A stretch of 64,000 bases of DNA, from the IMG/VR virus record IMGVR_UViG_3300042691_038416, positions 32,001-96,000 of that record; one strand, written 5' to 3'. The notes beneath the pieces are model-generated. The model was not told where the DNA came from. It saw nothing but the letters and a program-made list of their open reading frames with translations, and ran no database searches. This DNA is from a virus. A program made the translations under genes and the position numbers. This document shows positions 1 through 64,000 of this stretch, piece after piece (position 1 is the stretch's first letter; each line of letters begins with the position of its first letter).

Positions 1-146
1 TTATCTATTTTTTCTAAAGCAGCTACAGCATCTTTAACTGTACCACCTAGAGGTGTAAGTACTAAGTCATAAGTTAATTTTTCCTTATTACTTTTTTCTT
101 CACCACCTTCTTCTTGTTCTACTAACTTATATTTAAATTTATTCAT
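1..146 (-). CDS. hypothetical protein, truncated by window edge (MNKFKYKLVEQEEGG...)
   Basis: Translated by hand; ATG at 146 overlaps the stop of the 143..673 gene (ATGA); open to the window start. Confidence 0.7.
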   Translation of the reverse strand, partial: MNKFKYKLVEQEEGGEEKSNKEKLTYDLVLTPLGGTVKDAVAALEKID

Positions 147-673
147 AGTCCTAGTTTTTCTAATTCATTTATTACTTGCCCAGTTGATGTATATAATATA
201 CCTATACCACCTGCTACTTTCCATTCGTCTATATTTTTAGGTAAATCGTCAATAAGAATAGATTTACCTGAAGCATAATCTTTTTTATTTTCTCTTTTAG
301 ATAAAATTAATCTGGTTCCAGGTAAATTTTCTTGAACCCATAATTTTTTACCATAGCGAGATGAATAATCAGATGAAGGAGCTGATAGTAATGATGGTTT
401 ATATTTTGATATATAACTCCATAATTGTTTACCTCCAGATGTCCATGGCATTTTAGACCAAAACTGTTCACCTACTTTAGTGATTAGTTCCCAAAACTTT
501 TTAGTACCAAATCTAGTTTCATACTCATTAGGAGACATACCTCCAAACTGTTCAAAACGTCTATTAAAATCACATAGTACACCATCCATATCACAATATA
601 TTTTATATTGTGCTACTTGAGCTGCTTGTTCTTCTTCTCTTAACTGTTTATATATATTTGTTAATTTATACAT
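143..673 (-). CDS. HAD-family 5'(3')-deoxyribonucleotidase-like protein
   Basis: Motif I YCDMDGVL and C-terminal ILIDD typical of NT5C-like phage HAD enzymes. Confidence 0.85.
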   Translation of the reverse strand: MYKLTNIYKQLREEEQAAQVAQYKIYCDMDGVLCDFNRRFEQFGGMSPNEYETRFGTKKFWELITKVGEQFWSKMPWTSGGKQLWSYISKYKPSLLSAPSSDYSSRYGKKLWVQENLPGTRLILSKRENKKDYASGKSILIDDLPKNIDEWKVAGGIGILYTSTGQVINELEKLGL

Positions 674-2807
674 TCTTAATTGAATCTTCCCAATTTCTAA
701 AAATTATATTTCCGTTAAGGTAGGCTTCTTTTTCCAACTCTTGTAAGTTAGAATCCTCATTAGTATTAGTAGTGTTAACATTATTTAATCTACCTTCATT
801 ATCTTGAATACGATGAATCATTTCATGTGAGTAAGAACGCAACACATCTTTTGGATGACGATTTAAAGTATATAAAGTAATTGAACATTCATTAGGATTA
901 TAATATGCGGTTTTACCTAAAATATTTTCAGCGTTTTTTACATCACTATTTATTATTTTTAATTTAGGTAAAGGTGATATATTTAAACCTTGATCCATCA
1001 TATATTTAGTTAATGATGCTAAAGCACTTTTAAAATCAGTTGGTTGAGAATGCATACAACCACAATTTTCATTTAACTCAATTTTAGGATCTGGAGTCTG
1101 GAAATCCTTTTTACGCATTATAGTTTTAGCTATAATTTTATCAGACATTTGAACTAATGGAATATTGATATTAGTCCTATTATCTGATGCTACTACTTCT
1201 CTGTATTTAGTAAGGAAATCATTTAATTCATTTTTCTTACGAGCTAAACGTTTAAAAAATCCAATAAGTTCAGCTGGTGAGATAGGTTTGATATTTCTAG
1301 GATCATTTAATCTATCAAAGAAATGTTTAGTAAAATCAACATCTACAGGTGATAATTCCTTATCAGCATATGCTTCAACTGATTTAAGATCAGCTTGAGA
1401 CATTTCTTCTTGAATATTAAATATTTTCTTAATTTTTTCTTGAGGTATTCCAGCTGGTAGAAATTTAGATATATCTTGTTCAGGCTGTAATGCTTGTCTA
1501 AAATCTGTGGCGTTTATATTTTCACCTTGAGATACAGTTGTTCCACCATCAAATACTTTAGCATTCATATAACGAGGATCATTACCTACTTTCACATATC
1601 TATCTTCTTCTCCTTTACCATATACAGCTATATAATTGTTATTTTGATTAGCTTCTATAGTATCTAAAACATATTTTACAGGTGAACCCTGAATAATTTT
1701 AATATCTAATTTTCCGCCTAATAATGTATTATATAGTTCCCAAATAGCTTTACTTTGTTCAGCAGTAACACCCTCAACTGGTTTAGCTGAGATTAGGATT
1801 TCTATTTTATCTGCTATATTAAGTAATTTTTTAGCTACTTCAAAATGTCCTTTATGAGGTGGTTTAAATTTACCTGGGTATAAAGCAATTATTGGATTTG
1901 ATTCTTGTTCAAATAATAATGGTAAAAGTAATGCTCTAGTTAAAGCATTAGCTTCTAATAAACTATCAACAGAATTTAAAGCTGCTTGTTTATTATCACC
2001 TTTAGGTGTATTAACTTCACCACTTTTAATAGATACCATTGATTTAAAAATACCTTTTACTCTATTTTTAGAACGAGGATTTTTTAAATTAGTAGATAAA
2101 TCTTTTAATAATGTTTTAAAATCAGCGTCTATATTATAATTTGTAAATAATTTTTTAACATCATTCCAATTAGATGATTTCCAAACATCTGTTCTTTCAG
2201 TTTCTTTAAAATTATCTAAAGTAACAATACGTAATGTTAAAGCTTGACTTGATAAATTAAATTCATATTCTTGATTAGGTTCTAAAGCAGGTACATTTTT
2301 AATACCTAAACGAGCAAATATTTCTTTAGGATCTTCTTCTAAACATATTACTTTAGTTAAACCTAATAATAAACCCTGTACCTCAGCTGGATAATCTAAA
2401 AATGTATTTTTAAATGTAGATTCTTCTTCACTAATAGATACAATATTATCTATTTGAACAAATTCACCAGGCATTCCTACTATCGGATATAATATAGTCA
2501 CTAATTCTCCACTACTAAGAGATTTCTTACCTTTATATTTATCACTTTTAAATGGTACAATTACTGAGTCAGGTTGAGAAGCAAAAAATTTAGCTAAATC
2601 TTGTTTAATTATTTTTTTATCTTCACCTTCTAATTGTACAATTAAGTCAATATCACCAAAATCTTGTTTTGTTCCTGCGTTGTATGAGCCAGTAATTTTA
2701 GCTGATTTAAAGCCAGAAAATTTAGATAATACTTTTTCAATATAATCTTTAACTGTATTCTCAACAGCTGCTCTAGATATTCTATTTCCTCCTGCTGAAC
2801 CTGACAT
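666..2807 (-). CDS. multidomain protein: Pol-beta nucleotidyltransferase + HIGH-type (cytidylyltransferase-like) domain + unknown domain + HExxH zinc-peptidase-like domain
   Basis: TGS..GDIDL; YPGKFKPPHKGH and NATDFR; SYSHEMIH...EKEAY. Confidence 0.75.
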   Translation of the reverse strand: MSGSAGGNRISRAAVENTVKDYIEKVLSKFSGFKSAKITGSYNAGTKQDFGDIDLIVQLEGEDKKIIKQDLAKFFASQPDSVIVPFKSDKYKGKKSLSSGELVTILYPIVGMPGEFVQIDNIVSISEEESTFKNTFLDYPAEVQGLLLGLTKVICLEEDPKEIFARLGIKNVPALEPNQEYEFNLSSQALTLRIVTLDNFKETERTDVWKSSNWNDVKKLFTNYNIDADFKTLLKDLSTNLKNPRSKNRVKGIFKSMVSIKSGEVNTPKGDNKQAALNSVDSLLEANALTRALLLPLLFEQESNPIIALYPGKFKPPHKGHFEVAKKLLNIADKIEILISAKPVEGVTAEQSKAIWELYNTLLGGKLDIKIIQGSPVKYVLDTIEANQNNNYIAVYGKGEEDRYVKVGNDPRYMNAKVFDGGTTVSQGENINATDFRQALQPEQDISKFLPAGIPQEKIKKIFNIQEEMSQADLKSVEAYADKELSPVDVDFTKHFFDRLNDPRNIKPISPAELIGFFKRLARKKNELNDFLTKYREVVASDNRTNINIPLVQMSDKIIAKTIMRKKDFQTPDPKIELNENCGCMHSQPTDFKSALASLTKYMMDQGLNISPLPKLKIINSDVKNAENILGKTAYYNPNECSITLYTLNRHPKDVLRSYSHEMIHRIQDNEGRLNNVNTTNTNEDSNLQELEKEAYLNGNIIFRNWEDSIKNV

Positions 2808-3769
2808 TACGCTGTTTTATATTTAGATAAGTTAGAATTGTCTGGTAGAAATTTACCTTTAAGGCCTAAACGATCTTGATTTTTAATCCAATAGTCTTGT
2901 AAATCATTTGGAATATCAGCTCTAGTTGAGTCTAAAATTCTTAAATATGTATCAAACACTCTATTCAATTTATCTTCAGGTAAATTCTTTTTAATATAAT
3001 CCATTAATTCAAAATAGTCATTTAGAATATCTTGAGTTAAATTAATGTTAAATCCTTTATTTAAAGCTTGTAATGCTTCTTGAGGACTAGTAGCTACTAT
3101 CTCACCAGTACTTTTTAATTTTACTCCTGTACCGTGACTGAAAGTCATATCTAATGCCTGGAATAAAGCTACCATTAATTGAGTTCTATGTAAACCTTTA
3201 ACATTATCTTTGTAAGTATTAGAATAGTAACTAAAATTTAACCAATCTATATTACCTACGTTAATATCAATTTGAACTGCTTTATCTTCTATTTGCTCAC
3301 CATTCTCATTAAACTGAGGGAAATTACAAAATATGGATCCGTTAGCAGTTGATTTATTATCAGTTTCCATAAACTCAGATTTTTCTTCCATGTTAGTAGA
3401 TACTAACTCTAACATGGCTCTAAGTTTACTTTGAGCCTCAGTTGCGCTTTTAGCTCTTTTTCTTATTTTTTCATAAGTAGCATTAAACTCATCAGAATTA
3501 ATATTCCAATCAGATAATAATGGTTCACCATCTTTAATAAAATGATCAACACTAAAACCTAAATCAATATCACCAGACTCGTCTTTTTTACCGACTGAGC
3601 CTAAAGTACTAAAGTCAAATTTTACTTTAGGATATATCTTTTTTAATTCCGCTACAAATTTTTCTAATGTAGGTTTAATATATTCTTTTTTTATACTAGA
3701 TGTGGTACCGAATACGTTACCTCCTTCATCAAGATATATTTCCCTTAAAAGACTGATTAAAGATACCAT
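2807..3769 (-). CDS. Pol-beta superfamily nucleotidyltransferase
   Basis: LGSVGKKDESGDIDL signature and third acidic strand VQID. Confidence 0.75.
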   Translation of the reverse strand: MVSLISLLREIYLDEGGNVFGTTSSIKKEYIKPTLEKFVAELKKIYPKVKFDFSTLGSVGKKDESGDIDLGFSVDHFIKDGEPLLSDWNINSDEFNATYEKIRKRAKSATEAQSKLRAMLELVSTNMEEKSEFMETDNKSTANGSIFCNFPQFNENGEQIEDKAVQIDINVGNIDWLNFSYYSNTYKDNVKGLHRTQLMVALFQALDMTFSHGTGVKLKSTGEIVATSPQEALQALNKGFNINLTQDILNDYFELMDYIKKNLPEDKLNRVFDTYLRILDSTRADIPNDLQDYWIKNQDRLGLKGKFLPDNSNLSKYKTA

Positions 3770-3792
3770 TAAATATTTTTGTCATAAATATG

Positions 3793-4587
3793 TTAAGTAC
3801 CCGGAACAATTTGAATTTCAGTGGGAAACTGTTCATTTGATGCCTTTGGCTCAGGATGTTCTAGTTTATATAACTCATGTATATATCCAAATAATTTTAA
3901 ATTTTCTTCAATAGATTTTGTAGGTTCATATAATTCCCATCCTTTACCTTGAATTTTTTCACCTTTTTTATCTTCACCGCGTTTTGATGATTTTAACCAT
4001 AATATTCCTATATGATCAATTTTTTCTTCATATAACTCATTCCATGCTTGAGCATAAGCGGCTAATTGTAGATCATAACTAGTATGTAATGAATTTGATG
4101 TTTTAATATCTAATAACCATCTTTTACCATCTATTTCTACTACTAAATCACAAGTACCAGCGTAAGTATATATATCTGAGAATAAATGGATTTCACTTTC
4201 AATTAATGTTGGTTTATATGTTGTCCAAAAATCATGGAATTTTAAAATCATTTTCCATACTTCTAAAGAATATTTAGAGTATCCATTTTCATCAACCCAT
4301 ACTATTTTTTCACCAGTTAAATATCTTTCAATAGCATCATGTACCTGTGTTCCTTCGTCAGCGGCTTTTCTAGCTATAATATCTGCATTATGTCCTACAT
4401 CTTTTAACCAGTTTTCAAAAAACTTATTTTTGGGCATATATTGTAATATACTAGTCACAGAAGGATATAATTTATTTTCTCGACTGTAATATCTGGTATC
4501 TAAAATATTAACTCGTTTAGATTCAGAATCTATTTTTACTAATCTTGTAACACTTTTTTTATGTACATTCACATTTTTTTCTATCAT
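3793..4587 (-). CDS. PD-(D/E)XK exonuclease
   Basis: YPSVTSIL, GTQVH, AGTCD..LDIKTS, QLAAYA motifs. Confidence 0.85.
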   Translation of the reverse strand: MIEKNVNVHKKSVTRLVKIDSESKRVNILDTRYYSRENKLYPSVTSILQYMPKNKFFENWLKDVGHNADIIARKAADEGTQVHDAIERYLTGEKIVWVDENGYSKYSLEVWKMILKFHDFWTTYKPTLIESEIHLFSDIYTYAGTCDLVVEIDGKRWLLDIKTSNSLHTSYDLQLAAYAQAWNELYEEKIDHIGILWLKSSKRGEDKKGEKIQGKGWELYEPTKSIEENLKLFGYIHELYKLEHPEPKASNEQFPTEIQIVPGT

Positions 4588-5516
4588 ATAATTTGTAGTT
4601 TTTTCTCAAGTAAATTTGAGAATGTTAGTGGTAAAGTGTTTTGAATTAAATTAGTAAATTTCTCAAACCCCATTTCACTAGGATCTTTATCTTCAAGATT
4701 CACCAAATAAACCTCTTTACCTTCGTTCATTAGTGTTTCACAAAAATTTAACGCCTGTTTAATAGCGTCTTTATCTAAGGCAATATATATTTTTTCAACT
4801 GATGAGTTGAGGATTTTCTTCATTAAGCTCTTCTGTATTGTTTTACCTAATAATGGTATAGCATTACGTTTAATAGTAATAGCATCAAACATGCCTTCAC
4901 ATAAAATAATAGGTACATTCCAATTAATAAAATGCTCTAAACCAATGATATCTCTAGCTACATCAGGATTTTTATATTTAATAGGTGAGTTTTTATCGAA
5001 GTTTCTTGCGGTAAAATAATTGAGATTTCCATTCTCACCATATGAGGGAATAATAATCATATTAGAGAATAAACCAAATTCACAATAACCTATATTATAC
5101 TTAATTATATCTTCTTTAGTAATACCTCTATTTTTAAGATATGTTATAGCTTTTTTAGCGGTTAAACTGTTTAATTGGGCGTTAGTTAATGGTATAAACT
5201 CTTTAGGTAACTCTGCTTTTTTATTATCAATAATTTCAACTTGTTTACCATCAGTTTTTACTAACAGTTTTAACTGGTTGATTTTATCTTGATCTACCTC
5301 TATCTTTTTAAATAATATAGTTAATTTTTTACCTTTAAATCCACATACCCAGCACTGATAAAATTGGAAATGAGGTGATGTTTCATTTAGGTTAATTTCT
5401 AGTTTTAATTTATGATGTTTGCATTCAGGGCAATGGTATGCTCTATTACCTTTAGATGTAGACTTACCTTTACCTAAGACAGAATCAATTAAGAATACTA
5501 GAGCATTATTAGTCAT
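4584..5516 (-). CDS. DNA primase (Zn finger + TOPRIM)
   Basis: CPEC..CWVC zinc finger; CEGMFDA, ALDKDA, KDPSE. Confidence 0.9.
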   Translation of the reverse strand: MTNNALVFLIDSVLGKGKSTSKGNRAYHCPECKHHKLKLEINLNETSPHFQFYQCWVCGFKGKKLTILFKKIEVDQDKINQLKLLVKTDGKQVEIIDNKKAELPKEFIPLTNAQLNSLTAKKAITYLKNRGITKEDIIKYNIGYCEFGLFSNMIIIPSYGENGNLNYFTARNFDKNSPIKYKNPDVARDIIGLEHFINWNVPIILCEGMFDAITIKRNAIPLLGKTIQKSLMKKILNSSVEKIYIALDKDAIKQALNFCETLMNEGKEVYLVNLEDKDPSEMGFEKFTNLIQNTLPLTFSNLLEKKLQII

Positions 5517-5554
5517 GTTTACTAATATATGAAATTATATTCTATAAGCCAAGC

Positions 5555-6019
5555 TTAGCTTAAAAAATCTTTTGTAAAAAATTTACCTAATATATTATCG
5601 TTAAAATAATAATCTGGATTTTCTAGGACACCTAATGTAAATAACACTTTGGTCTCATAGTATGTTAATAATTTTTTATTAGGAACAATAATCAATATTT
5701 CACGAGTGAACTCATCTTCTTTACCTTCCTTAACCATCTCAAGAATAGGTTTAGCAGAACCATGATATTTTAACCAATCTGATTCTTTTTGTACTTTTTT
5801 AGAAGTAGATTTACGGCCAGGACCTGATTGTTCAGCTAATTCTTTTTTAGTAAGTTTTTTAGTTAAATTGTGGTATAAAGCTTTTTTACCAACATATGCT
5901 TTACCTGTGGGAGTATGAGTAACTATATAAATAAAACCATACATTCCTTCAGGAAAATCTTCTAGTGAATTATATTCTTTAATAACATCATCAGATATTT
6001 GAGAAAACCATTTATTCAT
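5555..6019 (-). CDS. GIY-YIG-like endonuclease
   Basis: GFIY...YVGKK, REIL, E, N.NI motifs. Confidence 0.65.
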   Translation of the reverse strand: MNKWFSQISDDVIKEYNSLEDFPEGMYGFIYIVTHTPTGKAYVGKKALYHNLTKKLTKKELAEQSGPGRKSTSKKVQKESDWLKYHGSAKPILEMVKEGKEDEFTREILIIVPNKKLLTYYETKVLFTLGVLENPDYYFNDNILGKFFTKDFLS

Positions 6020-6022
6020 AAA

Positions 6023-7444
6023 TTATTGATCTATATTAATTAATATTGTTGTATCTGTTGTTGGTGATCCAGGAACAGGTTGTGCTAACTTACCTATTGC
6101 TAGTAAATTTTGTTGTTCATCATATAAACCAATTGTTGTAATATAAGGTGAAAAATATGATTCTGTTACATATCCGTACACACTACCTGATGTATTATCT
6201 TGTATAGTACTAGGATTTAATGTGAAATTAAATTCATTTTCTCTAATAGTACATTTATATTGAGTTTCATAAATAGTATATGAACTTGAAAACGAACATG
6301 TGAAATTAGTAGCATCTACAAATCCAAATATAGTATTATTTACATTAATAGGTAATGGAGCTGTACCGTATACATAATTAGATCCATAAATAGCACTACC
6401 ATAAAGAGCGCTAAATACTGTTGAAGGAGAAATAGTAGCGCTAGAAGCAGCAGCGAATAGATCTTGATTTCCAGTCAATGTAACTATACCATGAGTATAT
6501 ATAATATTTCCTACTATATTGGAACCAGTTAATATATTTCCTTCACCATCATCATAAAATGAACTACTATCAAAACTCATTCTAAATGAATTTGGTTCTA
6601 TATATTCACCAAACACACCAGCGGGAATAGATAAAACACCTATATAGCTATTTGAGGCTGTTGGGAAAAATCTAGGGTAAGATAATGTAGTTTGTAAGTA
6701 ATTATCATAATGACCTTGACTACTTGCTGATCCTATATATCTATCTCCTTCAGAATCTCTTCCAGGAATTAGAACTTGTCTATTAACTGAGTCACTATAT
6801 GAGGAAGATAAATAATTTGAATAATATAATTGTTTTACAGAGTCATAAACTAGTCTTTGATATTGATATGAACCAGAGATTACATCATTTGTACCATCAT
6901 AAAAATAAGTTAATACACTAGCTGAATTAAAATAATTGTAGTTTCCTATGTAGCCAGTTACAGTTGAAGTTAAATTTAAAAATGATAATAAATTAACAGC
7001 AGATATAGTATATATTCCAGGATAATATGATGATGAAGCATTAATATGTGATGCTATTCTATTAGCTGTCATAGTACTATTTGATCCAGAGGGTATAAAG
7101 ATAGTGTTAAAATTATTAAGAGGAGTAGTACTACCTGTTATAACAAAAACAGTATCATTTATAGCAAATGAACTTGACCCAATAGAAACTGCTTGGTTAT
7201 GAAAATCAACTGTATTTACACCATATAATATAGCATTTACTCCAGGTGTTATAACAGTATATTCTCCAGTATATGGATCTATATTAGGACTAAAATCAAA
7301 TTGAGTAATATTTCGACCTAATAATCTACTAATACCAACATCAGAAGCTGTGAGTTCTGAGTTACCTTGAAAAGTAAATCCTTTACTTACCTGTAAAGGT
7401 GTAACAATAACATCGGATGTGAGAAGTTGTTTGTATGCACTCAT
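6023..7444 (-). CDS. virion structural (tail/baseplate) protein
   Basis: Ser/Thr/Gly rich; C-terminal EFN..NP...TTIGLY..LLA.KL domain shared with the next gene; in baseplate module. Confidence 0.65.
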   Translation of the reverse strand: MSAYKQLLTSDVIVTPLQVSKGFTFQGNSELTASDVGISRLLGRNITQFDFSPNIDPYTGEYTVITPGVNAILYGVNTVDFHNQAVSIGSSSFAINDTVFVITGSTTPLNNFNTIFIPSGSNSTMTANRIASHINASSSYYPGIYTISAVNLLSFLNLTSTVTGYIGNYNYFNSASVLTYFYDGTNDVISGSYQYQRLVYDSVKQLYYSNYLSSSYSDSVNRQVLIPGRDSEGDRYIGSASSQGHYDNYLQTTLSYPRFFPTASNSYIGVLSIPAGVFGEYIEPNSFRMSFDSSSFYDDGEGNILTGSNIVGNIIYTHGIVTLTGNQDLFAAASSATISPSTVFSALYGSAIYGSNYVYGTAPLPINVNNTIFGFVDATNFTCSFSSSYTIYETQYKCTIRENEFNFTLNPSTIQDNTSGSVYGYVTESYFSPYITTIGLYDEQQNLLAIGKLAQPVPGSPTTDTTILINIDQ

Positions 7445-7449
7445 TCATC

Positions 7450-8451
7450 TTAGAAATCTAACTTAACTCTTACTAATGCTTCTTTTGTAAAGTCTTTTAA
7501 TAAAGGTCTTGATAATTTAGCAACTGCTAATAATTCATTATTATCATTATATAATCCTATTGTAGTAGGAAAGGTTTGTGGGTTATTAATAAATGAATTA
7601 TAAATTACTTCACCTGTACTACCTGAAATAAAACTTGGATTTTCTGAGTAGTTAAACTCAGCATTTCTAGCTCGTATAAAAATATAATCAGATGAAATAG
7701 TTTCTTGACTATTAGCTGAGAATCCTCCTCCTAAATTTAAAGAATTAAATAGAGCTCTATAATTTAAACCATCTGAATTATTAGATTGGCTAGAGGCTAG
7801 TAATATAGATGAGCTAAGAGCTAGAGGATTTAGTAATACAGTTCCAATATCTGGAAGAAATAGACCATAAGAACCAGAAGCAGCACTGTAACCATTTGGG
7901 TTAGTAGTATTGACACTACCAGCAGATCCACTAACTAATTGAAAAACTCTTCCAGCATCATTAAAAACAATAGATGAAGCTACTAAACTATCATCTGTTA
8001 AAGATAAAAAACCTCCTGATCCTGATAATTTTAAAGTTAAGACTCCAGGAAGTAAAGATTGTTTATATCTATTTCTATCTACTGATATTACCCAAAAATC
8101 TGGTGATGTTATCCCACCAAAAGTAAAATCAGAATTTTCATTACCTAGAACTAAATTCCTATATTGACCATAAGTTGTTCTTGTTGGAGATTGTCCATTA
8201 ACCGCATTATTATATAAAGAACTACCACTACCATATTTGTTTCCATAAGCTACAGCAAATTGAACTTCAGCTGAATCATCATCTGAGGCAGTTTGGTAAA
8301 CATTTAGGTAAAAATCTCCAGAGGAACCGGCTTCTTGAACTGATGAACTATAAAAGACTGTTAATGTTGTACTTCCGTCTGTCCATAAAGGAGCTGTGAC
8401 AGAGTCAGAACTCACTACAAAATCTTCAGGTGCTAATCTATTAAATGACAT
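7450..8451 (-). CDS. virion structural protein, C-terminal paralog of 6023..7444
   Basis: EFNYSENP...TTIGLYNDNNELLAVAKL. Confidence 0.65.
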   Translation of the reverse strand: MSFNRLAPEDFVVSSDSVTAPLWTDGSTTLTVFYSSSVQEAGSSGDFYLNVYQTASDDDSAEVQFAVAYGNKYGSGSSLYNNAVNGQSPTRTTYGQYRNLVLGNENSDFTFGGITSPDFWVISVDRNRYKQSLLPGVLTLKLSGSGGFLSLTDDSLVASSIVFNDAGRVFQLVSGSAGSVNTTNPNGYSAASGSYGLFLPDIGTVLLNPLALSSSILLASSQSNNSDGLNYRALFNSLNLGGGFSANSQETISSDYIFIRARNAEFNYSENPSFISGSTGEVIYNSFINNPQTFPTTIGLYNDNNELLAVAKLSRPLLKDFTKEALVRVKLDF

Positions 8452-8470
8452 ATTTTATATAAATTTATTT

Positions 8471-9124
8471 TTAGGATATTTTTGTTACAGTGACAGGAAT
8501 TGTTAAACGAGCTCCACTATCTCTACCTTCAACAGTTAATGTTGCTTGTAATTGAGTATTAGAACCAAATAATGTATTTACAGTAGTTGCTCTTATATTA
8601 ATTGTTGTACCTACAACTGTTTTAGAAACACTAGTTCCTAATGTAGTAGTACTATTTAATGCTTGAGCGGAAGGTGTATTAATACCTACTCCTTCAAATG
8701 TACTCATTAAACGAACATCAGAAATAGTTGCAGTATAACCAGAAGTTTCAAATGTATTACCACCAAAATAATTTAATGTTTGAGGTGTGATTGCTAATGA
8801 AGCACCTTGTTTAATTACAATAGCTGAGTAACCTAAATCAAGAATAGGCATTTTAGCTGTACCACGAGGAAGTGTAACTAATTTATATTTCATAATTTGA
8901 GTTTCCTCAGGAAATGCTTCTAACAAAGGCATATTTACAATTGCTTCACCATAATATGCTGAGCCTGATGGGTGACTAGGATTATATAATGTATAATCAA
9001 CTTCATCATCTGCTAAAGCAAATTGTGTAATTCTAAATGAACCATCATTTTTCGCTAATAATTGTCTTCCTTTTGTTGTTAAAATCGCGTCTACTGTTAC
9101 AACTGCGTTATTTAAATATCCCAT
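8471..9124 (-). CDS. virion structural protein
   Basis: ILTTKGRQLLA..ITQFAL N-terminus resembles tail/baseplate attachment modules; context. Confidence 0.6.
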   Translation of the reverse strand: MGYLNNAVVTVDAILTTKGRQLLAKNDGSFRITQFALADDEVDYTLYNPSHPSGSAYYGEAIVNMPLLEAFPEETQIMKYKLVTLPRGTAKMPILDLGYSAIVIKQGASLAITPQTLNYFGGNTFETSGYTATISDVRLMSTFEGVGINTPSAQALNSTTTLGTSVSKTVVGTTINIRATTVNTLFGSNTQLQATLTVEGRDSGARLTIPVTVTKIS

Positions 9125-9174
9125 GGGTTATATATTATTATATATTTTATTATAAATATTATTAAGTTTTATTT

Positions 9175-12100
9175 TTATATTAAAGTTCTTTCTCTAAGAC
9201 TAACAGCTATATTATCAAAATTCTGTCTTAATTCATTAGTAGAATACTCTGGGAGTAAAAATCCACTACCACTAAGAACTACATTATCTATGACAACAAA
9301 ATTAGGATGAGGATGGAAACGTCTAATTAAAAATGAATTTAGGTTAGTTCCATCAGTTATATCTCGATCTAAATTTAAAACTAAACTTGGAGTCACGCCA
9401 AATATATTTGAAATAGTTCCAATAAAATTATTAGATATAATATATAAACCAGTTTGATCTTGTTCCGCTACTCCGCTTGCTGAGTAAAATCCTGTACCTG
9501 TTATACCAACACTAGAGGTATTTCCACCAGCTATACTGACATCTATATCACCACTAGTATAACTAGTTACTTCAAAATAAATAGTATATAATTGAGTGTA
9601 ATCAAAACCTTGATATGAAGTTTGATCAAATTGAAGAGAATTGGCTCCAAATACTCCAGGAGGTCCCCCAGTGCATGTAGCAGAAGTAGCACTATTAATA
9701 GTCCAATTCACATTAGCACTCCATGAACCTGGGGCGTTATAATCTGAGTATGGTGTTTCACCAGCTATAACATCAGTTATACTAGCGCTACCTATAGTGT
9801 AAGTTTGAAGTTCATCTCCTTCAAATCTTATTTGATCTCCTGAGTTTATAACAAAAGGCAAGCATGGAGCATATCCATGGTCTGGGGCATAAGATTGATA
9901 TACTGGATTACTTGGAGTGTATAAAGGTAAAAGCTGTGTACTATGTATAAGATTTTTAGGTGTACCATCTAATTGTGATCCTGTAGTCCAATAATCGCTT
10001 ATATTAATAGATGCTGTAACACTTGTTGGAGGAGGGGTTTGAGTGACTAAAACTCTTGTTGTTGGTTTAAAATATAATCTATAATAGCTACTAGGATTTA
10101 CAAATCTATATCTATATAAATCTCCAACTACAGGAACAAATTGATCTTGTAAAAGCCAATTATTAGATTTATTTGTATTACTTTGTCCTTGAACATATGT
10201 TCGACTATTAAAAGGAGTATAAGCAGCGGTGGACCAAGAAGAACCTCCATCTGTTGATTTTTCTAAAAATAAATTTAAATTATAACTACTATAGTTAGGT
10301 ACAGTAGTTGGATTAGATAATTCAAAATCAGCATAAAGAGCAAAACTTATTTTCACATTATTACTGCCACTAATTACTTCAATCCAATTATTTCCAGCGT
10401 TAAGTTGAATATAAGGAGATGCTAAAGTAGTATAATCTAAATTTAAAATTATTTGAGAATTAAAATCTAATAATTGATTAGGTACAGTTGTTGAATATCT
10501 AGAAAGATAATTTATAGGATCAGAAGCTACAGCTGAACCAGAATCACCAAAAGTTATACCATCTTGAATATTAAATCCACTTCCTGTTTGTGTATATAAT
10601 ATAGCTCTAGGTATAGTTCCAGGTCTTATTACTCTTTTATTACCAATAAATAATTTGTCTCCATTTTCTGCCTCAATAATAATATTAGCATTTTTATTTG
10701 TCTCAAAATTATCTATTAAATTTGAATAATATGAACCTGTTAATGTTGGTGTTTGAATAACACCATCTTTATCAATTAAATATAAAATATGAGCAGCAGA
10801 TTTATCTATTAATTCAGCTGTAGTATCTTGTATATAATCAAAATATGCTAAATATGTTTGTAATTGTTCAACATTAGCTAAATTAGAAGCATTATTAGAT
10901 ATAGCTACATCATTTAATTCTATATCAGATAACTCAGTACTTGTAAAACCAATAGAATATGGTAAATTATAATTATTACTAGTTGTTCTTACTCCTTCAT
11001 ATCTTGGACGAGTATTAGCGCTAGCATTATATAAATAATCATTTATTTCAGCTTGTTCAGCTGTGCCATTTATAATTTGCTGTAAATTTGAAGGAATAGT
11101 TCCACCATCTTCATAAAGTACTCTTTGATGAGTTTGACTAATATCATTTCCATTAGCATTATTCATTAACACATCACAATCACTATTTCTAAATGTACTT
11201 AATAAATAAGGCTCAATTACAACTGAGCTAGTAGCAGTTTGAGGAGACTGTGACTGAGTCATAGTCCAAAATACATTACTTAAAGAAATAGGAGCGTTTA
11301 GATTTTTAGTTTCTAACCAATAGCTTGTTTCTCCTAAAAATTGATAACTAGCTATACCATTTAAAGCTACAGTTTGATTATTTCCAGCTGGAATAGTTAT
11401 AAGACTACTAGTTTTTACTGGGGTAAAATAGTTAAAATCACTTGTACTCCAAAATCCAAAACTAAAACTAATAGGTACAGCATTATAGTTAGTAGCTGTT
11501 ATAGAAGCGGAATATGTTATATTACAATTTGGAGTATTAGCAAATTGATAAAATGCTCCTCCTATTTGTCCTGAGGCATTATTTATTACATTCCAATTAC
11601 TAATATAATATAAACCAGCTGAGGCAGATGGATCAGCTGAGGAGGCTGAGAATGCGTAATTAAAAACATTATCATCTGCGTAATAAGGTATATCATACCA
11701 TTCTTTAGAATTTACTTTATATAAATAATAAGTTGGATATTCTGTTATATTTTCTACTGTTAAAACTATTTCACCTACAGTTACTTCTGAGTCTGTCCAT
11801 ATAAAATGTGTTAATTCTTGTAATGATAAAGTATTATCATTTCCTTCTTGATCAAATCTAGCTACTTTAATATAATCAATAGTATACGTTTCAATATTTG
11901 GAAAAACTTCAGTATTTAAATCAACATTATAATGCATTAAGAACTGTCCGTTATATGGAAGAGTATTTTTATTTAAAAAAGTATCTAAAGACGAAGTAGA
12001 ACCATTAACAATACCATCAGTATAAGAAGTAGCATATGGAAACATACTATAACTAATTGTTGTAGTACCTACTGTTAAAAATTGCTCACATTGAGCATCA

Positions 12101-12420
12101 TTTAAACTCCCATCACTAACTACATAATTTGAACCACTAAATTCTCCATCAATGAATTCCTCCATTGTATTATGAATATATGGAACTATACCTAAAGGAG
12201 TAACAATAGATTCAGACCAAGATTGAGTAACATTTACTACTAAATCTACTGTATAGTTTGTACCTGGAATAAAATTTGGCCAAGCTTTAGCATCACTTCC
12301 TGTAATATGTTCTATTGGAAATGATTGATCATCTGTAGAAGAAATATATGTTCTTTGTCCATATGATTGAGTAGCTATACTACCTATTGATCCTGTTATT
12401 GTTATATCTTGCAACGGCAT
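9175..12420 (-). CDS. large beta-rich baseplate/tail-associated protein
   Basis: 1081 aa, S/T/N/Y rich, coupled to the upstream gene by TAATG. Confidence 0.6.
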   Translation of the reverse strand: MPLQDITITGSIGSIATQSYGQRTYISSTDDQSFPIEHITGSDAKAWPNFIPGTNYTVDLVVNVTQSWSESIVTPLGIVPYIHNTMEEFIDGEFSGSNYVVSDGSLNDAQCEQFLTVGTTTISYSMFPYATSYTDGIVNGSTSSLDTFLNKNTLPYNGQFLMHYNVDLNTEVFPNIETYTIDYIKVARFDQEGNDNTLSLQELTHFIWTDSEVTVGEIVLTVENITEYPTYYLYKVNSKEWYDIPYYADDNVFNYAFSASSADPSASAGLYYISNWNVINNASGQIGGAFYQFANTPNCNITYSASITATNYNAVPISFSFGFWSTSDFNYFTPVKTSSLITIPAGNNQTVALNGIASYQFLGETSYWLETKNLNAPISLSNVFWTMTQSQSPQTATSSVVIEPYLLSTFRNSDCDVLMNNANGNDISQTHQRVLYEDGGTIPSNLQQIINGTAEQAEINDYLYNASANTRPRYEGVRTTSNNYNLPYSIGFTSTELSDIELNDVAISNNASNLANVEQLQTYLAYFDYIQDTTAELIDKSAAHILYLIDKDGVIQTPTLTGSYYSNLIDNFETNKNANIIIEAENGDKLFIGNKRVIRPGTIPRAILYTQTGSGFNIQDGITFGDSGSAVASDPINYLSRYSTTVPNQLLDFNSQIILNLDYTTLASPYIQLNAGNNWIEVISGSNNVKISFALYADFELSNPTTVPNYSSYNLNLFLEKSTDGGSSWSTAAYTPFNSRTYVQGQSNTNKSNNWLLQDQFVPVVGDLYRYRFVNPSSYYRLYFKPTTRVLVTQTPPPTSVTASINISDYWTTGSQLDGTPKNLIHSTQLLPLYTPSNPVYQSYAPDHGYAPCLPFVINSGDQIRFEGDELQTYTIGSASITDVIAGETPYSDYNAPGSWSANVNWTINSATSATCTGGPPGVFGANSLQFDQTSYQGFDYTQLYTIYFEVTSYTSGDIDVSIAGGNTSSVGITGTGFYSASGVAEQDQTGLYIISNNFIGTISNIFGVTPSLVLNLDRDITDGTNLNSFLIRRFHPHPNFVVIDNVVLSGSGFLLPEYSTNELRQNFDNIAVSLRERTLI

Positions 12421-15400
12421 TAGTTTGGTATATTAAGTATTTTTGATGTTGGACTTCCTACAAAAGCAATTGTACTTTGTGTGTTAGCTCTAGGTTGAGG
12501 ATATCTACATCTTTCTAATAATGTTTGTTTTATTACTAAACCTGAAGCTAAACCTGCTCTGGCAGGAGTAAAATCTTTAATCATTTTAAATAATGAATTA
12601 TCATAAAATTTAATTAATCTAATATAATCATTCAAGTCATAATTATGAGTATATTTAGAGAAATAATAATCTCTTAGTCTATTAAAATCAGGATAATAAT
12701 TTAATGAACCAGAAGTTGTTAATGATAATAATTGTCTTGGATCACCAATATATGAACCTATATTGAAATATCCAAGCTGAGCTATAATATCATCATTAAT
12801 TTCATCTTGAGGTGAAAAAGCAGCCTCAACATAATTCACATCTTTTGTAAATGTTTCATTAGCTGGGGAATATTGTTGAATAGATATATATTGAGATAAA
12901 GTACTACCTGATGGTAAAACCATATCTACTATTCTAATTTTTTCAGATACTGAGTTTTTAATACCAGCTACAAATTGATTTTGGTATATAGTTTCAGTAT
13001 TAGGTTCAAAAGTGAAAGTACCATTTAATATATAATTACTATTTCCAGATGTAGTAAAAGATTCAGTAGGAGGAATAAAGGAAATAGCAGGATGAATAGA
13101 TTCTCGTGTTGTTAGAGAAGCATTATTATCTAACATTGTTCCTAATGGTGCTCTAAAATATAAAGAATTAGGTGTTGAATTTGATCCAATTTGTGAGTTT
13201 CCTTCTATTGAATATGGATTCATTGTATAATCTTTAAAAGCATCAACATTTAAAGTATCAGCTGAGCTGGAGTAATAGTAAACTCTCCATTCTTGAAAAG
13301 AGCCAGAGAATGGATAACAAGTTTTACCATTTACAGTTCTAAAAGTTGAATTTGAGAGATATTGAGTAGCAGGTGTTATAAAAGAAGGGCTAGTTGTAGA
13401 AGAAGAAGCTATAAAACCTATATTACTACCATCATAACCTTCATATATATTATTAGCTGCGTATAAAGTAGCATTAGTTCCATCTAATGTTAACATTACA
13501 GACCACCATTCACCATTATAAAAAGGTAAACTTAATGTACATGAACTTCCTCCACCAAATTCTTGAAAAAATTCTAAAGTAGCATATTCATTATTAGTAT
13601 CAGGTATAGATCCACTATATGATCCACTAGTATACCCAGTACCACTATATGTTAAAGTTATATATTTTCGAGCTGAGATAGCAGGTACTGTCCACCATAA
13701 TAATTCAGAGTATGGAGAAGTAGGAGGAATACCATTAGTTTTAAATCTAAATTGTATAGTAGTTGGATTAAGAGAGTTTTCACTATCATCAAGATTTGTT
13801 GAAATATATCCATTTCCTTCAGAATAAAAAGCATAATTAAACTGTTCAATAAAGTTATCCCATGACTGATCTTGGTATGATTTACCACCAAATTCATTTA
13901 TACGAACAATAGTATCAGGAATACCATATATATTTAATAATAAATTTAAACCTTCTGTTGTTCCTTTTTTCTTAAGTAAAGCTGGTAAGTTATGATAAAT
14001 TCGTTTATAAATTTCTTTATTAATATCATCTACGGGTTCTAAAGAACTAGTAGCTGAGGCAGTTATAAATGTATTAACATACTCATATCCTGATGGTGTA
14101 GGTAAAGAACCTGTAGTATAAGGAAGATTATATAAGCTACCTGATGGAGTAATACCTAATAACGCCGAGTATAGATCATTTGTTGAAAAATTATTTTGAT
14201 ATATTTTAACTCCTAAATCTCGAATAGCTTGTGCTACTATATCTTTAGAAATACCATAATTTAATCTATTATCAGCATCAAATTTGTTAGTTATATCTTT
14301 TAAATAAACCCAAACATTATCAAAATTTTGACCAATCATTTGAATAAATAATTTATATTGGTCATTATTTGGATCATCAATTAAATAATTAGGTATTGTA
14401 TTTGTTAAAATATCCATATTCTCCTCATCATAAAGAGAAGCTGAAATACTTTGAGTTGTAAACCAATTTAAGGCAGGAACAGATGTTGTTAATTCATTTA
14501 CATATGGATAAATTGAATTAGTTTTAGGCCAAGCATAACTACTAGATTCATAGTAAAGATAATATTCATAACCATCAAAGTTAGTTATAATATCATCTAT
14601 TTTATTTTGCCATATAATTTGACTACCTGAAGTATATAAATTTAAAGGAAGACCACTGTCAGAATAACTAGCACTATAATTATATTGTTCTATTAGAGAT
14701 AATTTATAGTAAAAATTTTCTAAACGAGTTTGTGCTGAAGAAAAATGAATAAAATTTGAATAATCAGTATAATCTATATTTATCTCAATACCTTTCTCAG
14801 CTAAAATACTATTTATTTGATATAGTAAACTTCCTGATCCTAATGAAGAATAATTTTGAGTTAAAATATTTTGATTAAAATAAGGTGTTGAATTATTAAT
14901 TTGATCTTGAATTTCAAGATTAAAATTAGGACCACCTATATAATTAAATTCCTCCTCAGGAGAAAATATAGTTGTTAATTCAATTTGATATGCTTGAGAT
15001 TCAGCTATTTGTTCTACAACCCAACATTGAGAATTAATTATAAATTCATCTGGTAAAGGATCATATAATTTAATTAAAACTGTTGGATCATTAGGATTAG
15101 TATTATCTAAAGCAATATTATTAGCTATAACTAATTTATTTTCTCCAAAATTCAAAGCAAAATCTAAATACACACCTGTAGAATTAGCTATTTGATTTGC
15201 TAATTGGATTGTTAAATCAGCTACATCAATATTAGAAATTTGAGTTGTATTTAATCTTAACTCAGTTCTATCAGAACTTATATCTTGAATATAAAATGTA
15301 CTATTAGGAGAAGAAGATAATTTTCTCTTTAAAAAATTATAAACAGTATAATATTGACCTTCTGTAAATCCTTGTGATTCTAAATCATTTTGAGGATCAA

Positions 15401-15626
15401 TTGTAACTAAATTATCTCTAAGAGTATAATTAGGATATCCAGCTACATTTTGATATAAAACATTTTCATTAAAATCTAAAATAAAATATTCAAGATAATC
15501 CTCAGATGGATTAAAAATTATATCTTGTTGAGTGAAATTAGATATAAGAGATTCATCTTCAACTGAGTAGTTTTGTAGTTGAAAAGTATTTGGGTCTACA
15601 TTTTGTATATTTACTATTTTATCCAT
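12420..15626 (-). CDS. putative baseplate wedge protein
   Basis: LKKKGTTEGLNLLLNIYGIP resembles P2 gpI/T4 gp7-type wedge motif; possible LamG-like central region. Confidence 0.6.
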   Translation of the reverse strand: MDKIVNIQNVDPNTFQLQNYSVEDESLISNFTQQDIIFNPSEDYLEYFILDFNENVLYQNVAGYPNYTLRDNLVTIDPQNDLESQGFTEGQYYTVYNFLKRKLSSSPNSTFYIQDISSDRTELRLNTTQISNIDVADLTIQLANQIANSTGVYLDFALNFGENKLVIANNIALDNTNPNDPTVLIKLYDPLPDEFIINSQCWVVEQIAESQAYQIELTTIFSPEEEFNYIGGPNFNLEIQDQINNSTPYFNQNILTQNYSSLGSGSLLYQINSILAEKGIEINIDYTDYSNFIHFSSAQTRLENFYYKLSLIEQYNYSASYSDSGLPLNLYTSGSQIIWQNKIDDIITNFDGYEYYLYYESSSYAWPKTNSIYPYVNELTTSVPALNWFTTQSISASLYDEENMDILTNTIPNYLIDDPNNDQYKLFIQMIGQNFDNVWVYLKDITNKFDADNRLNYGISKDIVAQAIRDLGVKIYQNNFSTNDLYSALLGITPSGSLYNLPYTTGSLPTPSGYEYVNTFITASATSSLEPVDDINKEIYKRIYHNLPALLKKKGTTEGLNLLLNIYGIPDTIVRINEFGGKSYQDQSWDNFIEQFNYAFYSEGNGYISTNLDDSENSLNPTTIQFRFKTNGIPPTSPYSELLWWTVPAISARKYITLTYSGTGYTSGSYSGSIPDTNNEYATLEFFQEFGGGSSCTLSLPFYNGEWWSVMLTLDGTNATLYAANNIYEGYDGSNIGFIASSSTTSPSFITPATQYLSNSTFRTVNGKTCYPFSGSFQEWRVYYYSSSADTLNVDAFKDYTMNPYSIEGNSQIGSNSTPNSLYFRAPLGTMLDNNASLTTRESIHPAISFIPPTESFTTSGNSNYILNGTFTFEPNTETIYQNQFVAGIKNSVSEKIRIVDMVLPSGSTLSQYISIQQYSPANETFTKDVNYVEAAFSPQDEINDDIIAQLGYFNIGSYIGDPRQLLSLTTSGSLNYYPDFNRLRDYYFSKYTHNYDLNDYIRLIKFYDNSLFKMIKDFTPARAGLASGLVIKQTLLERCRYPQPRANTQSTIAFVGSPTSKILNIPN

Positions 15627-15988
15627 TATATTTGTGAACTTGAAACTTGTAATTCTACTATTTGTTGATTAAGTTCTAAATTTTGTTGTTGTAATAAATT
15701 TATCTCATCTATTAAAGCTTGAATATCATCACTCATAGGAGTAAAATTAATATATTCAGAACTTGTCTTCACAAGATATTCATGTGAATTAGTAGCTCCT
15801 TCTTTTGGAATTTGAAGAAATAATTGTTGATAATCTTGAAAAAATTGATCAACAGTTATCGTAGGGGCAGTTAAAGCCGCTTGTTCAGCTGGAGTAATGG
15901 TAGTGGCTAATTGAGAAAATTTAGTATCTATAACTCTCTCATATTGACTCTTAACATATACTTTTTTATTTAAATTAACTGTTTCCAT
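15626..15988 (-). CDS. hypothetical protein with C-terminal coiled coil
   Basis: ORF coupled within the structural operon. Confidence 0.7.
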   Translation of the reverse strand: METVNLNKKVYVKSQYERVIDTKFSQLATTITPAEQAALTAPTITVDQFFQDYQQLFLQIPKEGATNSHEYLVKTSSEYINFTPMSDDIQALIDEINLLQQQNLELNQQIVELQVSSSQI

Positions 15989-17100
15989 TATCCGTTAACT
16001 ATTTTAAAGTAATAATTATCATCTAATACTATTGTATTACCATTAATAATAGTTTTAATTAGTATTTTATAATATCTTTCAGGTTCTAAACCATTCATAT
16101 ATAAAGTAAAATAACTACTTGTCTCATCAATACTTAATTTAGTATAAGTAGTATCAAAATCAATTACAAATTCATTTGTATCTAAATCTTTAATAGCATA
16201 ATATGATGAGGTTGGTAGATAATAATTTTGTGTATAATATGAAGATGTTGAGAATACTCTAGCAGGATATTGAGGTCTAGAATTAACTCTAAATTTATTT
16301 ATACTTTCTGTATAGAAAACACCTGGATTTTCACTTATGGTTATTGTTAAAGGTAATGTATTAAGTGTTGTAATTGTAGATGATCCAGTATTAATTATAC
16401 AATCGTTCCATTTAAATTCTAAACAAGGAGGATATATAGTATGAGTATCAATTGAAAAATATTTAATTTTTGGTTGAATATCTTCATTATTAATAAATTC
16501 ATCTTTTTGTTTAACAATGAATCCATTATTACTATATGATCCACTATACCAAGCTTTAACTATATTTGTTGTATTAATATTTAAATCTTTATCTGAGTAG
16601 AATCCAAATATTTGAGATCCACTTAATGATTGAGTTACATACCATGTACCACCACCTACTGCTACTGATGATGAATATGAACCAGTTGTTCCTGGATTAA
16701 AAGTTCCATCTGTCCATTCACTTCCACTATAAAAATCTTTCCATACCCAACTAGCTCCATTTTGAACTTCAGGAGAAAGAAGATATTTTCCTGTTCCCAT
16801 ATTCCAAGATTGAGATACAGGATATACTTCTAATGTAGTATCTGAATTTAAAGCTGAGATATCTGCTATAAAACATTTTAAATATGAATCCCATTGTGAA
16901 CCAGATATTTTATTATTAATAATATCTGATATTTCTGTAGATGAGAATTGGATTAAAAATCTGCTTGCTTGAGGAGAAGGATTAGGTAGAGTACCTACTT
17001 CTAAAGATGCTTCTAATATTGGATCCATTCCTGTATTCATATTGGGATAAGATGAATATAGGGTTGTGTCTTGAGTTGGGAATATTTTATATACTGCCAT
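15988..17100 (-). CDS. structural protein, DNRLRE-like domain
   Basis: DTTLYS..N.G...SRFLIQF..V.QSW..G.G..NNGFIVK pattern. Confidence 0.55.
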   Translation of the reverse strand: MAVYKIFPTQDTTLYSSYPNMNTGMDPILEASLEVGTLPNPSPQASRFLIQFSSTEISDIINNKISGSQWDSYLKCFIADISALNSDTTLEVYPVSQSWNMGTGKYLLSPEVQNGASWVWKDFYSGSEWTDGTFNPGTTGSYSSSVAVGGGTWYVTQSLSGSQIFGFYSDKDLNINTTNIVKAWYSGSYSNNGFIVKQKDEFINNEDIQPKIKYFSIDTHTIYPPCLEFKWNDCIINTGSSTITTLNTLPLTITISENPGVFYTESINKFRVNSRPQYPARVFSTSSYYTQNYYLPTSSYYAIKDLDTNEFVIDFDTTYTKLSIDETSSYFTLYMNGLEPERYYKILIKTIINGNTIVLDDNYYFKIVNG

Positions 17101-17109
17101 TGTTTATTT

Positions 17110-18963
17110 TTATAATGATACTACTCTACCTTGAATATCAGCGTTCGGATATTTTACTTCAAAAATCATAGGATCTATTGATGGATAAACTACTCCATTT
17201 TTAGTAGCTCCAGGAATATCATAAGCATATTCTGAGTAGCCTAAACTAGTTCCTACAAAATTTGAAATTTCAATATTTTTAACTGTTTGAACTCCTTCTA
17301 TTTTATCTAATAGAATATATAAATCTCTTAATATAATAGGTTGATTAATTTGCCAATTTTCAATAGCAAAATATGTTTGTAATGCTGTTATACAATTAGT
17401 TAAAACTAAATTATTATTATAATTAGGTAAAACAATAATATCAAAATTAACTCCTATATTAATAACAAAAGCATCTTTTATATTAATAGAATCATTTACC
17501 ATTCTATATTGAGAAAGATAAGTTATTAAATTTTGTTTTAAAGCATATGAAGCATTAATTAAATTTTTATTGATATCATAAGTTAAAATATATAAATCTA
17601 ATATACCTAAGTTTTCACCAGGAAGAGCATTTCTTAATTTTGTTGGTTCAATATATGCTTTAGCTACTTCACCATATTTAGAAGGCATAGATAAAGCTCT
17701 TACTAAATAGTCATCTTGAGTAACATTTCGTTGTTGACTAGCGAAATTAGATATTGAGTTTTGTCTTATTTCTTCAATTGAATCTCCATCTCCTCCTCCA
17801 CTAGCTGCTTCAGGATTAGTTATAGCTAAAGAATTAAAAATATTATCAGCTAAAGCAGTATTAGAAATATTAGGATTTAAAAAATTTATAGTACCATTTA
17901 ATGTGTTTAAAGTATTAGCAGAAATATTAGCTGTGACTCCACCTCCTGTTAAATATCTAAATGTTAGTGTGGTATTTGAAGGAGCAATACCATAAGTTTT
18001 TGTATATAAAAAGTTTGAAGGTGAATACGCTGTTGTGAGTTTATCTTGTTCAAATGGTAAACCAATACCTACATTATCTGGGTTAGGTATTATAGTTTCA
18101 TCTGAATCTGTGGTAGTACCTGCTCCGAATTGAATTTGTAGAGTATTAGAATCTTTAAAACGGGTAGTAAATCTATTTTGTATTTTTTTAAGTTTTAATA
18201 AATAAGGTGTATTACCTGGGTTTTGAGATAGATTAGGATCATTAACATTAGTATTTTTGATACTATCATAAATCATTTCTTGACCTAAATAATCTACTTC
18301 ATACCAATTATTACCATCACTATCAACACAATCTAGTATACCAATTAAATTAGAAGTACTTATTTCAACTGTTGAGAATTTAATAGGAGAAGTGAATGAA
18401 AATGTAGTTGTATTAATAGCAGCTGATATAGCTTTTCTTGTTTTCTTTAATAAAAAAGATTGAGGATTAACTCCAGCTATTTCATAAATAGTAATCTCAG
18501 TTGGATCATTAGAGCTAGAAACTGTAAAATCAACGGGATCATTTATTAAAAATGAGTTATTTGAAGAATCAACAGCTGTAGAATTACCAGCTATATATAA
18601 AGCATAATCAAAATCAGGTACATAAGAACCACCAGATATTTTAGATGGAACTTTTTGATAAAAATCAATATCTACAACTGCCACACCAGTAACATTTGGT
18701 TTATAACCAAACATATAAGCTAATTCAAATAAATTATTTGACTGACGAGCAAATTGTAAATAATTTTCTTGTACTTGATTATCCAAATAAAATGACAAAA
18801 CATCACCTACATATGATGCCATCTCAATAAACATCATCCCAGGAGATGATGGACTAAAATCATTATATGTTGTTGGATAATAGGTTTTAGCATAATCAAT
18901 TAAGCTTGTCCTATAATCACTAAAACTTTTATTAAGATATTTTATATTTTTAATTACAGCCAT
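17110..18963 (-). CDS. baseplate wedge subunit (T4 gp6 / baseplate J-like)
   Basis: SYVGDVLSFYLD, FGAG, YLTGGG, GGGDGDSIEEIR, QQRNVTQDDY. Confidence 0.9.
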   Translation of the reverse strand: MAVIKNIKYLNKSFSDYRTSLIDYAKTYYPTTYNDFSPSSPGMMFIEMASYVGDVLSFYLDNQVQENYLQFARQSNNLFELAYMFGYKPNVTGVAVVDIDFYQKVPSKISGGSYVPDFDYALYIAGNSTAVDSSNNSFLINDPVDFTVSSSNDPTEITIYEIAGVNPQSFLLKKTRKAISAAINTTTFSFTSPIKFSTVEISTSNLIGILDCVDSDGNNWYEVDYLGQEMIYDSIKNTNVNDPNLSQNPGNTPYLLKLKKIQNRFTTRFKDSNTLQIQFGAGTTTDSDETIIPNPDNVGIGLPFEQDKLTTAYSPSNFLYTKTYGIAPSNTTLTFRYLTGGGVTANISANTLNTLNGTINFLNPNISNTALADNIFNSLAITNPEAASGGGDGDSIEEIRQNSISNFASQQRNVTQDDYLVRALSMPSKYGEVAKAYIEPTKLRNALPGENLGILDLYILTYDINKNLINASYALKQNLITYLSQYRMVNDSINIKDAFVINIGVNFDIIVLPNYNNNLVLTNCITALQTYFAIENWQINQPIILRDLYILLDKIEGVQTVKNIEISNFVGTSLGYSEYAYDIPGATKNGVVYPSIDPMIFEVKYPNADIQGRVVSL

Positions 18964-18965
18964 TA

Positions 18966-19373
18966 TTATGAGAATGTTATTTGAACTTGATCATTTATTC
19001 CTGTGTCTATTATACTATATGTTATTATTATCTCAATTTCATTAGTATCAGGATATTGTAAGATATCTAATTTTTCTACTTTAATATTAGGAAAATAATA
19101 ATTTATTAATTGTTGGATAGAATCTTTAAGATTATTAATATTATTTGTTGTAATTTGTTCAAAAATAAATTGTCTTAAATTAGCTCCAAAATCAATATTT
19201 AAAAATCTTTCAGTTTTATTAGTTAATAAATAATTTAATAAATTATTTCTAATAGCGTCTTTTGTAGTATATGTTGAAAAAAAAGTAGAAGGAGCATTAA
19301 AAGGCAAAGACACACCTATAGCAGTGCCTGGTTTAGTATCTAAAGGAAATATCTTTTTTGCTCCAAATGCCAT
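18966..19373 (-). CDS. baseplate gp25-like protein
   Basis: IRNNLLNYLLTNKTERFLNIDFGANLRQFIFE GPW/gp25 pattern. Confidence 0.85.
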   Translation of the reverse strand: MAFGAKKIFPLDTKPGTAIGVSLPFNAPSTFFSTYTTKDAIRNNLLNYLLTNKTERFLNIDFGANLRQFIFEQITTNNINNLKDSIQQLINYYFPNIKVEKLDILQYPDTNEIEIIITYSIIDTGINDQVQITFS

Positions 19374-19375
19374 AA

Positions 19376-19729
19376 TTATTTATTTATTAAATTCATTATT
19401 TGATCTAATCCTAATTGTCCTTGAGGTAAAGCACTTCCTTCAGCCATAGTATTAATAGGACCATTTATTTTAAATTCACCAGATAAACCAGTTTCAGGAC
19501 CTTTAGCCATATCACCTAAAATATCCATATATGCTTGTTTAGTATTTATAGGAGTTTTAGGTACTTGATTTGATGTGAAATTTAAAGTTCTATCATCACT
19601 TACCTGGTAAGATTCTTTGATAGGTTGCTTGTTAGAACGAATTGTTTCAAGTAGAATATCTTTTAATTCTTCTTGAATTGCTTCTTTAACTGCTTCTTTG
19701 ATAATTTTTTTAAGTATATCAGTTTTCAT
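19376..19729 (-). CDS. hypothetical, possible head-packaged protein
   Basis: N-terminal LKKIIKEAVKEAIQEE leader. Confidence 0.6.
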   Translation of the reverse strand: MKTDILKKIIKEAVKEAIQEELKDILLETIRSNKQPIKESYQVSDDRTLNFTSNQVPKTPINTKQAYMDILGDMAKGPETGLSGEFKINGPINTMAEGSALPQGQLGLDQIMNLINK

Positions 19730-19746
19730 CTATTATAAATATTTAA

Positions 19747-20577
19747 TTAATCAGCTTTTAAATTATTTGAGTCAATTAAAAGTTTAATTTGGTTAAGTAA
19801 AGTTTGATCATTTGTGGTAAATGATAAAGGAGTTGATAATAATATTATATTATCTTTATTTTTTGCTACAGCTTTTCTTCTATTTACAGTTGGTGAATAT
19901 GGTTCTTCAATTATTTCTAAAGTAAATTCTTGATATACTTCTTTATTACTTGGAATATTTTCAAGTTCAGAATACTGTTGATTTATTTTAATAGCATAAT
20001 CATTAATTATTGGTGAATCAGTTATTGATACTCCACATCCAGTTAAATATTGATCTATACTTTTTAAAATATTTACTAATTTAGATAAAATACTATTAAC
20101 ATAATCTAAGGCTCCCTTAATAGAATTTAATTTATTTGATGCTTGAGTTATAATAGGAGGTATAGTACCATTTAATAAATCTTTAGCAATAGATAATCCT
20201 GTTATTAATTGACCAGGAATAGGAATTGATGGTGGAGTTACTAACATAGCAGTACTAATTGCTGTAACAGTAGTTTTAGCTATACCTAAACTTGTTTTAG
20301 CTGTATTAACTGATGTAGTTAATGGGTCTAAAGATTTACTTAAAGTTTCAATTATTTTAGAAGCAGAATTAATTTGATTTACTATACTATTTCTAAATTT
20401 TAAAATTTCTTGAAGTTCATCATTAAATAAACAAGCACTAGGTAACTCTACATTTGGTTGACCTATATTTTGAATACCGGTTTTAGCCGCTATTTGAGCT
20501 ATAGTAGGTACTGATTGCTGAATTAATTTTTCAGCGGTTTTAATCAATAAAGCAGGTATTTTACTTTGAGCGCTCAT
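19747..20577 (-). CDS. hypothetical helical protein
   Basis: Long ORF in operon. Confidence 0.7.
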   Translation of the reverse strand: MSAQSKIPALLIKTAEKLIQQSVPTIAQIAAKTGIQNIGQPNVELPSACLFNDELQEILKFRNSIVNQINSASKIIETLSKSLDPLTTSVNTAKTSLGIAKTTVTAISTAMLVTPPSIPIPGQLITGLSIAKDLLNGTIPPIITQASNKLNSIKGALDYVNSILSKLVNILKSIDQYLTGCGVSITDSPIINDYAIKINQQYSELENIPSNKEVYQEFTLEIIEEPYSPTVNRRKAVAKNKDNIILLSTPLSFTTNDQTLLNQIKLLIDSNNLKAD

Positions 20578-21443
20578 TTAGTTAATACTCCTTTTATTCC
20601 AGTTTGAATTTGTAATGTTTTTTTATCTACATTTGTTTTAACAGTATCAGCATTTACTTTTTCTGCTGATTTAGATATAGATACAGTTTCTGCTAATGAT
20701 GTCCATTCTCTTCTTGTATTAAAATTATATGTCCATTTATCTTCAGGATGTTTGGTAGGATCATAAAGTGTTATGATTTGAAAAAGTGATTTTCTTGTAC
20801 TACTATTTTCTTTATTCCATTTCTCAAAATCTCCATTTGACACAACATATCTTTTATTTCCCCAAACTATAGGGATTAAAAGTTCAGGAGCACCATTTGT
20901 GACAATTTCTTTCCCATCTTTATCTTTATATTTATTAACAACTATCATTGTTAATAATTTAGGATACTCCATTCTAAGAGTTTGAGTTCCTAACCAACCA
21001 TCTACTTGAGCATTAGGATCAGTTTTTTGAGTAAATCTTTGAATAGCATATATATCTTCTCGAGTGAGTGGATTTTGAAATCCTCTATTAGGTGATGAGC
21101 CACCAAATCGGACCCAATTAGAATCTTGATTAGTATTAAATTCTCTAATAAGATCTAAAGTCAAACTCTCCCATACTGCTTGACTATTTAAAGATGTATC
21201 ATTTATATTTACTCGTGGAGGAATAATATTATCATTTTCATCTTTTGAACTTTGAGTAGCAAATCTTAAAAAAGCACTCCATTTTTCTTGAGTATATCCT
21301 TTATCACGTCCTCCTAAAGATTCAATATCAAATGGATTTAAATTAAATTTTAATGGAGCTGTAAGATCTACTCCTGTAGAACTATATCTATAATCTCTTT
21401 GACCATCTGATCCTGTAGGTGGAGTTACTAAAGTTTTAGCCAT
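20574..21443 (-). CDS. hypothetical protein with peptidoglycan-binding-like motif
   Basis: AIQRF...VDGWLGTQT resembles PG_binding_1 DGxxGxxT. Confidence 0.5.
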   Translation of the reverse strand: MAKTLVTPPTGSDGQRDYRYSSTGVDLTAPLKFNLNPFDIESLGGRDKGYTQEKWSAFLRFATQSSKDENDNIIPPRVNINDTSLNSQAVWESLTLDLIREFNTNQDSNWVRFGGSSPNRGFQNPLTREDIYAIQRFTQKTDPNAQVDGWLGTQTLRMEYPKLLTMIVVNKYKDKDGKEIVTNGAPELLIPIVWGNKRYVVSNGDFEKWNKENSSTRKSLFQIITLYDPTKHPEDKWTYNFNTRREWTSLAETVSISKSAEKVNADTVKTNVDKKTLQIQTGIKGVLTK

Positions 21444-22714
21444 TATACTGTAAAATTACGTTTTGAAGTTATAGTACAATTACTAGGAGATGAACCTAAT
21501 TGAGCATTTAAAGAATCTAAAATTCCTAGAACTTTAGTAGCAGGGACTAATAAATTAGGAAACACCGCTGGTGTATTAGGAGCTACAGGTGCAGATTGAA
21601 GAAATTGTAATGCTGTTGCTAATTCTTTAATAGATGAAGTAAGATCTCTTAATACTTGAGCTGTTGTATCTCCTAATAATAATGGTTCAGTAGCTAAATC
21701 TTCTTTACCTAAAAATATTTTATCCGCTTGAGTAATAAACTTTTTAGTGTCTATATTAACTGATTCTAAAGCATTAAAATTAATAGATTTAGCTGAGCTT
21801 AATAATATATGATCTAAATGAGCATTAAATACTAATCTACCTGAGTCTAGAATTATTTGGGCCCCAGAATATTTATTTGGAGATGTGGGAGCTACTTTGT
21901 CATTATAACTAACATAACTATCACTAGATACAGTTATAGGTATATTTTGAGTACTAGTTAGGTATATAGAAGATAAGTCTAAAGTTATATTTTCTGTGGT
22001 AGGAATCCATCCTTCTTTAGTTTGATCACCTTGTCCATTTCTAATTATAGTGATAGGATCTCCATTTTCACCAGTTGAAGACCAATTATTAGGAGTTCCA
22101 TTAACTGTACTTCCTAAACGTATTGAATTACCCCATCTACCTTCAAGTATAGTATCACCTTCAAAAGGTAATAAAGGATGTATATTAGCTCGTTCTTTAA
22201 AAGTTTTACCTAAATTAATTTCAGTTGAATTATCTGTTACTCTTCTAACACTTCCAGCTTGAGTTTGAGTATAATCCTTTTTTTGAGATGGAGGTAATTC
22301 ATTAGAATTATCAGGATACCCATTATGATGAGGATGATTCCAAAGATTAATTGTATTAATATAATAAGCGTTAATTGAGTAAGGATTATTTCCTAAATCA
22401 GTATTAGGAGCTAATATAATATATACTAATTCATTTACTAATGGATATTTTTTAATATTTGAATCTATAGGTTTAGCGAATCCACTTATATTTTGAACTC
22501 TTTTATCTATAGATTCATATTGTATAATACCTAAACCATTCCATTCACCTAAAGAATTAAATTTATTTTTATCACTATCATCTAATAATATATCTTTAAC
22601 TCTAGCTATAGTGATAATATTATTAGTAGATTGAGCTAAATTAGTAAGAAAATCATTTCCATATTTAGAAGAAAATCTATTATTTACAGCTGAAAAACCA
22701 TATTTAGTTATCAT
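21443..22714 (-). CDS. baseplate hub/spike (gp5-like) protein
   Basis: YPLVNELV OB-like N-terminus, EGDTILEGRWGNSIRLG, EPLLLGD; position upstream of gp25. Confidence 0.65.
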   Translation of the reverse strand: MITKYGFSAVNNRFSSKYGNDFLTNLAQSTNNIITIARVKDILLDDSDKNKFNSLGEWNGLGIIQYESIDKRVQNISGFAKPIDSNIKKYPLVNELVYIILAPNTDLGNNPYSINAYYINTINLWNHPHHNGYPDNSNELPPSQKKDYTQTQAGSVRRVTDNSTEINLGKTFKERANIHPLLPFEGDTILEGRWGNSIRLGSTVNGTPNNWSSTGENGDPITIIRNGQGDQTKEGWIPTTENITLDLSSIYLTSTQNIPITVSSDSYVSYNDKVAPTSPNKYSGAQIILDSGRLVFNAHLDHILLSSAKSINFNALESVNIDTKKFITQADKIFLGKEDLATEPLLLGDTTAQVLRDLTSSIKELATALQFLQSAPVAPNTPAVFPNLLVPATKVLGILDSLNAQLGSSPSNCTITSKRNFTV

Positions 22715-23066
22715 TGTTATTTGGTTTTAAATTTTCTTGGATTTTATTTATTTCACCTAATAATTGCGCTTTTTCTTCTTCAGAGATTAGATAATTATCT
22801 CCTCCTCCAGCATTATCATTTGATAAACAACGCTGAATAATTGTGGCCATTTTAATTAATTGTTCGTCATTTTTAACACCTATTTCAAGATATTCTTTAA
22901 TTAATGGAACAACTAAGGTAGCATCACCAATATCATCAATTAAAGGTTTTAATTCTTCAATCAACGCGGATATTTGTTTTTCTTTTTTCTTTTGGTTTTG
23001 ATAAATTTCTTGAAAAATATCTTTTAATTTTTTATCACCAAAAATATCAGAATCTAAACTACTCAT
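22704..23066 (-). CDS. hypothetical protein
   Basis: ORF, coiled-coil character. Confidence 0.7.
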   Translation of the reverse strand: MSSLDSDIFGDKKLKDIFQEIYQNQKKKEKQISALIEELKPLIDDIGDATLVVPLIKEYLEIGVKNDEQLIKMATIIQRCLSNDNAGGGDNYLISEEEKAQLLGEINKIQENLKPNNNDN

Positions 23067-23102
23067 AATTAAGATAATATTTATTTATCATAAATACTAG
23101 AT

Positions 23103-23807
23103 TTATTGAAATTTTATATATCCATTTTCTATATAAAAGATATAACCTTTTTTATATATATCATATAAACGATCAGCTATTTTAGTAATTTTAGGAGTTT
23201 TAACATCTATCATTTCTCGTATATAGATATATAATGCTTTTTTATTAAATACTTCTAAACTATCACGTTTTCTAAATAACTCAAGAATAGCATCAGCTAT
23301 TTTAGCATCATTTTCTTTAGGGAAAATATGATATATATTTGAAGTACAATAATCTACAAATAAATCTGTGAATAAAGATATTTTATCATTATGACCTAGT
23401 TTATCACTAGGTGAATTATTTTCTTCAATAACATATGAGTGACTATTATCTTCTTCTAATACAGATGTAGAAACTGAGTTAACACGTTTTTTGTAATTTT
23501 TTTCATTATATAAAATTAACCAACGTTTAACAATAGTACCAAAATATGAATATGCTTTAGCTCCTTTAGATGGGTCAAATAAATGTATTTTACTGAGTAA
23601 AAAAGTTATAATTTCATGTTGTAAATCTTCAATATTTTCAACTTCAGTATAATAAAATTTAAATGTATGGATAATATTTTGAGTTAATTTAAAGAAAGCA
23701 TAATGAATTTTTTCATCATATATTTTACTTCTTATAATAGGATCGTCACATAAATTATAGGCTACTATAGCGTCCTCAGTATCTTGTGTAAAGTAATTTT
23801 TACTCAT
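23103..23807 (-). CDS. phage sigma factor (T4 gp55-like)
   Basis: EDLQHE..FDPSKGAKAYSYFGTI region-2 pattern. Confidence 0.7.
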   Translation of the reverse strand: MSKNYFTQDTEDAIVAYNLCDDPIIRSKIYDEKIHYAFFKLTQNIIHTFKFYYTEVENIEDLQHEIITFLLSKIHLFDPSKGAKAYSYFGTIVKRWLILYNEKNYKKRVNSVSTSVLEEDNSHSYVIEENNSPSDKLGHNDKISLFTDLFVDYCTSNIYHIFPKENDAKIADAILELFRKRDSLEVFNKKALYIYIREMIDVKTPKITKIADRLYDIYKKGYIFYIENGYIKFQ

Positions 23808-24077
23808 TTATTTAACTTTAAAATTATTTAATTGTTCTTGAAGATACTTTAATTGTTGAAAAAAGAATCCTACTTCATCATCACTTTCAAATGATCCTTT
23901 ACGGTCTATTTCTTTAAGTTTTTCATTTGAGAAACTAATTGTGTTAGATAAGTTAACCATATAGTTTTCATATGAACTAATTATATCCTCACATTTTTCA
24001 TTTTTCTTAAGAAGATTATAAGAGGTATAACCTAATATAATCACTAAAACTGAGAGTATTGATATAGCTATTACCAT
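23808..24077 (-). CDS. membrane-anchored hypothetical protein
   Basis: N-terminal hydrophobic helix. Confidence 0.7.
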   Translation of the reverse strand: MVIAISILSVLVIILGYTSYNLLKKNEKCEDIISSYENYMVNLSNTISFSNEKLKEIDRKGSFESDDEVGFFFQQLKYLQEQLNNFKVK

Positions 24078-24138
24078 AGTTTGAATATAAAAAGGCTGTA
24101 ACTTTCATTACAACCTTTATTTTAATTATTATTTATTA

Positions 24139-24921
24139 TTAATCTTTAAAAAAATCATTCATTGCATTTTTTAAACTAGCGCTTTTTATATTACTTAAAG
24201 CTTTAGTTTTAGTTGGAGCTTTTTTCTCTGTCTTAGGTAATGTACTATCCTTTTTTTGAGGAACCACATTTCCTGTTAATTTAGGCATCCACTCACGTTC
24301 AAATTCAACACGAGCAGCCATTAAATCTGCTTGATGTAGAATATAAATTAAAGCAGTACGTGGTTTAGTTTCTGGCATCCATGACATTAAATAAGGTTTA
24401 TTTGCTTCATCATATAAACCATCATGTAATTTAATAGCTAACATTTCATTTTTAGTATATGAAATGCCATGTTGATTAAGTAAATATAAACCACGATCTG
24501 GTACTGACATAAATTCTAAAGCATCATTAAATTTATAATCTTCACCTAATTTATCTTTACGCCATTGGTCAGTCTGAGGAATATATGCTTCATTTTTCTC
24601 ATCTCCCATCTTACCTAAATCATGATTCATAGCAGAGAACACTAACTCTTCAGTGGTCCAATTCTTATGAACATTATATTTAGTCCAAATTTGATCAAAA
24701 TCAAGAGCAGCTCGAATAACTCGATTAACATGTTCAATATATCCACCTGGGAAAGCATTATGATATTCTTTTTTATGAGCAGCAGGCATTAACATGATAC
24801 GCTCTGCATATTTCTCATAAAAAGTTTTTAAATAAGATCTACGTGGTTCTGAGATATATGTTTCAATATATGAGATAAACTCATCCCAATTTTCTTGGAT
24901 TTGTTCTGCTGTTAAATTCAT
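24139..24921 (-). CDS. HD-domain hydrolase (YhaM-like)
   Basis: PAA..YHNAFPGG..EH, HDLGK, HDG, HQAD; start moved to ATG 24921 to avoid overlap. Confidence 0.85.
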   Translation of the reverse strand: MNLTAEQIQENWDEFISYIETYISEPRRSYLKTFYEKYAERIMLMPAAHKKEYHNAFPGGYIEHVNRVIRAALDFDQIWTKYNVHKNWTTEELVFSAMNHDLGKMGDEKNEAYIPQTDQWRKDKLGEDYKFNDALEFMSVPDRGLYLLNQHGISYTKNEMLAIKLHDGLYDEANKPYLMSWMPETKPRTALIYILHQADLMAARVEFEREWMPKLTGNVVPQKKDSTLPKTEKKAPTKTKALSNIKSASLKNAMNDFFKD

Positions 24922-24922
24922 A

Positions 24923-25123
24923 TTACTGAGCTGATGTATTAAGTTCGTATCCTGTAATAGGTTCTGAATCGATATATGTTCTGAGTTGATCGATTTGTTC
25001 ACGCATATTTTCTGCGGTTTCATTAAATCCTTGTTCATCACCTCTTCTGAGGAGATTAATTAATTTGTTTAAAGATGTATCAATTTGATCAATCTTTCTA
25101 AGAGCTGCTTCTCTATTTCTCAT
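24923..25123 (-). CDS. hypothetical protein
   Basis: ORF abutting the HD gene. Confidence 0.7.
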   Translation of the reverse strand: MRNREAALRKIDQIDTSLNKLINLLRRGDEQGFNETAENMREQIDQLRTYIDSEPITGYELNTSAQ

Positions 25124-25251
25124 AAATTTATATTTAGTTTATAACTTACCCCCATTTACTCATCCGCGCCTTACTCATTTCCTTCTCGCCTCATATTCTT
25201 TTCCTTAAAACCCGTAATACTAATATACGTGAGAAATTTTAAAAGGCCAAA

Positions 25252-25671
25252 CTATTTTAAAAACTCTTTTATTTTATTTTCAATATTTTTCAATAGGGCA
25301 CATTTTTCATACTCTTCTAAGGGCTCAAAAAATTGAATAGCTATTTGTAAATTATGAACCATAGATTCATCAGCCTTAGACTTTAAGCATTCAATATGAA
25401 AAGGTTTATCTAAATCAAAATCCTTAATATAATTCCAAGCTTTTCTAAACATTAACTCCTCACCAGCTTTCTCTAACTCCTCTATATTGATATCCGGAGA
25501 TATACTTTGAAATGTTTTAACAGTATATTGTTTAAAAAATAAATGATTACTTATAACTTTATTAAAACCACTAATCCAAAAAAGAGGATGCTCAGAAAAA
25601 TCCATCAACAATGATGTTTCATCATCACTATTTTCACTATTAAACAAATTAAATATACTATTGATGTTCAT
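25252..25671 (-). CDS. hypothetical protein with C-terminal UVR (UvrB/C)-like motif
   Basis: AIQFFEPLEEYEKCALLK. Confidence 0.6.
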   Translation of the reverse strand: MNINSIFNLFNSENSDDETSLLMDFSEHPLFWISGFNKVISNHLFFKQYTVKTFQSISPDINIEELEKAGEELMFRKAWNYIKDFDLDKPFHIECLKSKADESMVHNLQIAIQFFEPLEEYEKCALLKNIENKIKEFLK

Positions 25672-25682
25672 AATGATAGAGA

Positions 25683-25712
25683 AATTGCCTCATAAATAAA
25701 TACGAGGCAATT
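25683..25712 (-). terminator. hairpin, probable terminator
   Basis: AATTGCCTC/GAGGCAATT inverted repeat after a stop. Confidence 0.6.
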
Positions 25713-25717
25713 CTTAA

Positions 25718-25885
25718 TTATTTAGTAACAGCTGTGTCTGTAGTAGCTGTAACAGAATCTACAGTTGAAGATACCTCAACACTCAAAGTATCAACTGGCG
25801 CAGCTGAAGTAGGAGTTTCACTAGTAGATGAAGAACAAGATGCTAACAAAGTAGCAATCGCGAATAGAATAAGTACTTTTTTCAT
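25718..25885 (-). CDS. small S/T-rich lipoprotein (55 aa)
   Basis: Hand translation MKKVLILFAIATLLASCSSSTSETP...; lipobox LASC. Confidence 0.75.
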   Translation of the reverse strand: MKKVLILFAIATLLASCSSSTSETPTSAAPVDTLSVEVSSTVDSVTATTDTAVTK

Positions 25886-25973
25886 TTTTTGTTTTTTAAT
25901 TTGTTTTTTTTAAGGTTAATAATGATTTAATATATAATAAATATCCTAAGATTCCAAATAAAATAAATATTTT

Positions 25974-26165
25974 TCAATCTGTTTTCAAAATATTAGTATA
26001 ATATATAACTGTGTCCCAACCATCCTTAGAAGGATAAATCGGATCAGTAGAAGATTCTATGGTATAAAAATATAAAAAACTATTAGTAAAATCTTCATCC
26101 GCGGAGACATACTTTGATGCCTCCTCAGATGAAATTTTTTTAAGCGGCTTAAAGCGTCTTTCCAT
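25974..26165 (-). CDS. hypothetical protein
   Basis: ORF track. Confidence 0.5.
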   Translation of the reverse strand: MERRFKPLKKISSEEASKYVSADEDFTNSFLYFYTIESSTDPIYPSKDGWDTVIYYTNILKTD

Positions 26166-26338
26166 TACCTAACCTATCTTTATACGTATATACTTATTTA
26201 CTTTTACGCTTCATAACCTCACTAATAGAATTGTGAGCGTTATTAGTGTACGGTTTACTCTTAGGTTTAAATTTCATGAATGCTAACCATTCTTTAAGAC
26301 ATTCAACGCTTTGTTTAGGACTGTTTTTTGACATATGA

Positions 26339-26542
26339 TTATTCGTTTATTAATATTTTTCTAGTTGAAACTCGTACTGCGGGGTGATTTACTCCTGCGC
26401 GTTTGCGCTCTGGAATATATCTACCATGTTTTGGTCTGTCAAATTTTCTTAGCACTGATGTTTGATAACGAGTGTGCATGTGTGATGTTTGACATGATGT
26501 GATGATCACTGTGGTGATTAATAATAGAATAAATTTTTTCAT
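26339..26542 (-). CDS. small lipoprotein
   Basis: MKKFILLLITTVIITSC lipobox; upstream promoter motif. Confidence 0.7.
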   Translation of the reverse strand: MKKFILLLITTVIITSCQTSHMHTRYQTSVLRKFDRPKHGRYIPERKRAGVNHPAVRVSTRKILINE

Positions 26543-26890
26543 AACTTTTATTTTTATTTAATATATAAAATGGGGTCCTGGAAGCCAAGCAGTATATACT
26601 TTGTCGACGGTGAAAGATTTTTAAAAGGAAAGATTTTGGTTTTTATGGGGAGATATCAAAAGGGGTTAAATGGAAATTGTGGGATTTATTTCTGTTTTTT
26701 GATAAGTTTATCATGGGGTAGAAATGGATAGGTTTAATATATAAATATATACAATCGAGCCGCACTATACGTTTAAGATCTAAAAATTAATGATATTCCC
26801 GTTTGCCCAACACGTACCGTTATATGGATAATAACGCGCGTGGTGCTATAATACAGGCGTATATGTACGTACGTACACGCCCAGGAGTAC

Positions 26891-26919
26891 GGAGGTGGGA
26901 CCTTACGGTCCCGCCCTCC
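26891..26919 (-). terminator. GC-rich hairpin downstream of AT-hook gene
   Basis: GGAGGGCGGGACC-GTAA-GGTCCCACCTCC on the minus strand. Confidence 0.55.
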
Positions 26920-26940
26920 TATAACACACACAATTTCTAA

Positions 26941-27324
26941 TTACGCGTTTTCAGTGCTCGCAACTTCCGCATGTGCGGTGCTCTCACTGTTACGGCTTGG
27001 GCGACCACGTTTAACTTCAGCACCCGATGTTTTTGCTGCTAGTGCCTGTTGACGTTTACTGTTTACATTCACCGGACGGCCTTTACTTAGTGTTCCACCT
27101 GCTGCTACTTTCTCAGCACGTGCCGCTAGTACTGCTTGACGTTTCGATCCTGCTACAGCTGGTCTACCGCGTTTCAATTCTCCCGCTGCACGTTTTGCTT
27201 CACGGTCGGCGATTTTCTTCTGGCGAGCGCTCTCAGGATTTGCTGGACGGCCCAATGCTTTTGCTACGTTTGTTTCTACGTTCGCTACTGCTTTTTCTGT
27301 TGATACTGATTTTTTCTTGCTCAT
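26941..27324 (-). CDS. basic AT-hook-like repeat DNA-binding protein
   Basis: Four GRP motifs in repeating GRP-x4-S-x-RQ units. Confidence 0.75.
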   Translation of the reverse strand: MSKKKSVSTEKAVANVETNVAKALGRPANPESARQKKIADREAKRAAGELKRGRPAVAGSKRQAVLAARAEKVAAGGTLSKGRPVNVNSKRQQALAAKTSGAEVKRGRPSRNSESTAHAEVASTENA

Positions 27325-27608
27325 GCGATTTGTGTTTTTTAATTATTAATTATTTATTTATTTTATTTACTGAATATATGATTAAGGTTCTTGATAGCCT
27401 AGCGCTTAATTGCATCATATAATTCTGCTATGTTTACTATAACCCACAATGTTAACATAACAGGAATTGCAGTCGGGTGTGATTGGTGTATTGGGCTGTT
27501 CCAAACCAAATAAAATAAAATGTAGGCGATGATGTCTTTCATGTGTTTAAATGTTTTAAATTATACTTAAATATATGATACTAAATTCTGTTTACCTAGC
27601 AGTAGGCG

Positions 27609-27872
27609 TTAACTGTTTGTTAACGCCATTTTAATTTCCTCCAACTGTTTAACCAACTTACTGGCATCGCCTTTTAATCCAAAATATGTCTTCACATTAC
27701 TTATTTTCCAGTGGCGATTCGGTTTAATTCCTTTAGCGTATAAACTGCAGTCACGGATGCTTAAAATCAGGTTCCAGTACCCCATAGGCATTACATTACC
27801 ATTTACATTCACCGTTCTTGATTCGTCGGTCATGTCTTTAAAGAATTGTGTGTTTGAGCTAAGTGTTATCAT
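27609..27872 (-). CDS. hypothetical protein
   Basis: ORF with upstream promoter motif. Confidence 0.75.
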   Translation of the reverse strand: MITLSSNTQFFKDMTDESRTVNVNGNVMPMGYWNLILSIRDCSLYAKGIKPNRHWKISNVKTYFGLKGDASKLVKQLEEIKMALTNS

Positions 27873-27910
27873 GTGTTTTAATTTTTTAATTTACCTAAAT
27901 ATAAGTTAAC

Positions 27911-28072
27911 TCACTCCGAGACCCTAGCGGCGCGCTTATCCTTCACCATCGCCGCTAGTTCGACTAACATGTTCGGGTACCTTATAAATGTAGCTGCTGC
28001 TGTCTCTGCTACCTCGCGGGACGTCTCTGGGTACACGAACATGATGTCTGTGATCAAATCCTCGAGCACCAT
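27911..28072 (-). CDS. hypothetical protein
   Basis: ORF; ATG 28072 preferred. Confidence 0.5.
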   Translation of the reverse strand: MVLEDLITDIMFVYPETSREVAETAAATFIRYPNMLVELAAMVKDKRAARVSE

Positions 28073-28085
28073 ATCAATCTGTTTG

Positions 28086-28265
28086 TTATTCAAAAGCACA
28101 GTATTGAGTATTTACGTTAGACAATTTGTGGCGGCTATAATAAGCCTGTTTAGACGATGAACATGATGTCATTGCCATCATAATCGCTAGAATAATTAGT
28201 GTAGCAGTAGCTGCTTGAAATGTTGACATCACTAGATGTTGTGTGAAATTTAAAGCTTTTTTCAT
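28086..28265 (-). CDS. small lipoprotein-like protein (59 aa)
   Basis: Hand translation MKKALNF...ILAIMMAMTSCSSS; promoter motif upstream. Confidence 0.6.
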   Translation of the reverse strand: MKKALNFTQHLVMSTFQAATATLIILAIMMAMTSCSSSKQAYYSRHKLSNVNTQYCAFE

Positions 28266-28319
28266 GTGTTTATGTTTTTAAATTATTTTACTAAATATAA
28301 ATTATATTATTAAATAATC

Positions 28320-28598
28320 CTAGCGCTGCCACTCAGCAGCTGTCCCCCAGTACTCAATACAAAACGAATCACATCTGGTAATTTGCATCTTATATCCCTC
28401 AGTTTGCTTATAAAATTCAAGTGCGGCGATTGAATCTTTAGTGTCCATAATAAAAAAGTTGGTGGTGATTGACCCTGATACATCCTGGCCACCATAAAGT
28501 TTAGCCTTATTTATGAAAGACGCTTTATACATGTGTCCATCTTTCTTACAGGCAGTCATACTTAAAATTGCAAACGCGATAACGGCTAATTTTTTCAT
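28320..28598 (-). CDS. small lipoprotein
   Basis: MKKLAVIAFAILSMTAC; C-terminus paralogous to the 28645..28914 product. Confidence 0.75.
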   Translation of the reverse strand: MKKLAVIAFAILSMTACKKDGHMYKASFINKAKLYGGQDVSGSITTNFFIMDTKDSIAALEFYKQTEGYKMQITRCDSFCIEYWGTAAEWQR

Positions 28599-28644
28599 GT
28601 GCTTTTTATTTTTGTTTGAATATAAGTTAATGGACCTGGTGATC

Positions 28645-29523
28645 CTATCTACCTTGTGCTTTCCACTCCTTGCGAGTACCCCAATATGTGATTGTAACTG
28701 AGTCTGACTTAGGCATCAGTTCCTTAAACACAGACGTTTCCTTATACCAGTCCCAGCAGGCGGTATCTTCCTTAGACACGTGAATAAAATCTGTTGTCAC
28801 TAACATGCCTGTGTTTTCTAACTCCTGGTAGTAGGCGACCTCGTAAACATATTTTTTGCTAGCGCATGAGGCGAAGATTGAAGATGATATAATAATAATA
28901 ATTAATTTTTTCATATAATTTTTAATTTTAGATGAACATAGGATAAAAGAATCTGCTTCCCTAGCAGGTACTCCCTCGGGCTCAAAGTACCAGCGCTGGT
29001 TATTATAATCTGCTATTTTATTTACCTCGGCAAGTTCACCGTAGGAATTTTTTACGTGCTCAAAGATCATCTTATAGTCTGGCGAATCACCTGGTATCAC
29101 GCCTCCTAAGAGGTCGGCGAACCTAGAGTTTGAGGCATCGACGGTCTCTTGATCCGCAGACACCCCACAGTAACTAGCCTCTTTAACCTCGCTGATAAAC
29201 ATCCCAGTGTAGAGACCTTTTAGGCGGTGCCGTCCGACAAATTGATCTGCGTTGCACCAGATGAAAATACAGTGCTTGTCTCTTAAAAGTGGAACCTGCT
29301 TTTCTCCTACGGCATATAATCCTTCGCCTATCCTAGAGACATTCATCAATCCATAAGGTGTCCCGTGGCCCATCATCAAAATTTGATCGTGCGAGCGGAT
29401 TTCCTTCTCCAGACGGTGTCTAGAAACTCCTTTTGTTAACACAGTAGCACCCTCTAGGCCGCTGTAGATAGGGCGAAGAAAATCTGTTGATCGATCGTCT
29501 GGATGAATGATTAAGGTTTTCAT
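28645..29523 (-). CDS. hypothetical protein reading in frame into a nested lipoprotein (internal ATG 28914)
   Basis: MKTLIIHPDD start after promoter motif; MMGHG..WC motif; internal MKKLIII..FASC. Confidence 0.65.
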   Translation of the reverse strand: MKTLIIHPDDRSTDFLRPIYSGLEGATVLTKGVSRHRLEKEIRSHDQILMMGHGTPYGLMNVSRIGEGLYAVGEKQVPLLRDKHCIFIWCNADQFVGRHRLKGLYTGMFISEVKEASYCGVSADQETVDASNSRFADLLGGVIPGDSPDYKMIFEHVKNSYGELAEVNKIADYNNQRWYFEPEGVPAREADSFILCSSKIKNYMKKLIIIIISSSIFASCASKKYVYEVAYYQELENTGMLVTTDFIHVSKEDTACWDWYKETSVFKELMPKSDSVTITYWGTRKEWKAQGR

Positions 29524-29557
29524 AGGCTGTAATTTTATAATTATTAAATATAAGGCG

Positions 29558-29591
29558 AGGGGTAAGGGGACCCTAACCGGGTCCCTTCCCT
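29558..29591 (-). terminator. hairpin overlapping promoter motif
   Basis: GGGACCC/GGGTCCC stem downstream of 29605..29904. Confidence 0.6.
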
Positions 29592-29604
29592 TTACTTTAA
29601 CCAA

Positions 29605-29904
29605 TTAACCTCTTTCTAATTCAACAACATCTGAATTATTCTTCTTGGCTAACGCTACTTGGCGCTTTGAATTTACATTAACCGGCCTTCCCTTCTTAAG
29701 CTCAATTCCATTACTAACCTTCTCATTACGCTTCTTAATAATTTCTTGGCGCTTAGATCCCTCAATAACTGGGCGACCTCGTTTCAACAACCCCGCCTCT
29801 CGTTTGGCGTTACGATCTTGAATTTTCATTTGACGTGCACTGTTTGGATTAGCTGGACGTCCTTTTTGTTTTGTTTCTGTGGTGTTTGTGATTGTGTTTT
29901 TCAT
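29605..29904 (-). CDS. AT-hook-like repeat protein, paralog of 26941..27324
   Basis: GRPANPNSARQ, KRGRP, KGRPVNVNSKRQ shared. Confidence 0.8.
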   Translation of the reverse strand: MKNTITNTTETKQKGRPANPNSARQMKIQDRNAKREAGLLKRGRPVIEGSKRQEIIKKRNEKVSNGIELKKGRPVNVNSKRQVALAKKNNSDVVELERG

Positions 29905-29981
29905 AACCTTTTTTTTTAATTGTTTTTATTATTTATTTTTTAACATTTTAAATATATGTAACTGAACCCTGAAATCCTAAC

Positions 29982-30137
29982 TTAAAATTGAATCAAATCA
30001 ATTGCTTTTGTTCCAATACTTTTCCCATTCTTATAAACCCAATAATTTGGATCCATACCTGATGCCATGATGTCATCTAATAATTCATGAATGGTGTTGA
30101 ATTTCTTTTTGTAATACTTACAGTTGAGTGTGTACAT
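29982..30137 (-). CDS. hypothetical protein (51 aa)
   Basis: Hand translation MYTLNCKYY...; promoter motif upstream. Confidence 0.6.
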   Translation of the reverse strand: MYTLNCKYYKKKFNTIHELLDDIMASGMDPNYWVYKNGKSIGTKAIDLIQF

Positions 30138-30286
30138 ATCTTATTTTTCTTTTATTTAAATATAAGTAACAGGATCCTGTATGCCTAACCTGGCCTTAAA
30201 AATGGAAATAAACGTTTTAAAAAGCGGAGAGCGCCCACAACAGCGCCCTCCTAAAACACACACATGAAAATCACTATAAACACTAG

Positions 30287-30385
30287 TCGCTGAGGTGAGA
30301 TTCGAACTCACATTTTCTACTCTGGCCTTAACCGCGGGTTGACCTTTTTCGAGGTGTTATCCATTTAATTTTACACTACTCAGCT
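30287..30385 (-). ncRNA. tRNA-like RNA lacking a canonical anticodon arm
   Basis: GCTGAG/CTCAGC acceptor, GTGT/ACAC D stem, GTGAG-TTCGAAT-CTCAC T arm; irregular centre. Confidence 0.6.
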
Positions 30386-30482
30386 TGGCTCTGCCTCTTA
30401 TGAGGTGGCTTTATACATCAGCCTTGGGTCTCAAACCCTCAGAACCTGAATTGGCCCGTCGGCCCCATCCGTCGATGGTTTG

Positions 30483-30555
30483 TTGCGGAGACAGGAATCG
30501 AACCTGTGACCTCCAGGTTATGAGCCTGGCGAGCTACCTCTGCTACCACTCCGCG
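30483..30555 (-). tRNA. tRNA-Met(CAT), initiator-like
   Basis: CGCGGAG acceptor with C1:A72 mismatch, CCAGG-CTCATAA-CCTGG; no encoded CCA. Confidence 0.92.
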
Positions 30556-30566
30556 ATATTTCTTTG

Positions 30567-30651
30567 TACTCGGGGCGGGGGTCGAACCCGCACGGCCTCT
30601 TCGGCCAAGGGATTTTAAGTCCCTCGTGTATACCAGTTTCACCACCCGAGC
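30567..30651 (-). tRNA. tRNA-Leu(TAA)
   Basis: AGGGA-CTTAAAA-TCCCT anticodon arm, long variable arm, GGTTCGA. Confidence 0.92.
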
Positions 30652-30657
30652 ATACTT

Positions 30658-30894
30658 TTAATTCACATTCACTTCAATCGTACCTAACATCTCTGACTCT
30701 AACACTTCTAAAACACACTCTACTATGTGAACCTTCCTTGGCTCTAACTTTGGCTTTAACCCTGGCTCTACTCCCAGTACTTCATTTAATATTTCTAATA
30801 ATTCCTCTGGCTCTAAGCCCACTATATTCATTACTGTTTCCACTGGATGGCCTGCGGCTATCATTTGGAGTGCTGTGTGTGATTTGTTTTTCAT
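30658..30894 (-). CDS. hypothetical protein
   Basis: ORF with promoter motif and AAAGGTT-ATG start. Confidence 0.65.
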   Translation of the reverse strand: MKNKSHTALQMIAAGHPVETVMNIVGLEPEELLEILNEVLGVEPGLKPKLEPRKVHIVECVLEVLESEMLGTIEVNVN

Positions 30895-30948
30895 AACCTT
30901 TTTTTCTTATAAATTAAATATATGAAGCTGGATTTTGAAAGCCAAATC

Positions 30949-31155
30949 TTACTTTGAAAGAATTTCTTGAATTTCTTGTTTAACAGAATCAGACATTGGT
31001 GCCCCTGAAGTTTCATAACACCACAATAATTGTTTAGCCAACAATTTTTTGTCCTGTAATGAAATGTTGTCGTTCCATTTTAGTAATCCTGTAATTGTTC
31101 CTGTCATGTAACTTGAAAGTGAACTTAAGGTGAAATACTTTTCAGCGTAATCCAT
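30949..31155 (-). CDS. hypothetical protein
   Basis: ORF with promoter motif. Confidence 0.7.
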   Translation of the reverse strand: MDYAEKYFTLSSLSSYMTGTITGLLKWNDNISLQDKKLLAKQLLWCYETSGAPMSDSVKQEIQEILSK

Positions 31156-31385
31156 AGTGTCTTTGTGTTTTTTATTATGATTAAATATATGAAGTTGAAT
31201 CTAGTAAGCCAAATTTGGGGGTATATCCTTATATCTCTTGTATAGGGGAGAAGGGGGCGGGATCGCAACAGGGGGGTTACCTTACCACCACTCTCCTATC
31301 ACCCATTCATCTCCACACCTGTCACATACTATACTTATATACATATTTGTTTATATTGTTATAGGACAGGTGTGACATACGTTTG

Positions 31386-31601
31386 TCACCCATTTCTCTC
31401 CATCTCATCCACTTTATCTTGAATCTGCTCCATTAGGATTGGATCACTTATCTCATATCCACTTTTGGTCCTCAATGTACAATCAATCACTTTACCTTCC
31501 TCATTCAACCATTCTTTATAGAACACCACCTCACCTGTTTCAAGTTGAAATCGATATTCCGCCTCTGTCACTGTTGATTTACTTGTGAATAATAGTTCCA
31601 T
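31386..31601 (-). CDS. hypothetical protein
   Basis: ORF with promoter motif. Confidence 0.7.
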   Translation of the reverse strand: MELLFTSKSTVTEAEYRFQLETGEVVFYKEWLNEEGKVIDCTLRTKSGYEISDPILMEQIQDKVDEMERNG

Positions 31602-31652
31602 GTGTTTTTATTTTTTATTTGAATTGAATATATGTTATCCTACTTTGTAAGC

Positions 31653-31949
31653 CTATCCCAAAAATACCTTCAACGTCCTACCCCCATCTTGATATGACAA
31701 TTCAATATCTATAAAATCATTTGTTTCCTTATACAATGTCATAATCCGTCCCGCTCGCATACTGTTTTTAGCATGATTGATCACCTCAAATCGAGTCACG
31801 TTATAATCATTTTTCAATTGATGTAACATTTGTTCTTTCAACCCTACCTGTTCAATGATGTATTGCATTGTTTCCCCATCCACATCCATTTCATTTAGTG
31901 TTTGAATGATGTAGTTGATTCTTGCTTCGTTGTGTTCTGAGTGTGTCAT
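31653..31949 (-). CDS. hypothetical protein
   Basis: ORF track. Confidence 0.7.
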   Translation of the reverse strand: MTHSEHNEARINYIIQTLNEMDVDGETMQYIIEQVGLKEQMLHQLKNDYNVTRFEVINHAKNSMRAGRIMTLYKETNDFIDIELSYQDGGRTLKVFLG

Positions 31950-31958
31950 GTTATTTTC

Positions 31959-32219
31959 TTATTTATTGATTCTTACCATATATTGTCCTTCCACGATACG
32001 ATCTGCTTCTGTATATCCCGCTGAATCGTATTCAGGGCCTTCATCTGTTATTTCTTCCACATCATATTCAGATTCATATCCTCCATCTACAGTTTCATCG
32101 TTACCTTCTACATCTCCATTCATTACTCGTTCTAAAGCATCTTGTTCATTTTCTGCTTCAACTTCATATACCCATAAATGGTGTATTACTCGTGTTTCTG
32201 TGATTGCAAATTTTTTCAT
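31959..32219 (-). CDS. acidic hypothetical protein
   Basis: ORF with promoter motif; VEAENEQDA pattern. Confidence 0.7.
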   Translation of the reverse strand: MKKFAITETRVIHHLWVYEVEAENEQDALERVMNGDVEGNDETVDGGYESEYDVEEITDEGPEYDSAGYTEADRIVEGQYMVRINK

Positions 32220-32270
32220 ATGCTTCTTTTTTAACAGTTTAAATATATGTAACCAAACTTTGGAATCCTA

Positions 32271-32468
32271 TTATTTAAACTCCATTACTAATTTACGAGC
32301 CGTATTTGGACTTGAATGAACCAAATTAACAAAATCAAAACTACCCGAATTGTTAAATGCGGTTTTAATTGCTTCATTCCACGCTGTACTCTTGTACTTC
32401 AATTTTGAGTCCAAGTTGCGTAGTTTCTCAATTAACTGTTGTTTTTCGATTGTGCTTTTTCTTACCAT
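32271..32468 (-). CDS. hypothetical protein
   Basis: ORF with promoter motif. Confidence 0.7.
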   Translation of the reverse strand: MVRKSTIEKQQLIEKLRNLDSKLKYKSTAWNEAIKTAFNNSGSFDFVNLVHSSPNTARKLVMEFK

Positions 32469-32790
32469 GTGTGTTATGTGTTTTTATTATTTATTTAAAT
32501 ATATGTCAAAGAATCTTGGAATCCTAATACCACTCATACCATAAATTTAGCAGTTGAGTTGTGAATATGATCACTGCTATTCCGGCGCACGTCATTCGTG
32601 TTCCATATAATTGTCGTTTATTTTTAAACCATTTTTCAGGTAACACATTTGCCGCAATTAGGAGCGACCATCCTATAATGTTTAATACGAACATGTTTTA
32701 TTTATTTTATATTTTTTAATTAAATGTTGTTCCCAATGATAACATAAGTATCCTGACGCTATCACAGCTCCGATTAGTGATGCTATCATA

Positions 32791-32991
32791 TTATTTTTCA
32801 TTTTTATATTGTTCCAAACACTTCTCACACCCAATATGGTCTACTCCTTCAATTCGGGCCCAATTACTTGCTAGTGCTGGTGTGCCACATAAGTTACCTG
32901 TTCCTGATTTGTAAATGTGCGCTGTGTTGCTCCACACATTACCTTTGTTTCCATAAATGGAATAACCTGATTTAAGATCTTTTGTGTTCAT
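32791..32991 (-). CDS. small Cys/His hypothetical protein
   Basis: H..LCG...CEKC; promoter motif. Confidence 0.7.
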   Translation of the reverse strand: MNTKDLKSGYSIYGNKGNVWSNTAHIYKSGTGNLCGTPALASNWARIEGVDHIGCEKCLEQYKNEK

Positions 32992-33043
32992 ATGTTTGTG
33001 TTTTTTATAACTTATTAAATATATGTCACTGGATTCTGTAGTC

Positions 33044-33382
33044 CTAGCCTTCTATTTTCTCCATCATTCCATTAGCAATTGCTCTTATTTTAATATCATC
33101 AAAGTTTGATTCACCTTTACAAAAGATGATCCAAAATGCAACCTCATCCGCGTCAACCCATCCCTTGACTTGGTCATGTCCAAAATCAAACCAATTTCCA
33201 TCCTTATCCCATATGGCTATCTCAGCTGTGCTTGATTCCACTCTATCCATTTTCATTTCGCCTTGAATAGGTGCAGTCAGGTTTCTTCGTTCACAGTAGC
33301 TTCCTGTCCCGAATTGAACGGATATTGTGATTCCGTTTTTGAATTCCATTTGGAATCCTTTATTTTGTGTTGATCTAAACAT
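33044..33382 (-). CDS. hypothetical protein
   Basis: ORF with promoter motif. Confidence 0.75.
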   Translation of the reverse strand: MFRSTQNKGFQMEFKNGITISVQFGTGSYCERRNLTAPIQGEMKMDRVESSTAEIAIWDKDGNWFDFGHDQVKGWVDADEVAFWIIFCKGESNFDDIKIRAIANGMMEKIEG

Positions 33383-33439
33383 AACCTTTTATTTTTTTAT
33401 TTAGACTAAATATATGACGCCTTATCCTGTTTGCCTAAC

Positions 33440-33658
33440 CTACTTAATATCAAGTATTTTAATAATTATGTAAGCAGTTATTAGTAACAAAAACACTGCT
33501 ACCATTAACGCTACAGGTAACCATAGTGGGGCCAAAACCCAACCCCAACCCCAATCAATCACATTTGTTAGTTTTAGTGTTATAAACACTATTGTTAACA
33601 CCATTAATGTATCAATTGATGGTCCCTCAAATTTGACTACTGTTTTTTTATCATCCAT
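33440..33658 (-). CDS. small membrane protein
   Basis: LKLTNVIDWGWGWVLAPLW transmembrane pattern. Confidence 0.75.
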   Translation of the reverse strand: MDDKKTVVKFEGPSIDTLMVLTIVFITLKLTNVIDWGWGWVLAPLWLPVALMVAVFLLLITAYIIIKILDIK

Positions 33659-33924
33659 TAGAACTCATAATTATCGTGAACATCATTATCATAATTGTCA
33701 TACTCCTCCCATTCCTCAGGATATGTTTCTAAATACTCTGTGTCACAATGACTCAAAATAACATCCAACAAATAATCATAATCACCACTCATAGCCTCAT
33801 CTAAGACCTGTTTTGTTTCTTCTTTAGACCATCCTGCTTCACGCGCGGCCACTTGGAACGCTCCCATAATAACAAAAGCGTTACCGTTAATACCAACTAG
33901 GTTAAGTTTTACTTTGTTTTTCAT
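33658..33924 (-). CDS. hypothetical protein
   Basis: LVG.NGNAF...SGDYD.LL pattern. Confidence 0.75.
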   Translation of the reverse strand: MKNKVKLNLVGINGNAFVIMGAFQVAAREAGWSKEETKQVLDEAMSGDYDYLLDVILSHCDTEYLETYPEEWEEYDNYDNDVHDNYEF

Positions 33925-33929
33925 ATGTG

Positions 33930-34214
33930 TTATGCTTTATCAATTACATTATCAATAGGTACCTTTTTGCCATTTGAACGGCCTGGAAATACAACTGAAA
34001 TGACTGCTCTATCTTCATACATGCCAAATCCAGCTACTTGTTTCACTTTACCTCGGAAATTACCATTACTAAACCTAACAATAACTGTGTCACCAACACC
34101 TACTACTTTGTCATTTAACAAACGCAATTTGTACTCACCATCATTGAAGGCGTTACTATTTGGTCGTTGTGCCCAAAAAATTCTGTCTTGTTTTAATGCT
34201 TCATTTCTGTCCAT
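33930..34214 (-). CDS. hypothetical protein, possibly SH3/KOW-like
   Basis: VGDTVIV..GKV; promoter motif. Confidence 0.65.
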   Translation of the reverse strand: MDRNEALKQDRIFWAQRPNSNAFNDGEYKLRLLNDKVVGVGDTVIVRFSNGNFRGKVKQVAGFGMYEDRAVISVVFPGRSNGKKVPIDNVIDKA

Positions 34215-34267
34215 AACCTTTATTTTTTTTTTATTTACTTAAATATATGTTAATAGATTCTGAAATC

Positions 34268-34549
34268 CTAATTCTCATCAAAATAATTTCCTTCATCTTT
34301 AGAAAAAGCTGAGCCATGATCCGGTTCATCCGGGAAACCATAATCATCTTCTTCATCATCAGGAAACATAGCGTTCCATTCATCTTCAGTAATACCGGTC
34401 ATGAAAAATTCACGTTCAGCCGCTGTTAAGTTAGGAAATGCGTACTGTATTTTCATTCCTCTCTCATAATCAAGTAATTGCTGTTGTGTGATGTTTAGAT
34501 CCAATGTTCTAGTCACACCTGAGACCTGTGATTTTCTAGTTACTTCCAT
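34268..34549 (-). CDS. hypothetical protein with acidic tail
   Basis: IQYAFPNL..EREF..TGIT. Confidence 0.75.
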   Translation of the reverse strand: MEVTRKSQVSGVTRTLDLNITQQQLLDYERGMKIQYAFPNLTAAEREFFMTGITEDEWNAMFPDDEEDDYGFPDEPDHGSAFSKDEGNYFDEN

Positions 34550-34766
34550 TTTTGTAAACAGTTATATCATTTAAACACATTGCATGACGCCACATACCAG
34601 AGTCCTCAAATAGACCCATAACCAATTCAGCATCACCTTTTGCTTGTTGTAACGCGTATGTTACTTCATTAAGTATTTCTTCACTATGATTAGCTGCTAC
34701 CTGATGGTAGTGTTCACTTTCAGTTACAAACTGATCAACAGCTTGTTCGATTTCTTCTTTATTCAT
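34536..34766 (-). CDS. hypothetical protein
   Basis: ORF track. Confidence 0.65.
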   Translation of the reverse strand: MNKEEIEQAVDQFVTESEHYHQVAANHSEEILNEVTYALQQAKGDAELVMGLFEDSGMWRHAMCLNDITVYKNGSN

Positions 34767-34893
34767 GACTAAATTTATTATTTCTAGGTTTACGTTTATA
34801 TGCTTTTTTACTTGGAACCGTTTTTTGAGTAGTTCTAATCTGTTGGATTTGTAAATCCCTTCTTAATGATCCGGTTGTGTTTTCTGTTTTCAT
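34759..34893 (-). CDS. small basic protein
   Basis: PSKKAYKRK; ATG 34893 just after promoter motif. Confidence 0.55.
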   Translation of the reverse strand: MKTENTTGSLRRDLQIQQIRTTQKTVPSKKAYKRKPRNNKFSHE

Positions 34894-34951
34894 ATAATAT
34901 AAATATAAGTTAAGGAGCTCAGTTACCCAAGCTCCCTTCCTTACCATCTAA

Positions 34952-35341
34952 TTATTCTTGTACTTCAACTAATGTATTTTCTACAATCGGTTCTACAATT
35001 GCTGGGTAACAGTTGTAAACTTCATCCATGATTCCATTGTCATCATATGAACACTCAATAATGCCTTTAATGTTTCGTTTTATTTCACGTTGATCAATGT
35101 TTAGATCCACTGTAAAATCTCTACCATAATTGTTGTTAATTTCAATTTCAATTGAATCTTCATCCAAGTCAAATTCATTGTCAATTTGAAAATTGATTGA
35201 TTCAACTAATGATGAGGCAATGTGTTTAACAAATCGTTCCATTTGTTCTTTTGTGAATGTGAATTCTGCTTTAGCAGTTTCCATTTCTGATACGGCCTTA
35301 TTTAAGGCGTCCAATTGTGTTTTGATGTCTTGTAAGTTCAT
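34952..35341 (-). CDS. acidic hypothetical protein
   Basis: ORF with promoter motif. Confidence 0.75.
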   Translation of the reverse strand: MNLQDIKTQLDALNKAVSEMETAKAEFTFTKEQMERFVKHIASSLVESINFQIDNEFDLDEDSIEIEINNNYGRDFTVDLNIDQREIKRNIKGIIECSYDDNGIMDEVYNCYPAIVEPIVENTLVEVQE

Positions 35342-35390
35342 ATGTGCTTTTTTTATTTGAACTAAATATAAGTTAATTTACTCTGAAAAC

Positions 35391-35594
35391 CTATTCCTCT
35401 TCTTCCTCATAAGGCCAAGTAGATGGATTATCAAAAACATCATCAAACCACTCCATTTCAAACAGTTGAAGTGCTTCTATAGCCTGAGATCCTTCTAAAT
35501 AATTGTTAATTATCCATTCCAAAATAGTTTCATTTGGAATACCCCTTTCATTTAAACGTTCCAATAATACTTTAACTTGTTTTCGGTTTGTCAT
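35391..35594 (-). CDS. hypothetical protein, probable paralog of 35622..35846
   Basis: TNR...LL..L.....L..II..Y....A..AL...E.E.F shared. Confidence 0.7.
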   Translation of the reverse strand: MTNRKQVKVLLERLNERGIPNETILEWIINNYLEGSQAIEALQLFEMEWFDDVFDNPSTWPYEEEEE

Positions 35595-35621
35595 TTTCAG
35601 TTTAAATATATGTTTATGAAT

Positions 35622-35846
35622 TTAGTCTTCGTCCTTCACTTTATACTTACTGTTTGAGTACTCATCATCATACTCATCTTCATTTCCGAAAAATTCTTGT
35701 TCTGCTGCTAATAGAGCTTGATATGCTTCATTTGCATCCATATAATCCCTAATTAAATAATCTAATAATGAACTAGATGTGATACCATCTCCTTCATTAG
35801 TTAATTTATCCAAAAGCATTAGCGCTCGTTCACGATTAGTTTTCAT
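35622..35846 (-). CDS. hypothetical protein
   Basis: ORF; tandem paralog. Confidence 0.7.
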   Translation of the reverse strand: MKTNRERALMLLDKLTNEGDGITSSSLLDYLIRDYMDANEAYQALLAAEQEFFGNEDEYDDEYSNSKYKVKDED

Positions 35847-36036
35847 TTGGCATAACAGTTTTTTGAATATTCAATACTCGTTTTTTATCACTTGGTTTGT
35901 AGTATTCTTTAGCAATCATAATTGCTTCAACTAAATCATAATTAACTCGAGTACGACCCCATTTTGTTGATTGTAAGTCGTTTCTAAAGAATGGTGAGAA
36001 TATCATATTTTTTTTTATTTAGATTAAATATATGTT

Positions 36037-36468
36037 TTAGAATTTTGGAATCCAAGGTGTAGTAATCTCTCCTTCAATCCAAAACCCACCATAATAACCG
36101 TTATGTGAGTTATGATTTACAATTGTGAATACTCCATTTGTGGTTTCAAATTCAAGAAACATTGTTTCATGAACATCACCATAATCATCATCAATGTACT
36201 CAGCTGGTTTAGCATAAACATTAGTTAGTTTTGCTCCTGAATATTCTTTTAGATTGTCATCACAAACCATATATCTATGTTCACAACATGATTGTCCACC
36301 ATCCCATATCCTTAGGGCTGTATCATCAGTGAAATTGATATACAAATTATCATCTTCAATACAAACACTAGCAATTGTTTTATCTAGTGATCCTTGAATA
36401 GCGAAACGTGTTTCATCGTCTCCTATTGATAGCGCTCTTAACATAACGCCTAAACCTGTATTAGTCAT
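36037..36468 (-). CDS. hypothetical phage protein
   Basis: QSCCE and HNGYYGG motifs. Confidence 0.75.
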   Translation of the reverse strand: MTNTGLGVMLRALSIGDDETRFAIQGSLDKTIASVCIEDDNLYINFTDDTALRIWDGGQSCCEHRYMVCDDNLKEYSGAKLTNVYAKPAEYIDDDYGDVHETMFLEFETTNGVFTIVNHNSHNGYYGGFWIEGEITTPWIPKF

Positions 36469-36469
36469 A

Positions 36470-36826
36470 TTAATTTATTTGTAAACAATAAGCAAAACTT
36501 TCTTGGTAATCATCATTGTCAGCCATTTCTCTTAATTTCTCAACTGTAATTGAGTTATAGAAACGCTCTCCACGTCCAATTACATCATAAACTAAATCAC
36601 TCCAACTATCATCACTTGCTTCAATTCCCGGACCACCATCATGTCCTAACCAAGCATCTTGGTATTTTTCAAATAACATTACAGCTTTTTCTTCAATGAA
36701 TGATTCTAACATTTTGAATTCCTTTTTAGGTAATTCAGACCAATTAAAACTAATTCGTTCATAGTCATGATCAAATTTCCATTTAGCATCTTCGATCATT
36801 TTCCAACATTTTTGTTCTTGTGTCAT
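36470..36826 (-). CDS. DUF4240-like protein
   Basis: W..I, SDD.W.D...VIGRG..FY pattern. Confidence 0.55.
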   Translation of the reverse strand: MTQEQKCWKMIEDAKWKFDHDYERISFNWSELPKKEFKMLESFIEEKAVMLFEKYQDAWLGHDGGPGIEASDDSWSDLVYDVIGRGERFYNSITVEKLREMADNDDYQESFAYCLQIN

Positions 36827-36880
36827 GTGCCTTTTTATTTGAGTTAAATATACGTTTAAAAAACTAGAAATCCTAACTCA

Positions 36881-37693
36881 TTATTCTTCTACTTCAGCCG
36901 CTTTAATGTTTGAATAAACGATTTGAGTACCTGTTAGCTGGAAATATAATTTATTTGCTACCTCACCATTTCGATTTTTAGTGAACTCCATATATGTTCC
37001 ACCTCCATCACGATTTGATTCACGTCTCATTTCCATCATTCCATCTGTCATGTGTTTCAATTTATTACTACCTACAAACACTCCTGCTTTAGTAACTTGT
37101 TGAATCAACATAAATGATGTGTACTTATTAGTTTTGTTGTTACCCTTATTGTTTTGGGTACAAACATCTACCAACCATGATTCAGCTGTTTTACGATCCC
37201 ATCCCATATCAGTTCTAACATCATCAATCACTTCAGCAATACTATCAATCAGTACCAAATCCCAACCCATGTTTAGAACTTGTTCAACCATGTCTTTAGC
37301 ATTGTGTTGAGCATAATCACTTACAAACAAAGTATCAACATAACCAAACTGTGGATAACGTTGTGTGTACTTAAACATCTGTTTCTTTCCCATTTCACCT
37401 GAAATGAACAAACATTTACGAGTTGGATTTTTTAATTGTGTCATGGCTAAAAAGTCTAGCAACACAGTTGTTTTACCCACTCCTGGATCACCAACACACA
37501 TCACATTTGAAGCGCATGGCATTCCACCTTCATGACTGATCAATAAGTCAAGTACTGTTCCTGATTCCATCTGCTCCATCATTCGGGAGTCAATGTTTAG
37601 GTTCTTTAGCTTTGTGATTTGGCTAAAGTCAATTTGTACATGTGCCATTTGTGCTGGTTTGTTTTTTGTTGCTGGACGGCCTCTTTTTTTCAT
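36881..37693 (-). CDS. RadA/Sms-like RecA-fold ATPase
   Basis: Walker A GDPGVGKTT, SGE, Walker B LIDS, KNRNG; start moved to 37693. Confidence 0.8.
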   Translation of the reverse strand: MKKRGRPATKNKPAQMAHVQIDFSQITKLKNLNIDSRMMEQMESGTVLDLLISHEGGMPCASNVMCVGDPGVGKTTVLLDFLAMTQLKNPTRKCLFISGEMGKKQMFKYTQRYPQFGYVDTLFVSDYAQHNAKDMVEQVLNMGWDLVLIDSIAEVIDDVRTDMGWDRKTAESWLVDVCTQNNKGNNKTNKYTSFMLIQQVTKAGVFVGSNKLKHMTDGMMEMRRESNRDGGGTYMEFTKNRNGEVANKLYFQLTGTQIVYSNIKAAEVEE

Positions 37694-37749
37694 AACCTTT
37701 ATTTTTTTGTGTATACTAAATATATGGTAAGAAATTTTGTAAGCCAAAC

Positions 37750-38037
37750 TTATAATCCCTCTAATCCATCATTCAGCGTCACATCCCAATCATCATCATC
37801 TCTAACCAATAAAGCCGTTTCGAATGGTTCATCAATACCTGTTTCCCAAAACATTTCAATTCCAAATTCAACATCTGGGTGTGCTGAGATACGTGCTTCG
37901 ATGTTATCAAATACTTGTTCTTGATCCTCTATGATTTGAACGTCATATGGATGTAGTGGTAGTGTTTGGAATTCACCTAACGAATTATTATACGCCACTA
38001 ACCATTGATCATTTGCTTTAAATAGTCTTCCTTTCAT
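37750..38037 (-). CDS. hypothetical protein
   Basis: ATG 38037 preferred; ends WDVTLNDGLE. Confidence 0.65.
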   Translation of the reverse strand: MKGRLFKANDQWLVAYNNSLGEFQTLPLHPYDVQIIEDQEQVFDNIEARISAHPDVEFGIEMFWETGIDEPFETALLVRDDDDWDVTLNDGLEGL

Positions 38038-38239
38038 ATGTTTCTTGATAATACTGTTCTGCTGGTAGTGGGAACTTAAACTTGGTTGATGCTTGTCCCG
38101 TTTCATAGTCTGTCTTGCTTTGCTCTTTCTCCATTGCTTTGGCTTGTTCAATCAATTCATACATTACATGATGTACTCCAACTGTTGATTCAAGTTTGAT
38201 AAATTCTTGTTCAAGCCATTGTACCGCTGTTTGTTTCAT
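38018..38239 (-). CDS. hypothetical protein (QTAVQWL family)
   Basis: ORF with promoter motif. Confidence 0.7.
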   Translation of the reverse strand: MKQTAVQWLEQEFIKLESTVGVHHVMYELIEQAKAMEKEQSKTDYETGQASTKFKFPLPAEQYYQETYERKTI

Positions 38240-38286
38240 ATTTTTCTTTTTAACAAGTTAAATATAAGTTAAAAGATTTTGAAAGC

Positions 38287-38487
38287 CTATAGAAGTCTCC
38301 CCTCACCACTTTCATACCATTTTTCTACACTGCCATATTTGGCTATTTGTTGATTTCCTTCTTCTTCAACCTTGCGATATGCTTCTCTCCAATATTGCTT
38401 TGTTTCTTCATTCGCATCAGAAGTGTATGTACCTGAGAATAGGCATAGTTCGTCTATTTCTTGGTCTGTTAGTTTAAATGGATTCAT
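38287..38487 (-). CDS. hypothetical protein
   Basis: ORF track. Confidence 0.65.
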   Translation of the reverse strand: MNPFKLTDQEIDELCLFSGTYTSDANEETKQYWREAYRKVEEEGNQQIAKYGSVEKWYESGEGRLL

Positions 38488-38690
38488 TTTTTATTCAAGT
38501 GTTCAATAGATGTGATTATAGTATTTCTAATTGGATAGCAAGCAATAACTTCATATCTATCATCTTTATTCACCCAAAACTCATAGCATCCTGCTTGGGA
38601 ATATTTCATACCATCGCAGATTATAGATGTTTGATGTGTACTATCTGAGTTATTGTAGTATCCAAGAATTGTTATGTTGTATTTTTTCAT
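38484..38690 (-). CDS. hypothetical protein
   Basis: Translationally coupled ORF. Confidence 0.65.
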   Translation of the reverse strand: MKKYNITILGYYNNSDSTHQTSIICDGMKYSQAGCYEFWVNKDDRYEVIACYPIRNTIITSIEHLNKK

Positions 38691-38959
38691 TATTTATATT
38701 CTACGCTTACAATGTGTTTATTAACTATTTTTAATCCATCTTTCCACAATGAATCACCTTTAACTGAGTCGCATTCAATTATTGGTGTGTGGTAATATCC
38801 TGCTGTCTCATATACAATATGAACTTGTAGTGGATATTTTTTAGTTGGTTGTTTGTTGGTAGATGAAGCCAATCCAAATCCTATTACTAATCCAAATACT
38901 AACGCAGTCATTGGTATCGCAAAGTATTTTACATTAAATGTTGTCCATTCATCACTCAT
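38690..38959 (-). CDS. membrane-anchored hypothetical protein
   Basis: One transmembrane segment. Confidence 0.65.
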   Translation of the reverse strand: MSDEWTTFNVKYFAIPMTALVFGLVIGFGLASSTNKQPTKKYPLQVHIVYETAGYYHTPIIECDSVKGDSLWKDGLKIVNKHIVSVEYK

Positions 38960-39636
38960 ATTTCAAATATATTTCCGTTTGAACTTAATTTACCAAATTT
39001 TCCATCAGTCACAACTGAACCATTTGAGTAGGTGGTTCCTGGATAAGCACTTAACTGTCTTACACCTGCATTGATAATATCTTCACAGTTATGAATGTGA
39101 CCAAACAATACTAGTTTAGGTTGTATTTTCAACATATGTTTTCTCATAGCTGAACATCCACAAAACTCAAGTTCATTTTCTCTATTGTAACTCAGATCCA
39201 TTATTGTTGCTGGTGGACCATGTGATACAACTATATCTGTTCCTTCAGGAATTGACTGCCATGTCTTATTCATTTTATCTCTTGACTTGTTATAAGCCCA
39301 ACCCACTCCAAATGATGGTGTATAAGGTGTACCCCAGATTTTAATACCTTCAATTTCAGTTGAATTGTTTTCTAAATAAACAATACCTTTACTAGTGAAA
39401 TCAGCAGGTCTGACTAAGCGCTTCTCAATACTTGTATCATGATTTCCAGCTACAAACACTTTATGTTTGATTGGAAGTGATGAGTACCACTCAATAAAGT
39501 CTCTTACCTCAGGTTCATTCAAGTATGGATTACTTGGGTTTGAACAATCACCTGAGTGAATAACCATATCAACTCCATCAGGTATATTTAGCAGACCATG
39601 AAATGTATGAGTATCACTTATGTGCCAAATTTTCAT
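38956..39636 (-). CDS. calcineurin-like metallophosphoesterase
   Basis: SDTH, GD, GNHD, SHGPP, GHIH. Confidence 0.9.
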   Translation of the reverse strand: MKIWHISDTHTFHGLLNIPDGVDMVIHSGDCSNPSNPYLNEPEVRDFIEWYSSLPIKHKVFVAGNHDTSIEKRLVRPADFTSKGIVYLENNSTEIEGIKIWGTPYTPSFGVGWAYNKSRDKMNKTWQSIPEGTDIVVSHGPPATIMDLSYNRENELEFCGCSAMRKHMLKIQPKLVLFGHIHNCEDIINAGVRQLSAYPGTTYSNGSVVTDGKFGKLSSNGNIFEI

Positions 39637-39821
39637 TTTGAGAATTTTTCAATTGTTTTATTAACAATGAAACCAAATATTGAAAATGTTACTACCATTC
39701 CTATAAACCCAAGTACATATCTCCAACTATCAGTTGTTGTAAATAAGAAGTACAAGGCAAACAATAATGTACATGTTAGGAACCCAGTTAAGTAATTTTC
39801 AGGTGTAAATAATTTTTTCAT
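39633..39821 (-). CDS. small membrane protein
   Basis: Two hydrophobic helices. Confidence 0.65.
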   Translation of the reverse strand: MKKLFTPENYLTGFLTCTLLFALYFLFTTTDSWRYVLGFIGMVVTFSIFGFIVNKTIEKFSK

Positions 39822-40111
39822 ATTTTATGTATTGTATAAGTGCTATTTTTTGTTTTGAATTTATTTTCACTAATGATCTCAGTGATTTCAGTAGTTAACC
39901 ACATATAATTTCCTGGTCCGGTTGGATCAAGTACAATACTACGACCAACAGCCGGTTCATTATGTACCTTACCACCTACACCATTCTTATTCCATTCTAT
40001 AAACTTAATGACTGAAGCAGGCATTCGTATATCATCTTCAAGACGAGTGACAACATAGTTATCTTTTACTAAGTCCATAAATATTTTTGGTCGATCTATC
40101 TTATTTTTCAT
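39818..40111 (-). CDS. hypothetical protein
   Basis: WLTTEITEI..FKTKNSTY. Confidence 0.7.
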   Translation of the reverse strand: MKNKIDRPKIFMDLVKDNYVVTRLEDDIRMPASVIKFIEWNKNGVGGKVHNEPAVGRSIVLDPTGPGNYMWLTTEITEIISENKFKTKNSTYTIHKI

Positions 40112-40143
40112 GTTCTAAATATAAGTTAAAAGATTTTGAAAAC

Positions 40144-40689
40144 CTAATCCCACCAATTTTCTATATGTTTATTTAATGTATTAAATAATAAACGTCTTGC
40201 TCGTTCATGATTTTCTCTACCCATATAAAGAGCAATTCGTGATCTATCTGAATTGGAACCCAATTTTGCTACAACGCGTTTATATATTAATGGATACTTT
40301 TTGAAGTAACCATCTAAATTATCTTCAATTACTTCTGAATGCATTGTGTAGTATGGATCACCATTTTCATCTTTGTCTTCAGTTGGAATAAAATCAAATT
40401 TTGTTTCATAGTAATCAAAATATTCTAATCCATACCATTCCTCTTGAACACGTTCAATCAATTTAATACATAATCTCATTCTAGCTACTTCATGTTCATA
40501 ACCAACAAACCACTGTCTTTGCTCAGTGTAGTCAGCTGTATTTTTTATCTTGAATTTAAGAACTTCAAATATAAAGTGATCATCATAGTCTTTATCATTC
40601 CAAATGATTGGGAGCCACCTCCATAAATTCTTAATACGTCCACCTAAATCAAGGAAGAAGTATCTAATGTCAGTATATATCTTTTTCAT
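40144..40689 (-). CDS. hypothetical phage protein
   Basis: WLPIIWND...WWD. Confidence 0.75.
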   Translation of the reverse strand: MKKIYTDIRYFFLDLGGRIKNLWRWLPIIWNDKDYDDHFIFEVLKFKIKNTADYTEQRQWFVGYEHEVARMRLCIKLIERVQEEWYGLEYFDYYETKFDFIPTEDKDENGDPYYTMHSEVIEDNLDGYFKKYPLIYKRVVAKLGSNSDRSRIALYMGRENHERARRLLFNTLNKHIENWWD

Positions 40690-40711
40690 AATCTAAATAT
40701 AAATAAAAAAG

Positions 40712-40739
40712 TAGGCCAGCCCAAATTAAGGCTGGCCTA
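40712..40739 (-). terminator. intrinsic terminator
   Basis: 10-bp stem TAGGCCAGCC/GGCTGGCCTA followed by a T run on the minus strand. Confidence 0.75.
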
Positions 40740-40750
40740 AAATCAACTAA

Positions 40751-41557
40751 TTAACTCAAACAATATTCTATTGCCAACTCATATAATTTACTATTCAACT
40801 CAATATCTTTATTAAAATTCTTAATCTTACGTGCTTTACGTGTTTTGGTTGAGTAACCATACTTGAAATCACCATCAATTACTTTTTCTTGTACTCGGTT
40901 AAACACACTCCACAAATCATTTCCTTCATCTTCCTTACGAGTTGCTTTTACAAACTCGTTATAGTCAATTGTGATACGTTTCATTTCAACCTCACCAAAA
41001 CGAGCCTCAAGAGCATCCTTAGCAAACTTAAGAATCTGCTTATCCGTCAATTGAGTCTGTTTAAATTTATTCATTGACTCAACTGTGAGTGGAAGTTTCT
41101 CAACCATCGCTGTGATTGTCTTCTGTAGCTCACTAAAATCATATCCAAAGTGCCTAATCTTCAAATCAGCAAAATCTTGAGTTGAAATCACCAAACCATT
41201 CTCACATACCAACCTAAACAAACCAGCTCGGAATGTGAAAGCATTTTTACCATCACTACTATTAGTTAACAAAATTTGAGGCCAAACTGTATCACCATCA
41301 CTCCCATTAATAACAATGTCTGGATTTCGAAAAACAATTAAATGTTTTTGATAACCAGCATTGGCTCCTCGAGCGCGAACCTGTTTAGCATCAGTTACTT
41401 TCCATCCCAACACTTCCATGTCCTCAATAATTTTATAAGTTGGAATGTGGGTGTACTTCTCACTTGTATTGTGAGCACCTTTGGTAGCAAAAATAGAATT
41501 TGCTTTTTCTTTAATTTGTTCCTTAGTGAGGAACTCTTGTGATTGAGTGTTTAGCAT
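40751..41557 (-). CDS. DUF932/DUF945-family protein
   Basis: NSSDG..F...G.FRLVC.NG, DLWSVFN..QE. Confidence 0.8.
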   Translation of the reverse strand: MLNTQSQEFLTKEQIKEKANSIFATKGAHNTSEKYTHIPTYKIIEDMEVLGWKVTDAKQVRARGANAGYQKHLIVFRNPDIVINGSDGDTVWPQILLTNSSDGKNAFTFRAGLFRLVCENGLVISTQDFADLKIRHFGYDFSELQKTITAMVEKLPLTVESMNKFKQTQLTDKQILKFAKDALEARFGEVEMKRITIDYNEFVKATRKEDEGNDLWSVFNRVQEKVIDGDFKYGYSTKTRKARKIKNFNKDIELNSKLYELAIEYCLS

Positions 41558-41770
41558 AACCTTTTTTTTAGTTTGAGTTACTTATTTTTTCTTATACACT
41601 AAATATATGAGTAAATTTTCTGTAAGCCAAATTTTTTATTCTTTTTCCTTAAAATATTCTTTTAGTATTTTAGCTTCACGTTCAGTTCTGCTTTCAATAT
41701 TTCGTTTAGAACCAGTTATAACTAAAAATGCTATTAATAAAACATTCAATATTATGGTAGTTACTAGCAT

Positions 41771-41959
41771 TTAACTTAATTTATTTTTCTTATTAAAGTT
41801 AATATAATCATAATCATCTTCCTCAACCACTTGAACAATTTCAACAAAGTCATATTCAGCAATAGCTGCTGCTTCTTCTTCAGCTTCTTGTTTAGTTATA
41901 AATCCTAAATCAGATTTAAACCATTGTCCATGTACATCTTGTATGAGGAATGTATACAT
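41771..41959 (-). CDS. hypothetical protein
   Basis: ATG 41959 preferred because the longer ORF overlaps an RNA element. Confidence 0.6.
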   Translation of the reverse strand: MYTFLIQDVHGQWFKSDLGFITKQEAEEEAAAIAEYDFVEIVQVVEEDDYDYINFNKKNKLS

Positions 41960-41994
41960 GTTGTGTTGTTTATTTATACATATTAACACTTTTG

Positions 41995-42082
41995 CGGTCA
42001 GAACAGGAATCGAACCTGTGTTCTTATTCATCACATGTGTGAATAACTCTTATTAATTGCCTCACCATTCAGCCACCTGACC
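41995..42082 (-). ncRNA. tRNA-like RNA lacking a canonical anticodon arm
   Basis: GGTCAGG/TCTGACC acceptor, GCT-GAATGGTGA-GGC D arm, ACAGG-TTCGATT-CCTGT T arm. Confidence 0.65.
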
Positions 42083-42084
42083 AT

Positions 42085-42299
42085 TTCGCCCAACCGTTTC
42101 CGGCTGTCCCTAATACCGAATAGCATCGCTCAGCGGCAACCCACTTTCGTGAGAGGTTAGGACTTGTGTGTTAACTTACTACTGTTACTGGTACACCAAC
42201 CAACCGACTTAGGCTCAAGTAATCGGCTCAGGTCCCTGTGAGCAATGACCTCACTTCTCATCATGCGGGACACATTAGCTGATTATCAGTCAGCACGTG
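42085..42299 (-). ncRNA. candidate structured ncRNA
   Basis: GC-rich, no long ORF in the track, two GAAA-capped hairpins, TGTCCC/GGGACA long-range complementarity. Confidence 0.55.
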
Positions 42300-42374
42300 T
42301 AGTCCGTACGGGATTCGAACCCGTGATCTCTTCCGTGAAAGGGAAGTGTCCTAAACCAGCTAGACGAACGGACC
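42300..42374 (-). tRNA. tRNA-Glu(TTC)
   Basis: CTTCC-CTTTCAC-GGAAG anticodon arm; full cloverleaf. Confidence 0.93.
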
Positions 42375-42381
42375 ATGTTTA

Positions 42382-42675
42382 TTAAACTAAAAACTCAACT
42401 TCAATTTCCTCAGATATCTTATTCATAATTTCATCAGCCCATTGATATGAGTCTAATGGAACAAATCTATCTGATTTATATCCCATTTCACGACCTAATC
42501 GTTCTGAGTATGGTGAGATAATTTCATCAAGAGCGATAGCGGAACCATCATTAGATAGTATTTCTCTAATTGTATATGTCTCACCTACTTTTAATTTACT
42601 TAATGCTTCAATGGTTTCAGGTCGATTATCTTTAGGTGTATTATTGATACAAACTACTTTTTGTCCTACATCCAT
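42382..42675 (-). CDS. hypothetical protein
   Basis: VGQKVVCI..L.VGETYTI. Confidence 0.7.
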   Translation of the reverse strand: MDVGQKVVCINNTPKDNRPETIEALSKLKVGETYTIREILSNDGSAIALDEIISPYSERLGREMGYKSDRFVPLDSYQWADEIMNKISEEIEVEFLV

Positions 42676-42869
42676 TACTTATCTTCTCCTTTATAAGGTT
42701 CTGTTTCAATTGTTTTAGGTAAAGGTAAACCATATATTTTTATCAATTTAACATATGTTTCATCTCCCTTTCTACACTCAACCCACAATCCATTTTCTTT
42801 ACCATTTGTGGTGAGTGGAATAATAATCAATTCTTCTTTAAATAAATTCTTAAACCAATTAATAATCAT
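42675..42869 (-). CDS. hypothetical protein
   Basis: ORF. Confidence 0.55.
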   Translation of the reverse strand: MIINWFKNLFKEELIIIPLTTNGKENGLWVECRKGDETYVKLIKIYGLPLPKTIETEPYKGEDK

Positions 42870-43170
42870 ATGCTTCCCAACTTGTGAGTTCAAATACTAA
42901 TCTTAATTCAATAACTTCTTTTGTTTCTTCATCTACAGTTGCTGTTGCTCGAAATCCACCTGTAGCGTTTATATAATTTGATTTTTCTTTTACAGCACCA
43001 TCATAAGCACCATGAAGTAAATCCATTGCACATTTAAATAATGCTCCGGTAGTGGGTACTTCACCTTCACTAGTAGCCCATGTCCAGTTTAGTAATGTCA
43101 TGGCTTTATGAACTTTTCCCCAATTAAAGTTCTCAATAATACTATCAATTGCTTTTTCTTTATTTAACAT
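42859..43170 (-). CDS. hypothetical protein
   Basis: ATG 43170 after promoter motif. Confidence 0.7.
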   Translation of the reverse strand: MLNKEKAIDSIIENFNWGKVHKAMTLLNWTWATSEGEVPTTGALFKCAMDLLHGAYDGAVKEKSNYINATGGFRATATVDEETKEVIELRLVFELTSWEAYDY

Positions 43171-43392
43171 AACCTTTTTATTGAATATAAATTTAAAAAC
43201 TTTATAAGCCAAATTATACTGTTTCTTCCCAAACTCCAATAAATTCAGAGATAAGTAATACAATTGAAGCCAATATCATATCATATGGTAGGAGAATATA
43301 TCCTATCATTCTAATAAATGATTTGGTAAAACTAAGCATTTTGTGTTTTTTAGGATCTGGATGATTCATCTTCTTTATATTTTAATTGTTAG

Positions 43393-43466
43393 TAGTCCCG
43401 ACGAGGATCGAACTCATAACCTACTGCTTAGAAGGCAGTTGCTCTATCCAATTGAGCTACGGGACC
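43393..43466 (-). tRNA. tRNA-Arg(TCT)
   Basis: ACTGC-CTTCTAA-GCAGT; canonical D and T arms. Confidence 0.93.
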
Positions 43467-43561
43467 ATATTTTAACAGTATGGACATTCATATCCTCGTT
43501 CTCTAACATCATAATATTTTTGACACTTAGAACATTTTTTCCACACTTCATGATTAAATAG

Positions 43562-43638
43562 TACTCCCGGAGGGACTTGAACCCACGTGTAACCAACTAC
43601 CCTTTCTACATGGTATAAGCATGAGGGGATACGGGAGC
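43562..43638 (-). ncRNA. rearranged tRNA-like RNA with TAT (Ile) anticodon-like loop
   Basis: GCTCCCG/CGGGAGT acceptor; CATG-CTTATAC-CATG arm precedes D-loop-like AGTTGGTTA; GGTTCAAGTCC T arm. Confidence 0.7.
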
Positions 43639-43644
43639 GTGAAT

Positions 43645-43902
43645 TCATATTGTTATTGTTACTTTATTATCTTTAAAACTAATTTCTTTTATTACTCTTA
43701 TTTTACCATCCATGAAATATCTTCCCACATCCATTCCTACTCTAATAAATGGACCACCTGATGGATCAACAAACTCAATAACTCCATCTAGATTTGTTCC
43801 TACTCTATAATAATCACCTCCTATCATTTCTATTTGATTATCACTAATCTGTTTAAAAATAATATCATCTCCGTAGCGGTTAATATAACTTGCGGTCTTC
43901 AT
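43645..43902 (-). CDS. hypothetical protein
   Basis: NRYGD...FVDPSGGPFI.VG. Confidence 0.7.
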   Translation of the reverse strand: MKTASYINRYGDDIIFKQISDNQIEMIGGDYYRVGTNLDGVIEFVDPSGGPFIRVGMDVGRYFMDGKIRVIKEISFKDNKVTITI

Positions 43903-44092
43903 TTTGAGTTCGATTTCTTAGGATTGATTCTAGTATGATTTTTTTGTTTGCTTCATCTCTTGCTTCTCTTTCAAGTTGGGAATTTTTACTTTTGAGCAGA
44001 TTAATTTCTTGCTCTAGCTTAGTATTCTTCTTTTCCAGTTTAATATAAGCTATAGATATTCCTATTAATAAAAGTATAAGAGAAACAATCAT
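43880..44092 (-). CDS. membrane-anchored coiled-coil protein
   Basis: N-terminal transmembrane segment. Confidence 0.6.
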   Translation of the reverse strand: MIVSLILLLIGISIAYIKLEKKNTKLEQEINLLKSKNSQLEREARDEANKKIILESILRNRTQNEDRKLY

Positions 44093-44117
44093 GTGTTTGA
44101 TTTTTTTCACTGGTGAA

Positions 44118-44133
44118 AGGGGCCGTAGCCCCT
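44118..44133 (-). terminator. hairpin terminator
   Basis: AGGGGC/GCCCCT stem downstream of 44162..44389. Confidence 0.55.
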
Positions 44134-44161
44134 AAAAACACCAAAGAAAAATTATTGAAAA

Positions 44162-44389
44162 TTAAGCGGTTTGCTTAACACGACGACGTGAAACATAATA
44201 CATTGCATTAGCAATATCATCATTAATACGACGACGACGAGCTTTCACATTTGAGATGTGAGACTCAGAGTAACCAGTTTCAGCAGCGATGCGCTGGTTG
44301 TCACCACGGCGTTCACGTGCCATGTAGAATGCTAAAATTGCTGTGCGGTTCATACGACGCTTCAGAGATTTCATTTTACTTTTTTTCAT
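44162..44389 (-). CDS. Arg-rich HTH DNA-binding protein
   Basis: RIAAETGYSESHISNV helix-turn-helix pattern. Confidence 0.65.
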   Translation of the reverse strand: MKKSKMKSLKRRMNRTAILAFYMARERRGDNQRIAAETGYSESHISNVKARRRRINDDIANAMYYVSRRRVKQTA

Positions 44390-44692
44390 AACGTTTTTTT
44401 TTGTTTTTAATTTTTAAATTTATATTATTAATATATGTTAAAAGATTTTGGAAGCCAAACTTTTTAACTTCTCTTTTATTTAATCCATTCTTCATAACCC
44501 ATAACTATAGCCTCCACAATTGATAATTGAGGATTTTCTTTCATACTCTTAAGGGCGAATGTGACTACTTCTGCTTCTAATCCATAACCAGAGGCATTTT
44601 TAATTGCGTTTCCTATAATTTTAAGTTCTTCTAATTCCATAACTTTTTTATTATATAATAAATATAAGTTAAAGAATTTAGGAAGCCAAATT

Positions 44693-47014
44693 TTATGGAT
44701 ATAGGTAAGAGGACATTATCTTATAATCTTCACTACCAAAATGTACTAAAATGACAGAAGCCTCATTTGCTAAAGTTATACTACTATTATTATCAATTGT
44801 TCCTCCACTTGGAGCATTTACAGAATAACTAGATCCTCCACCAGTGTTTTTTATCATAAAAACTTTTCCTGTCTCATATCCTGTAGCCATATTAAGATCA
44901 GTTTTTATTTCTATAGCGCAAAATCTATTATCTATATTATCTGTGGCTGTGGCTACACTTAAACCAGGAACAGTTAATGATCTAACACCATCATCATATG
45001 TAAAATTAGTATGACCTGTAAAATTATCACTATTCCCAGCATATTGAACTCGACCTGGAGAACCTCCACTACCGTTATTAGGTTTATAAAATATTGTTGT
45101 GGTACCTGCTCCATCATCTGATCCTGAGTAATTGCTACCAGAAAATTTTAAAACAACAGAATTTGAATATGATGTGGCATTAACTTGTAAATCTTTAAGA
45201 GTTCCACCTCCACCGCCACCACCACCTCCAAAAGCACTAGAGGCAGTATAATATAATTGACCTGTAGTGGTATTGATAGTGACCACATTAGATTGGTTAG
45301 TGGTAGTTAACATTGGGAAAAATACACTACCAGAAGAATTTAAACTACCTGTGACACTTAATATACTACCATTAAATCTAAAATTAGACTCACCATTTAT
45401 TGTATTAGCAGTTCCTGTGGCTGTAAGAATATAATTATCAAAATTATTATTTATAGTTACTCCACTTCCTCCACCAAACGCACTTGATGCTGTATAATAT
45501 AATTGTCCGGTTGCTGTATTAATTGTGACTACATTAGATTGATTAGTAGTGGTTAACTCAGGAAAATAAATGGCTCCTGAGGAAAACATTCGTGTAGTAC
45601 TAACTCCAAGCATATCAGCTCTAGTACCAGCGTTAGCCCCTTTACCTATAACAAATACATCTGTTGTGTTATTTTGTTTGTTATAATAACCTATAGCTGT
45701 TTGAGCTGAACCTGACGCTATAGTTCCTACACCTGAGGCATGAGAAAAATTTCCAAACGCTGTTGTTTCTGATCCTTCAGCATGTGAGGCTGTTCCTATA
45801 GCATTTGTAACTGATCCCTCAGCATGTGAGTATACTCCTGATGCTGTTGTGACATTTCCTTCTGAGTGAGCATATACTCCTAGTGCTGTAGTACTATATC
45901 CTTCAGCATGTGATGAGGCTCCTGATGCAAAAGTTAACTGACCTTCAGCGTGTGAATATAAACCAGCAGCAGTAGTATTAATTCCTTGAGCTAAACTTTT
46001 AGATTCATATTGGAAAAGAAAACTAGCATCTCCTTCAAAAGTACTAGCTGAATTAAACTGTACTGAATATTCTACACCACCCGGATTTGTACTTCCTCCT
46101 CCACCAAATGCGCTTGATGCTGTATAATATAGTTGTCCTGTAGTTGTGTTAATAGTTACAACATTTGACTGATTTGTTGTTGTTAACCCTGGAAGAAAAA
46201 CATTTCCTGAGGCAAATGTTCTAGTTGAACTTACTCCAAAAGCATCTGCTCTTGATCCTATACCTGCTCCATTACCAACTGTAAATAAATCAGTTGTATT
46301 ACCTTGTGTGTTATATTGGCCTACTACAGTTTGCGCTGCTCCAGAAGCTACTGTATTTTGACCTAAAGCTGTTGAAGCTTCTCCTTTAGCAACAGTACCA
46401 GCATTAGCAGCAAATGAGTAGTTTCCTGATGCGTGCGCACTTAAATTAAATGCTGCTGTTTGGGTTCCAGAAGCAGTACTATTATATCCAAAAGCAATTG
46501 ATCTATTTCCACTTACTAATGAATATCCTCCTCCAACAAATCCACCATCCCCATCAATAGTGATAATATTATTATCACCCATAGCTAAAGCTGAGTTCCC
46601 AGAAACATTATTATTTTGTCCAAATGCTACTGAGCTATCACTTCCTGATATATTTAAATTATAACCAACAGCTATTGAGTTGATTGCATTCACTACAGGA
46701 GGTGCTCCGCCACCTGATGATCCTAAAGATAAACTTCTAGATTCATACTGATAAAGAAAATTATCATCACCTTCTAAAACACTAGCTGAGTTAAATTGAA
46801 CAGAATATTCTACTCCGCCAGGAGGTGTTCCTCCTCCTCCAAGAGCAGTTGAAGCTGTGATAAATACTCGTCCACTGCTACTTATTATTAGTACATCAGA
46901 TACAGTTGTTGGTGGTGTTGTTAGTGTTGTGAAATCTACACTACCTGAAACAAGTAAACTACTTGATACTTTTAGATCTTTAAAACTACCTGATCGAGCT
47001 ACAAATGTTGGCAT
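44693..47014 (-). CDS. tail fibre / adhesin-like protein with YadA-head-like repeats
   Basis: 14-aa SHAEG repeats, three LTTTNQSNVVTINT.TGQLYYTASSAFGGG modules. Confidence 0.75.
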   Translation of the reverse strand: MPTFVARSGSFKDLKVSSSLLVSGSVDFTTLTTPPTTVSDVLIISSSGRVFITASTALGGGGTPPGGVEYSVQFNSASVLEGDDNFLYQYESRSLSLGSSGGGAPPVVNAINSIAVGYNLNISGSDSSVAFGQNNNVSGNSALAMGDNNIITIDGDGGFVGGGYSLVSGNRSIAFGYNSTASGTQTAAFNLSAHASGNYSFAANAGTVAKGEASTALGQNTVASGAAQTVVGQYNTQGNTTDLFTVGNGAGIGSRADAFGVSSTRTFASGNVFLPGLTTTNQSNVVTINTTTGQLYYTASSAFGGGGSTNPGGVEYSVQFNSASTFEGDASFLFQYESKSLAQGINTTAAGLYSHAEGQLTFASGASSHAEGYSTTALGVYAHSEGNVTTASGVYSHAEGSVTNAIGTASHAEGSETTAFGNFSHASGVGTIASGSAQTAIGYYNKQNNTTDVFVIGKGANAGTRADMLGVSTTRMFSSGAIYFPELTTTNQSNVVTINTATGQLYYTASSAFGGGSGVTINNNFDNYILTATGTANTINGESNFRFNGSILSVTGSLNSSGSVFFPMLTTTNQSNVVTINTTTGQLYYTASSAFGGGGGGGGGTLKDLQVNATSYSNSVVLKFSGSNYSGSDDGAGTTTIFYKPNNGSGGSPGRVQYAGNSDNFTGHTNFTYDDGVRSLTVPGLSVATATDNIDNRFCAIEIKTDLNMATGYETGKVFMIKNTGGGSSYSVNAPSGGTIDNNSSITLANEASVILVHFGSEDYKIMSSYLYP

Positions 47015-47015
47015 A

Positions 47016-48821
47016 TTAGTTATTGTATGGTGTTGCTATCCAGTAAACATTACCGGTTAATGCGTCTGTTGAGTTTGAGTTAATTGTGAATGCATTCGCT
47101 ACTTTCCCTTCTATTGTCCATGACCTAGCATCTTCACCAGTGACTGTTATAGCATAATTAGTATTAGGATATACTACTGAGAAATTAACTGTTGCTTGAT
47201 AATTATCTACTCCACCTGGCTGTGTGAATGAACCAGGTGCTACTTCTCCTGCTTTTAATGTTGGTATATAAGAAGCTGTAGGAGCATATGAGGCAGACAC
47301 AGCATATGAACTTGATAAAGCATATGAACTACTTAAAGCATATGAACTACTCAAAGCATAAGATGAACTAACAGCGTGACTAGCTGTCCCAATTAATTGA
47401 CCAGTTAATGATCCAGTATATGAACCTGTAAAACTAGTTGCTGAGATTGAGGTGAGTCCTGTTATAGTAGAAGCTAATGTTAAACTATCACTAGATTCTA
47501 CAGCTAAATTAGTACCAGCTAAATCAGTTAATAAATCAGAGTAAATAATATATTTATTGGCTCCATCATTTACAAATACTTTATCTGATGAAGCTAAGTT
47601 AGTTGTAGCTACAGTTGGGAATACTGGTGTTGCTGTTACATTTGTTAATCCGGCTCCATTTCCAGTAAATGATCCACTAAATGAACCTGTTAAACTTGAA
47701 TTAGCTCCAGTTAACTGAATTGATGTATTACCTGTTATTGTAGTGCCATTATCTGTTAGACTAGAATTAGCAAATGCAGTTCCAGTCCATTTAGTTATAA
47801 CATCAGTTGTTAAAGCTGAGGCTCCACTCACAGCTACAGTTTGAGCTGATCCTCCATTATATGAGAATGCAGTTATACCTGTACCTTGAGATAAGGAACT
47901 CCCTACAGATCCAGCACCTGGAGCATATGAGGCTGATACAGCATATGAACTAGACAGAGCATATGATGAACTTAAGGCATAGCTAGAACTTATAGCCACA
48001 CTAGCACTTTCTGCCCAACTTGCTGTTCCTGTTAATGTTCCTATAAATGAACCACTAAATGAACCTGTGTTAAAAACAATATCAAAAGTAGATCCATCTC
48101 CTTTAGTAAATGTAATAGTTCCATTAGCTATAGAAGCTGTTATAAGTGAGTTATTAGAAGTAAGAGCAGTGGATGAAGTATAAAATACTTGTTTTGAAGA
48201 ACTATCAAATACTAAAACACTAGGTTTGCTAGCTACTTGTGTTAAACCAGGTAAATATAAAGAATTTGAGACATATGTAGCTGTAGAATTTACTCCAAAA
48301 GCATCTGCTCTAGTTGTTATACTTCCACTTCCAATAATAAATAAATCTGTTGTATTACCACTTTTATTATAAGTACCTATTGCTACTTGTCCATTACCTG
48401 CCGCTATTGTTCCTTCACCTGCCGCAAATGAGTAATCACCTGATGCCACAGTACTTGAACCTATTGATTTAGCATAATCACCTGATGCTTGTGTGCTATT
48501 TCCTTCAGCATGTGAATGATTTCCACTAGCTATATTTGATAAACCTTCAGCGTGAGCGTAATCACCTGACGCGGTTGTACCTTTTCCTTCAGCATGTGAG
48601 TATAAACCTGACGCGTCTGAGCCACTTCCGTGGGCAAATGATGTTGAACCATCAGTTGAATTAATTAAATTACCTTGAATAAGATCAGCATCTATAATAA
48701 TAGTATTTTGAGCAGTCCCATTTAAAGCATTAATTATTCTAGCGACGTGTTCCGCCTGAACTATCTGTCCAGTAACAATAGGATTGGGTGAAGCTCCTGA
48801 GCCGGTATTTAATGTAGCCAT
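47016..48821 (-). CDS. tail fibre-like protein
   Basis: SHAEG repeats, SSSYAL hexapeptide repeats, C-terminal beta domain. Confidence 0.75.
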   Translation of the reverse strand: MATLNTGSGASPNPIVTGQIVQAEHVARIINALNGTAQNTIIIDADLIQGNLINSTDGSTSFAHGSGSDASGLYSHAEGKGTTASGDYAHAEGLSNIASGNHSHAEGNSTQASGDYAKSIGSSTVASGDYSFAAGEGTIAAGNGQVAIGTYNKSGNTTDLFIIGSGSITTRADAFGVNSTATYVSNSLYLPGLTQVASKPSVLVFDSSSKQVFYTSSTALTSNNSLITASIANGTITFTKGDGSTFDIVFNTGSFSGSFIGTLTGTASWAESASVAISSSYALSSSYALSSSYAVSASYAPGAGSVGSSLSQGTGITAFSYNGGSAQTVAVSGASALTTDVITKWTGTAFANSSLTDNGTTITGNTSIQLTGANSSLTGSFSGSFTGNGAGLTNVTATPVFPTVATTNLASSDKVFVNDGANKYIIYSDLLTDLAGTNLAVESSDSLTLASTITGLTSISATSFTGSYTGSLTGQLIGTASHAVSSSYALSSSYALSSSYALSSSYAVSASYAPTASYIPTLKAGEVAPGSFTQPGGVDNYQATVNFSVVYPNTNYAITVTGEDARSWTIEGKVANAFTINSNSTDALTGNVYWIATPYNN

Positions 48822-48870
48822 TTATGAATCTAGATTTTGTTATAAATATTTACAAAACCTAGAAACACCC

Positions 48871-49455
48871 TTAATTCTCGAATATATTTTTTAGTTTTTC
48901 AGTTTCAATAATACGTTGAAGTCTACTAACATATAAACTATCTTCAGCATATCTTTCTCCAAGTTTTCTAAAATATTCAGATTCATTAGAAACATTACAC
49001 ATTACAGAACTTTGATACATAGCGTAATCATATACACAATCCACCCAGTCTCTATAAGACGCATATGTATTTTTTTCACCTTGAGCTGAGGTGACACGTT
49101 GGCGTGCTTTACGCATACCGAACATATTATTATTTTGTTTAAATACTTTACTAGTGAAATTTCCTGATTCTAGTTTAGCCTGAGCTAGCACAATATGTGG
49201 GTATTTCACATTACAGCTCTCTAATAGTTTTATTAATGCTTTTTCACTGAAAGGTACAGATGGTATAGTAATTGTATCTGTTGTTTTTCGATGGATTATC
49301 CTACTAATTGCTTTATTAGAGGAAGCATATCCCAAACCAAACACTAATACTATAAGTGTGAGAAATCCAATTATTGGAGTTCTAAACTTAACAGGTACAT
49401 AGACCAGTTTTTCTTTATTAAAATAAAATAGTTTCATATTTTTATTGATTTTCAT
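48871..49455 (-). CDS. GH73 glucosaminidase (peptidoglycan hydrolase) with N-terminal membrane anchor
   Basis: LAQAKLESG, NNMFGM, YAED..Y. Confidence 0.8.
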   Translation of the reverse strand: MKINKNMKLFYFNKEKLVYVPVKFRTPIIGFLTLIVLVFGLGYASSNKAISRIIHRKTTDTITIPSVPFSEKALIKLLESCNVKYPHIVLAQAKLESGNFTSKVFKQNNNMFGMRKARQRVTSAQGEKNTYASYRDWVDCVYDYAMYQSSVMCNVSNESEYFRKLGERYAEDSLYVSRLQRIIETEKLKNIFEN

Positions 49456-49650
49456 TATCGATTTCTTCTCGTTGAATTGAAATAATAATAATTACCATCA
49501 CATGAAAAAGACTTACTAATAATTGATGATTAGTAGGTTCAGGAACCGCAAATAAGGTATGAAGTAATGATACTAATGATACTAGATATATAATTCCTAC
49601 TATAAACCTTTTCATAACCTTTTATTTTATTTAAGCTAAATATATTGAAA

Positions 49651-49672
49651 AAGGCTCGGTAATCCGAGCCTT
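49651..49672 (-). terminator. terminator hairpin fused to promoter
   Basis: AAGGCTCGG/CCGAGCCTT; near-identical at 53220 and 54324. Confidence 0.7.
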
Positions 49673-49676
49673 CCTT

Positions 49677-49937
49677 TTAGAATCTATTTGCTATTTTTCT
49701 TAACAATTCATCCTCTTCATTTGTTAATTGGAGTCGATTTTTATAAATCTTAATTAACATATCATTAAATTCTTTTTCCAAAACTGATGATTTTGGATCA
49801 GAATTAAGAATGAACCATCGACCTGTTGATTTTAAAGTATCAACAAATTTATTGATATCTCTTTCACTACATAATTCAATAAATTCATCTACACTTAGAT
49901 CAATTTCTGCTTCTACATCTTTATAAAATTGTGGCAT
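49677..49937 (-). CDS. hypothetical protein
   Basis: ORF track. Confidence 0.7.
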   Translation of the reverse strand: MPQFYKDVEAEIDLSVDEFIELCSERDINKFVDTLKSTGRWFILNSDPKSSVLEKEFNDMLIKIYKNRLQLTNEEDELLRKIANRF

Positions 49938-49949
49938 AACTTTTTATTT

Positions 49950-50633
49950 TTAAGGTTTATAAATTTCATCTGCGAATCCTAAATCAACTGTTTCTTCAGC
50001 TGTTAGGATAGTATCAAAATTCAGCATTTCTTTTAATACTGATCTGAGTTCTTCTTTTTTAGTTTCTGCTTTCCTAGAAAACGTTTTAGGTGAATCTAAT
50101 ATACTTGATAAAGTTTTAGCTAAATATCCATGACCTTCTTTTTCTTCCTTATCTAACATAGCTTTAAGGTATATTTCCTCCATATCATAATTTATACGTC
50201 TTTCCTCATTTACCCATTTTTCAATTAATGGTAAAGAAGCATCATCAAATGAAGTACCTCCATAATGTATCATAAATCTACTATTAGGCATCAGAATACG
50301 ATTATCAGCCGCTTGTAAAATAATACTACCCATACTCATAGCATAACCATACACTTTAATAGTACAATGACATCTAGCGTTTTGAATAGCATCATAAATA
50401 GCCATTCCATGATACCACTCACCACCTGGGTTATTCATGATGATAGTGATTTCATTATCGTTTTTAGATTCTAAAACATGCAATCCTTTAATAAATGATT
50501 CAGCCATTAAGTGATCAACACCTGATTCATATTCAGAAGTTCTATCAACTGAGCCCATATATAGGACTCTATTTTCTACATCTAGATTATGGTTAAACCA
50601 TTTATCTATGCTTTCTTTTGTTAGTGTTGCCAT
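49950..50633 (-). CDS. clpP: ClpP-like protease
   Basis: NNPGG, AMSMGS (Ser), FMIH (His), D..LTAEE...G.AD. Confidence 0.85.
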   Translation of the reverse strand: MATLTKESIDKWFNHNLDVENRVLYMGSVDRTSEYESGVDHLMAESFIKGLHVLESKNDNEITIIMNNPGGEWYHGMAIYDAIQNARCHCTIKVYGYAMSMGSIILQAADNRILMPNSRFMIHYGGTSFDDASLPLIEKWVNEERRINYDMEEIYLKAMLDKEEKEGHGYLAKTLSSILDSPKTFSRKAETKKEELRSVLKEMLNFDTILTAEETVDLGFADEIYKP

Positions 50634-50634
50634 A

Positions 50635-51714
50635 TTATTCGTAACTTTCTCTATCTATCTTAATCACATATGGAAACCTAGGTACTCCATCTGGTGTTAA
50701 GTTAAAATATTTTACTGTAGCTGATTTACCTATTAATTGGTCTCGTTCAGCCCACATACGTTGACATTCCTCCCAATTGAATTTAGGTGATGAATTAAAA
50801 CGTTTACCTGTTTTACTTTCAAATATAAATGAACCTACCATTCCTGTCTTGTTACCAATCCCTTCCTCAACACCTAGAATAGTATATTCTTCATCAATAA
50901 ATGATTTATGTTTTAAAAGTGATTTGGAGCGTTTATTTTCATATGGTTTGTCTAAACGAACCATTTGACCTTCATAACCCCAATCAATATAATCTTCATA
51001 CCAGTCTTTTAATATATCTTCATCTCCACAAACATCAGTTCTTACTCGTTTACAACAATCAGGTAAACTCATCTCAATTAATGTTGTATATCTTTCTATA
51101 AATGTTCCTTTATGGCTTGGTAAATCGTAAATATGATATTCAATCGCTTTAGCTGATGCGTTTAAGTCCTCTACTGTTGGCTTAGTCTTTTTAACCAATG
51201 AACAAATAGCGTTGAAATCATTTGCAAACTTATCAGCATATAACTCACCATCAAATATTAGATTTGGATTATCTTTAAACAGCGACTCCATTGTCTCAAA
51301 AATATGAGGTGCACTAATAATTCGTTTTCCATTTCTACTCCACATTCCATCTTTCTTTACAATACAACGAATACCATCTAATTTTGGTTGTGAGTATACT
51401 GGGTATTTTATTTTGGATTTTTCTTTATGCCAGTCATGAGCTAACATTGGTTCAAAAAATGTTTCATTATCAATATCAGAGATATTTTCAAATGAACCTG
51501 CTTCCATTTTCTTACGATGAAGCGCAGTTGCCTCCTTCATGGCTTGTTCCTCAGCTGTACAATATGATTTAGCAGCACATACTTTCCATTCAGATACTGT
51601 TTTAATTCCATCAGTATAACCTGATATGGTTCTGTATTTGTTGCCTTCTACTTCAACAACATATTCATTAATTTTGCCGTTTGTAGCGCGAGAGTATAGT
51701 GTGTTTAGTTTCAT
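50635..51714 (-). CDS. ATP-dependent DNA ligase
   Basis: PMLA, KLDGIR, DGELY, EGQM, LLK.K, PRFP. Confidence 0.92.
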   Translation of the reverse strand: MKLNTLYSRATNGKINEYVVEVEGNKYRTISGYTDGIKTVSEWKVCAAKSYCTAEEQAMKEATALHRKKMEAGSFENISDIDNETFFEPMLAHDWHKEKSKIKYPVYSQPKLDGIRCIVKKDGMWSRNGKRIISAPHIFETMESLFKDNPNLIFDGELYADKFANDFNAICSLVKKTKPTVEDLNASAKAIEYHIYDLPSHKGTFIERYTTLIEMSLPDCCKRVRTDVCGDEDILKDWYEDYIDWGYEGQMVRLDKPYENKRSKSLLKHKSFIDEEYTILGVEEGIGNKTGMVGSFIFESKTGKRFNSSPKFNWEECQRMWAERDQLIGKSATVKYFNLTPDGVPRFPYVIKIDRESYE

Positions 51715-51719
51715 AACCT

Positions 51720-51905
51720 TTATATAATATCAAAATATAAACATATTAAATAAGTAACAGTGAACCATATCACTAAACTTATCCAATCTTTTTCTTTAAT
51801 AGTTTTAATAATCCATTCTACAATATTATAGATGAAACCAATAATTACTAAAATAATTAAAAATAACCACATGTTTTCTAAGAATGAATTTTTATTTGTA
51901 CTCAT
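51720..51905 (-). CDS. small membrane protein
   Basis: Hydrophobic helices. Confidence 0.6.
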   Translation of the reverse strand: MSTNKNSFLENMWLFLIILVIIGFIYNIVEWIIKTIKEKDWISLVIWFTVTYLICLYFDII

Positions 51906-51939
51906 AACTTTTTTATCTCTATAAATATAAGAAAAAAGA

Positions 51940-52224
51940 TCAAGTAAGCCTAATACTTCTTAATTTTAATTTTGTATATTCTTTTAAATTTTTAACAAGA
52001 ACCATGTAAACATCTCGATGTATTCTTGATTTAATGCAATATATTTCAAAATTTTTTATAATTCTAAAACAACAATCTATATGGTTCCCAGTTGTACAAG
52101 ACTTAATAATAGATAATATCTTATTATATTTAATACGAATCTTTTTAAATTCGTCCGAATGCTCTAGTGTCTTTGATTTTCCTTGGGTCCACATCATTTG
52201 GGAAAAGAAGTCCTCGCTTCTCAA
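51940..52224 (-). CDS. hypothetical protein
   Basis: ORF track; start uncertain. Confidence 0.55.
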   Translation of the reverse strand: MRSEDFFSQMMWTQGKSKTLEHSDEFKKIRIKYNKILSIIKSCTTGNHIDCCFRIIKNFEIYCIKSRIHRDVYMVLVKNLKEYTKLKLRSIRLT

Positions 52225-52456
52225 CTTTATCTAGATTAACAATGGTATTTGTACCATATAAATATGTGGGACCTTCATAGATTTCAGTAACATATTCCTT
52301 ACCCTTAATCTGAGATATTCTTCTAGGATATGTAAATGATCTAAATTCTCTACAAGTCACTCTATACCAATTTCCATTTGGTAATTGAACTTCTAAACAC
52401 CCAGCTGAATTAAATGGGTATTCTAACTTTATTGTTGCGCCTCTTTTTTCTGACAT
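52145..52456 (-). CDS. hypothetical protein
   Basis: WYRVT.REFRSF. Confidence 0.7.
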   Translation of the reverse strand: MSEKRGATIKLEYPFNSAGCLEVQLPNGNWYRVTCREFRSFTYPRRISQIKGKEYVTEIYEGPTYLYGTNTIVNLDKVEKRGLLFPNDVDPRKIKDTRAFGRI

Positions 52457-52667
52457 TTGGTTTAGTATCTAAAAACATTTGTTCTAATTTAAGATGATAA
52501 TGCATTTGTAGAAAATTAAATTTTTCTTGACCTTGTAATGGTTTTGCTTCATCTAAGTCTTCTGAGAAGAATGGATAACCTTCTCTACAACCTGCAAATA
52601 CTCTAGCTCGTTCATCTAAAATAATGAACTCAGGTTCTTCTTCATACTCCTGTCTACTCTTCTTCAT
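52410..52667 (-). CDS. hypothetical protein
   Basis: ORF track. Confidence 0.65.
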   Translation of the reverse strand: MKKSRQEYEEEPEFIILDERARVFAGCREGYPFFSEDLDEAKPLQGQEKFNFLQMHYHLKLEQMFLDTKPNVRKKRRNNKVRIPI

Positions 52668-52909
52668 TTTTGTTTTTTATATTTTTTAAATGCTTCATCT
52701 AGGTAATGAGATAGTTCAGATGGCACATCTTCATTAAGTGGCTCTAAATATTTTTTTAGATTCTTTTTATCAAATGCATACCAAGCAAAAGTATATTTTA
52801 TATAAATCTTATCTCCTTCTTCTTTATAATTAAAAGTCATCTCATCTGAGGTGATAATTGGGAATACTTCAATTAGTGCTTTTTTAGCTTTTGTTCGTTT
52901 CCAACTCAT
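52664..52909 (-). CDS. hypothetical protein
   Basis: ORF track. Confidence 0.65.
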   Translation of the reverse strand: MSWKRTKAKKALIEVFPIITSDEMTFNYKEEGDKIYIKYTFAWYAFDKKNLKKYLEPLNEDVPSELSHYLDEAFKKYKKQK

Positions 52910-53190
52910 ATAATTCCTAATTCTTTAGCTCTAGTATAAGCAACCATCTTACCATTAGCTGGGTTTAAATATTTACGTTTTGTTTTAGGTAATTTTTCAT
53001 TTTCAACCTCATCAATCTCATCCTTAAACCATCCTTTAGGATAAAATATCTCAACCATAAGAGGCCCATTTGGACTTTTATCTAAGTCATAGTGCCATTT
53101 TTGACTAACACCATCCTCAAATTTAACATCCCGAATAAATTTTCGTGGTTGTGATTCAGCGGTTTGTTCAACTGGTCTACCTTTCGCCAT
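52906..53190 (-). CDS. hypothetical protein
   Basis: ORF with promoter motif. Confidence 0.7.
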   Translation of the reverse strand: MAKGRPVEQTAESQPRKFIRDVKFEDGVSQKWHYDLDKSPNGPLMVEIFYPKGWFKDEIDEVENEKLPKTKRKYLNPANGKMVAYTRAKELGII

Positions 53191-53219
53191 AACCTTAATT
53201 TTTATTAAATATAAAAAAG

Positions 53220-53241
53220 AAGGCTCGGTATTCCGAGCCTT
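53220..53241 (-). terminator. terminator hairpin fused to promoter
   Basis: AAGGCTCGG/CCGAGCCTT. Confidence 0.7.
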
Positions 53242-53252
53242 TTTAAATTTTA

Positions 53253-53759
53253 TTAATCACCTTTATATTTCAAACTATCATAAAAGCGTTGAACCGCTTC
53301 TTGATATTCTGGTGACTCTTCGTAATCTTTTATTCTTTTTTGATGAGCTAAATATTCATCAGATACTAATGTACCTCTCACAATATTATCTTTACCAGCA
53401 ATTGAGATTCTTTCAGTTGTAAATCTTGGTTCTTCACCATTATATGTAGATTTATATGTATCTACCCATTTTTTAGCTTTTTCTTTAGAGTATAAGAAAC
53501 CATTTTCAGCCCCAATATTTGGAACCAAAATAAAGATATCAATATACCTCATATCTTTTCTAGGAACTTCTTTATCAGTTTCAGGCAAATCATTATATGT
53601 AGGTAATTTTTCTAATGGTAAACCTAATCTATTACCTTTTCCACCTGTTGGAGGTACAAACCCAATTGCTTTTTTAAGTGCAGCATTAATTGGATCTTCT
53701 GCTTCTAGAATAGATTTAACTTCTTCTTGTATGATTTGCTTTAATTCTGATTTTTTCAT
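53253..53759 (-). CDS. putative head-packaged protein
   Basis: MKKSELKQIIQEEV..ILE leader; ATATTTAT upstream. Confidence 0.65.
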   Translation of the reverse strand: MKKSELKQIIQEEVKSILEAEDPINAALKKAIGFVPPTGGKGNRLGLPLEKLPTYNDLPETDKEVPRKDMRYIDIFILVPNIGAENGFLYSKEKAKKWVDTYKSTYNGEEPRFTTERISIAGKDNIVRGTLVSDEYLAHQKRIKDYEESPEYQEAVQRFYDSLKYKGD

Positions 53760-53760
53760 A
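53719..53760. repeat. 42-nt exact repeat (copy 1) encoding MKKSELKQIIQEEV
   Basis: Identical to 55274..55315. Confidence 0.9.
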
Positions 53761-53782
53761 TTTGTAGTATATGTTATAAATA

Positions 53783-54292
53783 TTATGCCTTCTTTGGTCT
53801 TCCACGTTTACCAGTGCTTCTCTTCTGTCTCTCAATACGTTCTGCTTCTCTAGCCGCTTTCACTTCAGGATCAAGCGCTCTACGCCCACGTTTACCTCCA
53901 GTTGGTTTATACACTGCTATTGATTTAAGTTCACTTGGATCTTTTTTAGGACGACCACGTTTACCTTTAGGTCCAGTTGTTACTTTTTCCTTAACAGTGT
54001 TTTGAGCTTTAGAAAAATAATTTTTCATACCTAACTGATATGGGTGTACTACTACCTCATCTAAATAGAAATTATATGTACCTCCATCAGGGCCAGTCAC
54101 CTCAAATCCACCTTGTGGAAAACCCGGTGAACCTGGTTCAAAACGTTTTCTAAGTGTAAAATACATTTGTGGATCATCAAAGTGACGAGCTGGCAGTACT
54201 CTACAATTAGGTTTAAAATTTAGGAATTTTTCCTCAACATCTGTGAAATACTTGTAAGGAGGAAATGCTTCTGTGTTTTCGTTGATTTTCAT
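53783..54292 (-). CDS. protein with C-terminal AT-hook motifs
   Basis: GKRGRP twice, GKRGRR once. Confidence 0.7.
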   Translation of the reverse strand: MKINENTEAFPPYKYFTDVEEKFLNFKPNCRVLPARHFDDPQMYFTLRKRFEPGSPGFPQGGFEVTGPDGGTYNFYLDEVVVHPYQLGMKNYFSKAQNTVKEKVTTGPKGKRGRPKKDPSELKSIAVYKPTGGKRGRRALDPEVKAAREAERIERQKRSTGKRGRPKKA

Positions 54293-54323
54293 AACCTTTT
54301 TATTTAAGTTAAATATATGAAAA

Positions 54324-54345
54324 AGGGCCCGGTAATCCGAGCCCT
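54324..54345 (-). terminator. terminator hairpin fused to promoter
   Basis: AGGGCCCGG/CCGAGCCCT. Confidence 0.65.
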
Positions 54346-54348
54346 AAA

Positions 54349-55314
54349 TTATTTTCCTTTTCTTAATGCTGCAAAATCAGCTCCTGTAATTTTGTCCTCA
54401 GGTGGTGCTGCTTTAGCTATTTTCATTTGCTTTTTAGTCAATTCATCCATTGGAGCTTTGTTACTCATTAAGAAGTTATGTACTTCTTCAATATCATCTT
54501 TTGATGTAGCGATATGATCCGCGGCCCAGTCATGACCATTTGCTAAAATAGCATCAACCATTTGAGGATCTAGACTTAACATTTCTTCAACCTCTTTTTT
54601 AATGGTTTCAAGATTTTGAAAGAACATGTATTTTTCTGAATTCTCATTTAGTTTTTCAGTCATTCCATATCCTTTAATTCTGAATCCTTGCCCACCAGCA
54701 CCATATTTTGTTTCAGGATTGATTTGTTTAGCTATAAGTGATAATATTCTAGCATCAGCTCTAGTAATTTCAATTCCTATTCCCCAATCATCATCTTGTA
54801 CATCATAATAAATGTATTTATCATTTTCACCAGGAATAGTAACAGTTAATGATACCTCTCCTTCTTTAGATGGACTTGAATGATATTTGTGGTAAACAAT
54901 ATCAGTAATTGTACCACCTAATAATGGTTTTCCAATAAATTTACTAAAAAAGGCACGACCCATAGATACTGTTCTTTGATCTTGGTTTCTAGAACGAGAT
55001 ATATTTGTTGCTCTTTTAAATAGTTCAGGAGAAATTTCATTTAACTCTTTACTCTGAATATCAGATATAATATCACTTAAGAAATCATCATCATTCATCA
55101 AACTCATTATCTCATTACGTGTCCATCTAGGATTCTCACCTGTTGGCATTTTATCATTTTTTAAATAATTAAATATCATTCCAATTATTTCATCTTGAGA
55201 TTTACCTTTAGCTTTATCTTTAATAGCTTTAGATATTGTGTCTGAGTATCTAGTTTCATTTAATACTTTAGATACTTCTTCTTGTATGATTTGCTTTAAT
55301 TCTGATTTTTTCAT
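54349..55314 (-). CDS. putative head-packaged polyprotein
   Basis: Same leader as 53253..53759; three LNE motifs. Confidence 0.65.
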   Translation of the reverse strand: MKKSELKQIIQEEVSKVLNETRYSDTISKAIKDKAKGKSQDEIIGMIFNYLKNDKMPTGENPRWTRNEIMSLMNDDDFLSDIISDIQSKELNEISPELFKRATNISRSRNQDQRTVSMGRAFFSKFIGKPLLGGTITDIVYHKYHSSPSKEGEVSLTVTIPGENDKYIYYDVQDDDWGIGIEITRADARILSLIAKQINPETKYGAGGQGFRIKGYGMTEKLNENSEKYMFFQNLETIKKEVEEMLSLDPQMVDAILANGHDWAADHIATSKDDIEEVHNFLMSNKAPMDELTKKQMKIAKAAPPEDKITGADFAALRKGK

Positions 55315-55315
55315 A
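55274..55315. repeat. 42-nt exact repeat (copy 2)
   Basis: Identical to 53719..53760. Confidence 0.9.
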
Positions 55316-55328
55316 ATTTATTTTAAAT

Positions 55329-55760
55329 TTATTTTACTATGTTATGTCTCCAACCAACTGTAAAAATAGCTGATTGGCCAAATGATGTTGCACCCCAAGA
55401 CATAGCTTCTATTGTAAATAAAATGTCTCTATTTTTATCTGGACGATTTGATCTTAATTGTAGATATGTTGTTGAAGGCCATATTCTAGCTCCAAGTGAT
55501 AATTCATATTTAGAATCAAAAGTATATCCTACACCTGCTTTAGCTGTTAAAATACTAGGAAATGCTAATCCACCTTGATAATCTAATAATACTCCACTAT
55601 TAAATCTAGTAGTAGCACCATATAAAAATGATGCTCCAGGAAATAAAGGAACTGTTCCAACACTTACACCAGCATTAAGCTCAGTGTATGTTGTTGTGGT
55701 TTGTGCTTTACTTATATTGAAGCATAAAGCTAAAATAAACAGTAATAATAATTTTTTCAT
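55329..55760 (-). CDS. secreted, outer-membrane beta-barrel-like protein
   Basis: Signal peptide ending SKA-Q; amphipathic beta strands ending FTVGWR. Confidence 0.55.
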   Translation of the reverse strand: MKKLLLLFILALCFNISKAQTTTTYTELNAGVSVGTVPLFPGASFLYGATTRFNSGVLLDYQGGLAFPSILTAKAGVGYTFDSKYELSLGARIWPSTTYLQLRSNRPDKNRDILFTIEAMSWGATSFGQSAIFTVGWRHNIVK

Positions 55761-55903
55761 TTTCCTTGACCTCTATATGGTTTCTTCCAATTTTTACTTG
55801 ATTTTAAAACACTAGTCTTTTTCTTACTATGAACACCAGGACGGCTGATGTTCTTTTTTATAATAACTTTAGATGTGTCTTTACCTGATTTTTTTGCAGC
55901 CAT
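55757..55903 (-). CDS. small Lys-rich protein (48 aa) ending YRGQGK
   Basis: Hand translation; ATGA overlap with the next gene. Confidence 0.7.
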   Translation of the reverse strand: MAAKKSGKDTSKVIIKKNISRPGVHSKKKTSVLKSSKNWKKPYRGQGK

Positions 55904-55934
55904 TGTATATGTTTTTACTTATACATATATAACT

Positions 55935-56252
55935 TTATGCTGCTGATTCAGATTTGTTTAAAATTTTAATAGCCTTAGTTATTTCAGCACAATCTTCATA
56001 CATCTCGCGATCTTCAAAATATTTTAGATTTTCTTTAAGAGTATCACTAAAACTAGTTTTTTCTAAAGTTATATCAAATATTGTATTTTCTTCTAAACAT
56101 TTAACACTTAATACATGAACATTTTTCCTACGTGTTTTCAAATTACTTAATATTGAACCCACTATGGCTTGAGATATACTAAAATGTTTTTTATCAACTA
56201 AATCTTGGAAATCAGTCATTGATCTGACTTCAATTTCTTTTGGCTTACCCAT
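55935..56252 (-). CDS. hypothetical protein with UVR-like C-terminal motif
   Basis: LKYFEDREMYEDCAEI. Confidence 0.6.
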   Translation of the reverse strand: MGKPKEIEVRSMTDFQDLVDKKHFSISQAIVGSILSNLKTRRKNVHVLSVKCLEENTIFDITLEKTSFSDTLKENLKYFEDREMYEDCAEITKAIKILNKSESAA

Positions 56253-56254
56253 AT

Positions 56255-56413
56255 TTAAAATAGTTTTAGGAAGTTTTTATTTATTTTTTTCTCTTTTAGC
56301 TTCTGCATTTTCTCATCATTCTTCAACATTTTAGAAGCTAATTTATCTAAATGTTCAGACTTCTGTTTATCGTAGTCTTTAACTAATCTATCATGATTCT
56401 TGTTCTTAGCCAT
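56255..56413 (-). CDS. small basic hypothetical protein (52 aa)
   Basis: Hand translation MAKNKNHDRLVK... Confidence 0.6.
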   Translation of the reverse strand: MAKNKNHDRLVKDYDKQKSEHLDKLASKMLKNDEKMQKLKEKKINKNFLKLF

Positions 56414-56428
56414 ACATCAATAAATATT

Positions 56429-57082
56429 TTAAAGTCTTGAAATAAACTCAGAACCATCATCTTCTGGTTTAGGAGGTTGGTAGAGACCTAATTCTGCTAG
56501 TCTTTGTTTTTGATAATCGTCTAATTGAAAATCTACTGCCTCACTAGTGTTATATGTAGGCTGATGTGTTTCTAACTGTTGTATATCTTTTTGATTAAAT
56601 ATTTCACCAACATTTAAGAAATAACAGTTATAACATAAAAACCTAATATTACCTAAGTTATAATGATTTGGATTATTATCTTTAAAATTTAGGATAAGTG
56701 GTATTTTATAATCATTAACTCGACGTTCATGAAAACCACAAATACCACACTCTTCTTTTAGATAACCTTCATCAACCATTTTTCTTTTGATATCCTCAGA
56801 TCTAAAATGAACAGCAGCTATTCTACCTTCAATCACATCTAATACATCCCATTGAGATTTTTTCTCTGGATTGCCAGCTAAGAATTTAGGAATACCTTTA
56901 CCAGCTTGATTTTTATGAGCTTCAAATAATGACCTACCACCTTCAAATTCATGATATCTTTTAGCCCACATTTTATAGTGAATATAAGAGCAATTAAGGT
57001 AGCGTGCTGCAGCCTTATTACTCTTAGTCATTTTCATAGCTAAAAGTACTTGTTCTTTTGTTAATGGTTTTGGTTTAGGCAT
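56429..57082 (-). CDS. HTH + degenerate HNH-like protein
   Basis: AAARYLNCS; CGICG...LNFKDNN...NIRFLCYNC. Confidence 0.7.
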   Translation of the reverse strand: MPKPKPLTKEQVLLAMKMTKSNKAAARYLNCSYIHYKMWAKRYHEFEGGRSLFEAHKNQAGKGIPKFLAGNPEKKSQWDVLDVIEGRIAAVHFRSEDIKRKMVDEGYLKEECGICGFHERRVNDYKIPLILNFKDNNPNHYNLGNIRFLCYNCYFLNVGEIFNQKDIQQLETHQPTYNTSEAVDFQLDDYQKQRLAELGLYQPPKPEDDGSEFISRL

Positions 57083-57417
57083 TACTCTTCTAAATCTTCT
57101 AAATCAACATCTTTTATTTCTTCAATATCTTCTAACTCAATTGTTTCCTCATCATCTTCTTCTTCAATTTCTTCATCTGGGTGAGGAGGATCATCTTTTC
57201 TACGACCATATAATTTATGTTCTAATTCTTGATACTTATCATAGTCTTCACGATCCATGATAACAACATCATTATATGTATGGTCTCCTTCTCCTACAAC
57301 AACAGTGACACCTGCTTTTTTACCTGTTGTAGAACATTTAACACATTGTGTTGCTGATGGTAGAATTTCTAGTCGTTTTGGGTGGATTTCTTCTCCACAT
57401 GCGTTGCACTTTTTCAT
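57082..57417 (-). CDS. DksA/TraR-type C4 zinc-finger protein with acidic tail
   Basis: CNACGEEIHPKRLEILPSATQCVKC. Confidence 0.8.
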   Translation of the reverse strand: MKKCNACGEEIHPKRLEILPSATQCVKCSTTGKKAGVTVVVGEGDHTYNDVVIMDREDYDKYQELEHKLYGRRKDDPPHPDEEIEEEDDEETIELEDIEEIKDVDLEDLEE

Positions 57418-57425
57418 AACCTTTT

Positions 57426-57833
57426 TTATTTGTCTGTATTGTTTTCTTTTCTTAAGCGTTCAAGTAAGTCCCATAAATCTGAGGATGTTTTAACTATTAC
57501 TTCCTCATCTTCTTTTCCTTCAAATTGAAGAAGTAGAGGAGCAATATTTTCACCATCTAATTCTCTAGCAAATATGTACCATAAAATAATTTCTGCCTCC
57601 CAAACATTATATTTAAGACACAGACAATTTTCAATAATTTGATAGAATTTTTCTTCGTACTCTAATAAATTTATTTTATACTTTTCATAAGCTTCATTTG
57701 ACCTAATCCAAACTTCATAAAACATATCTACTGTTTCAATAAATAATTCTTTTTCAGTTATTATTTTTTGTTTTGTAGGTCTTTCATTTAACTTAAGTTT
57801 TTTACCAAAATTATTCAGATTTGGTTTCTTCAT
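57426..57833 (-). CDS. hypothetical protein
   Basis: ORF track. Confidence 0.7.
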   Translation of the reverse strand: MKKPNLNNFGKKLKLNERPTKQKIITEKELFIETVDMFYEVWIRSNEAYEKYKINLLEYEEKFYQIIENCLCLKYNVWEAEIILWYIFARELDGENIAPLLLQFEGKEDEEVIVKTSSDLWDLLERLRKENNTDK

Positions 57834-57996
57834 ATGTTTCTATATTATATAACGTAGTGAATGTGTATTCATCAATTTGTTTTCGTTCAGAAAAATAAAT
57901 TAACGCTTCATTTTCATTTGGAGCCAAAATTTTATCAATTGGTTCCTTTTTAATATCATTCTTATGATAATAAAAATAAGGTTTAAAATCTAGCAT
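57811..57996 (-). CDS. hypothetical protein
   Basis: ORF with promoter motif. Confidence 0.65.
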   Translation of the reverse strand: MLDFKPYFYYHKNDIKKEPIDKILAPNENEALIYFSERKQIDEYTFTTLYNIETYEETKSE

Positions 57997-58046
57997 ATCT
58001 TTTCTTTCTTTATAAATATAGGTTAAAGATTTTAGGAAGCCAAATC

Positions 58047-59192
58047 TTAAATTTTAATTAAATCTTTCTCAAAAGTTTTTAAGTTCATTATAGTAATTTT
58101 AAAACAATCTAATTCAAACTCACCTATCTCTCCTGATTCAGTGATGATATCTGCTAAATTTTGAATGATATTAAATTGGTTCATACCAAATTTAAAAGTA
58201 TCAAATTCAACTAAAATATAGTTTTGTTTTTCATTATGGTATGGTTTAATACGCTCCCATAAATCATATTTTGTATTTGGTTGCTCATTTTGAATATATG
58301 AATTATAGTCACAGTCAACATATATAGTAGAACACCACGGTTCAAGAACTTCTAATAATTGTTGATTACAGTTTTTAATTATAAATCCAATATCATACTT
58401 ATGAGGAATAATTGGATATTGGTACTCATCATTTTTAATCCAACTACCCCATTTACGTAAATAATTTCTAGCTGCTCGTTGAGATACTACTTTATAATAA
58501 TCATCATCTTTACCTATTTGTTCATTCCATCTATGGCCTCTACAAGTTAAATGGTAAACAAAAGCGTCTCTACTTTGAACTAACTCATATCCATTTAAAA
58601 TCCATCTTTGAAATATATCTGAGTCTTCATATGGAAACGGAGCAAATAGTGGATCATGACCTCCAATTGCTTGAAAATCTTCTTTATATAAAATCCAAGG
58701 CGCAAACATTCCTTTTGTTGTTTGATTTTTAAATTCATCTTGAGCTTCTAAACAATATTTTTCAAAAGCATCTATATTTAAAGTATCAAAATCAAGACCA
58801 AAATCCTTAATAATTTTTTCTTTACCTGCTGGATGGAGAGGAGGCTCAATTCTAGTACCACATACCACAGTAAGTGGTTTTAAATGTTTTAATAAATTTT
58901 TAGTATAATTAGGACCAACAATCATATCAGCATGTAATATACCTACAATATTATTTGTAGCTAATTCTATACCTTTATCATATAGGATAGTATGCCCTAC
59001 TCTAATGTCACTTTTATATATTATTAGTTTATCATCAATAGATTGTAATCCTTGAATCCAAGACCATGTACCATCAGTAGAACCATCATCTAATAGTATT
59101 ATTTCAGCTTCAGGTTCATGTTTTTTAATAGAAGTATAAACATTTTTTAAATGTTGTAAATTATTATAACTTGGTATTATAAATGATATCAT
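58047..59192 (-). CDS. glycosyltransferase family 2
   Basis: SFIIPSYN, DDGSTDGT, HAD, ED.D; start 59192 (ATGA overlap). Confidence 0.9.
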   Translation of the reverse strand: MISFIIPSYNNLQHLKNVYTSIKKHEPEAEIILLDDGSTDGTWSWIQGLQSIDDKLIIYKSDIRVGHTILYDKGIELATNNIVGILHADMIVGPNYTKNLLKHLKPLTVVCGTRIEPPLHPAGKEKIIKDFGLDFDTLNIDAFEKYCLEAQDEFKNQTTKGMFAPWILYKEDFQAIGGHDPLFAPFPYEDSDIFQRWILNGYELVQSRDAFVYHLTCRGHRWNEQIGKDDDYYKVVSQRAARNYLRKWGSWIKNDEYQYPIIPHKYDIGFIIKNCNQQLLEVLEPWCSTIYVDCDYNSYIQNEQPNTKYDLWERIKPYHNEKQNYILVEFDTFKFGMNQFNIIQNLADIITESGEIGEFELDCFKITIMNLKTFEKDLIKI

Positions 59193-60028
59193 AGTGGAAA
59201 GCATATTAAGTTAGTAGTTCCTTCTTGTAATGTTACATCTCTATAAGATAAAACAGGTTTATTTTTATCATATAAAGAATAATAATTAATTTCATTATAC
59301 GCTACATAATTAACCTTACTAATAGCGTTTATTAATTCATCTATTTCTTTAGCATTTAAACCAGCATATACTTCTGTAATTAGTATAGGTTTATTTGTAT
59401 CTAAAATTTCTTTAATAGTAGGTATGATATCTTTATCATATCCTTCAGCATCTATTTTAACTAAACTTATGTTTTTAATAAAATCAGGATGATATTCTTT
59501 TAAAAATTTAGTGACATTAACTCCATAAACATCTAAAGGAAATGAATGTCCTGTTACTCCTATACCAGCATTTAAAGCCTCAGCAAATCCTCCATTACAT
59601 AATCCTGGATCTGAGTAGTGAAATGTTAAGGGTCCGTCTTCTTTAACACATGCCAAATTATAAGGAATAATATTAGAATTTAATTTAGAGTTAGCCTCTA
59701 ATACTTCATAAGCAGCAGGATTAGGTTCAAATGATATTACTTTATTAGCAAATAATGAGAACATAATAGCAACATTTCCAGCTTGTGCTCCTATATCTAA
59801 AACATTCGAGTTAGGTTTAATTAATGTTTTTATTCCTTCTATATTTTTTAATACCCATTCTTGTCTTTGATGAGTAAAGAAATCTTCTTGATTAGGATGT
59901 TTCCATTTATAATAATTAATATTATAATTAGATATTTTATGATTATTTGATTCTATAGGAAAATGTAAATTATTTTGTTTTAAATAATCTAAAACTGCTT
60001 CTCTATAGTTTTTTATTTTATCAATCAT
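59189..60028 (-). CDS. FkbM-family methyltransferase
   Basis: LDIGAQAG, FEPNP, KIDAEG. Confidence 0.88.
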   Translation of the reverse strand: MIDKIKNYREAVLDYLKQNNLHFPIESNNHKISNYNINYYKWKHPNQEDFFTHQRQEWVLKNIEGIKTLIKPNSNVLDIGAQAGNVAIMFSLFANKVISFEPNPAAYEVLEANSKLNSNIIPYNLACVKEDGPLTFHYSDPGLCNGGFAEALNAGIGVTGHSFPLDVYGVNVTKFLKEYHPDFIKNISLVKIDAEGYDKDIIPTIKEILDTNKPILITEVYAGLNAKEIDELINAISKVNYVAYNEINYYSLYDKNKPVLSYRDVTLQEGTTNLICFPL

Positions 60029-60029
60029 T

Positions 60030-60566
60030 TTATTTATATAAAGTATTATATTCGTTTTTAAGCATACCTAACATATAAGAATCTAAGTATTCTCCATTTT
60101 TATAAACATGTTGTCTTAAAACTCCTTCATCTTTAAATCCTATTTTCCTATAAACATGAATTGAATCATTATTAGAATAAACTTCACACCAAATACGATT
60201 TAAATTTAATTCTTCAAATCCATATTTAATTAAAGTTAATAACATATCTTTACCATAACCTTTTCCTCTATATTCTGGATTTCCTAAGGTTATTCCAAAT
60301 TCACCAGTTTTATATATAGGATGTATATGATTCAAGAATGCTACACCTATATTTATATTTGGATTATCAATAGGTTTAACTATAAAATGATGCCAGGTTG
60401 AATCCTTCATCATTATATTCTCATACCAATTTAATTGATCTTCTAAATTAGATTCTCTATATTCTCTATAATATTTTCTATGCTCAGGATTATTTCTCCA
60501 CTCAAGAAGTAAAGGCATATCTTCTTTTTGAGGTTTAACTAAATAAATAAGATTTCCTTTTATCAT
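60030..60566 (-). CDS. GNAT N-acetyltransferase (PseH/RimJ-like)
   Basis: WRN.P, RGKGYG, N..S...Y.K.GF..EG. Confidence 0.85.
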   Translation of the reverse strand: MIKGNLIYLVKPQKEDMPLLLEWRNNPEHRKYYREYRESNLEDQLNWYENIMMKDSTWHHFIVKPIDNPNINIGVAFLNHIHPIYKTGEFGITLGNPEYRGKGYGKDMLLTLIKYGFEELNLNRIWCEVYSNNDSIHVYRKIGFKDEGVLRQHVYKNGEYLDSYMLGMLKNEYNTLYK

Positions 60567-61207
60567 AATATTTCTCTAAGAAGTTTAAATTTCTCACAAT
60601 ATAAAGATCCTACTTCTGATCCCCAAACTTTCATTAGGTTTTCTATATTCTCATAACTTCTAGTATGAGGATATGGTCTCATTTCTTTATCATATACTTT
60701 TAATGCTTTTAATTTAGTTTCAACTTCATGTTGATTTAAGGTAAGATATGTTGTAGCATCAAAAGTAGTTAATGGATTATAATCTGTAGATGAAGGAACA
60801 TAATATGAATATATTTTCATTTTTTTACCATATTGTGGTCTAAAGACAGTTAGAGCAGCTTTAGTTACAATTTGATGATCAATATTTAAATCTCCAGTAA
60901 AATGAGTAAATATAATATCTGGTTGAATAATAATATTTGACTCTAAGAATTTACAAATTTCTAATAACGGAACCGAATCCATAGCATTATCTGGAAATGT
61001 TCCTGATTTGAATTCTTTTATTTTTAGTATCTCTGATACTTCTTGTAACTTAGAATTCCTATTTTCTTCTTCATTATTTCTACTTCCTACTCCATCAGTA
61101 AAAGTAAGAAGTTGAACATGGTGGCCTTCACTAGTTAATTTAAATATAGTTCCTCCACAACCTAAAGTTTCATCATCTGGATGAGCAGCTAATACTAAAA
61201 TATTCAT
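60563..61207 (-). CDS. PIG-L/LmbE family deacetylase
   Basis: AHPDDE, TH..D.NIDH. Confidence 0.9.
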   Translation of the reverse strand: MNILVLAAHPDDETLGCGGTIFKLTSEGHHVQLLTFTDGVGSRNNEEENRNSKLQEVSEILKIKEFKSGTFPDNAMDSVPLLEICKFLESNIIIQPDIIFTHFTGDLNIDHQIVTKAALTVFRPQYGKKMKIYSYYVPSSTDYNPLTTFDATTYLTLNQHEVETKLKALKVYDKEMRPYPHTRSYENIENLMKVWGSEVGSLYCEKFKLLREIL

Positions 61208-61857
61208 TTTTTTCTAATTTTAACATCTGAAATGATTTCATTATTTTCTAATTTAGCTCTACTAAATTCAAGTCTAAATTCTCCTATATCAATATAAGCA
61301 TTAGGATATTCTTTTGAATCTAAAATTCTTATTTGATTATATATAGAGTAAAGTGAATCATCAAATTTAATTTGATTATCTTTTTTTCTTTTATAAATTT
61401 GAGATTCTCCAAATTGAGGTCTAGGAATTAAATCTTCATTAATACATTTCAAAATTAAATCTTTAGTGATAATAGCTATAGTAATCCAAATATCAGTTAT
61501 ATTTCCTTGTAATGTTATAGGTGATGAACAATATATTCCTCCAGAATCAATCTCTTCTTTCATTTCTATAATATTAACATAACTAGAAGTTATTTCATCT
61601 AAAATTTGATTTTGAAGTGGGCTACCTCCTTTACCTTTAGGTAAATTTCCAGTATGAATAACAGCACATTTATAATTCTCAAAAATATCTTTAGAAACTA
61701 TTTCAGACCAATGAAAGAAAAAAATCCAATTTGGATTGTATTTCTCTACAATTTCTTTAGTTAAAGAATTAACCCAATGTATATTGATTTTTTGTTTTAA
61801 AGAATTATATAAAAATTCTGACCATTCATTATTTTTAGATACTAGTAATATTTTCAT
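61204..61857 (-). CDS. formyltransferase (Fmt-like)
   Basis: HWS, H...LPKG.GGSP.QN, DSG. Confidence 0.85.
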   Translation of the reverse strand: MKILLVSKNNEWSEFLYNSLKQKINIHWVNSLTKEIVEKYNPNWIFFFHWSEIVSKDIFENYKCAVIHTGNLPKGKGGSPLQNQILDEITSSYVNIIEMKEEIDSGGIYCSSPITLQGNITDIWITIAIITKDLILKCINEDLIPRPQFGESQIYKRKKDNQIKFDDSLYSIYNQIRILDSKEYPNAYIDIGEFRLEFSRAKLENNEIISDVKIRKK

Positions 61858-62828
61858 ATAAAACTATCCTCCTCATAATCTTTTTCAGCTGTTTTACCTA
61901 ATATAAAATTAAAACTAGTAGCTGAGATATTTCCTTCTAAAAATGGTCGTTTAGTAGTGATATTATTTTTAGTAAAAATATCTCCTTTTTTAATATTAGT
62001 TTTAGCTACTATTGAACGTCTCGCTTTAATAAAATCTTTTTCTGATTTAGAGTATTCTTCATTTTGTGGAGTGAAAGCAATTTCTGCTATTCTAATATTA
62101 GAAATCATCTCCATTAATTGAATAGGCTCTAAAGCAAATGGATGATCAGGACCGGGTAAATGTTTACTTAATGTAAAATGTTTTTCTATCACTTGGGCTC
62201 CAGCAGCTACTGCTAATGATGGAATTAGAGTAGACATAGTGTGATCTGATAAACCACATTTAAATCTAGAATCTAATGATAATTTTTTAACTGTGTTTAA
62301 ATCAATATCATCTATAGGAGTTGGATAAGCATTATTACAATGTAATAATGTTATATCATTAGTATATTTAGAAGTTATATTTAATAATTTATCTATCCAT
62401 TCATATTTAAATCCTATACCTAAAGATATAATTAGAGGTAATTTAGATGATGCTACCATCTCTACAAATCTAAAATCTGTAGCCTCAAATCCTGCTATTT
62501 TTAATCGTTTGACTCCTAAAGCAACTAACTCATCAACTGCTTTTTCATCGAATGGAGTAGACATAAATTCAATATCTTTTTCATCACAATATTGTTTTAA
62601 ATCTTTTTGCCATTCACGAGGTAACTCAATATCTTTAATTAGTTGATTGATATTTTTATAACCAGCAAAATCAGGGACATTTTTAGCATATAATGTTTCT
62701 GAAGAATATGTTTGGAATTTAACAGCGTCTGCTCCAGAATGAATTGCTACATCTATTAAAGCTAAGGCTTGATCAAAGTTACGATTATGATTTGCTCCTG
62801 CTTCTGCTATTATAAAAGTTGTATTCAT
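61854..62828 (-). CDS. neuB: N-acetylneuraminate/nonulosonate synthase family
   Basis: IIAEAGANH, KFQT, STPFD, LLHC, SDHT, IEKHFT, C-terminal SAF domain. Confidence 0.92.
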   Translation of the reverse strand: MNTTFIIAEAGANHNRNFDQALALIDVAIHSGADAVKFQTYSSETLYAKNVPDFAGYKNINQLIKDIELPREWQKDLKQYCDEKDIEFMSTPFDEKAVDELVALGVKRLKIAGFEATDFRFVEMVASSKLPLIISLGIGFKYEWIDKLLNITSKYTNDITLLHCNNAYPTPIDDIDLNTVKKLSLDSRFKCGLSDHTMSTLIPSLAVAAGAQVIEKHFTLSKHLPGPDHPFALEPIQLMEMISNIRIAEIAFTPQNEEYSKSEKDFIKARRSIVAKTNIKKGDIFTKNNITTKRPFLEGNISATSFNFILGKTAEKDYEEDSFI

Positions 62829-63337
62829 TGATTCTCTTTTTGTTCGTATTCTAATATTTTAGCATTAACTCTTTCAAAATAATAAGATATTTCAACTAAA
62901 TAATCTTTAGCTCTTTCATTTGTTGTTGTATCTTTTATTTTCTTTAGCAATTCAAATACACTATGATGAGAATGATCTAAGTATTGTTGACCTAATACTC
63001 TTTTATCCTCAGTAAATTCACTTCTAGATTTATTATTTCCTTCCCAGTCATTTCCTGGAGCTTTACTATAATTTCCTAATTTTATTACAGCATTATTAGC
63101 AAAATTTACTAGAAGTATAAAATCTTTATGGTATTCAAAATCAGTTAATCCATTTGCATTTCTTAACATCTGACAAATAGTACGAGGATCATCTATATTA
63201 GAAGAACCTCCCTTTACTGATTTATACTCAGAATATTCATGTAATGGCATATGTTTTTCATTTGAAAAACAAAATAAAGTTTCTGTGTCTACTACTTGAT
63301 TAACTATAAAAAAATTAGATAATGGTGGTTTATTCAT
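62825..63337 (-). CDS. hypothetical protein
   Basis: Coupled ORF in glycan operon. Confidence 0.7.
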   Translation of the reverse strand: MNKPPLSNFFIVNQVVDTETLFCFSNEKHMPLHEYSEYKSVKGGSSNIDDPRTICQMLRNANGLTDFEYHKDFILLVNFANNAVIKLGNYSKAPGNDWEGNNKSRSEFTEDKRVLGQQYLDHSHHSVFELLKKIKDTTTNERAKDYLVEISYYFERVNAKILEYEQKENQ

Positions 63338-64000
63338 ATTAAATGTTTCAATAAATTATTAGCTTCTTTAAAATTATTCATACATTGTTGTTTATTATTA
63401 ACCTGATTCAGAAAATAAATAATTTCATTAATATACATTTGGTTATCTATTTTAAGATGGACTCGTTTTAAATAATCTTTTTCTAATATATCATAATAAC
63501 GTTGATAATCCTCTGATAGATAGTTTAGAGTAAAATCAGCTATAGTTCCAGATTCAAATTCTATTCTTCCTGTGACTAAATCCTCAGTATCATTAGTTAT
63601 ATCAGTTAATTTATTTTTAATATAAGAAATATTTTTTAAAGGGCCAAACTTATAATAAAGATAATCTAATTCATGGATTGCGTCTAATAATATTCCTCCT
63701 CCTAAATTTTTATTAGAACTATAAGATTTTAAATGATTAGTTCCTGGTCTCCATTTTTTAAGATTATACCCAAAATAAACATTAATATATCTACTATTAG
63801 AATCAATTTGTTGTATTTCAGGTATAAATCTTAAATTACAACCAACCATAGTTATTAAATTTTTTTCTTTAACTATAGCTAGTAATTCTTCAATACCATC
63901 TATTTTTGTATAAAAAGGTTTTTCACAAAATATAGACACACCATATTGAGCTAATTTAATACAGTGTTCAATATGATTAATATTAGGAGTACAAACTAAA
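63334..64000 (-). CDS. Gfo/Idh/MocA oxidoreductase, 5' end outside window
   Basis: Frame stays open upstream (VCTPNINH..CEKP); VG.NLRF, GGG.LLD..HE.D. Confidence 0.88.
   Translation of the reverse strand, partial: LVCTPNINHIEHCIKLAQYGVSIFCEKPFYTKIDGIEELLAIVKEKNLITMVGCNLRFIPEIQQIDSNSRYINVYFGYNLKKWRPGTNHLKSYSSNKNLGGGILLDAIHELDYLYYKFGPLKNISYIKNKLTDITNDTEDLVTGRIEFESGTIADFTLNYLSEDYQRYYDILEKDYLKRVHLKIDNQMYINEIIYFLNQVNNKQQCMNNFKEANNLLKHLI

Follow-up and report, generated by a model that had tools for sequence, protein, structure and literature searches.

Features of the locus

The window analysed here, a stretch of 64,000 nucleotides, is part of a 124-kb IMG/VR virus record which is estimated to be 76% complete. 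Its G+C content is about 30% and, based on ORF listings, its long ORFs lie on the minus strand. On this strand a tRNA-Glu gene, a gene for a 217-nt RNA and an 88-nt tRNA-shaped element adjoin one another (Table 1). The ARAGORN and Rfam placements bear out an earlier reading made from the sequence alone, in which a tRNA-Glu and a tRNA mimic bracketed a structured RNA. That reading had given the RNA as 42085-42299; the GC-rich stretch between the two tRNA folds was correctly recognized, but its lower border was found to be 42083. The contrast in composition is also real, with a G+C content of 0.47-0.52 (about 50%) versus approximately 0.2-0.35 in the flanks. The tRNA-Glu is canonical and its CCA is not encoded, the discriminator A being followed by CAC.

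Table 1. Features of the tRNA-Glu/small RNA locus and helices of the consensus model
Feature	Position	Strand	Evidence or remarks
97-aa ORF	stops at 42382	-	upstream of tRNA-Glu, 7-nt spacer between
tRNA-Glu(UUC)	42300-42374	-	ARAGORN; Rfam RF00005, 63.6 bits, full length
217-nt conserved structured small RNA	42083-42299	-	homologs, covariation and CM R1
88-nt tRNA-shaped element	41995-42082	-	Rfam tRNA, 38.5 bits; ARAGORN "Leu aag"
Whole cassette, 380 nt (tRNA-Glu, RNA and tRNA-like element)	41995-42374	-	present or absent as one block
63-aa ORF		-	spacer of about 30 nt, 3' of tRNA-shaped element
P0, variable 5' hairpin GCUGA/UCAGC	42278-42294	-	5/5 pairs double-changed; 71% of cells paired
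P1, closing helix UCCC (42267-42270)/GGGA (42107-42110)	42107-42270	-	98.9% paired, invariant
P2, hairpin GUGAG/CUCAC	42238-42254	-	4/5 pairs double-changed; 95.7% paired
P3, hairpin ACUU/AAGU with extension CCG/CGG and AUU bulge	42204-42226	-	100% paired
P4, long helix UUGGUUGGUGU/ACACACAAGUCCUAA with apical hairpin P4a (UAAC/GUUA)	42157-42203	-	99% paired, helix invariant
P5, hairpin CUCAC-GAAA-GUGGG	42140-42153	-	99% paired; pair 184/199 is UG in 10, UA in 7, CG in 5
P6, helix UGCCG/CGGUA with variable inner hairpin P6a	42114-42138	-	pair 213/222 is CG in 13, UA in 3, UG in 1
P7, 3' hairpin CAGCCG-GAAA-CGGUUG, directly 3' of P1	42091-42106	-	3 pairs double-changed

At gathering thresholds, an Rfam scan of the window returned five tRNA matches only. 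Neither the window nor the 124-kb record as a whole gave a tmRNA match with ARAGORN or Rfam (RF00023), tools which do detect tmRNAs in loci L043 and L089, and the group I intron model (RF00028) gave no match at E<=10 in 41800-42600. An intron in a tRNA gene was rejected as the identity of the 217-nt RNA, which sits between two complete tRNA-type folds and not inside one.

The absence of a long ORF noticed earlier was confirmed, the only ORFs which overlap the 217-nt stretch being of 31-46 aa. That one of these constitutes a small-protein gene is scarcely credible, since the core of the family alignment is interrupted by gaps of 1 nt and of 2 nt, so that no reading frame is kept, and the substitutions follow the pairing.

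The tRNA-shaped element and its family of frames

The acceptor stem of the 88-nt element measures 7 bp, its D arm contains GG, and its T arm carries the loop UUCGAUU. Approximately 28 extra nt take the place of the anticodon arm and variable region, the discriminator is G, and CCA is not encoded. The element meets the Rfam tRNA fold over model positions 1-71, its score exceeding the gathering score of 29, and the alignment needs a 28-nt insertion at the anticodon region. ARAGORN assigned the anticodon AAG, with an all-A/U anticodon stem carrying a U.U mismatch and with 21 unpaired nt before the T arm. In view of the insertion and the mismatched A/U stem, "anticodon-less mimic" was a fair label; decoding by the window copy may be possible.

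Based on its acceptor stem, the window element (GGUCAGG...ACAGGUUCGAUUCCUGUUCUGACC-G) belongs with a family of frames of the type AGUCAGG...CCUGACU (AGUCAGG...ACAGGUUCGAAUCCUGUCCUGACU-A), from which it differs at pair 1-72 (G-C for A-U) and in its discriminator G. These frames share a near-constant acceptor stem (AGUCAGG/CCUGACU), a constant T arm and often a class-II-like D arm, and have a hypervariable middle. The RNA-bearing loci contain 36 distinct frames, and all collected loci from L083 on contain 213, of 73-205 nt (median 106). Only 35 of the 213 were called whole tRNAs by ARAGORN, and the labels given to these number 23. A occupies the discriminator position in 196 of the 213 and G in 13; of 216 frames, 177 have a T just before them, and nearly all have C as the first base of the trailer. 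An exact 23-mer of the frame is present in at least 120 IMG/VR contigs and in 18 MAG contigs, many of the latter labelled Bacteroidota. The middle differs in each of the MAG-contig frames, and none was called a tRNA by ARAGORN (L137 being partly masked).

Homologs of the 217-nt RNA

The RNA was found by blastn at 34 other loci, 75-100% identical, which together with the window gives 35 sequences, of which 26 are distinct. All homologs come from uncultivated phage or metagenome contigs. Megablast of 38000-46000 yielded tRNA-Arg-type matches only, and when 41950-42420 was compared with 50,697 phage records (blastn, word 11), only the tRNA-Glu was matched (query 32-123). An 18-nt motif from the last quarter of the RNA led to L089 and L090, which are true homologs and match with 87.6% identity over 201 nt, while a conserved 17-mer and a three-block gapped motif led to more loci (14 and 9 in IMG/VR, 24 in JGI metagenomes). 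As search patterns, RNA positions 189-210 had no match in viral contigs, and positions 197-213 had six, all by chance, in contigs of 56-68% G+C. The homolog loci were confirmed with nhmmer and with CM R1, which gives the window 231 bits.

Beyond the 35 sequences, HMM and CM searches revealed no more distant members in 1.09 Mb of collected phage loci and no member in 138 further frame-bearing loci (1.18 Mb). The gapped motif had no match in 185,579 species genomes. CM R1 found no member in five frame-bearing MAGs and 151 genomes from the class of one of them, a result of little weight since the set held no positive-control genome. Each of five phage records searched end to end (47-318 kb) carries the RNA once. 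This is thus a small family carried by uncultivated aquatic phages, single copy per genome where checked.

No Rfam 15 family was found for 42083-42299; an Rfam match would, by the sequence-only reading, have removed the novelty. At E<=10, a search of 41800-42600 gave nothing within these borders except a 23-nt sR1 snoRNA fragment (E = 4.8), and four other members (L123, L114, L106 and L120) gave no match on the RNA at E<=1. A description of the RNA was not found in the literature, and the IMG/VR candidate tables of PMC10690425 may list it.

Secondary structure and covariation

Taken singly, the window sequence folds no better than chance (MFE -63.1 kcal/mol, z = -0.29), 73 of 200 shuffles folding as well. 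The stems proposed from it could therefore be judged only with the help of relatives. A MAFFT alignment of 23 distinct full or near-full members (A2) was submitted to RNAalifold, and a model of 55 pairs was obtained from the consensus.

Among the 1219 cells of this model in the 23 sequences of A2, 95.3% are paired. Both sides have changed in 16 pairs, compared with a shuffle mean of 8.7 and with none of 500 shuffles reaching 16; the tool cautions that related sequences can beat every shuffle, and in a family as narrow as this one (at least 75% identity, few independent lineages) the shuffle control overstates the significance. With the partners slid by 1-3 columns, pairing falls to 31-40% and double-change pairs to six at most. 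The covarying homologs which the proposal of a discrete RNA called for thus exist, with compensatory changes among them.

The double changes are located in P0, P2, the P3 extension, P4a, P5, P6a and P7. In contrast, P1, P4 and P6 are invariant and compatible with the model, and covariation says nothing on these helices. Helix tips have been lost cleanly: the apical part of P4 is deleted in four members (L127, L115, L107 and L100), and P6a is missing from the same four and from L124. These losses lend the three invariant helices indirect support. The hairpins of the model have good support from the alignment and the predicted overall architecture has moderate support.

The minus strand is identified as the transcribed strand, because the conserved G-U pairs (129/177 and 203/231 in 23 of 23 sequences, 244/255 in 21 of 23) would be C-A mismatches on the other.

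The core of the model is multi-branched and enclosed by P1. Outside it, the 5' hairpin P0 occurs elsewhere as GUCGA/UCGAC, as GCCAA/UUGGC or as two hairpins, and its low pairing is due to long variants in another register. The 3' hairpin P7 has the variants CAGUCA/UGAUUG, CAGGUC/GACUUG and CAACUC/GAGCUG, keeps its GAAA loop in 22 of 23 sequences and is followed by the tail GGGCGAAAU. Within the core, P3 and its extension show a change from G-C to A-U at one pair in three sequences, and the loop of P5 is not kept as GNRA across the family.

Four of the six stems drawn from the single sequence recur in the model. CAGCCG-GAAA-CGGTTG and GCTGA/TCAGC correspond to P7 and P0, both of which covary, and CCGA..ACTT/AAGT.CGG corresponds to P3 with its extension. 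The complementarity TGTCCC/GGGACA between the ends survives as TCCC/GGGA, 99% paired, but is invariant and so uninformative by covariation, and a rival invariant GGGAC lies at 42232-42236. In AACC..CAC-GAAA-GTG-GGTT the inner CAC-GAAA-GTG is the tip of P5, whereas the outer AACC/GGTT fails, two of its pairs being broken in 7 and 4 of 23 sequences. GGTC/GACC was abandoned: 18 of 23 sequences cannot form its first pair, and part of its bases are taken by the covarying P2 (GTGAG/CTCAC).

Known RNA motifs were considered by eye and rejected. A hammerhead core is suggested by AUGAUGAG before P2, but no CGAAA follows it. The elements of a box C/D-type k-turn (AUGAUGA, CUGA) have no canonical stem alongside, and CUGA is CUGG in the L121 group. 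Of the 11-nt GAAA receptor, CCUAAG is present and UAUGG missing. The AAGUCC which gives a likeness to RNase P CR-I is variable in the family, a terminator/antiterminator switch via UUCG/CGAA is absent from members with other tails, and P7 covaries away from the sequence which would pair with the frame acceptor strand. There was no indication of self-cleavage, and no self-cleaving ribozyme model matched. An all-against-all column covariation for pseudoknots was swamped by lineage correlation and was unusable. The invariance of helix strands and junctions suggests contacts beyond pairing, possibly with a protein or in a tertiary structure.

Based on these alignments, 42083-42299 of the minus strand is a real and conserved gene for a small RNA of about 215-255 nt with a predicted multi-branched fold. 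The unremarkable fold of the single sequence, and the odd, over-long tRNA matches and the tmRNA in the tRNA arrays of related phages, could be taken to mean that the stretch is a decayed remnant (of broken tRNAs, a tmRNA or an intron) or else a functionless GC-rich spacer which arose by chance. This is very improbable given the conservation of 75-100% over 26 distinct sequences in differing contexts, compensatory changes in at least five helices, and the lack of any tRNA, tmRNA or intron signal within the 217 nt.

Genomic context across the family

The surroundings of the RNA were compared in 26 distinct contexts. A tRNA or frame adjoins its 5' end in 20 of them: a true tRNA-Glu in two (the window and L109) and, in 18, an abutting tRNA-shaped frame which ends in ...CCUGACU-A or a close variant. 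In four (the L116, L114, L125 and L117 types) the RNA follows the stop of an ORF with no tRNA-like element, in one (L110) an apparent decayed frame, and in one (L112) the contig ends. On the 3' side a frame begins within about 12 nt in 13 contexts, and the base at its position -1 is T in all 13; a T-run is found in ten, neither in two, and one is a contig end and ambiguous. Overall, 21 contexts place the RNA next to a tRNA or tRNA-like element, upstream, downstream or on both sides. Since four have no tRNA-like flank on either side, the RNA is best described as an autonomous module which usually lies within tRNA-like arrays.

The suggestion that tRNA shapes act as punctuation around the RNA fits this context on both the 5' and the 3' side, and the T at -1 agrees with it, but such punctuation is not obligatory, as the contexts without a neighbour and those with a T-run demonstrate.

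The T-runs raise the question of whether the RNA acts in cis, as a 3'-end or processing element which stabilises, terminates or insulates the transcript or guides the maturation of its tRNA-shaped neighbours. The RNA runs directly into a T-run in those ten contexts, it is usually at the edge of or within frame arrays, and in L090 and L089 the RNA and T-run are followed by a promoter-like TTGACA...TATAAT and a new gene. However, a conserved multi-helix core of approximately 200 nt far exceeds what a terminator or stabiliser needs, the T-run begins 6-7 nt past P7 and not right at the stem, and a frame stands in its place in the window and 12 other contexts. Neither a terminator-like nor a strong promoter-like site was found on the minus strand when 41500-43600 was scanned, and an intrinsic terminator was rejected as the identity of the RNA itself: the window has GGGCGAAAU after P7, then the tRNA-like element, and no T-run adjoins the stem directly. 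As the RNA also occurs without any tRNA-like neighbour, a purely cis-acting role is considered unlikely.

Across the lineages no neighbouring protein family was recurrent, and the neighbours give no pointer to a protein partner. Pfam and PHROGs identified DUF932, HNH and zinc ribbon proteins among them and otherwise none.

Insertion of the cassette

The DUF932-type gene in the neighbourhood was used to recruit 80-81 related phage loci, in none of which the 217-nt RNA was detected (blastn, nhmmer). The neighbouring 97-aa protein was found at one distant locus only. The nearest relative, L002 (94% protein identity), aligns in the flanks up to 42382 and again from 41984, with 17 nt between, and L004 likewise is without the 380-nt block. 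Conversely, a 1,067-nt metagenome contig (L109) carries an identical cassette with the same flanks. Judged from these alignments, a single piece of 380 nt, which begins with the first tRNA-Glu base and runs as far as the tRNA-like element's discriminator, is a precise insertion.

Such precise presence or absence, with borders at the 5' end of a tRNA and the 3' end of a tRNA-like element, would also be expected of a selfish or mobile cassette RNA, ribozyme or homing-associated, which is conserved for its own spread. The same RNA does occur in otherwise differing contexts, and three loci (L103, L096 and L118) have a gene for an HNH endonuclease 113 nt 3' of the RNA-frame pair. Yet none of the Rfam models for self-cleaving ribozymes, introns or mobile-element RNAs matches, there is no target-site duplication at the cassette borders, no associated protein gene was found in the window or at most loci, and all five records examined for copy number hold a single copy. 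This origin of the conservation is decidedly improbable.

Representation in RNA libraries

Three RNA libraries (from two studies) and one DNA run were examined as assembled contigs, which give neither ends nor strand; RNA libraries may, moreover, contain DNA. Contigs of family members were present in all three RNA libraries and were mostly 85-95% alike, that is, derived from relatives. The pieces listed measured 77-1047 nt, those over the RNA core 85-289 nt. A 289-nt contig in library X15 has one end inside the RNA, spans the tRNA-shaped element and reaches 41997, two bases short of that element's 3' end, and a 230-nt contig has loose ends which resemble family-type 5' and 3' parts. Where the RNA runs leave the window uncovered, nothing can be concluded, as the contigs come mostly from relatives whose flanks differ. 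These contigs give a faint indication that the RNA, and also a form joined to the frame, occur as transcripts.

Proposed processing and function

From the gene family with its fold and strand, its tRNA-like neighbours and the cassette insertion we infer co-transcription, two cleavage sites, stability and action in trans. We lean towards the view that this is a structured phage RNA which is co-transcribed with its neighbours, cut out by tRNA-maturation enzymes of the host and probably active in trans. Transcription would enter from upstream, because the 7 nt before tRNA-Glu are too short for a promoter, and tRNA-Glu, the RNA and the tRNA-shaped element would be joined in one transcript, because no promoter would fit between them. 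The 5' end of the RNA abuts the discriminator of a canonical CCA-less tRNA-Glu and would be generated by the enzyme which processes the 3' end of that tRNA. Its 3' end abuts position +1 of a fold with acceptor stem, T arm and D-loop GG, has U at -1, and would be generated by RNase P at 42082/42083, leaving an RNA which ends in ...GGGCGAAAU. Bacterial RNase P prefers U at position -1. Release by tRNA-processing enzymes is plausible on these features. Of the cuts at both flanks in the sequence-only reading, RNase P is conceivable for the 3' side only, while the 5' side needs the 3' processing of tRNA-Glu. Once freed, the stable folded RNA of about 217 nt would act in trans, most probably by binding a protein or another RNA.

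A more far-reaching proposal, which we regard as quite unlikely, is that the RNA and the frames form one phage RNA toolkit. The frames would then be "tRNA scaffolds" for expressing and stabilising swappable modules, and the unframed 217-nt RNA a dedicated effector released by the same processing route; it might, for instance, be a new ribozyme, or act as a decoy for or an inhibitor of a host factor involved in RNA processing or in tRNA-directed defence.

Comparison with known systems

Phage tRNA clusters hide stable RNAs with roles which have been unsolved for decades, such as RNAC and RNAD of T4, GOLLD and ROOL. RNAC and RNAD are matured together with the T4 tRNAs, and ROOL is approximately 580 nt long. 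A tRNA or tRNA-shaped fold can also serve as a cutting mark for RNase P and RNase Z, as in mitochondrial transcripts and in MALAT1-mascRNA. The locus described here resembles those cases in that a tRNA shape adjoins another RNA, cleavage being only proposed here; unlike them, it is found in phages of bacteria and not in a eukaryotic or organellar setting, and its marks are a family of apparently non-decoding frames.

Should the RNA be released in the way we favour, it could help to show whether bacteria use tRNA shapes as general cutting marks for other RNAs, and what tRNA-associated phage RNAs do. It is accompanied by a very large, apparently non-decoding frame family and offers a handle on it, and its small size allows easy synthesis, probing and use as bait. 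The narrowness of the family limits this value.

RNAC and RNAD (the species 1 and 2 RNAs of the T4 tRNA region), described as "RNAs of yet unknown functions", are likewise small stable phage RNAs among tRNA genes (PMC9697503). In contrast to them the 217-nt RNA, whose family members measure 217-257 nt, has a five-way branched core, and blastn revealed no sequence likeness. GOLLD and ROOL, from phages and prophages, are likewise structured and lie "often near tRNA islands"; their function and protein partner are given as unknown, and many GOLLD RNAs exceed 800 nt (PMC12286853). The likeness again is that of a structured phage RNA near tRNAs (PMC12286853), but the 217-nt RNA is much smaller and nothing in it hints at multimer cages; the Rfam models of GOLLD and ROOL match neither the window nor four other family members. 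The YrlA or bacterial Y RNAs (RF02553) are non-coding RNAs with a non-decoding tRNA-like module, a parallel which concerns the 88-nt element (PMC4201824). Unlike YrlA, the 217-nt RNA is not itself tRNA-like, and there is no Rfam match.

From the same collection, Fremin et al. (2023) reported 10,006 covarying IMG/VR candidates, some of them tRNA-like and 1,246 with predicted terminators (PMC10690425). The main text of that study names no motif of such a description, and the 217-nt family may be among the candidates (PMC10690425).

With no sequence or model match to any of these systems, the RNA is in kind nearest to RNAC and RNAD of T4 and to GOLLD and ROOL, a group now joined by a compact family whose members have about 220 nt, whose predicted fold is well defined and which is single-copy where checked.

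The tRNA-shaped frames

The tRNA-shaped element that lies beside the conserved 217-nt structured RNA in the window belongs to a very large family of frames whose acceptor stem and T arm hardly vary (AGUCAGG...ACAGGUUCGAAUCCUGUCCUGACU-A) and whose middle is hypervariable, the total length ranging from 73 to 205 nt. An exact 23-mer taken from the frame was found in at least 120 IMG/VR contigs and in 18 MAG contigs. Among 213 distinct frames in the loci examined (L083 onward), 35 were called as tRNA by ARAGORN, and these calls were spread over 23 labels. The frames look like natural tRNA scaffolds carrying swappable RNA modules.

The flanking bases were compared in 216 frames (loci L083 onward). 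Nearly all of them have C directly 3' of the discriminator, and the trinucleotide that begins at this base is CAA in 91, CTA in 47 and CAC in 26, with CCA in only four cases; a T immediately precedes 177 of the 216. Both the tRNA-Glu of the window (discriminator A followed by CAC) and its tRNA-shaped element (G followed by CAA) obey the same C-after-discriminator rule.

The PreQ1 riboswitch aptamer gave two hits below its gathering score, each close to or within a frame, and these may be due to chance. The middle of one L104 frame (minus strand, starting at reverse-complement position 3181) shares the short words CAUGAUGA, CCUGAGG, GGUUGGUG and ACAAGU.AGUCC with the core of the 217-nt RNA, in changed order; this may reflect a relative in miniature or permuted form, or the likeness may be fortuitous.

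Features located in the window and in other phage or metagenome contigs (L-numbers)
Feature	Locus	Positions	Strand	Evidence
tRNA-shaped frame family	window	41995-42082		
tRNA-shaped frame family	L089, L090, L096, L098, L104, L106-L108, L119, L120, L126, L127, L133-L230			
PreQ1 riboswitch aptamer, sub-threshold	L120	531-578	-	25.1 bits, E = 0.06 (gathering score 39)
PreQ1 riboswitch aptamer, sub-threshold	L106	798-845	-	22.1 bits, E = 0.36 (gathering score 39)
HNH endonuclease gene	L103	670-1152	+	Pfam HNH_5, E = 1.4e-15
HNH endonuclease gene	L096, L118			
Repeated promoter-like element	L090	3125-3200, 3485-3530		
Repeated promoter-like element	L089	1890-1950		
Phage tmRNA gene	L043	5932-6330	+	Rfam, 83.4 bits
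Phage tmRNA gene	L089	13563-13958	-	ARAGORN, tag peptide present
Over-long tRNA match	L012	2328-2452		
Over-long tRNA match	L052	4690-4809		
Over-long tRNA match	L069	1-106		
Over-long tRNA match	L024	2581-2668		

Genes and signals downstream of the 217-nt RNA

In L103, from a 318-kb phage record, an HNH endonuclease gene follows the RNA-frame pair at a distance of 113 nt, and the arrangement is alike in L096 and L118; this gene possibly drives mobility of the cassette. In L090 and L089 a repeated promoter-like element (TTGACACTTTACAAAAG...TATTTATAA) lies directly 3' of the T-run of the 217-nt RNA and recurs ahead of the next small gene; the RNA therefore ends a transcription unit in these loci.

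The window phage and related tRNA arrays

The annotation of the phage in the window is very poor. Seven of ten large proteins (window 1-64000) had no Pfam match at E<=0.001, and recognition was limited to a family-2 glycosyltransferase, an ATP-dependent DNA ligase and, weakly, a YadA-head repeat. The two tmRNA genes are situated within or close to arrays of tRNAs, in phages that either are related or carry the RNA. The over-long tRNA matches come from relatives of the window phage, span 88-125 nt and score 33-46 bits; in these relatives, several gaps of 120-320 nt between tRNAs have G+C raised to 0.40-0.48 and may conceal further RNAs that are as yet unassigned.

What the first reader, a model, noticed from the sequence alone, without database searches (positions are those of the whole stretch)
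43562..43638. tRNA-like RNA with rewired topology: the D-loop lies after the anticodon arm
Seen: the minus strand reads GCTCCCG-TA-TCCCCT-[CATG-CTTATAC-CATG]-TAGAA-AGGGT-[AGTTGGTTA]-CAC-[GTGGG-TTCAAGT-CCCTC]-CGGGAGT-A. It is 77 nt with a 7-bp acceptor stem, T8-A9, a 7-nt CT-NNN-A anticodon loop (TAT, Ile) and a T arm. The typical D-loop string AGTTGGTTA comes after the anticodon arm, and the CCC/GGG helix encloses that arm. Inference: the D-stem strands are swapped, which could give the same L shape with different connectivity. It might be a working AUA decoder that needs no TilS lysidine, or a mimic that evades tRNA-targeting defences. Standard tRNA finders would likely miss or mis-score it. 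I cannot confirm that it is undescribed.
Basis: partly seen in the sequence, partly recalled or inferred. Interest (0 to 1): 0.88.

Follow-up and report, generated by a model that had tools for sequence, protein, structure and literature searches.

The report
Phage isoleucine tRNA with rewired core
This 77-base phage gene is very probably a working isoleucine tRNA for the AUA codon whose D-arm is threaded in a different order around the anticodon arm, a non-cloverleaf design shared by hundreds of phage isoleucine and arginine tRNA genes that gene finders miss.

Summary
Window 43562-43638 (-) has a 7-bp acceptor stem, U8-A9, a 4-bp anticodon stem with a UAU loop, a D-loop-like string after that arm, and a T arm. 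ARAGORN misses it. Rfam tRNA scores 24.5 bits, below the cut-off of 29, with the D arm deleted.

It belongs to a large family: 417 instances and 292 distinct sequences in 403 fetched loci. Members occur in cultured Streptomyces, Microbacterium and Rhodococcus phages, crAss-like phages and Felix O1.

All 20 proposed pairs covary. These include a 3-bp helix (nt 11-13 with 37-39) that encloses the anticodon arm and a 15-48-like tertiary pair. RNAalifold finds the same fold unaided.

Anticodons are only Ile, CAU and Arg. All 51 Arg members carry the Arg-specific A after GG, and 235 of 241 others carry U. Rewired UAU, UCU and ACG genes almost never share a locus with a canonical tRNA of the same anticodon. 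The window phage uses AUA for 37% of Ile codons and has no canonical tRNA-Ile.

Best reading: a functional AUA-decoding tRNA with swapped core segments. No RNA-level evidence was obtained. Eight literature searches found no description. This scan has flagged the same family before on other DNA.

The parts
43632..43638 (-). Acceptor stem, 5' strand (RNA nt 1-7)
   Evidence: Pairs with 43563-43569. All 7 pairs show changes on both sides across the family, and 97.8% of cells are paired.
43629..43631 (-). Junction U8-A9-U10 (RNA nt 8-10)
   Evidence: Read. It is the same in all collected members, but the search patterns fixed these letters. U8 and A9 are also the consensus of Rfam tRNA.
43626..43628 (-). 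Enclosing helix ('D-stem'), 5' strand (RNA nt 11-13). It takes the place of canonical nt 23-25.
   Evidence: Pairs with 43600-43602. There are 23 different strand combinations, of which 18 are fully Watson-Crick complementary and hold 286 of 292 members. 99.6% of cells are paired in A2. RNAalifold predicts the helix unaided.
43624..43625 (-). Two unpaired nt (C14, U15) between the enclosing helix and the anticodon stem
   Evidence: C14 was left free in the scans and is nearly invariant (entropy 0.03). U15 was fixed by those patterns.
43620..43623 (-). Anticodon stem, 5' strand (RNA nt 16-19)
   Evidence: Pairs with 43609-43612. All 4 pairs covary, and 99.5% of cells are paired.
43613..43619 (-). 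7-nt anticodon loop; the anticodon UAU lies at 43615-43617
   Evidence: In the scan that left the loop free, 89 of 89 distinct members have C32 and A37 and 88 of 89 have U33.
43609..43612 (-). Anticodon stem, 3' strand (RNA nt 27-30)
43603..43608 (-). 6-nt purine-rich linker (RNA nt 31-36) from the anticodon stem to the 3' strand of the enclosing helix
   Evidence: Its letters were largely fixed by the search patterns. A divergent Arg subgroup has other linkers of 4-9 nt.
43600..43602 (-). Enclosing helix, 3' strand (RNA nt 37-39). It takes the place of canonical nt 10-12.
   Evidence: These three positions were left as N in the scans, yet they are complementary to nt 11-13.
43590..43599 (-). 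U40, then the D-loop-like segment (RNA nt 41-49): A14-like, R15-like, two pyrimidines, G18 G19-like, and the residue after GG (U here)
   Evidence: The residue after GG is A in 51 of 51 Arg members and U in 235 of 241 Ile and CAU members. Canonical tRNAs of the same loci show the same rule.
43587..43589 (-). 3-nt connector C-A-Y (RNA nt 50-52). The Y at 43587 is the 48-like partner of the R15-like base at 43597.
   Evidence: This is the best covarying pair outside the helices in the MI scan: A-U 199 and G-C 53 of 273. In A2 it is A-U 107 and G-C 28 of 150, with 11 not standard pairs.
43570..43586 (-). T arm: 5-bp stem (43582-43586 with 43570-43574) and 7-nt T loop (43575-43581)
   Evidence: All 5 pairs covary. 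The window copy has a U-U at the second pair, as do 12 of 150 members.
43562..43569 (-). Acceptor stem, 3' strand (43563-43569), and discriminator A (43562). CCA is not encoded.
   Evidence: The discriminator is A in 241 of 241 Ile and CAU members.

Best explanation
The element is a phage-encoded elongator tRNA-Ile with anticodon UAU that decodes AUA. It has every part of a class I tRNA, but two internal segments are in swapped order. In canonical numbering, the block 22-48 (D-stem 3' strand, anticodon arm, a variable-loop-like linker) comes directly after U8-A9. The block 10-21 (D-stem 5' strand plus D-loop) comes after it and is joined to the T arm by a short C-A-Y connector.

The secondary structure is therefore a three-way junction. 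The anticodon arm is nested inside the 3-bp 'D-stem', and a 13-nt single strand carries the D-loop residues.

Inferred, not shown:
- The enclosing helix stacks on the anticodon stem as the D stem does.
- The GG docks on the T loop, and R15-Y48, U8-A14 and A21 form as usual, giving the normal L shape.
- The RNA is cut out of the tRNA-cluster transcript, receives CCA, is charged by host IleRS, and serves the AT-rich phage's heavy use of AUA.

Shown here: the sequence, the covariation, the identity-element pattern, the genomic context and the codon usage.
For: 1. Family size and spread. There are 417 instances and 292 distinct sequences that pass the stem filters, in 403 of 410 sources searched. 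Members were read or matched by blastn in cultured or named phages: Streptomyces phages (77 records), Microbacterium phage A3Wally, Rhodococcus phage Peregrin, crAss-like cr130_1 and Felix O1.

2. Structure. On 150 stratified members, 98.2% of cells pair, against 35-45% when the partners are slid by 1-3 columns. All 20 pairs have changes on both sides, and 0 of 500 shuffles reach the covariation score. RNAalifold returns the same four helices without input. An MI scan of 273 members ranks all 19 helix pairs within its top 20; the other top-20 pairs are the 15-48-like pair at rank 18 and the anticodon nt 35 / residue-after-GG coupling at rank 19.

3. Signs of aminoacylation identity. Anticodons are UAU 151, GAU 58, CAU 32, ACG 30, UCU 15, CCU 3, UCG 2 and CCG 1. 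The residue after GG is A in 51 of 51 Arg members and U in 235 of 241 others. The discriminator is A in 241 of 241 Ile and CAU members, and G 30, A 17, U 4 in Arg members. Canonical tRNAs in the same loci follow the same rule: A follows GG in 209 of 221 tRNA-Arg that have a GG, and U follows in 87 of 102 tRNA-Ile. Anticodon nt 35 covaries with that residue and with the discriminator. By recalled knowledge, A20, C35 and G/A73 are ArgRS identity elements.

4. The genes behave like tRNA genes. The nearest canonical tRNA is on the same strand for 264 of 266 members, at a median gap of 98 nt.

5. Slot complementarity. A canonical tRNA of the same anticodon shares the locus in:
- 2 of 226 loci with a rewired UAU, against 37 of 177 loci without (p = 2e-12);
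- 0 of 18 against 183 of 385 for UCU (p = 2e-5);
- 0 of 36 against 47 of 367 for ACG (p = 0.014).
Felix O1 has canonical Arg(ACG) but no canonical Arg(UCU), and its rewired gene has UCU.

6. This window. The 124-kb, 30% GC virus uses ATA for 984 of 2651 Ile codons (37%). ARAGORN finds only Met, Leu (two), Glu and Arg(UCU) tRNAs and no tRNA-Ile. 107 of 109 long ORFs lie on the minus strand, as the element does. tRNA-Arg lies 95 nt downstream on the same strand.
Against: - No RNA-level evidence. The public RNA runs are held only as contigs, and what they laid on the stretch was mostly other organisms' tRNA-Arg. So expression, processing, CCA addition, charging and decoding are all inferred.
- The L-shaped fold is inferred from conserved residues. 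No 3D model could be made here.
- The single sequence is not thermodynamically special (z = -0.27), and its T stem has a U-U mismatch.
- Rfam tRNA is below its cut-off (24.5 against 29 bits).
- Slot complementarity is not significant for GAU (12 of 87 against 67 of 316, p = 0.13) or CAU (17 of 42 against 121 of 361, p = 0.39).
- The 15-48-like pair is not a standard pair in 11 of 150 members.
- Loci are 0.6-15 kb pieces of related phages. They are not independent, and a canonical gene may lie outside a piece.
- The apparent invariance of nt 8-10, 15, 31, 33-36, 40-41, the GG and the C-A was imposed by my search patterns.
- In the window the element lies inside a 58-codon open frame whose ATG overlaps the upstream stop.
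Confidence: 0.8

Rival explanations
1. It is a tRNA mimic or decoy. The RNA is made and folds like a tRNA but is not used in translation. It might soak up a host anticodon nuclease or another tRNA-binding defence protein, or serve as a substrate for a phage enzyme.
For: The rewired core is confined to a few isotypes. The family is found mainly in phages: only 61 stretches in one genome each of 185,579 prokaryote species, against more than 400 viral contigs. RNA-repair-type genes lie nearby in some actinophages: an RNA ligase in A3Wally and a nucleotidyltransferase with a weak RlaP match of 22.3 bits, below the cut-off of 23.
Against: A decoy need not keep the synthetase identity set (A after GG with C35 and G/A discriminator). 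It also need not avoid loci that already hold a canonical tRNA of the same anticodon, nor match the phage's codon usage. Eight different sense anticodons are kept, with C32, U33 and A37.
Confidence: 0.08
2. It is a gene for a precursor that is cut and re-ligated after transcription into the canonical segment order, as happens for the circularly permuted tRNA genes of a red alga. The mature RNA would then be an ordinary cloverleaf.
For: Swapping the two blocks back would give a regular D arm, by reading the sequence. Some carrier phages encode an RNA ligase near their tRNA genes.
Against: Both acceptor strands already lie at the gene's ends. Circularisation and a single cut therefore cannot restore the canonical order; two cuts and two ordered ligations would be needed. 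The R15-like base covaries with the Y of the C-A-Y connector that exists only in the rewired order. No conserved bulge-helix-bulge or similar cleavage motif was seen, though I did not search for one formally.
Confidence: 0.03
3. It is a decayed tRNA pseudogene, or simply part of the 58-codon ORF at 43472-43648 (-), and has no RNA function.
For: The frame is open across the element, and its ATG overlaps the upstream stop codon. The C-terminal part, outside the element, has two CxxC pairs.
Against: Hundreds of relatives keep the RNA helices through compensatory changes. tBLASTN similarity of the ORF to most other loci listed spans only residues about 5-30, which is the element itself. In the two longer matches that I translated, the frame hits a stop right after the element (L088) or 10 codons after it (L086). 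Pfam finds nothing.
Confidence: 0.01

Closest known systems
Canonical class I bacterial and phage elongator tRNA-Ile and tRNA-Arg (Rfam RF00005), such as the tRNA-Arg(UCU) 95 nt downstream in this window
   Same: It shares the 7-bp acceptor stem, U8-A9, the 7-nt anticodon loop with U33 and A37, the 5-bp T stem with a TTCRA loop, GG in a D-loop-like string, the R15-Y48 covariation, the Arg-specific A after GG, a length of 76-78 nt, and a place in tRNA gene arrays.
   Different: No D hairpin lies between nt 9 and the anticodon arm. One D-stem strand lies before the anticodon arm; the other strand and the D-loop lie after it. The anticodon stem has 4 Watson-Crick pairs. The result is a three-way rather than a four-way junction. 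Rfam scores it 24.5 bits against 38-68 bits for the window's canonical tRNAs.
D-arm-lacking mitochondrial tRNAs (animal mt-tRNA-Ser(AGY), nematode and mite tRNAs). Recalled, and seen in the abstracts listed.
   Same: They also lack a D hairpin at the usual place, and Rfam aligns this element in the same way, with the D arm deleted.
   Different: As I recall them, those tRNAs are shortened and have lost the D-loop and its G18 G19 contacts. This family is full length and keeps the D-stem pairing and D-loop residues, only re-threaded. Its setting is bacterial and phage, not mitochondrial.
Circularly permuted tRNA genes of the red alga Cyanidioschyzon merolae (recalled; the phrase search found only reviews)
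   Same: The order of tRNA segments in the gene differs from the canonical order.
   Different: In the alga the 3' half precedes the 5' half, and processing through a circular intermediate restores a normal cloverleaf. Here the ends of the gene are the normal acceptor ends and only two internal blocks are swapped, so the mature RNA itself should be non-canonical.
tRNA-Sec, allo-tRNA and tRNA-Pyl (review PMC7609411: abstract and section headings seen; PMC5389517: abstract in a search listing)
   Same: They are natural tRNAs, some from bacteria and their phages, whose architecture departs from the 7/5 cloverleaf.
   Different: By their abstracts they are still cloverleaves with changed stem lengths (8/4, 9/3). 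The order of the arms is not changed.
tRNA-like structures at the 3' ends of plant RNA viruses (recalled; one 2025 preprint abstract listed)
   Same: They show that an L-shaped tRNA mimic can be built with a different strand connectivity.
   Different: Those are ends of long viral genomes with pseudoknotted acceptor arms, and they do not decode. This is a free-standing 77-nt gene with a normal acceptor stem and a sense anticodon.

Membership tests
tRNA (Rfam RF00005, canonical cloverleaf) | 7-bp acceptor stem closed at the gene's two ends, plus a discriminator | tested here: met
   All 7 pairs covary in the family.
tRNA (Rfam RF00005, canonical cloverleaf) | T arm: 5-bp stem and 7-nt T loop with the TTCRA consensus | tested here: met
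   The window copy has one U-U in the stem.
tRNA (Rfam RF00005, canonical cloverleaf) | Anticodon arm with a 7-nt loop, U33 and a purine at 37 | tested here: met
   The stem has 4 Watson-Crick pairs plus a U-U where the fifth pair would be.
tRNA (Rfam RF00005, canonical cloverleaf) | D-arm hairpin between nt 9 and nt 26 | tested here: not met
   15 model positions of the D arm are replaced by 4 nt; the pairing partner lies 3' of the anticodon arm.
tRNA (Rfam RF00005, canonical cloverleaf) | Score at or above Rfam's gathering cut-off (29 bits), or a call by ARAGORN | tested here: not met
   24.5 bits. There is no ARAGORN call in the window, and ARAGORN misses 287 of 292 members. tRNAscan-SE was not available.
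tRNA (functional definition) | Processed, given CCA, aminoacylated and used on the ribosome | not testable with these tools
   Only indirect support: the identity-element pattern, slot complementarity and codon usage. RNA runs were uninformative.
   The window has G with C.
   95.9 bits (the window sequence is in the model). In 100 other loci, members score 64.8 bits or more and canonical tRNAs 30.2 bits or less. Three hits lie between, at 34.6-39.6 bits.
D-arm-lacking mitochondrial-type tRNA | Loss of the D-stem pairing and of the D-loop G18 G19 residues; shortened length | tested here: not met
   Pairing and GG are kept, and the length is 77 nt.
Circularly permuted tRNA gene (algal type) | The acceptor 5' and 3' strands lie inside the gene, with the 3' half upstream of the 5' half | tested here: not met
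   The acceptor strands are the first and last 7 nt of the element.

The most novel reading that the evidence does not exclude
These genes form one lineage of natural, fully functional elongator tRNAs whose core is a segment-swapped version of the cloverleaf. Bacterial IleRS, ArgRS, EF-Tu and ribosomes accept them. They spread among unrelated phages (hosts in Actinomycetota, Bacteroidota and Enterobacteria) because the re-threaded D region escapes host tRNA-directed nucleases or host-shutoff enzymes that recognise the normal D arm. The phage thereby keeps decoding AUA, AGA and CGN while host tRNAs are attacked.
Probability: 0.25. Interest if true: 0.95.

Novelty: new variant of a known kind. 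Interest (0 to 1): 0.86.

Why it matters
The cloverleaf is regarded as almost invariant outside mitochondria. The abstract of a 2024 paper (PMC11551756, seen in search listings only) states that all known bacterial tRNAs adopt it.

A large natural family that keeps every tertiary-contact residue but threads the chain differently would matter in four ways:
- It would show that the L shape, not the cloverleaf connectivity, is what the translation apparatus requires.
- It would add hundreds of unannotated Ile and Arg tRNA genes to phage genomes, which changes estimates of phage codon autonomy. Felix O1 and about 77 Streptomyces phage records are affected.
- It would offer natural scaffolds for orthogonal or nuclease-resistant tRNAs.
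- It would give a concrete, testable case for phage tRNAs shaped by host tRNA-targeting defences.

Cultured carriers make this directly testable.

Tried and rejected
- Expression evidence. The look-up of sequencing runs listed five RNA or possibly RNA runs with small shares of the stretch's words. Read laying on four of them gave only contigs. Their depth sat on the neighbouring canonical tRNA-Arg, with loose ends that came from other organisms. Two short contigs of a run that is probably DNA touched the element. Nothing can be said about transcription.
- Single-sequence folding. The minimum-free-energy structure keeps only the acceptor stem and part of the arms, and z = -0.27. This is not useful for or against.
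I used it, where the helix was invariant by design of the search. I rejected it after searches showed that nt 11 pairs with 39, 12 with 38 and 13 with 37.
- TilS replacement. Five of five Chryseolinea, Ohtaekwangia or Chryseosolibacter genomes with one copy each have TilS above the cut-off. Their copy sits in arrays of 2 to 17 tRNA genes. So there is no sign of a cell that relies on it instead of lysidine.
- Other isotypes. A scan that required G or T at anticodon nt 35 gave 4 stretches, none tRNA-like. A topology-only descriptor search of the fetched loci gave three odd anticodons. I read all three as chance matches and recognised two as pieces of canonical tRNAs.
- Protein-coding reading of the 58-codon ORF: rejected.
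- Neighbour genes. PHROGs and Pfam gave only families of unknown function. The promoter and terminator scan was at chance level.
- Literature. Eight searches found no description. The library lacks most subscription journals and supplements were closed, so an earlier description cannot be excluded. I did not compute a phylogeny or run R-scape, and tRNAscan-SE was not available.
Full report
**What is there.**
It has a 7-bp acceptor stem, U8-A9 and a C run. A 4-bp stem follows, with a 7-nt loop holding C32, U33, anticodon UAU and A37. After that come a purine-rich linker, a G run, a D-loop-like string with GG, a short connector, a T arm and discriminator A.
- ARAGORN finds five tRNAs in the window but not this one.
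- Rfam at gathering thresholds finds the same five.
- With an E-value threshold on 43300-43900, Rfam's tRNA model matches exactly these 77 nt at 24.5 bits (cut-off 29, E 0.0097). It does so by deleting the 15 D-arm positions and placing an 18-nt insertion in the variable region.
- Folded alone, the sequence is unremarkable (z = -0.27).

**Relatives.**
blastn against GenBank phages found the element in six organisms: crAss-like phage cr130_1, bajarodcaudo virus 1, Rhodococcus phage Peregrin, and Streptomyces phages LilMartin, MulchMansion, Angela and Coruscant. I read five of these copies: cr130_1, bajarodcaudo, Peregrin, LilMartin and Coruscant. All five keep the arm order, while the acceptor and anticodon stems differ by compensatory changes.

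This gave 122 instances and 89 distinct sequences. I aligned 87 of the 89 as A1. I dropped one copy that was parsed as only 67 nt (cmsearch later found it full length) and one that my script mis-parsed. A1 gave covariance model R1.

R1 scores the window element 95.9 bits and the window's canonical tRNAs 21.2 bits or less. The window sequence is in the model. Over 100 other loci (826,041 bases), members score 64.8 bits or more and canonical tRNAs 30.2 bits or less. Three hits lie between, at 34.6-39.6 bits.

**The enclosing helix.**
Second copies found by R1 in the same loci had changes in the C run matched by changes in the G run. I then ran three scans, each requiring a non-C at one of nt 11, 12 or 13 and leaving nt 37-39 free.

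Over all 413 sources my parser found 417 instances and 301 distinct sequences. Of these, 292 pass the filters: at least 6 of 7 acceptor pairs, at least 3 of 4 anticodon-stem pairs and at least 4 of 5 T-stem pairs. Nine were dropped.

The two strands occur in 23 combinations, of which 18 are fully Watson-Crick complementary and hold 286 of the 292 members. The register is 11-39, 12-38, 13-37. The commonest are CCC/GGG 87, ACC/GGU 60, CUC/GAG 55 and CGG/CCG 32.

On A2, 98.2% of cells pair, against 35-45% when partners are slid. A2 holds 150 of the 292 members and was stratified by helix type and anticodon, so rare types are over-represented. All 20 pairs have changes on both sides. The enclosing helix is 99.6% paired, with four pair types at each position. 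RNAalifold, given only A2, predicts the same four helices.

**Tertiary signature and identity elements.**
The R that follows the A after the enclosing helix covaries with the Y just before the T stem. In A2 this pair is A-U 107, G-C 28 and not a standard pair in 11 of 150.

I ran an all-against-all MI scan with APC correction on 273 of the 292 members, those of 77 nt with a 12-nt connector. All 19 helix pairs fall within its top 20. This pair (rank 18) is the best one outside the helices. The next (rank 19) is anticodon nt 35 with the residue after GG, and a further non-helical coupling is nt 35 with the discriminator.

By anticodon:
- The residue after GG is A in 51 of 51 Arg members (ACG 30, UCU 15, CCU 3, UCG 2, CCG 1).
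- It is U in 235 of 241 Ile and CAU members.
- The discriminator is A in 241 of 241 Ile and CAU members, and G 30, A 17, U 4 in Arg members.

Canonical tRNAs called by ARAGORN in the same loci serve as an in-data control. A follows GG in 209 of 221 tRNA-Arg that have a GG, and U follows in 87 of 102 tRNA-Ile. From recalled knowledge, A20, C35 and G/A73 are the ArgRS identity set, A73 is usual for tRNA-Ile, R15-Y48 is the Levitt pair, and G18 G19 dock on the T loop. So the strand after the anticodon arm behaves as a true D-loop.

**Which isotypes.**
Anticodons among the 292 are UAU 151, GAU 58, CAU 32, ACG 30, UCU 15, CCU 3, UCG 2 and CCG 1.
- A scan for G or T at nt 35 found 4 stretches, none tRNA-like.
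- A topology-only descriptor search of the fetched loci, with no linker sequence required, found the same isotypes and three odd hits. I read all three as chance matches, two of them pieces of canonical tRNAs.
- That search also found a divergent Arg subgroup with other linkers. The Felix O1 copy belongs to that subgroup (43.1 bits).

**Genomic behaviour.**
ARAGORN misses 287 of 292 members. Four of its five overlapping calls have over-long bounds and the fifth is a tRNA-Leu call lying mostly outside the element. The nearest canonical tRNA is on the same strand for 264 of 266 members, at a median gap of 98 nt.

A canonical tRNA of the same anticodon shares the locus as follows:
- UAU: 2 of 226 loci with a rewired gene, against 37 of 177 without (Fisher p = 2e-12).
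- UCU: 0 of 18 against 183 of 385 (p = 2e-5).
- ACG: 0 of 36 against 47 of 367 (p = 0.014).
- GAU: no significant depletion (p = 0.13).
- CAU: no significant depletion (p = 0.39).

The loci are partial and related to each other, so these p-values are indicative only.

Felix O1's tRNA cluster has canonical Arg(ACG) but no canonical Arg(UCU). Its unannotated rewired gene at 25951-26029 has UCU.

In GenBank the copies are almost never annotated. Streptomyces phage EGole annotates the exact 77 nt as tRNA-Leu reading UUA, although the loop holds GAU.

**This phage.**
The window lies in a 124-kb IMG/VR virus record that is 76% complete. The genome is 30% GC, and 107 of 109 long ORFs lie on the minus strand. 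ATA makes up 37% of Ile codons, AGA 60% of Arg, TTA 69% of Leu and GAA 84% of Glu. The canonical tRNAs are Met(CAU), Leu(UAA), Leu(AAG), Glu(UUC) and Arg(UCU), with no tRNA-Ile. A UAU tRNA completes a set aimed at the phage's A-ending codons.

The 58-codon frame over the element is not conserved. In the two longer tBLASTN matches that I translated, the frame stops right after the element (L088) or 10 codons after it (L086).

**Cellular genomes.**
One scan of one genome for each of 185,579 species found 61 stretches. The anticodons are UAU 34, GAU 13, CAU 8 and Arg 5 of 60 copies parsed in 59 of the 61 stretches; two were cut at a contig end.

A nearly identical UAU copy recurs in Chryseolinea, Ohtaekwangia and Chryseosolibacter isolates and in related MAGs. 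Five of five genomes have one copy each, inside tRNA arrays. All five keep TilS. I could not tell whether these arrays are prophage-borne.

**Mechanism, and what is inferred.**

*Shown:* sequence, covariation, identity pattern, context and codon usage.

*Inferred:*
- The enclosing helix stacks on the anticodon stem like a D stem.
- The D-loop-like strand makes the usual elbow and core contacts.
- The L shape results.
- RNase P, the CCA-adding enzyme, IleRS, EF-Tu and the ribosome accept the RNA.

In canonical numbering the order is 1-9, 22-48, 10-21, C-A-Y, 49-76, which is a swap of two internal blocks. A tandem duplication followed by two deletions could have produced it; this is speculation.

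**Rivals.**
A decoy is disfavoured by the synthetase identity pattern and the slot complementarity. Post-transcriptional re-ordering is disfavoured because both acceptor strands are already terminal, and because R15 covaries with a base of the connector that exists only in the rewired order. A pseudogene or ORF reading is excluded by the covariation.

**Literature.**
Eight full-text searches returned nothing that describes this layout.
- Of the 2020 review of non-canonical tRNAs (PMC7609411) I saw the abstract and section headings. They list Sec, Sec-like, allo-tRNA, Pyl and mitochondrial tRNAs only.
- Of PMC11551756 and PMC5389517 I saw only the abstracts in search listings.
- Subscription journals and supplements were not searchable, so priority cannot be settled here.

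**Earlier notes of this scan.**
Other windows of this scan raised the same family, and follow-up agents reached similar readings. These are AI notes and not independent evidence. One of them gave the Felix O1 lead, which I checked myself.

Noticed in passing
window 43472-43648 (-): A 58-codon ORF spans the tRNA and the 95-nt spacer before tRNA-Arg, and its ATG overlaps the upstream stop codon. Its last 22 residues, which lie outside the tRNA, hold two CxxC pairs, like a tiny zinc ribbon. The frame is not conserved in other loci.
   Followed up: partly
window 41994-42082 (-): ARAGORN calls an 89-nt tRNA-Leu(AAG) with the anticodon at the unusual position 32. Rfam scores it only 38.5 bits, with 28 nt unaligned in the anticodon region. 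The anticodon stem I could draw is weak, so isotype and structure are uncertain.
   Followed up: partly
window 30482-30555 (-): The tRNA with anticodon CAU scores low in Rfam (39.8 bits), with several non-standard pairs in the acceptor and D stems. I did not look at whether it is Met, initiator or Ile2.
   Followed up: no
L501 252-330 (Felix O1 NC_005282 25951-26029, +): This is an unannotated rewired Arg(UCU) gene of the divergent subgroup (43.1 bits with R1). It lies in the Felix O1 tRNA cluster, which has no canonical Arg(UCU). The annotated HNH endonuclease CDS is drawn as starting inside it.
   Followed up: partly
L487 395-471 (Streptomyces phage EGole): The exact 77-nt rewired gene is annotated as tRNA-Leu reading UUA, although its loop holds GAU (Ile). 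The other listed Streptomyces phage records carry no annotation at this place.
   Followed up: yes
L004 957-1572, L005 961-1571, L487 1-471: In the Streptomyces phages the rewired tRNA lies directly after a nucleotidyltransferase gene and before an FtsK-like gene. The nucleotidyltransferase has a weak Pfam RlaP (RNA repair pathway) match of 22.3 bits, below the cut-off of 23.
   Followed up: partly
L413 about 5211-5287 (-) and L445 about 3734-3810 (-): Two Bacteroidota genomes hold copies of the Chryseolinea-type UAU gene that diverge from the family right after the TTC of the T loop. This is what a tRNA-gene attachment site of an integrated element would look like.
   Followed up: no
L395, L166, L340, L218, L221, L130, and L057 5487-5565: These are a divergent subgroup of rewired Arg genes (UCU, ACG, UCG). 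They have the same topology but different junction and linker sequences and longer D-loop-like strands. The class is therefore wider than my sequence patterns captured.
   Followed up: partly
L013 9881-10047; L393 4447-4606; L211 1373-1541: Some phages carry two rewired genes side by side with different anticodons, for example UAU next to GAU 13 nt apart. 14 of 403 loci hold two members.
   Followed up: partly
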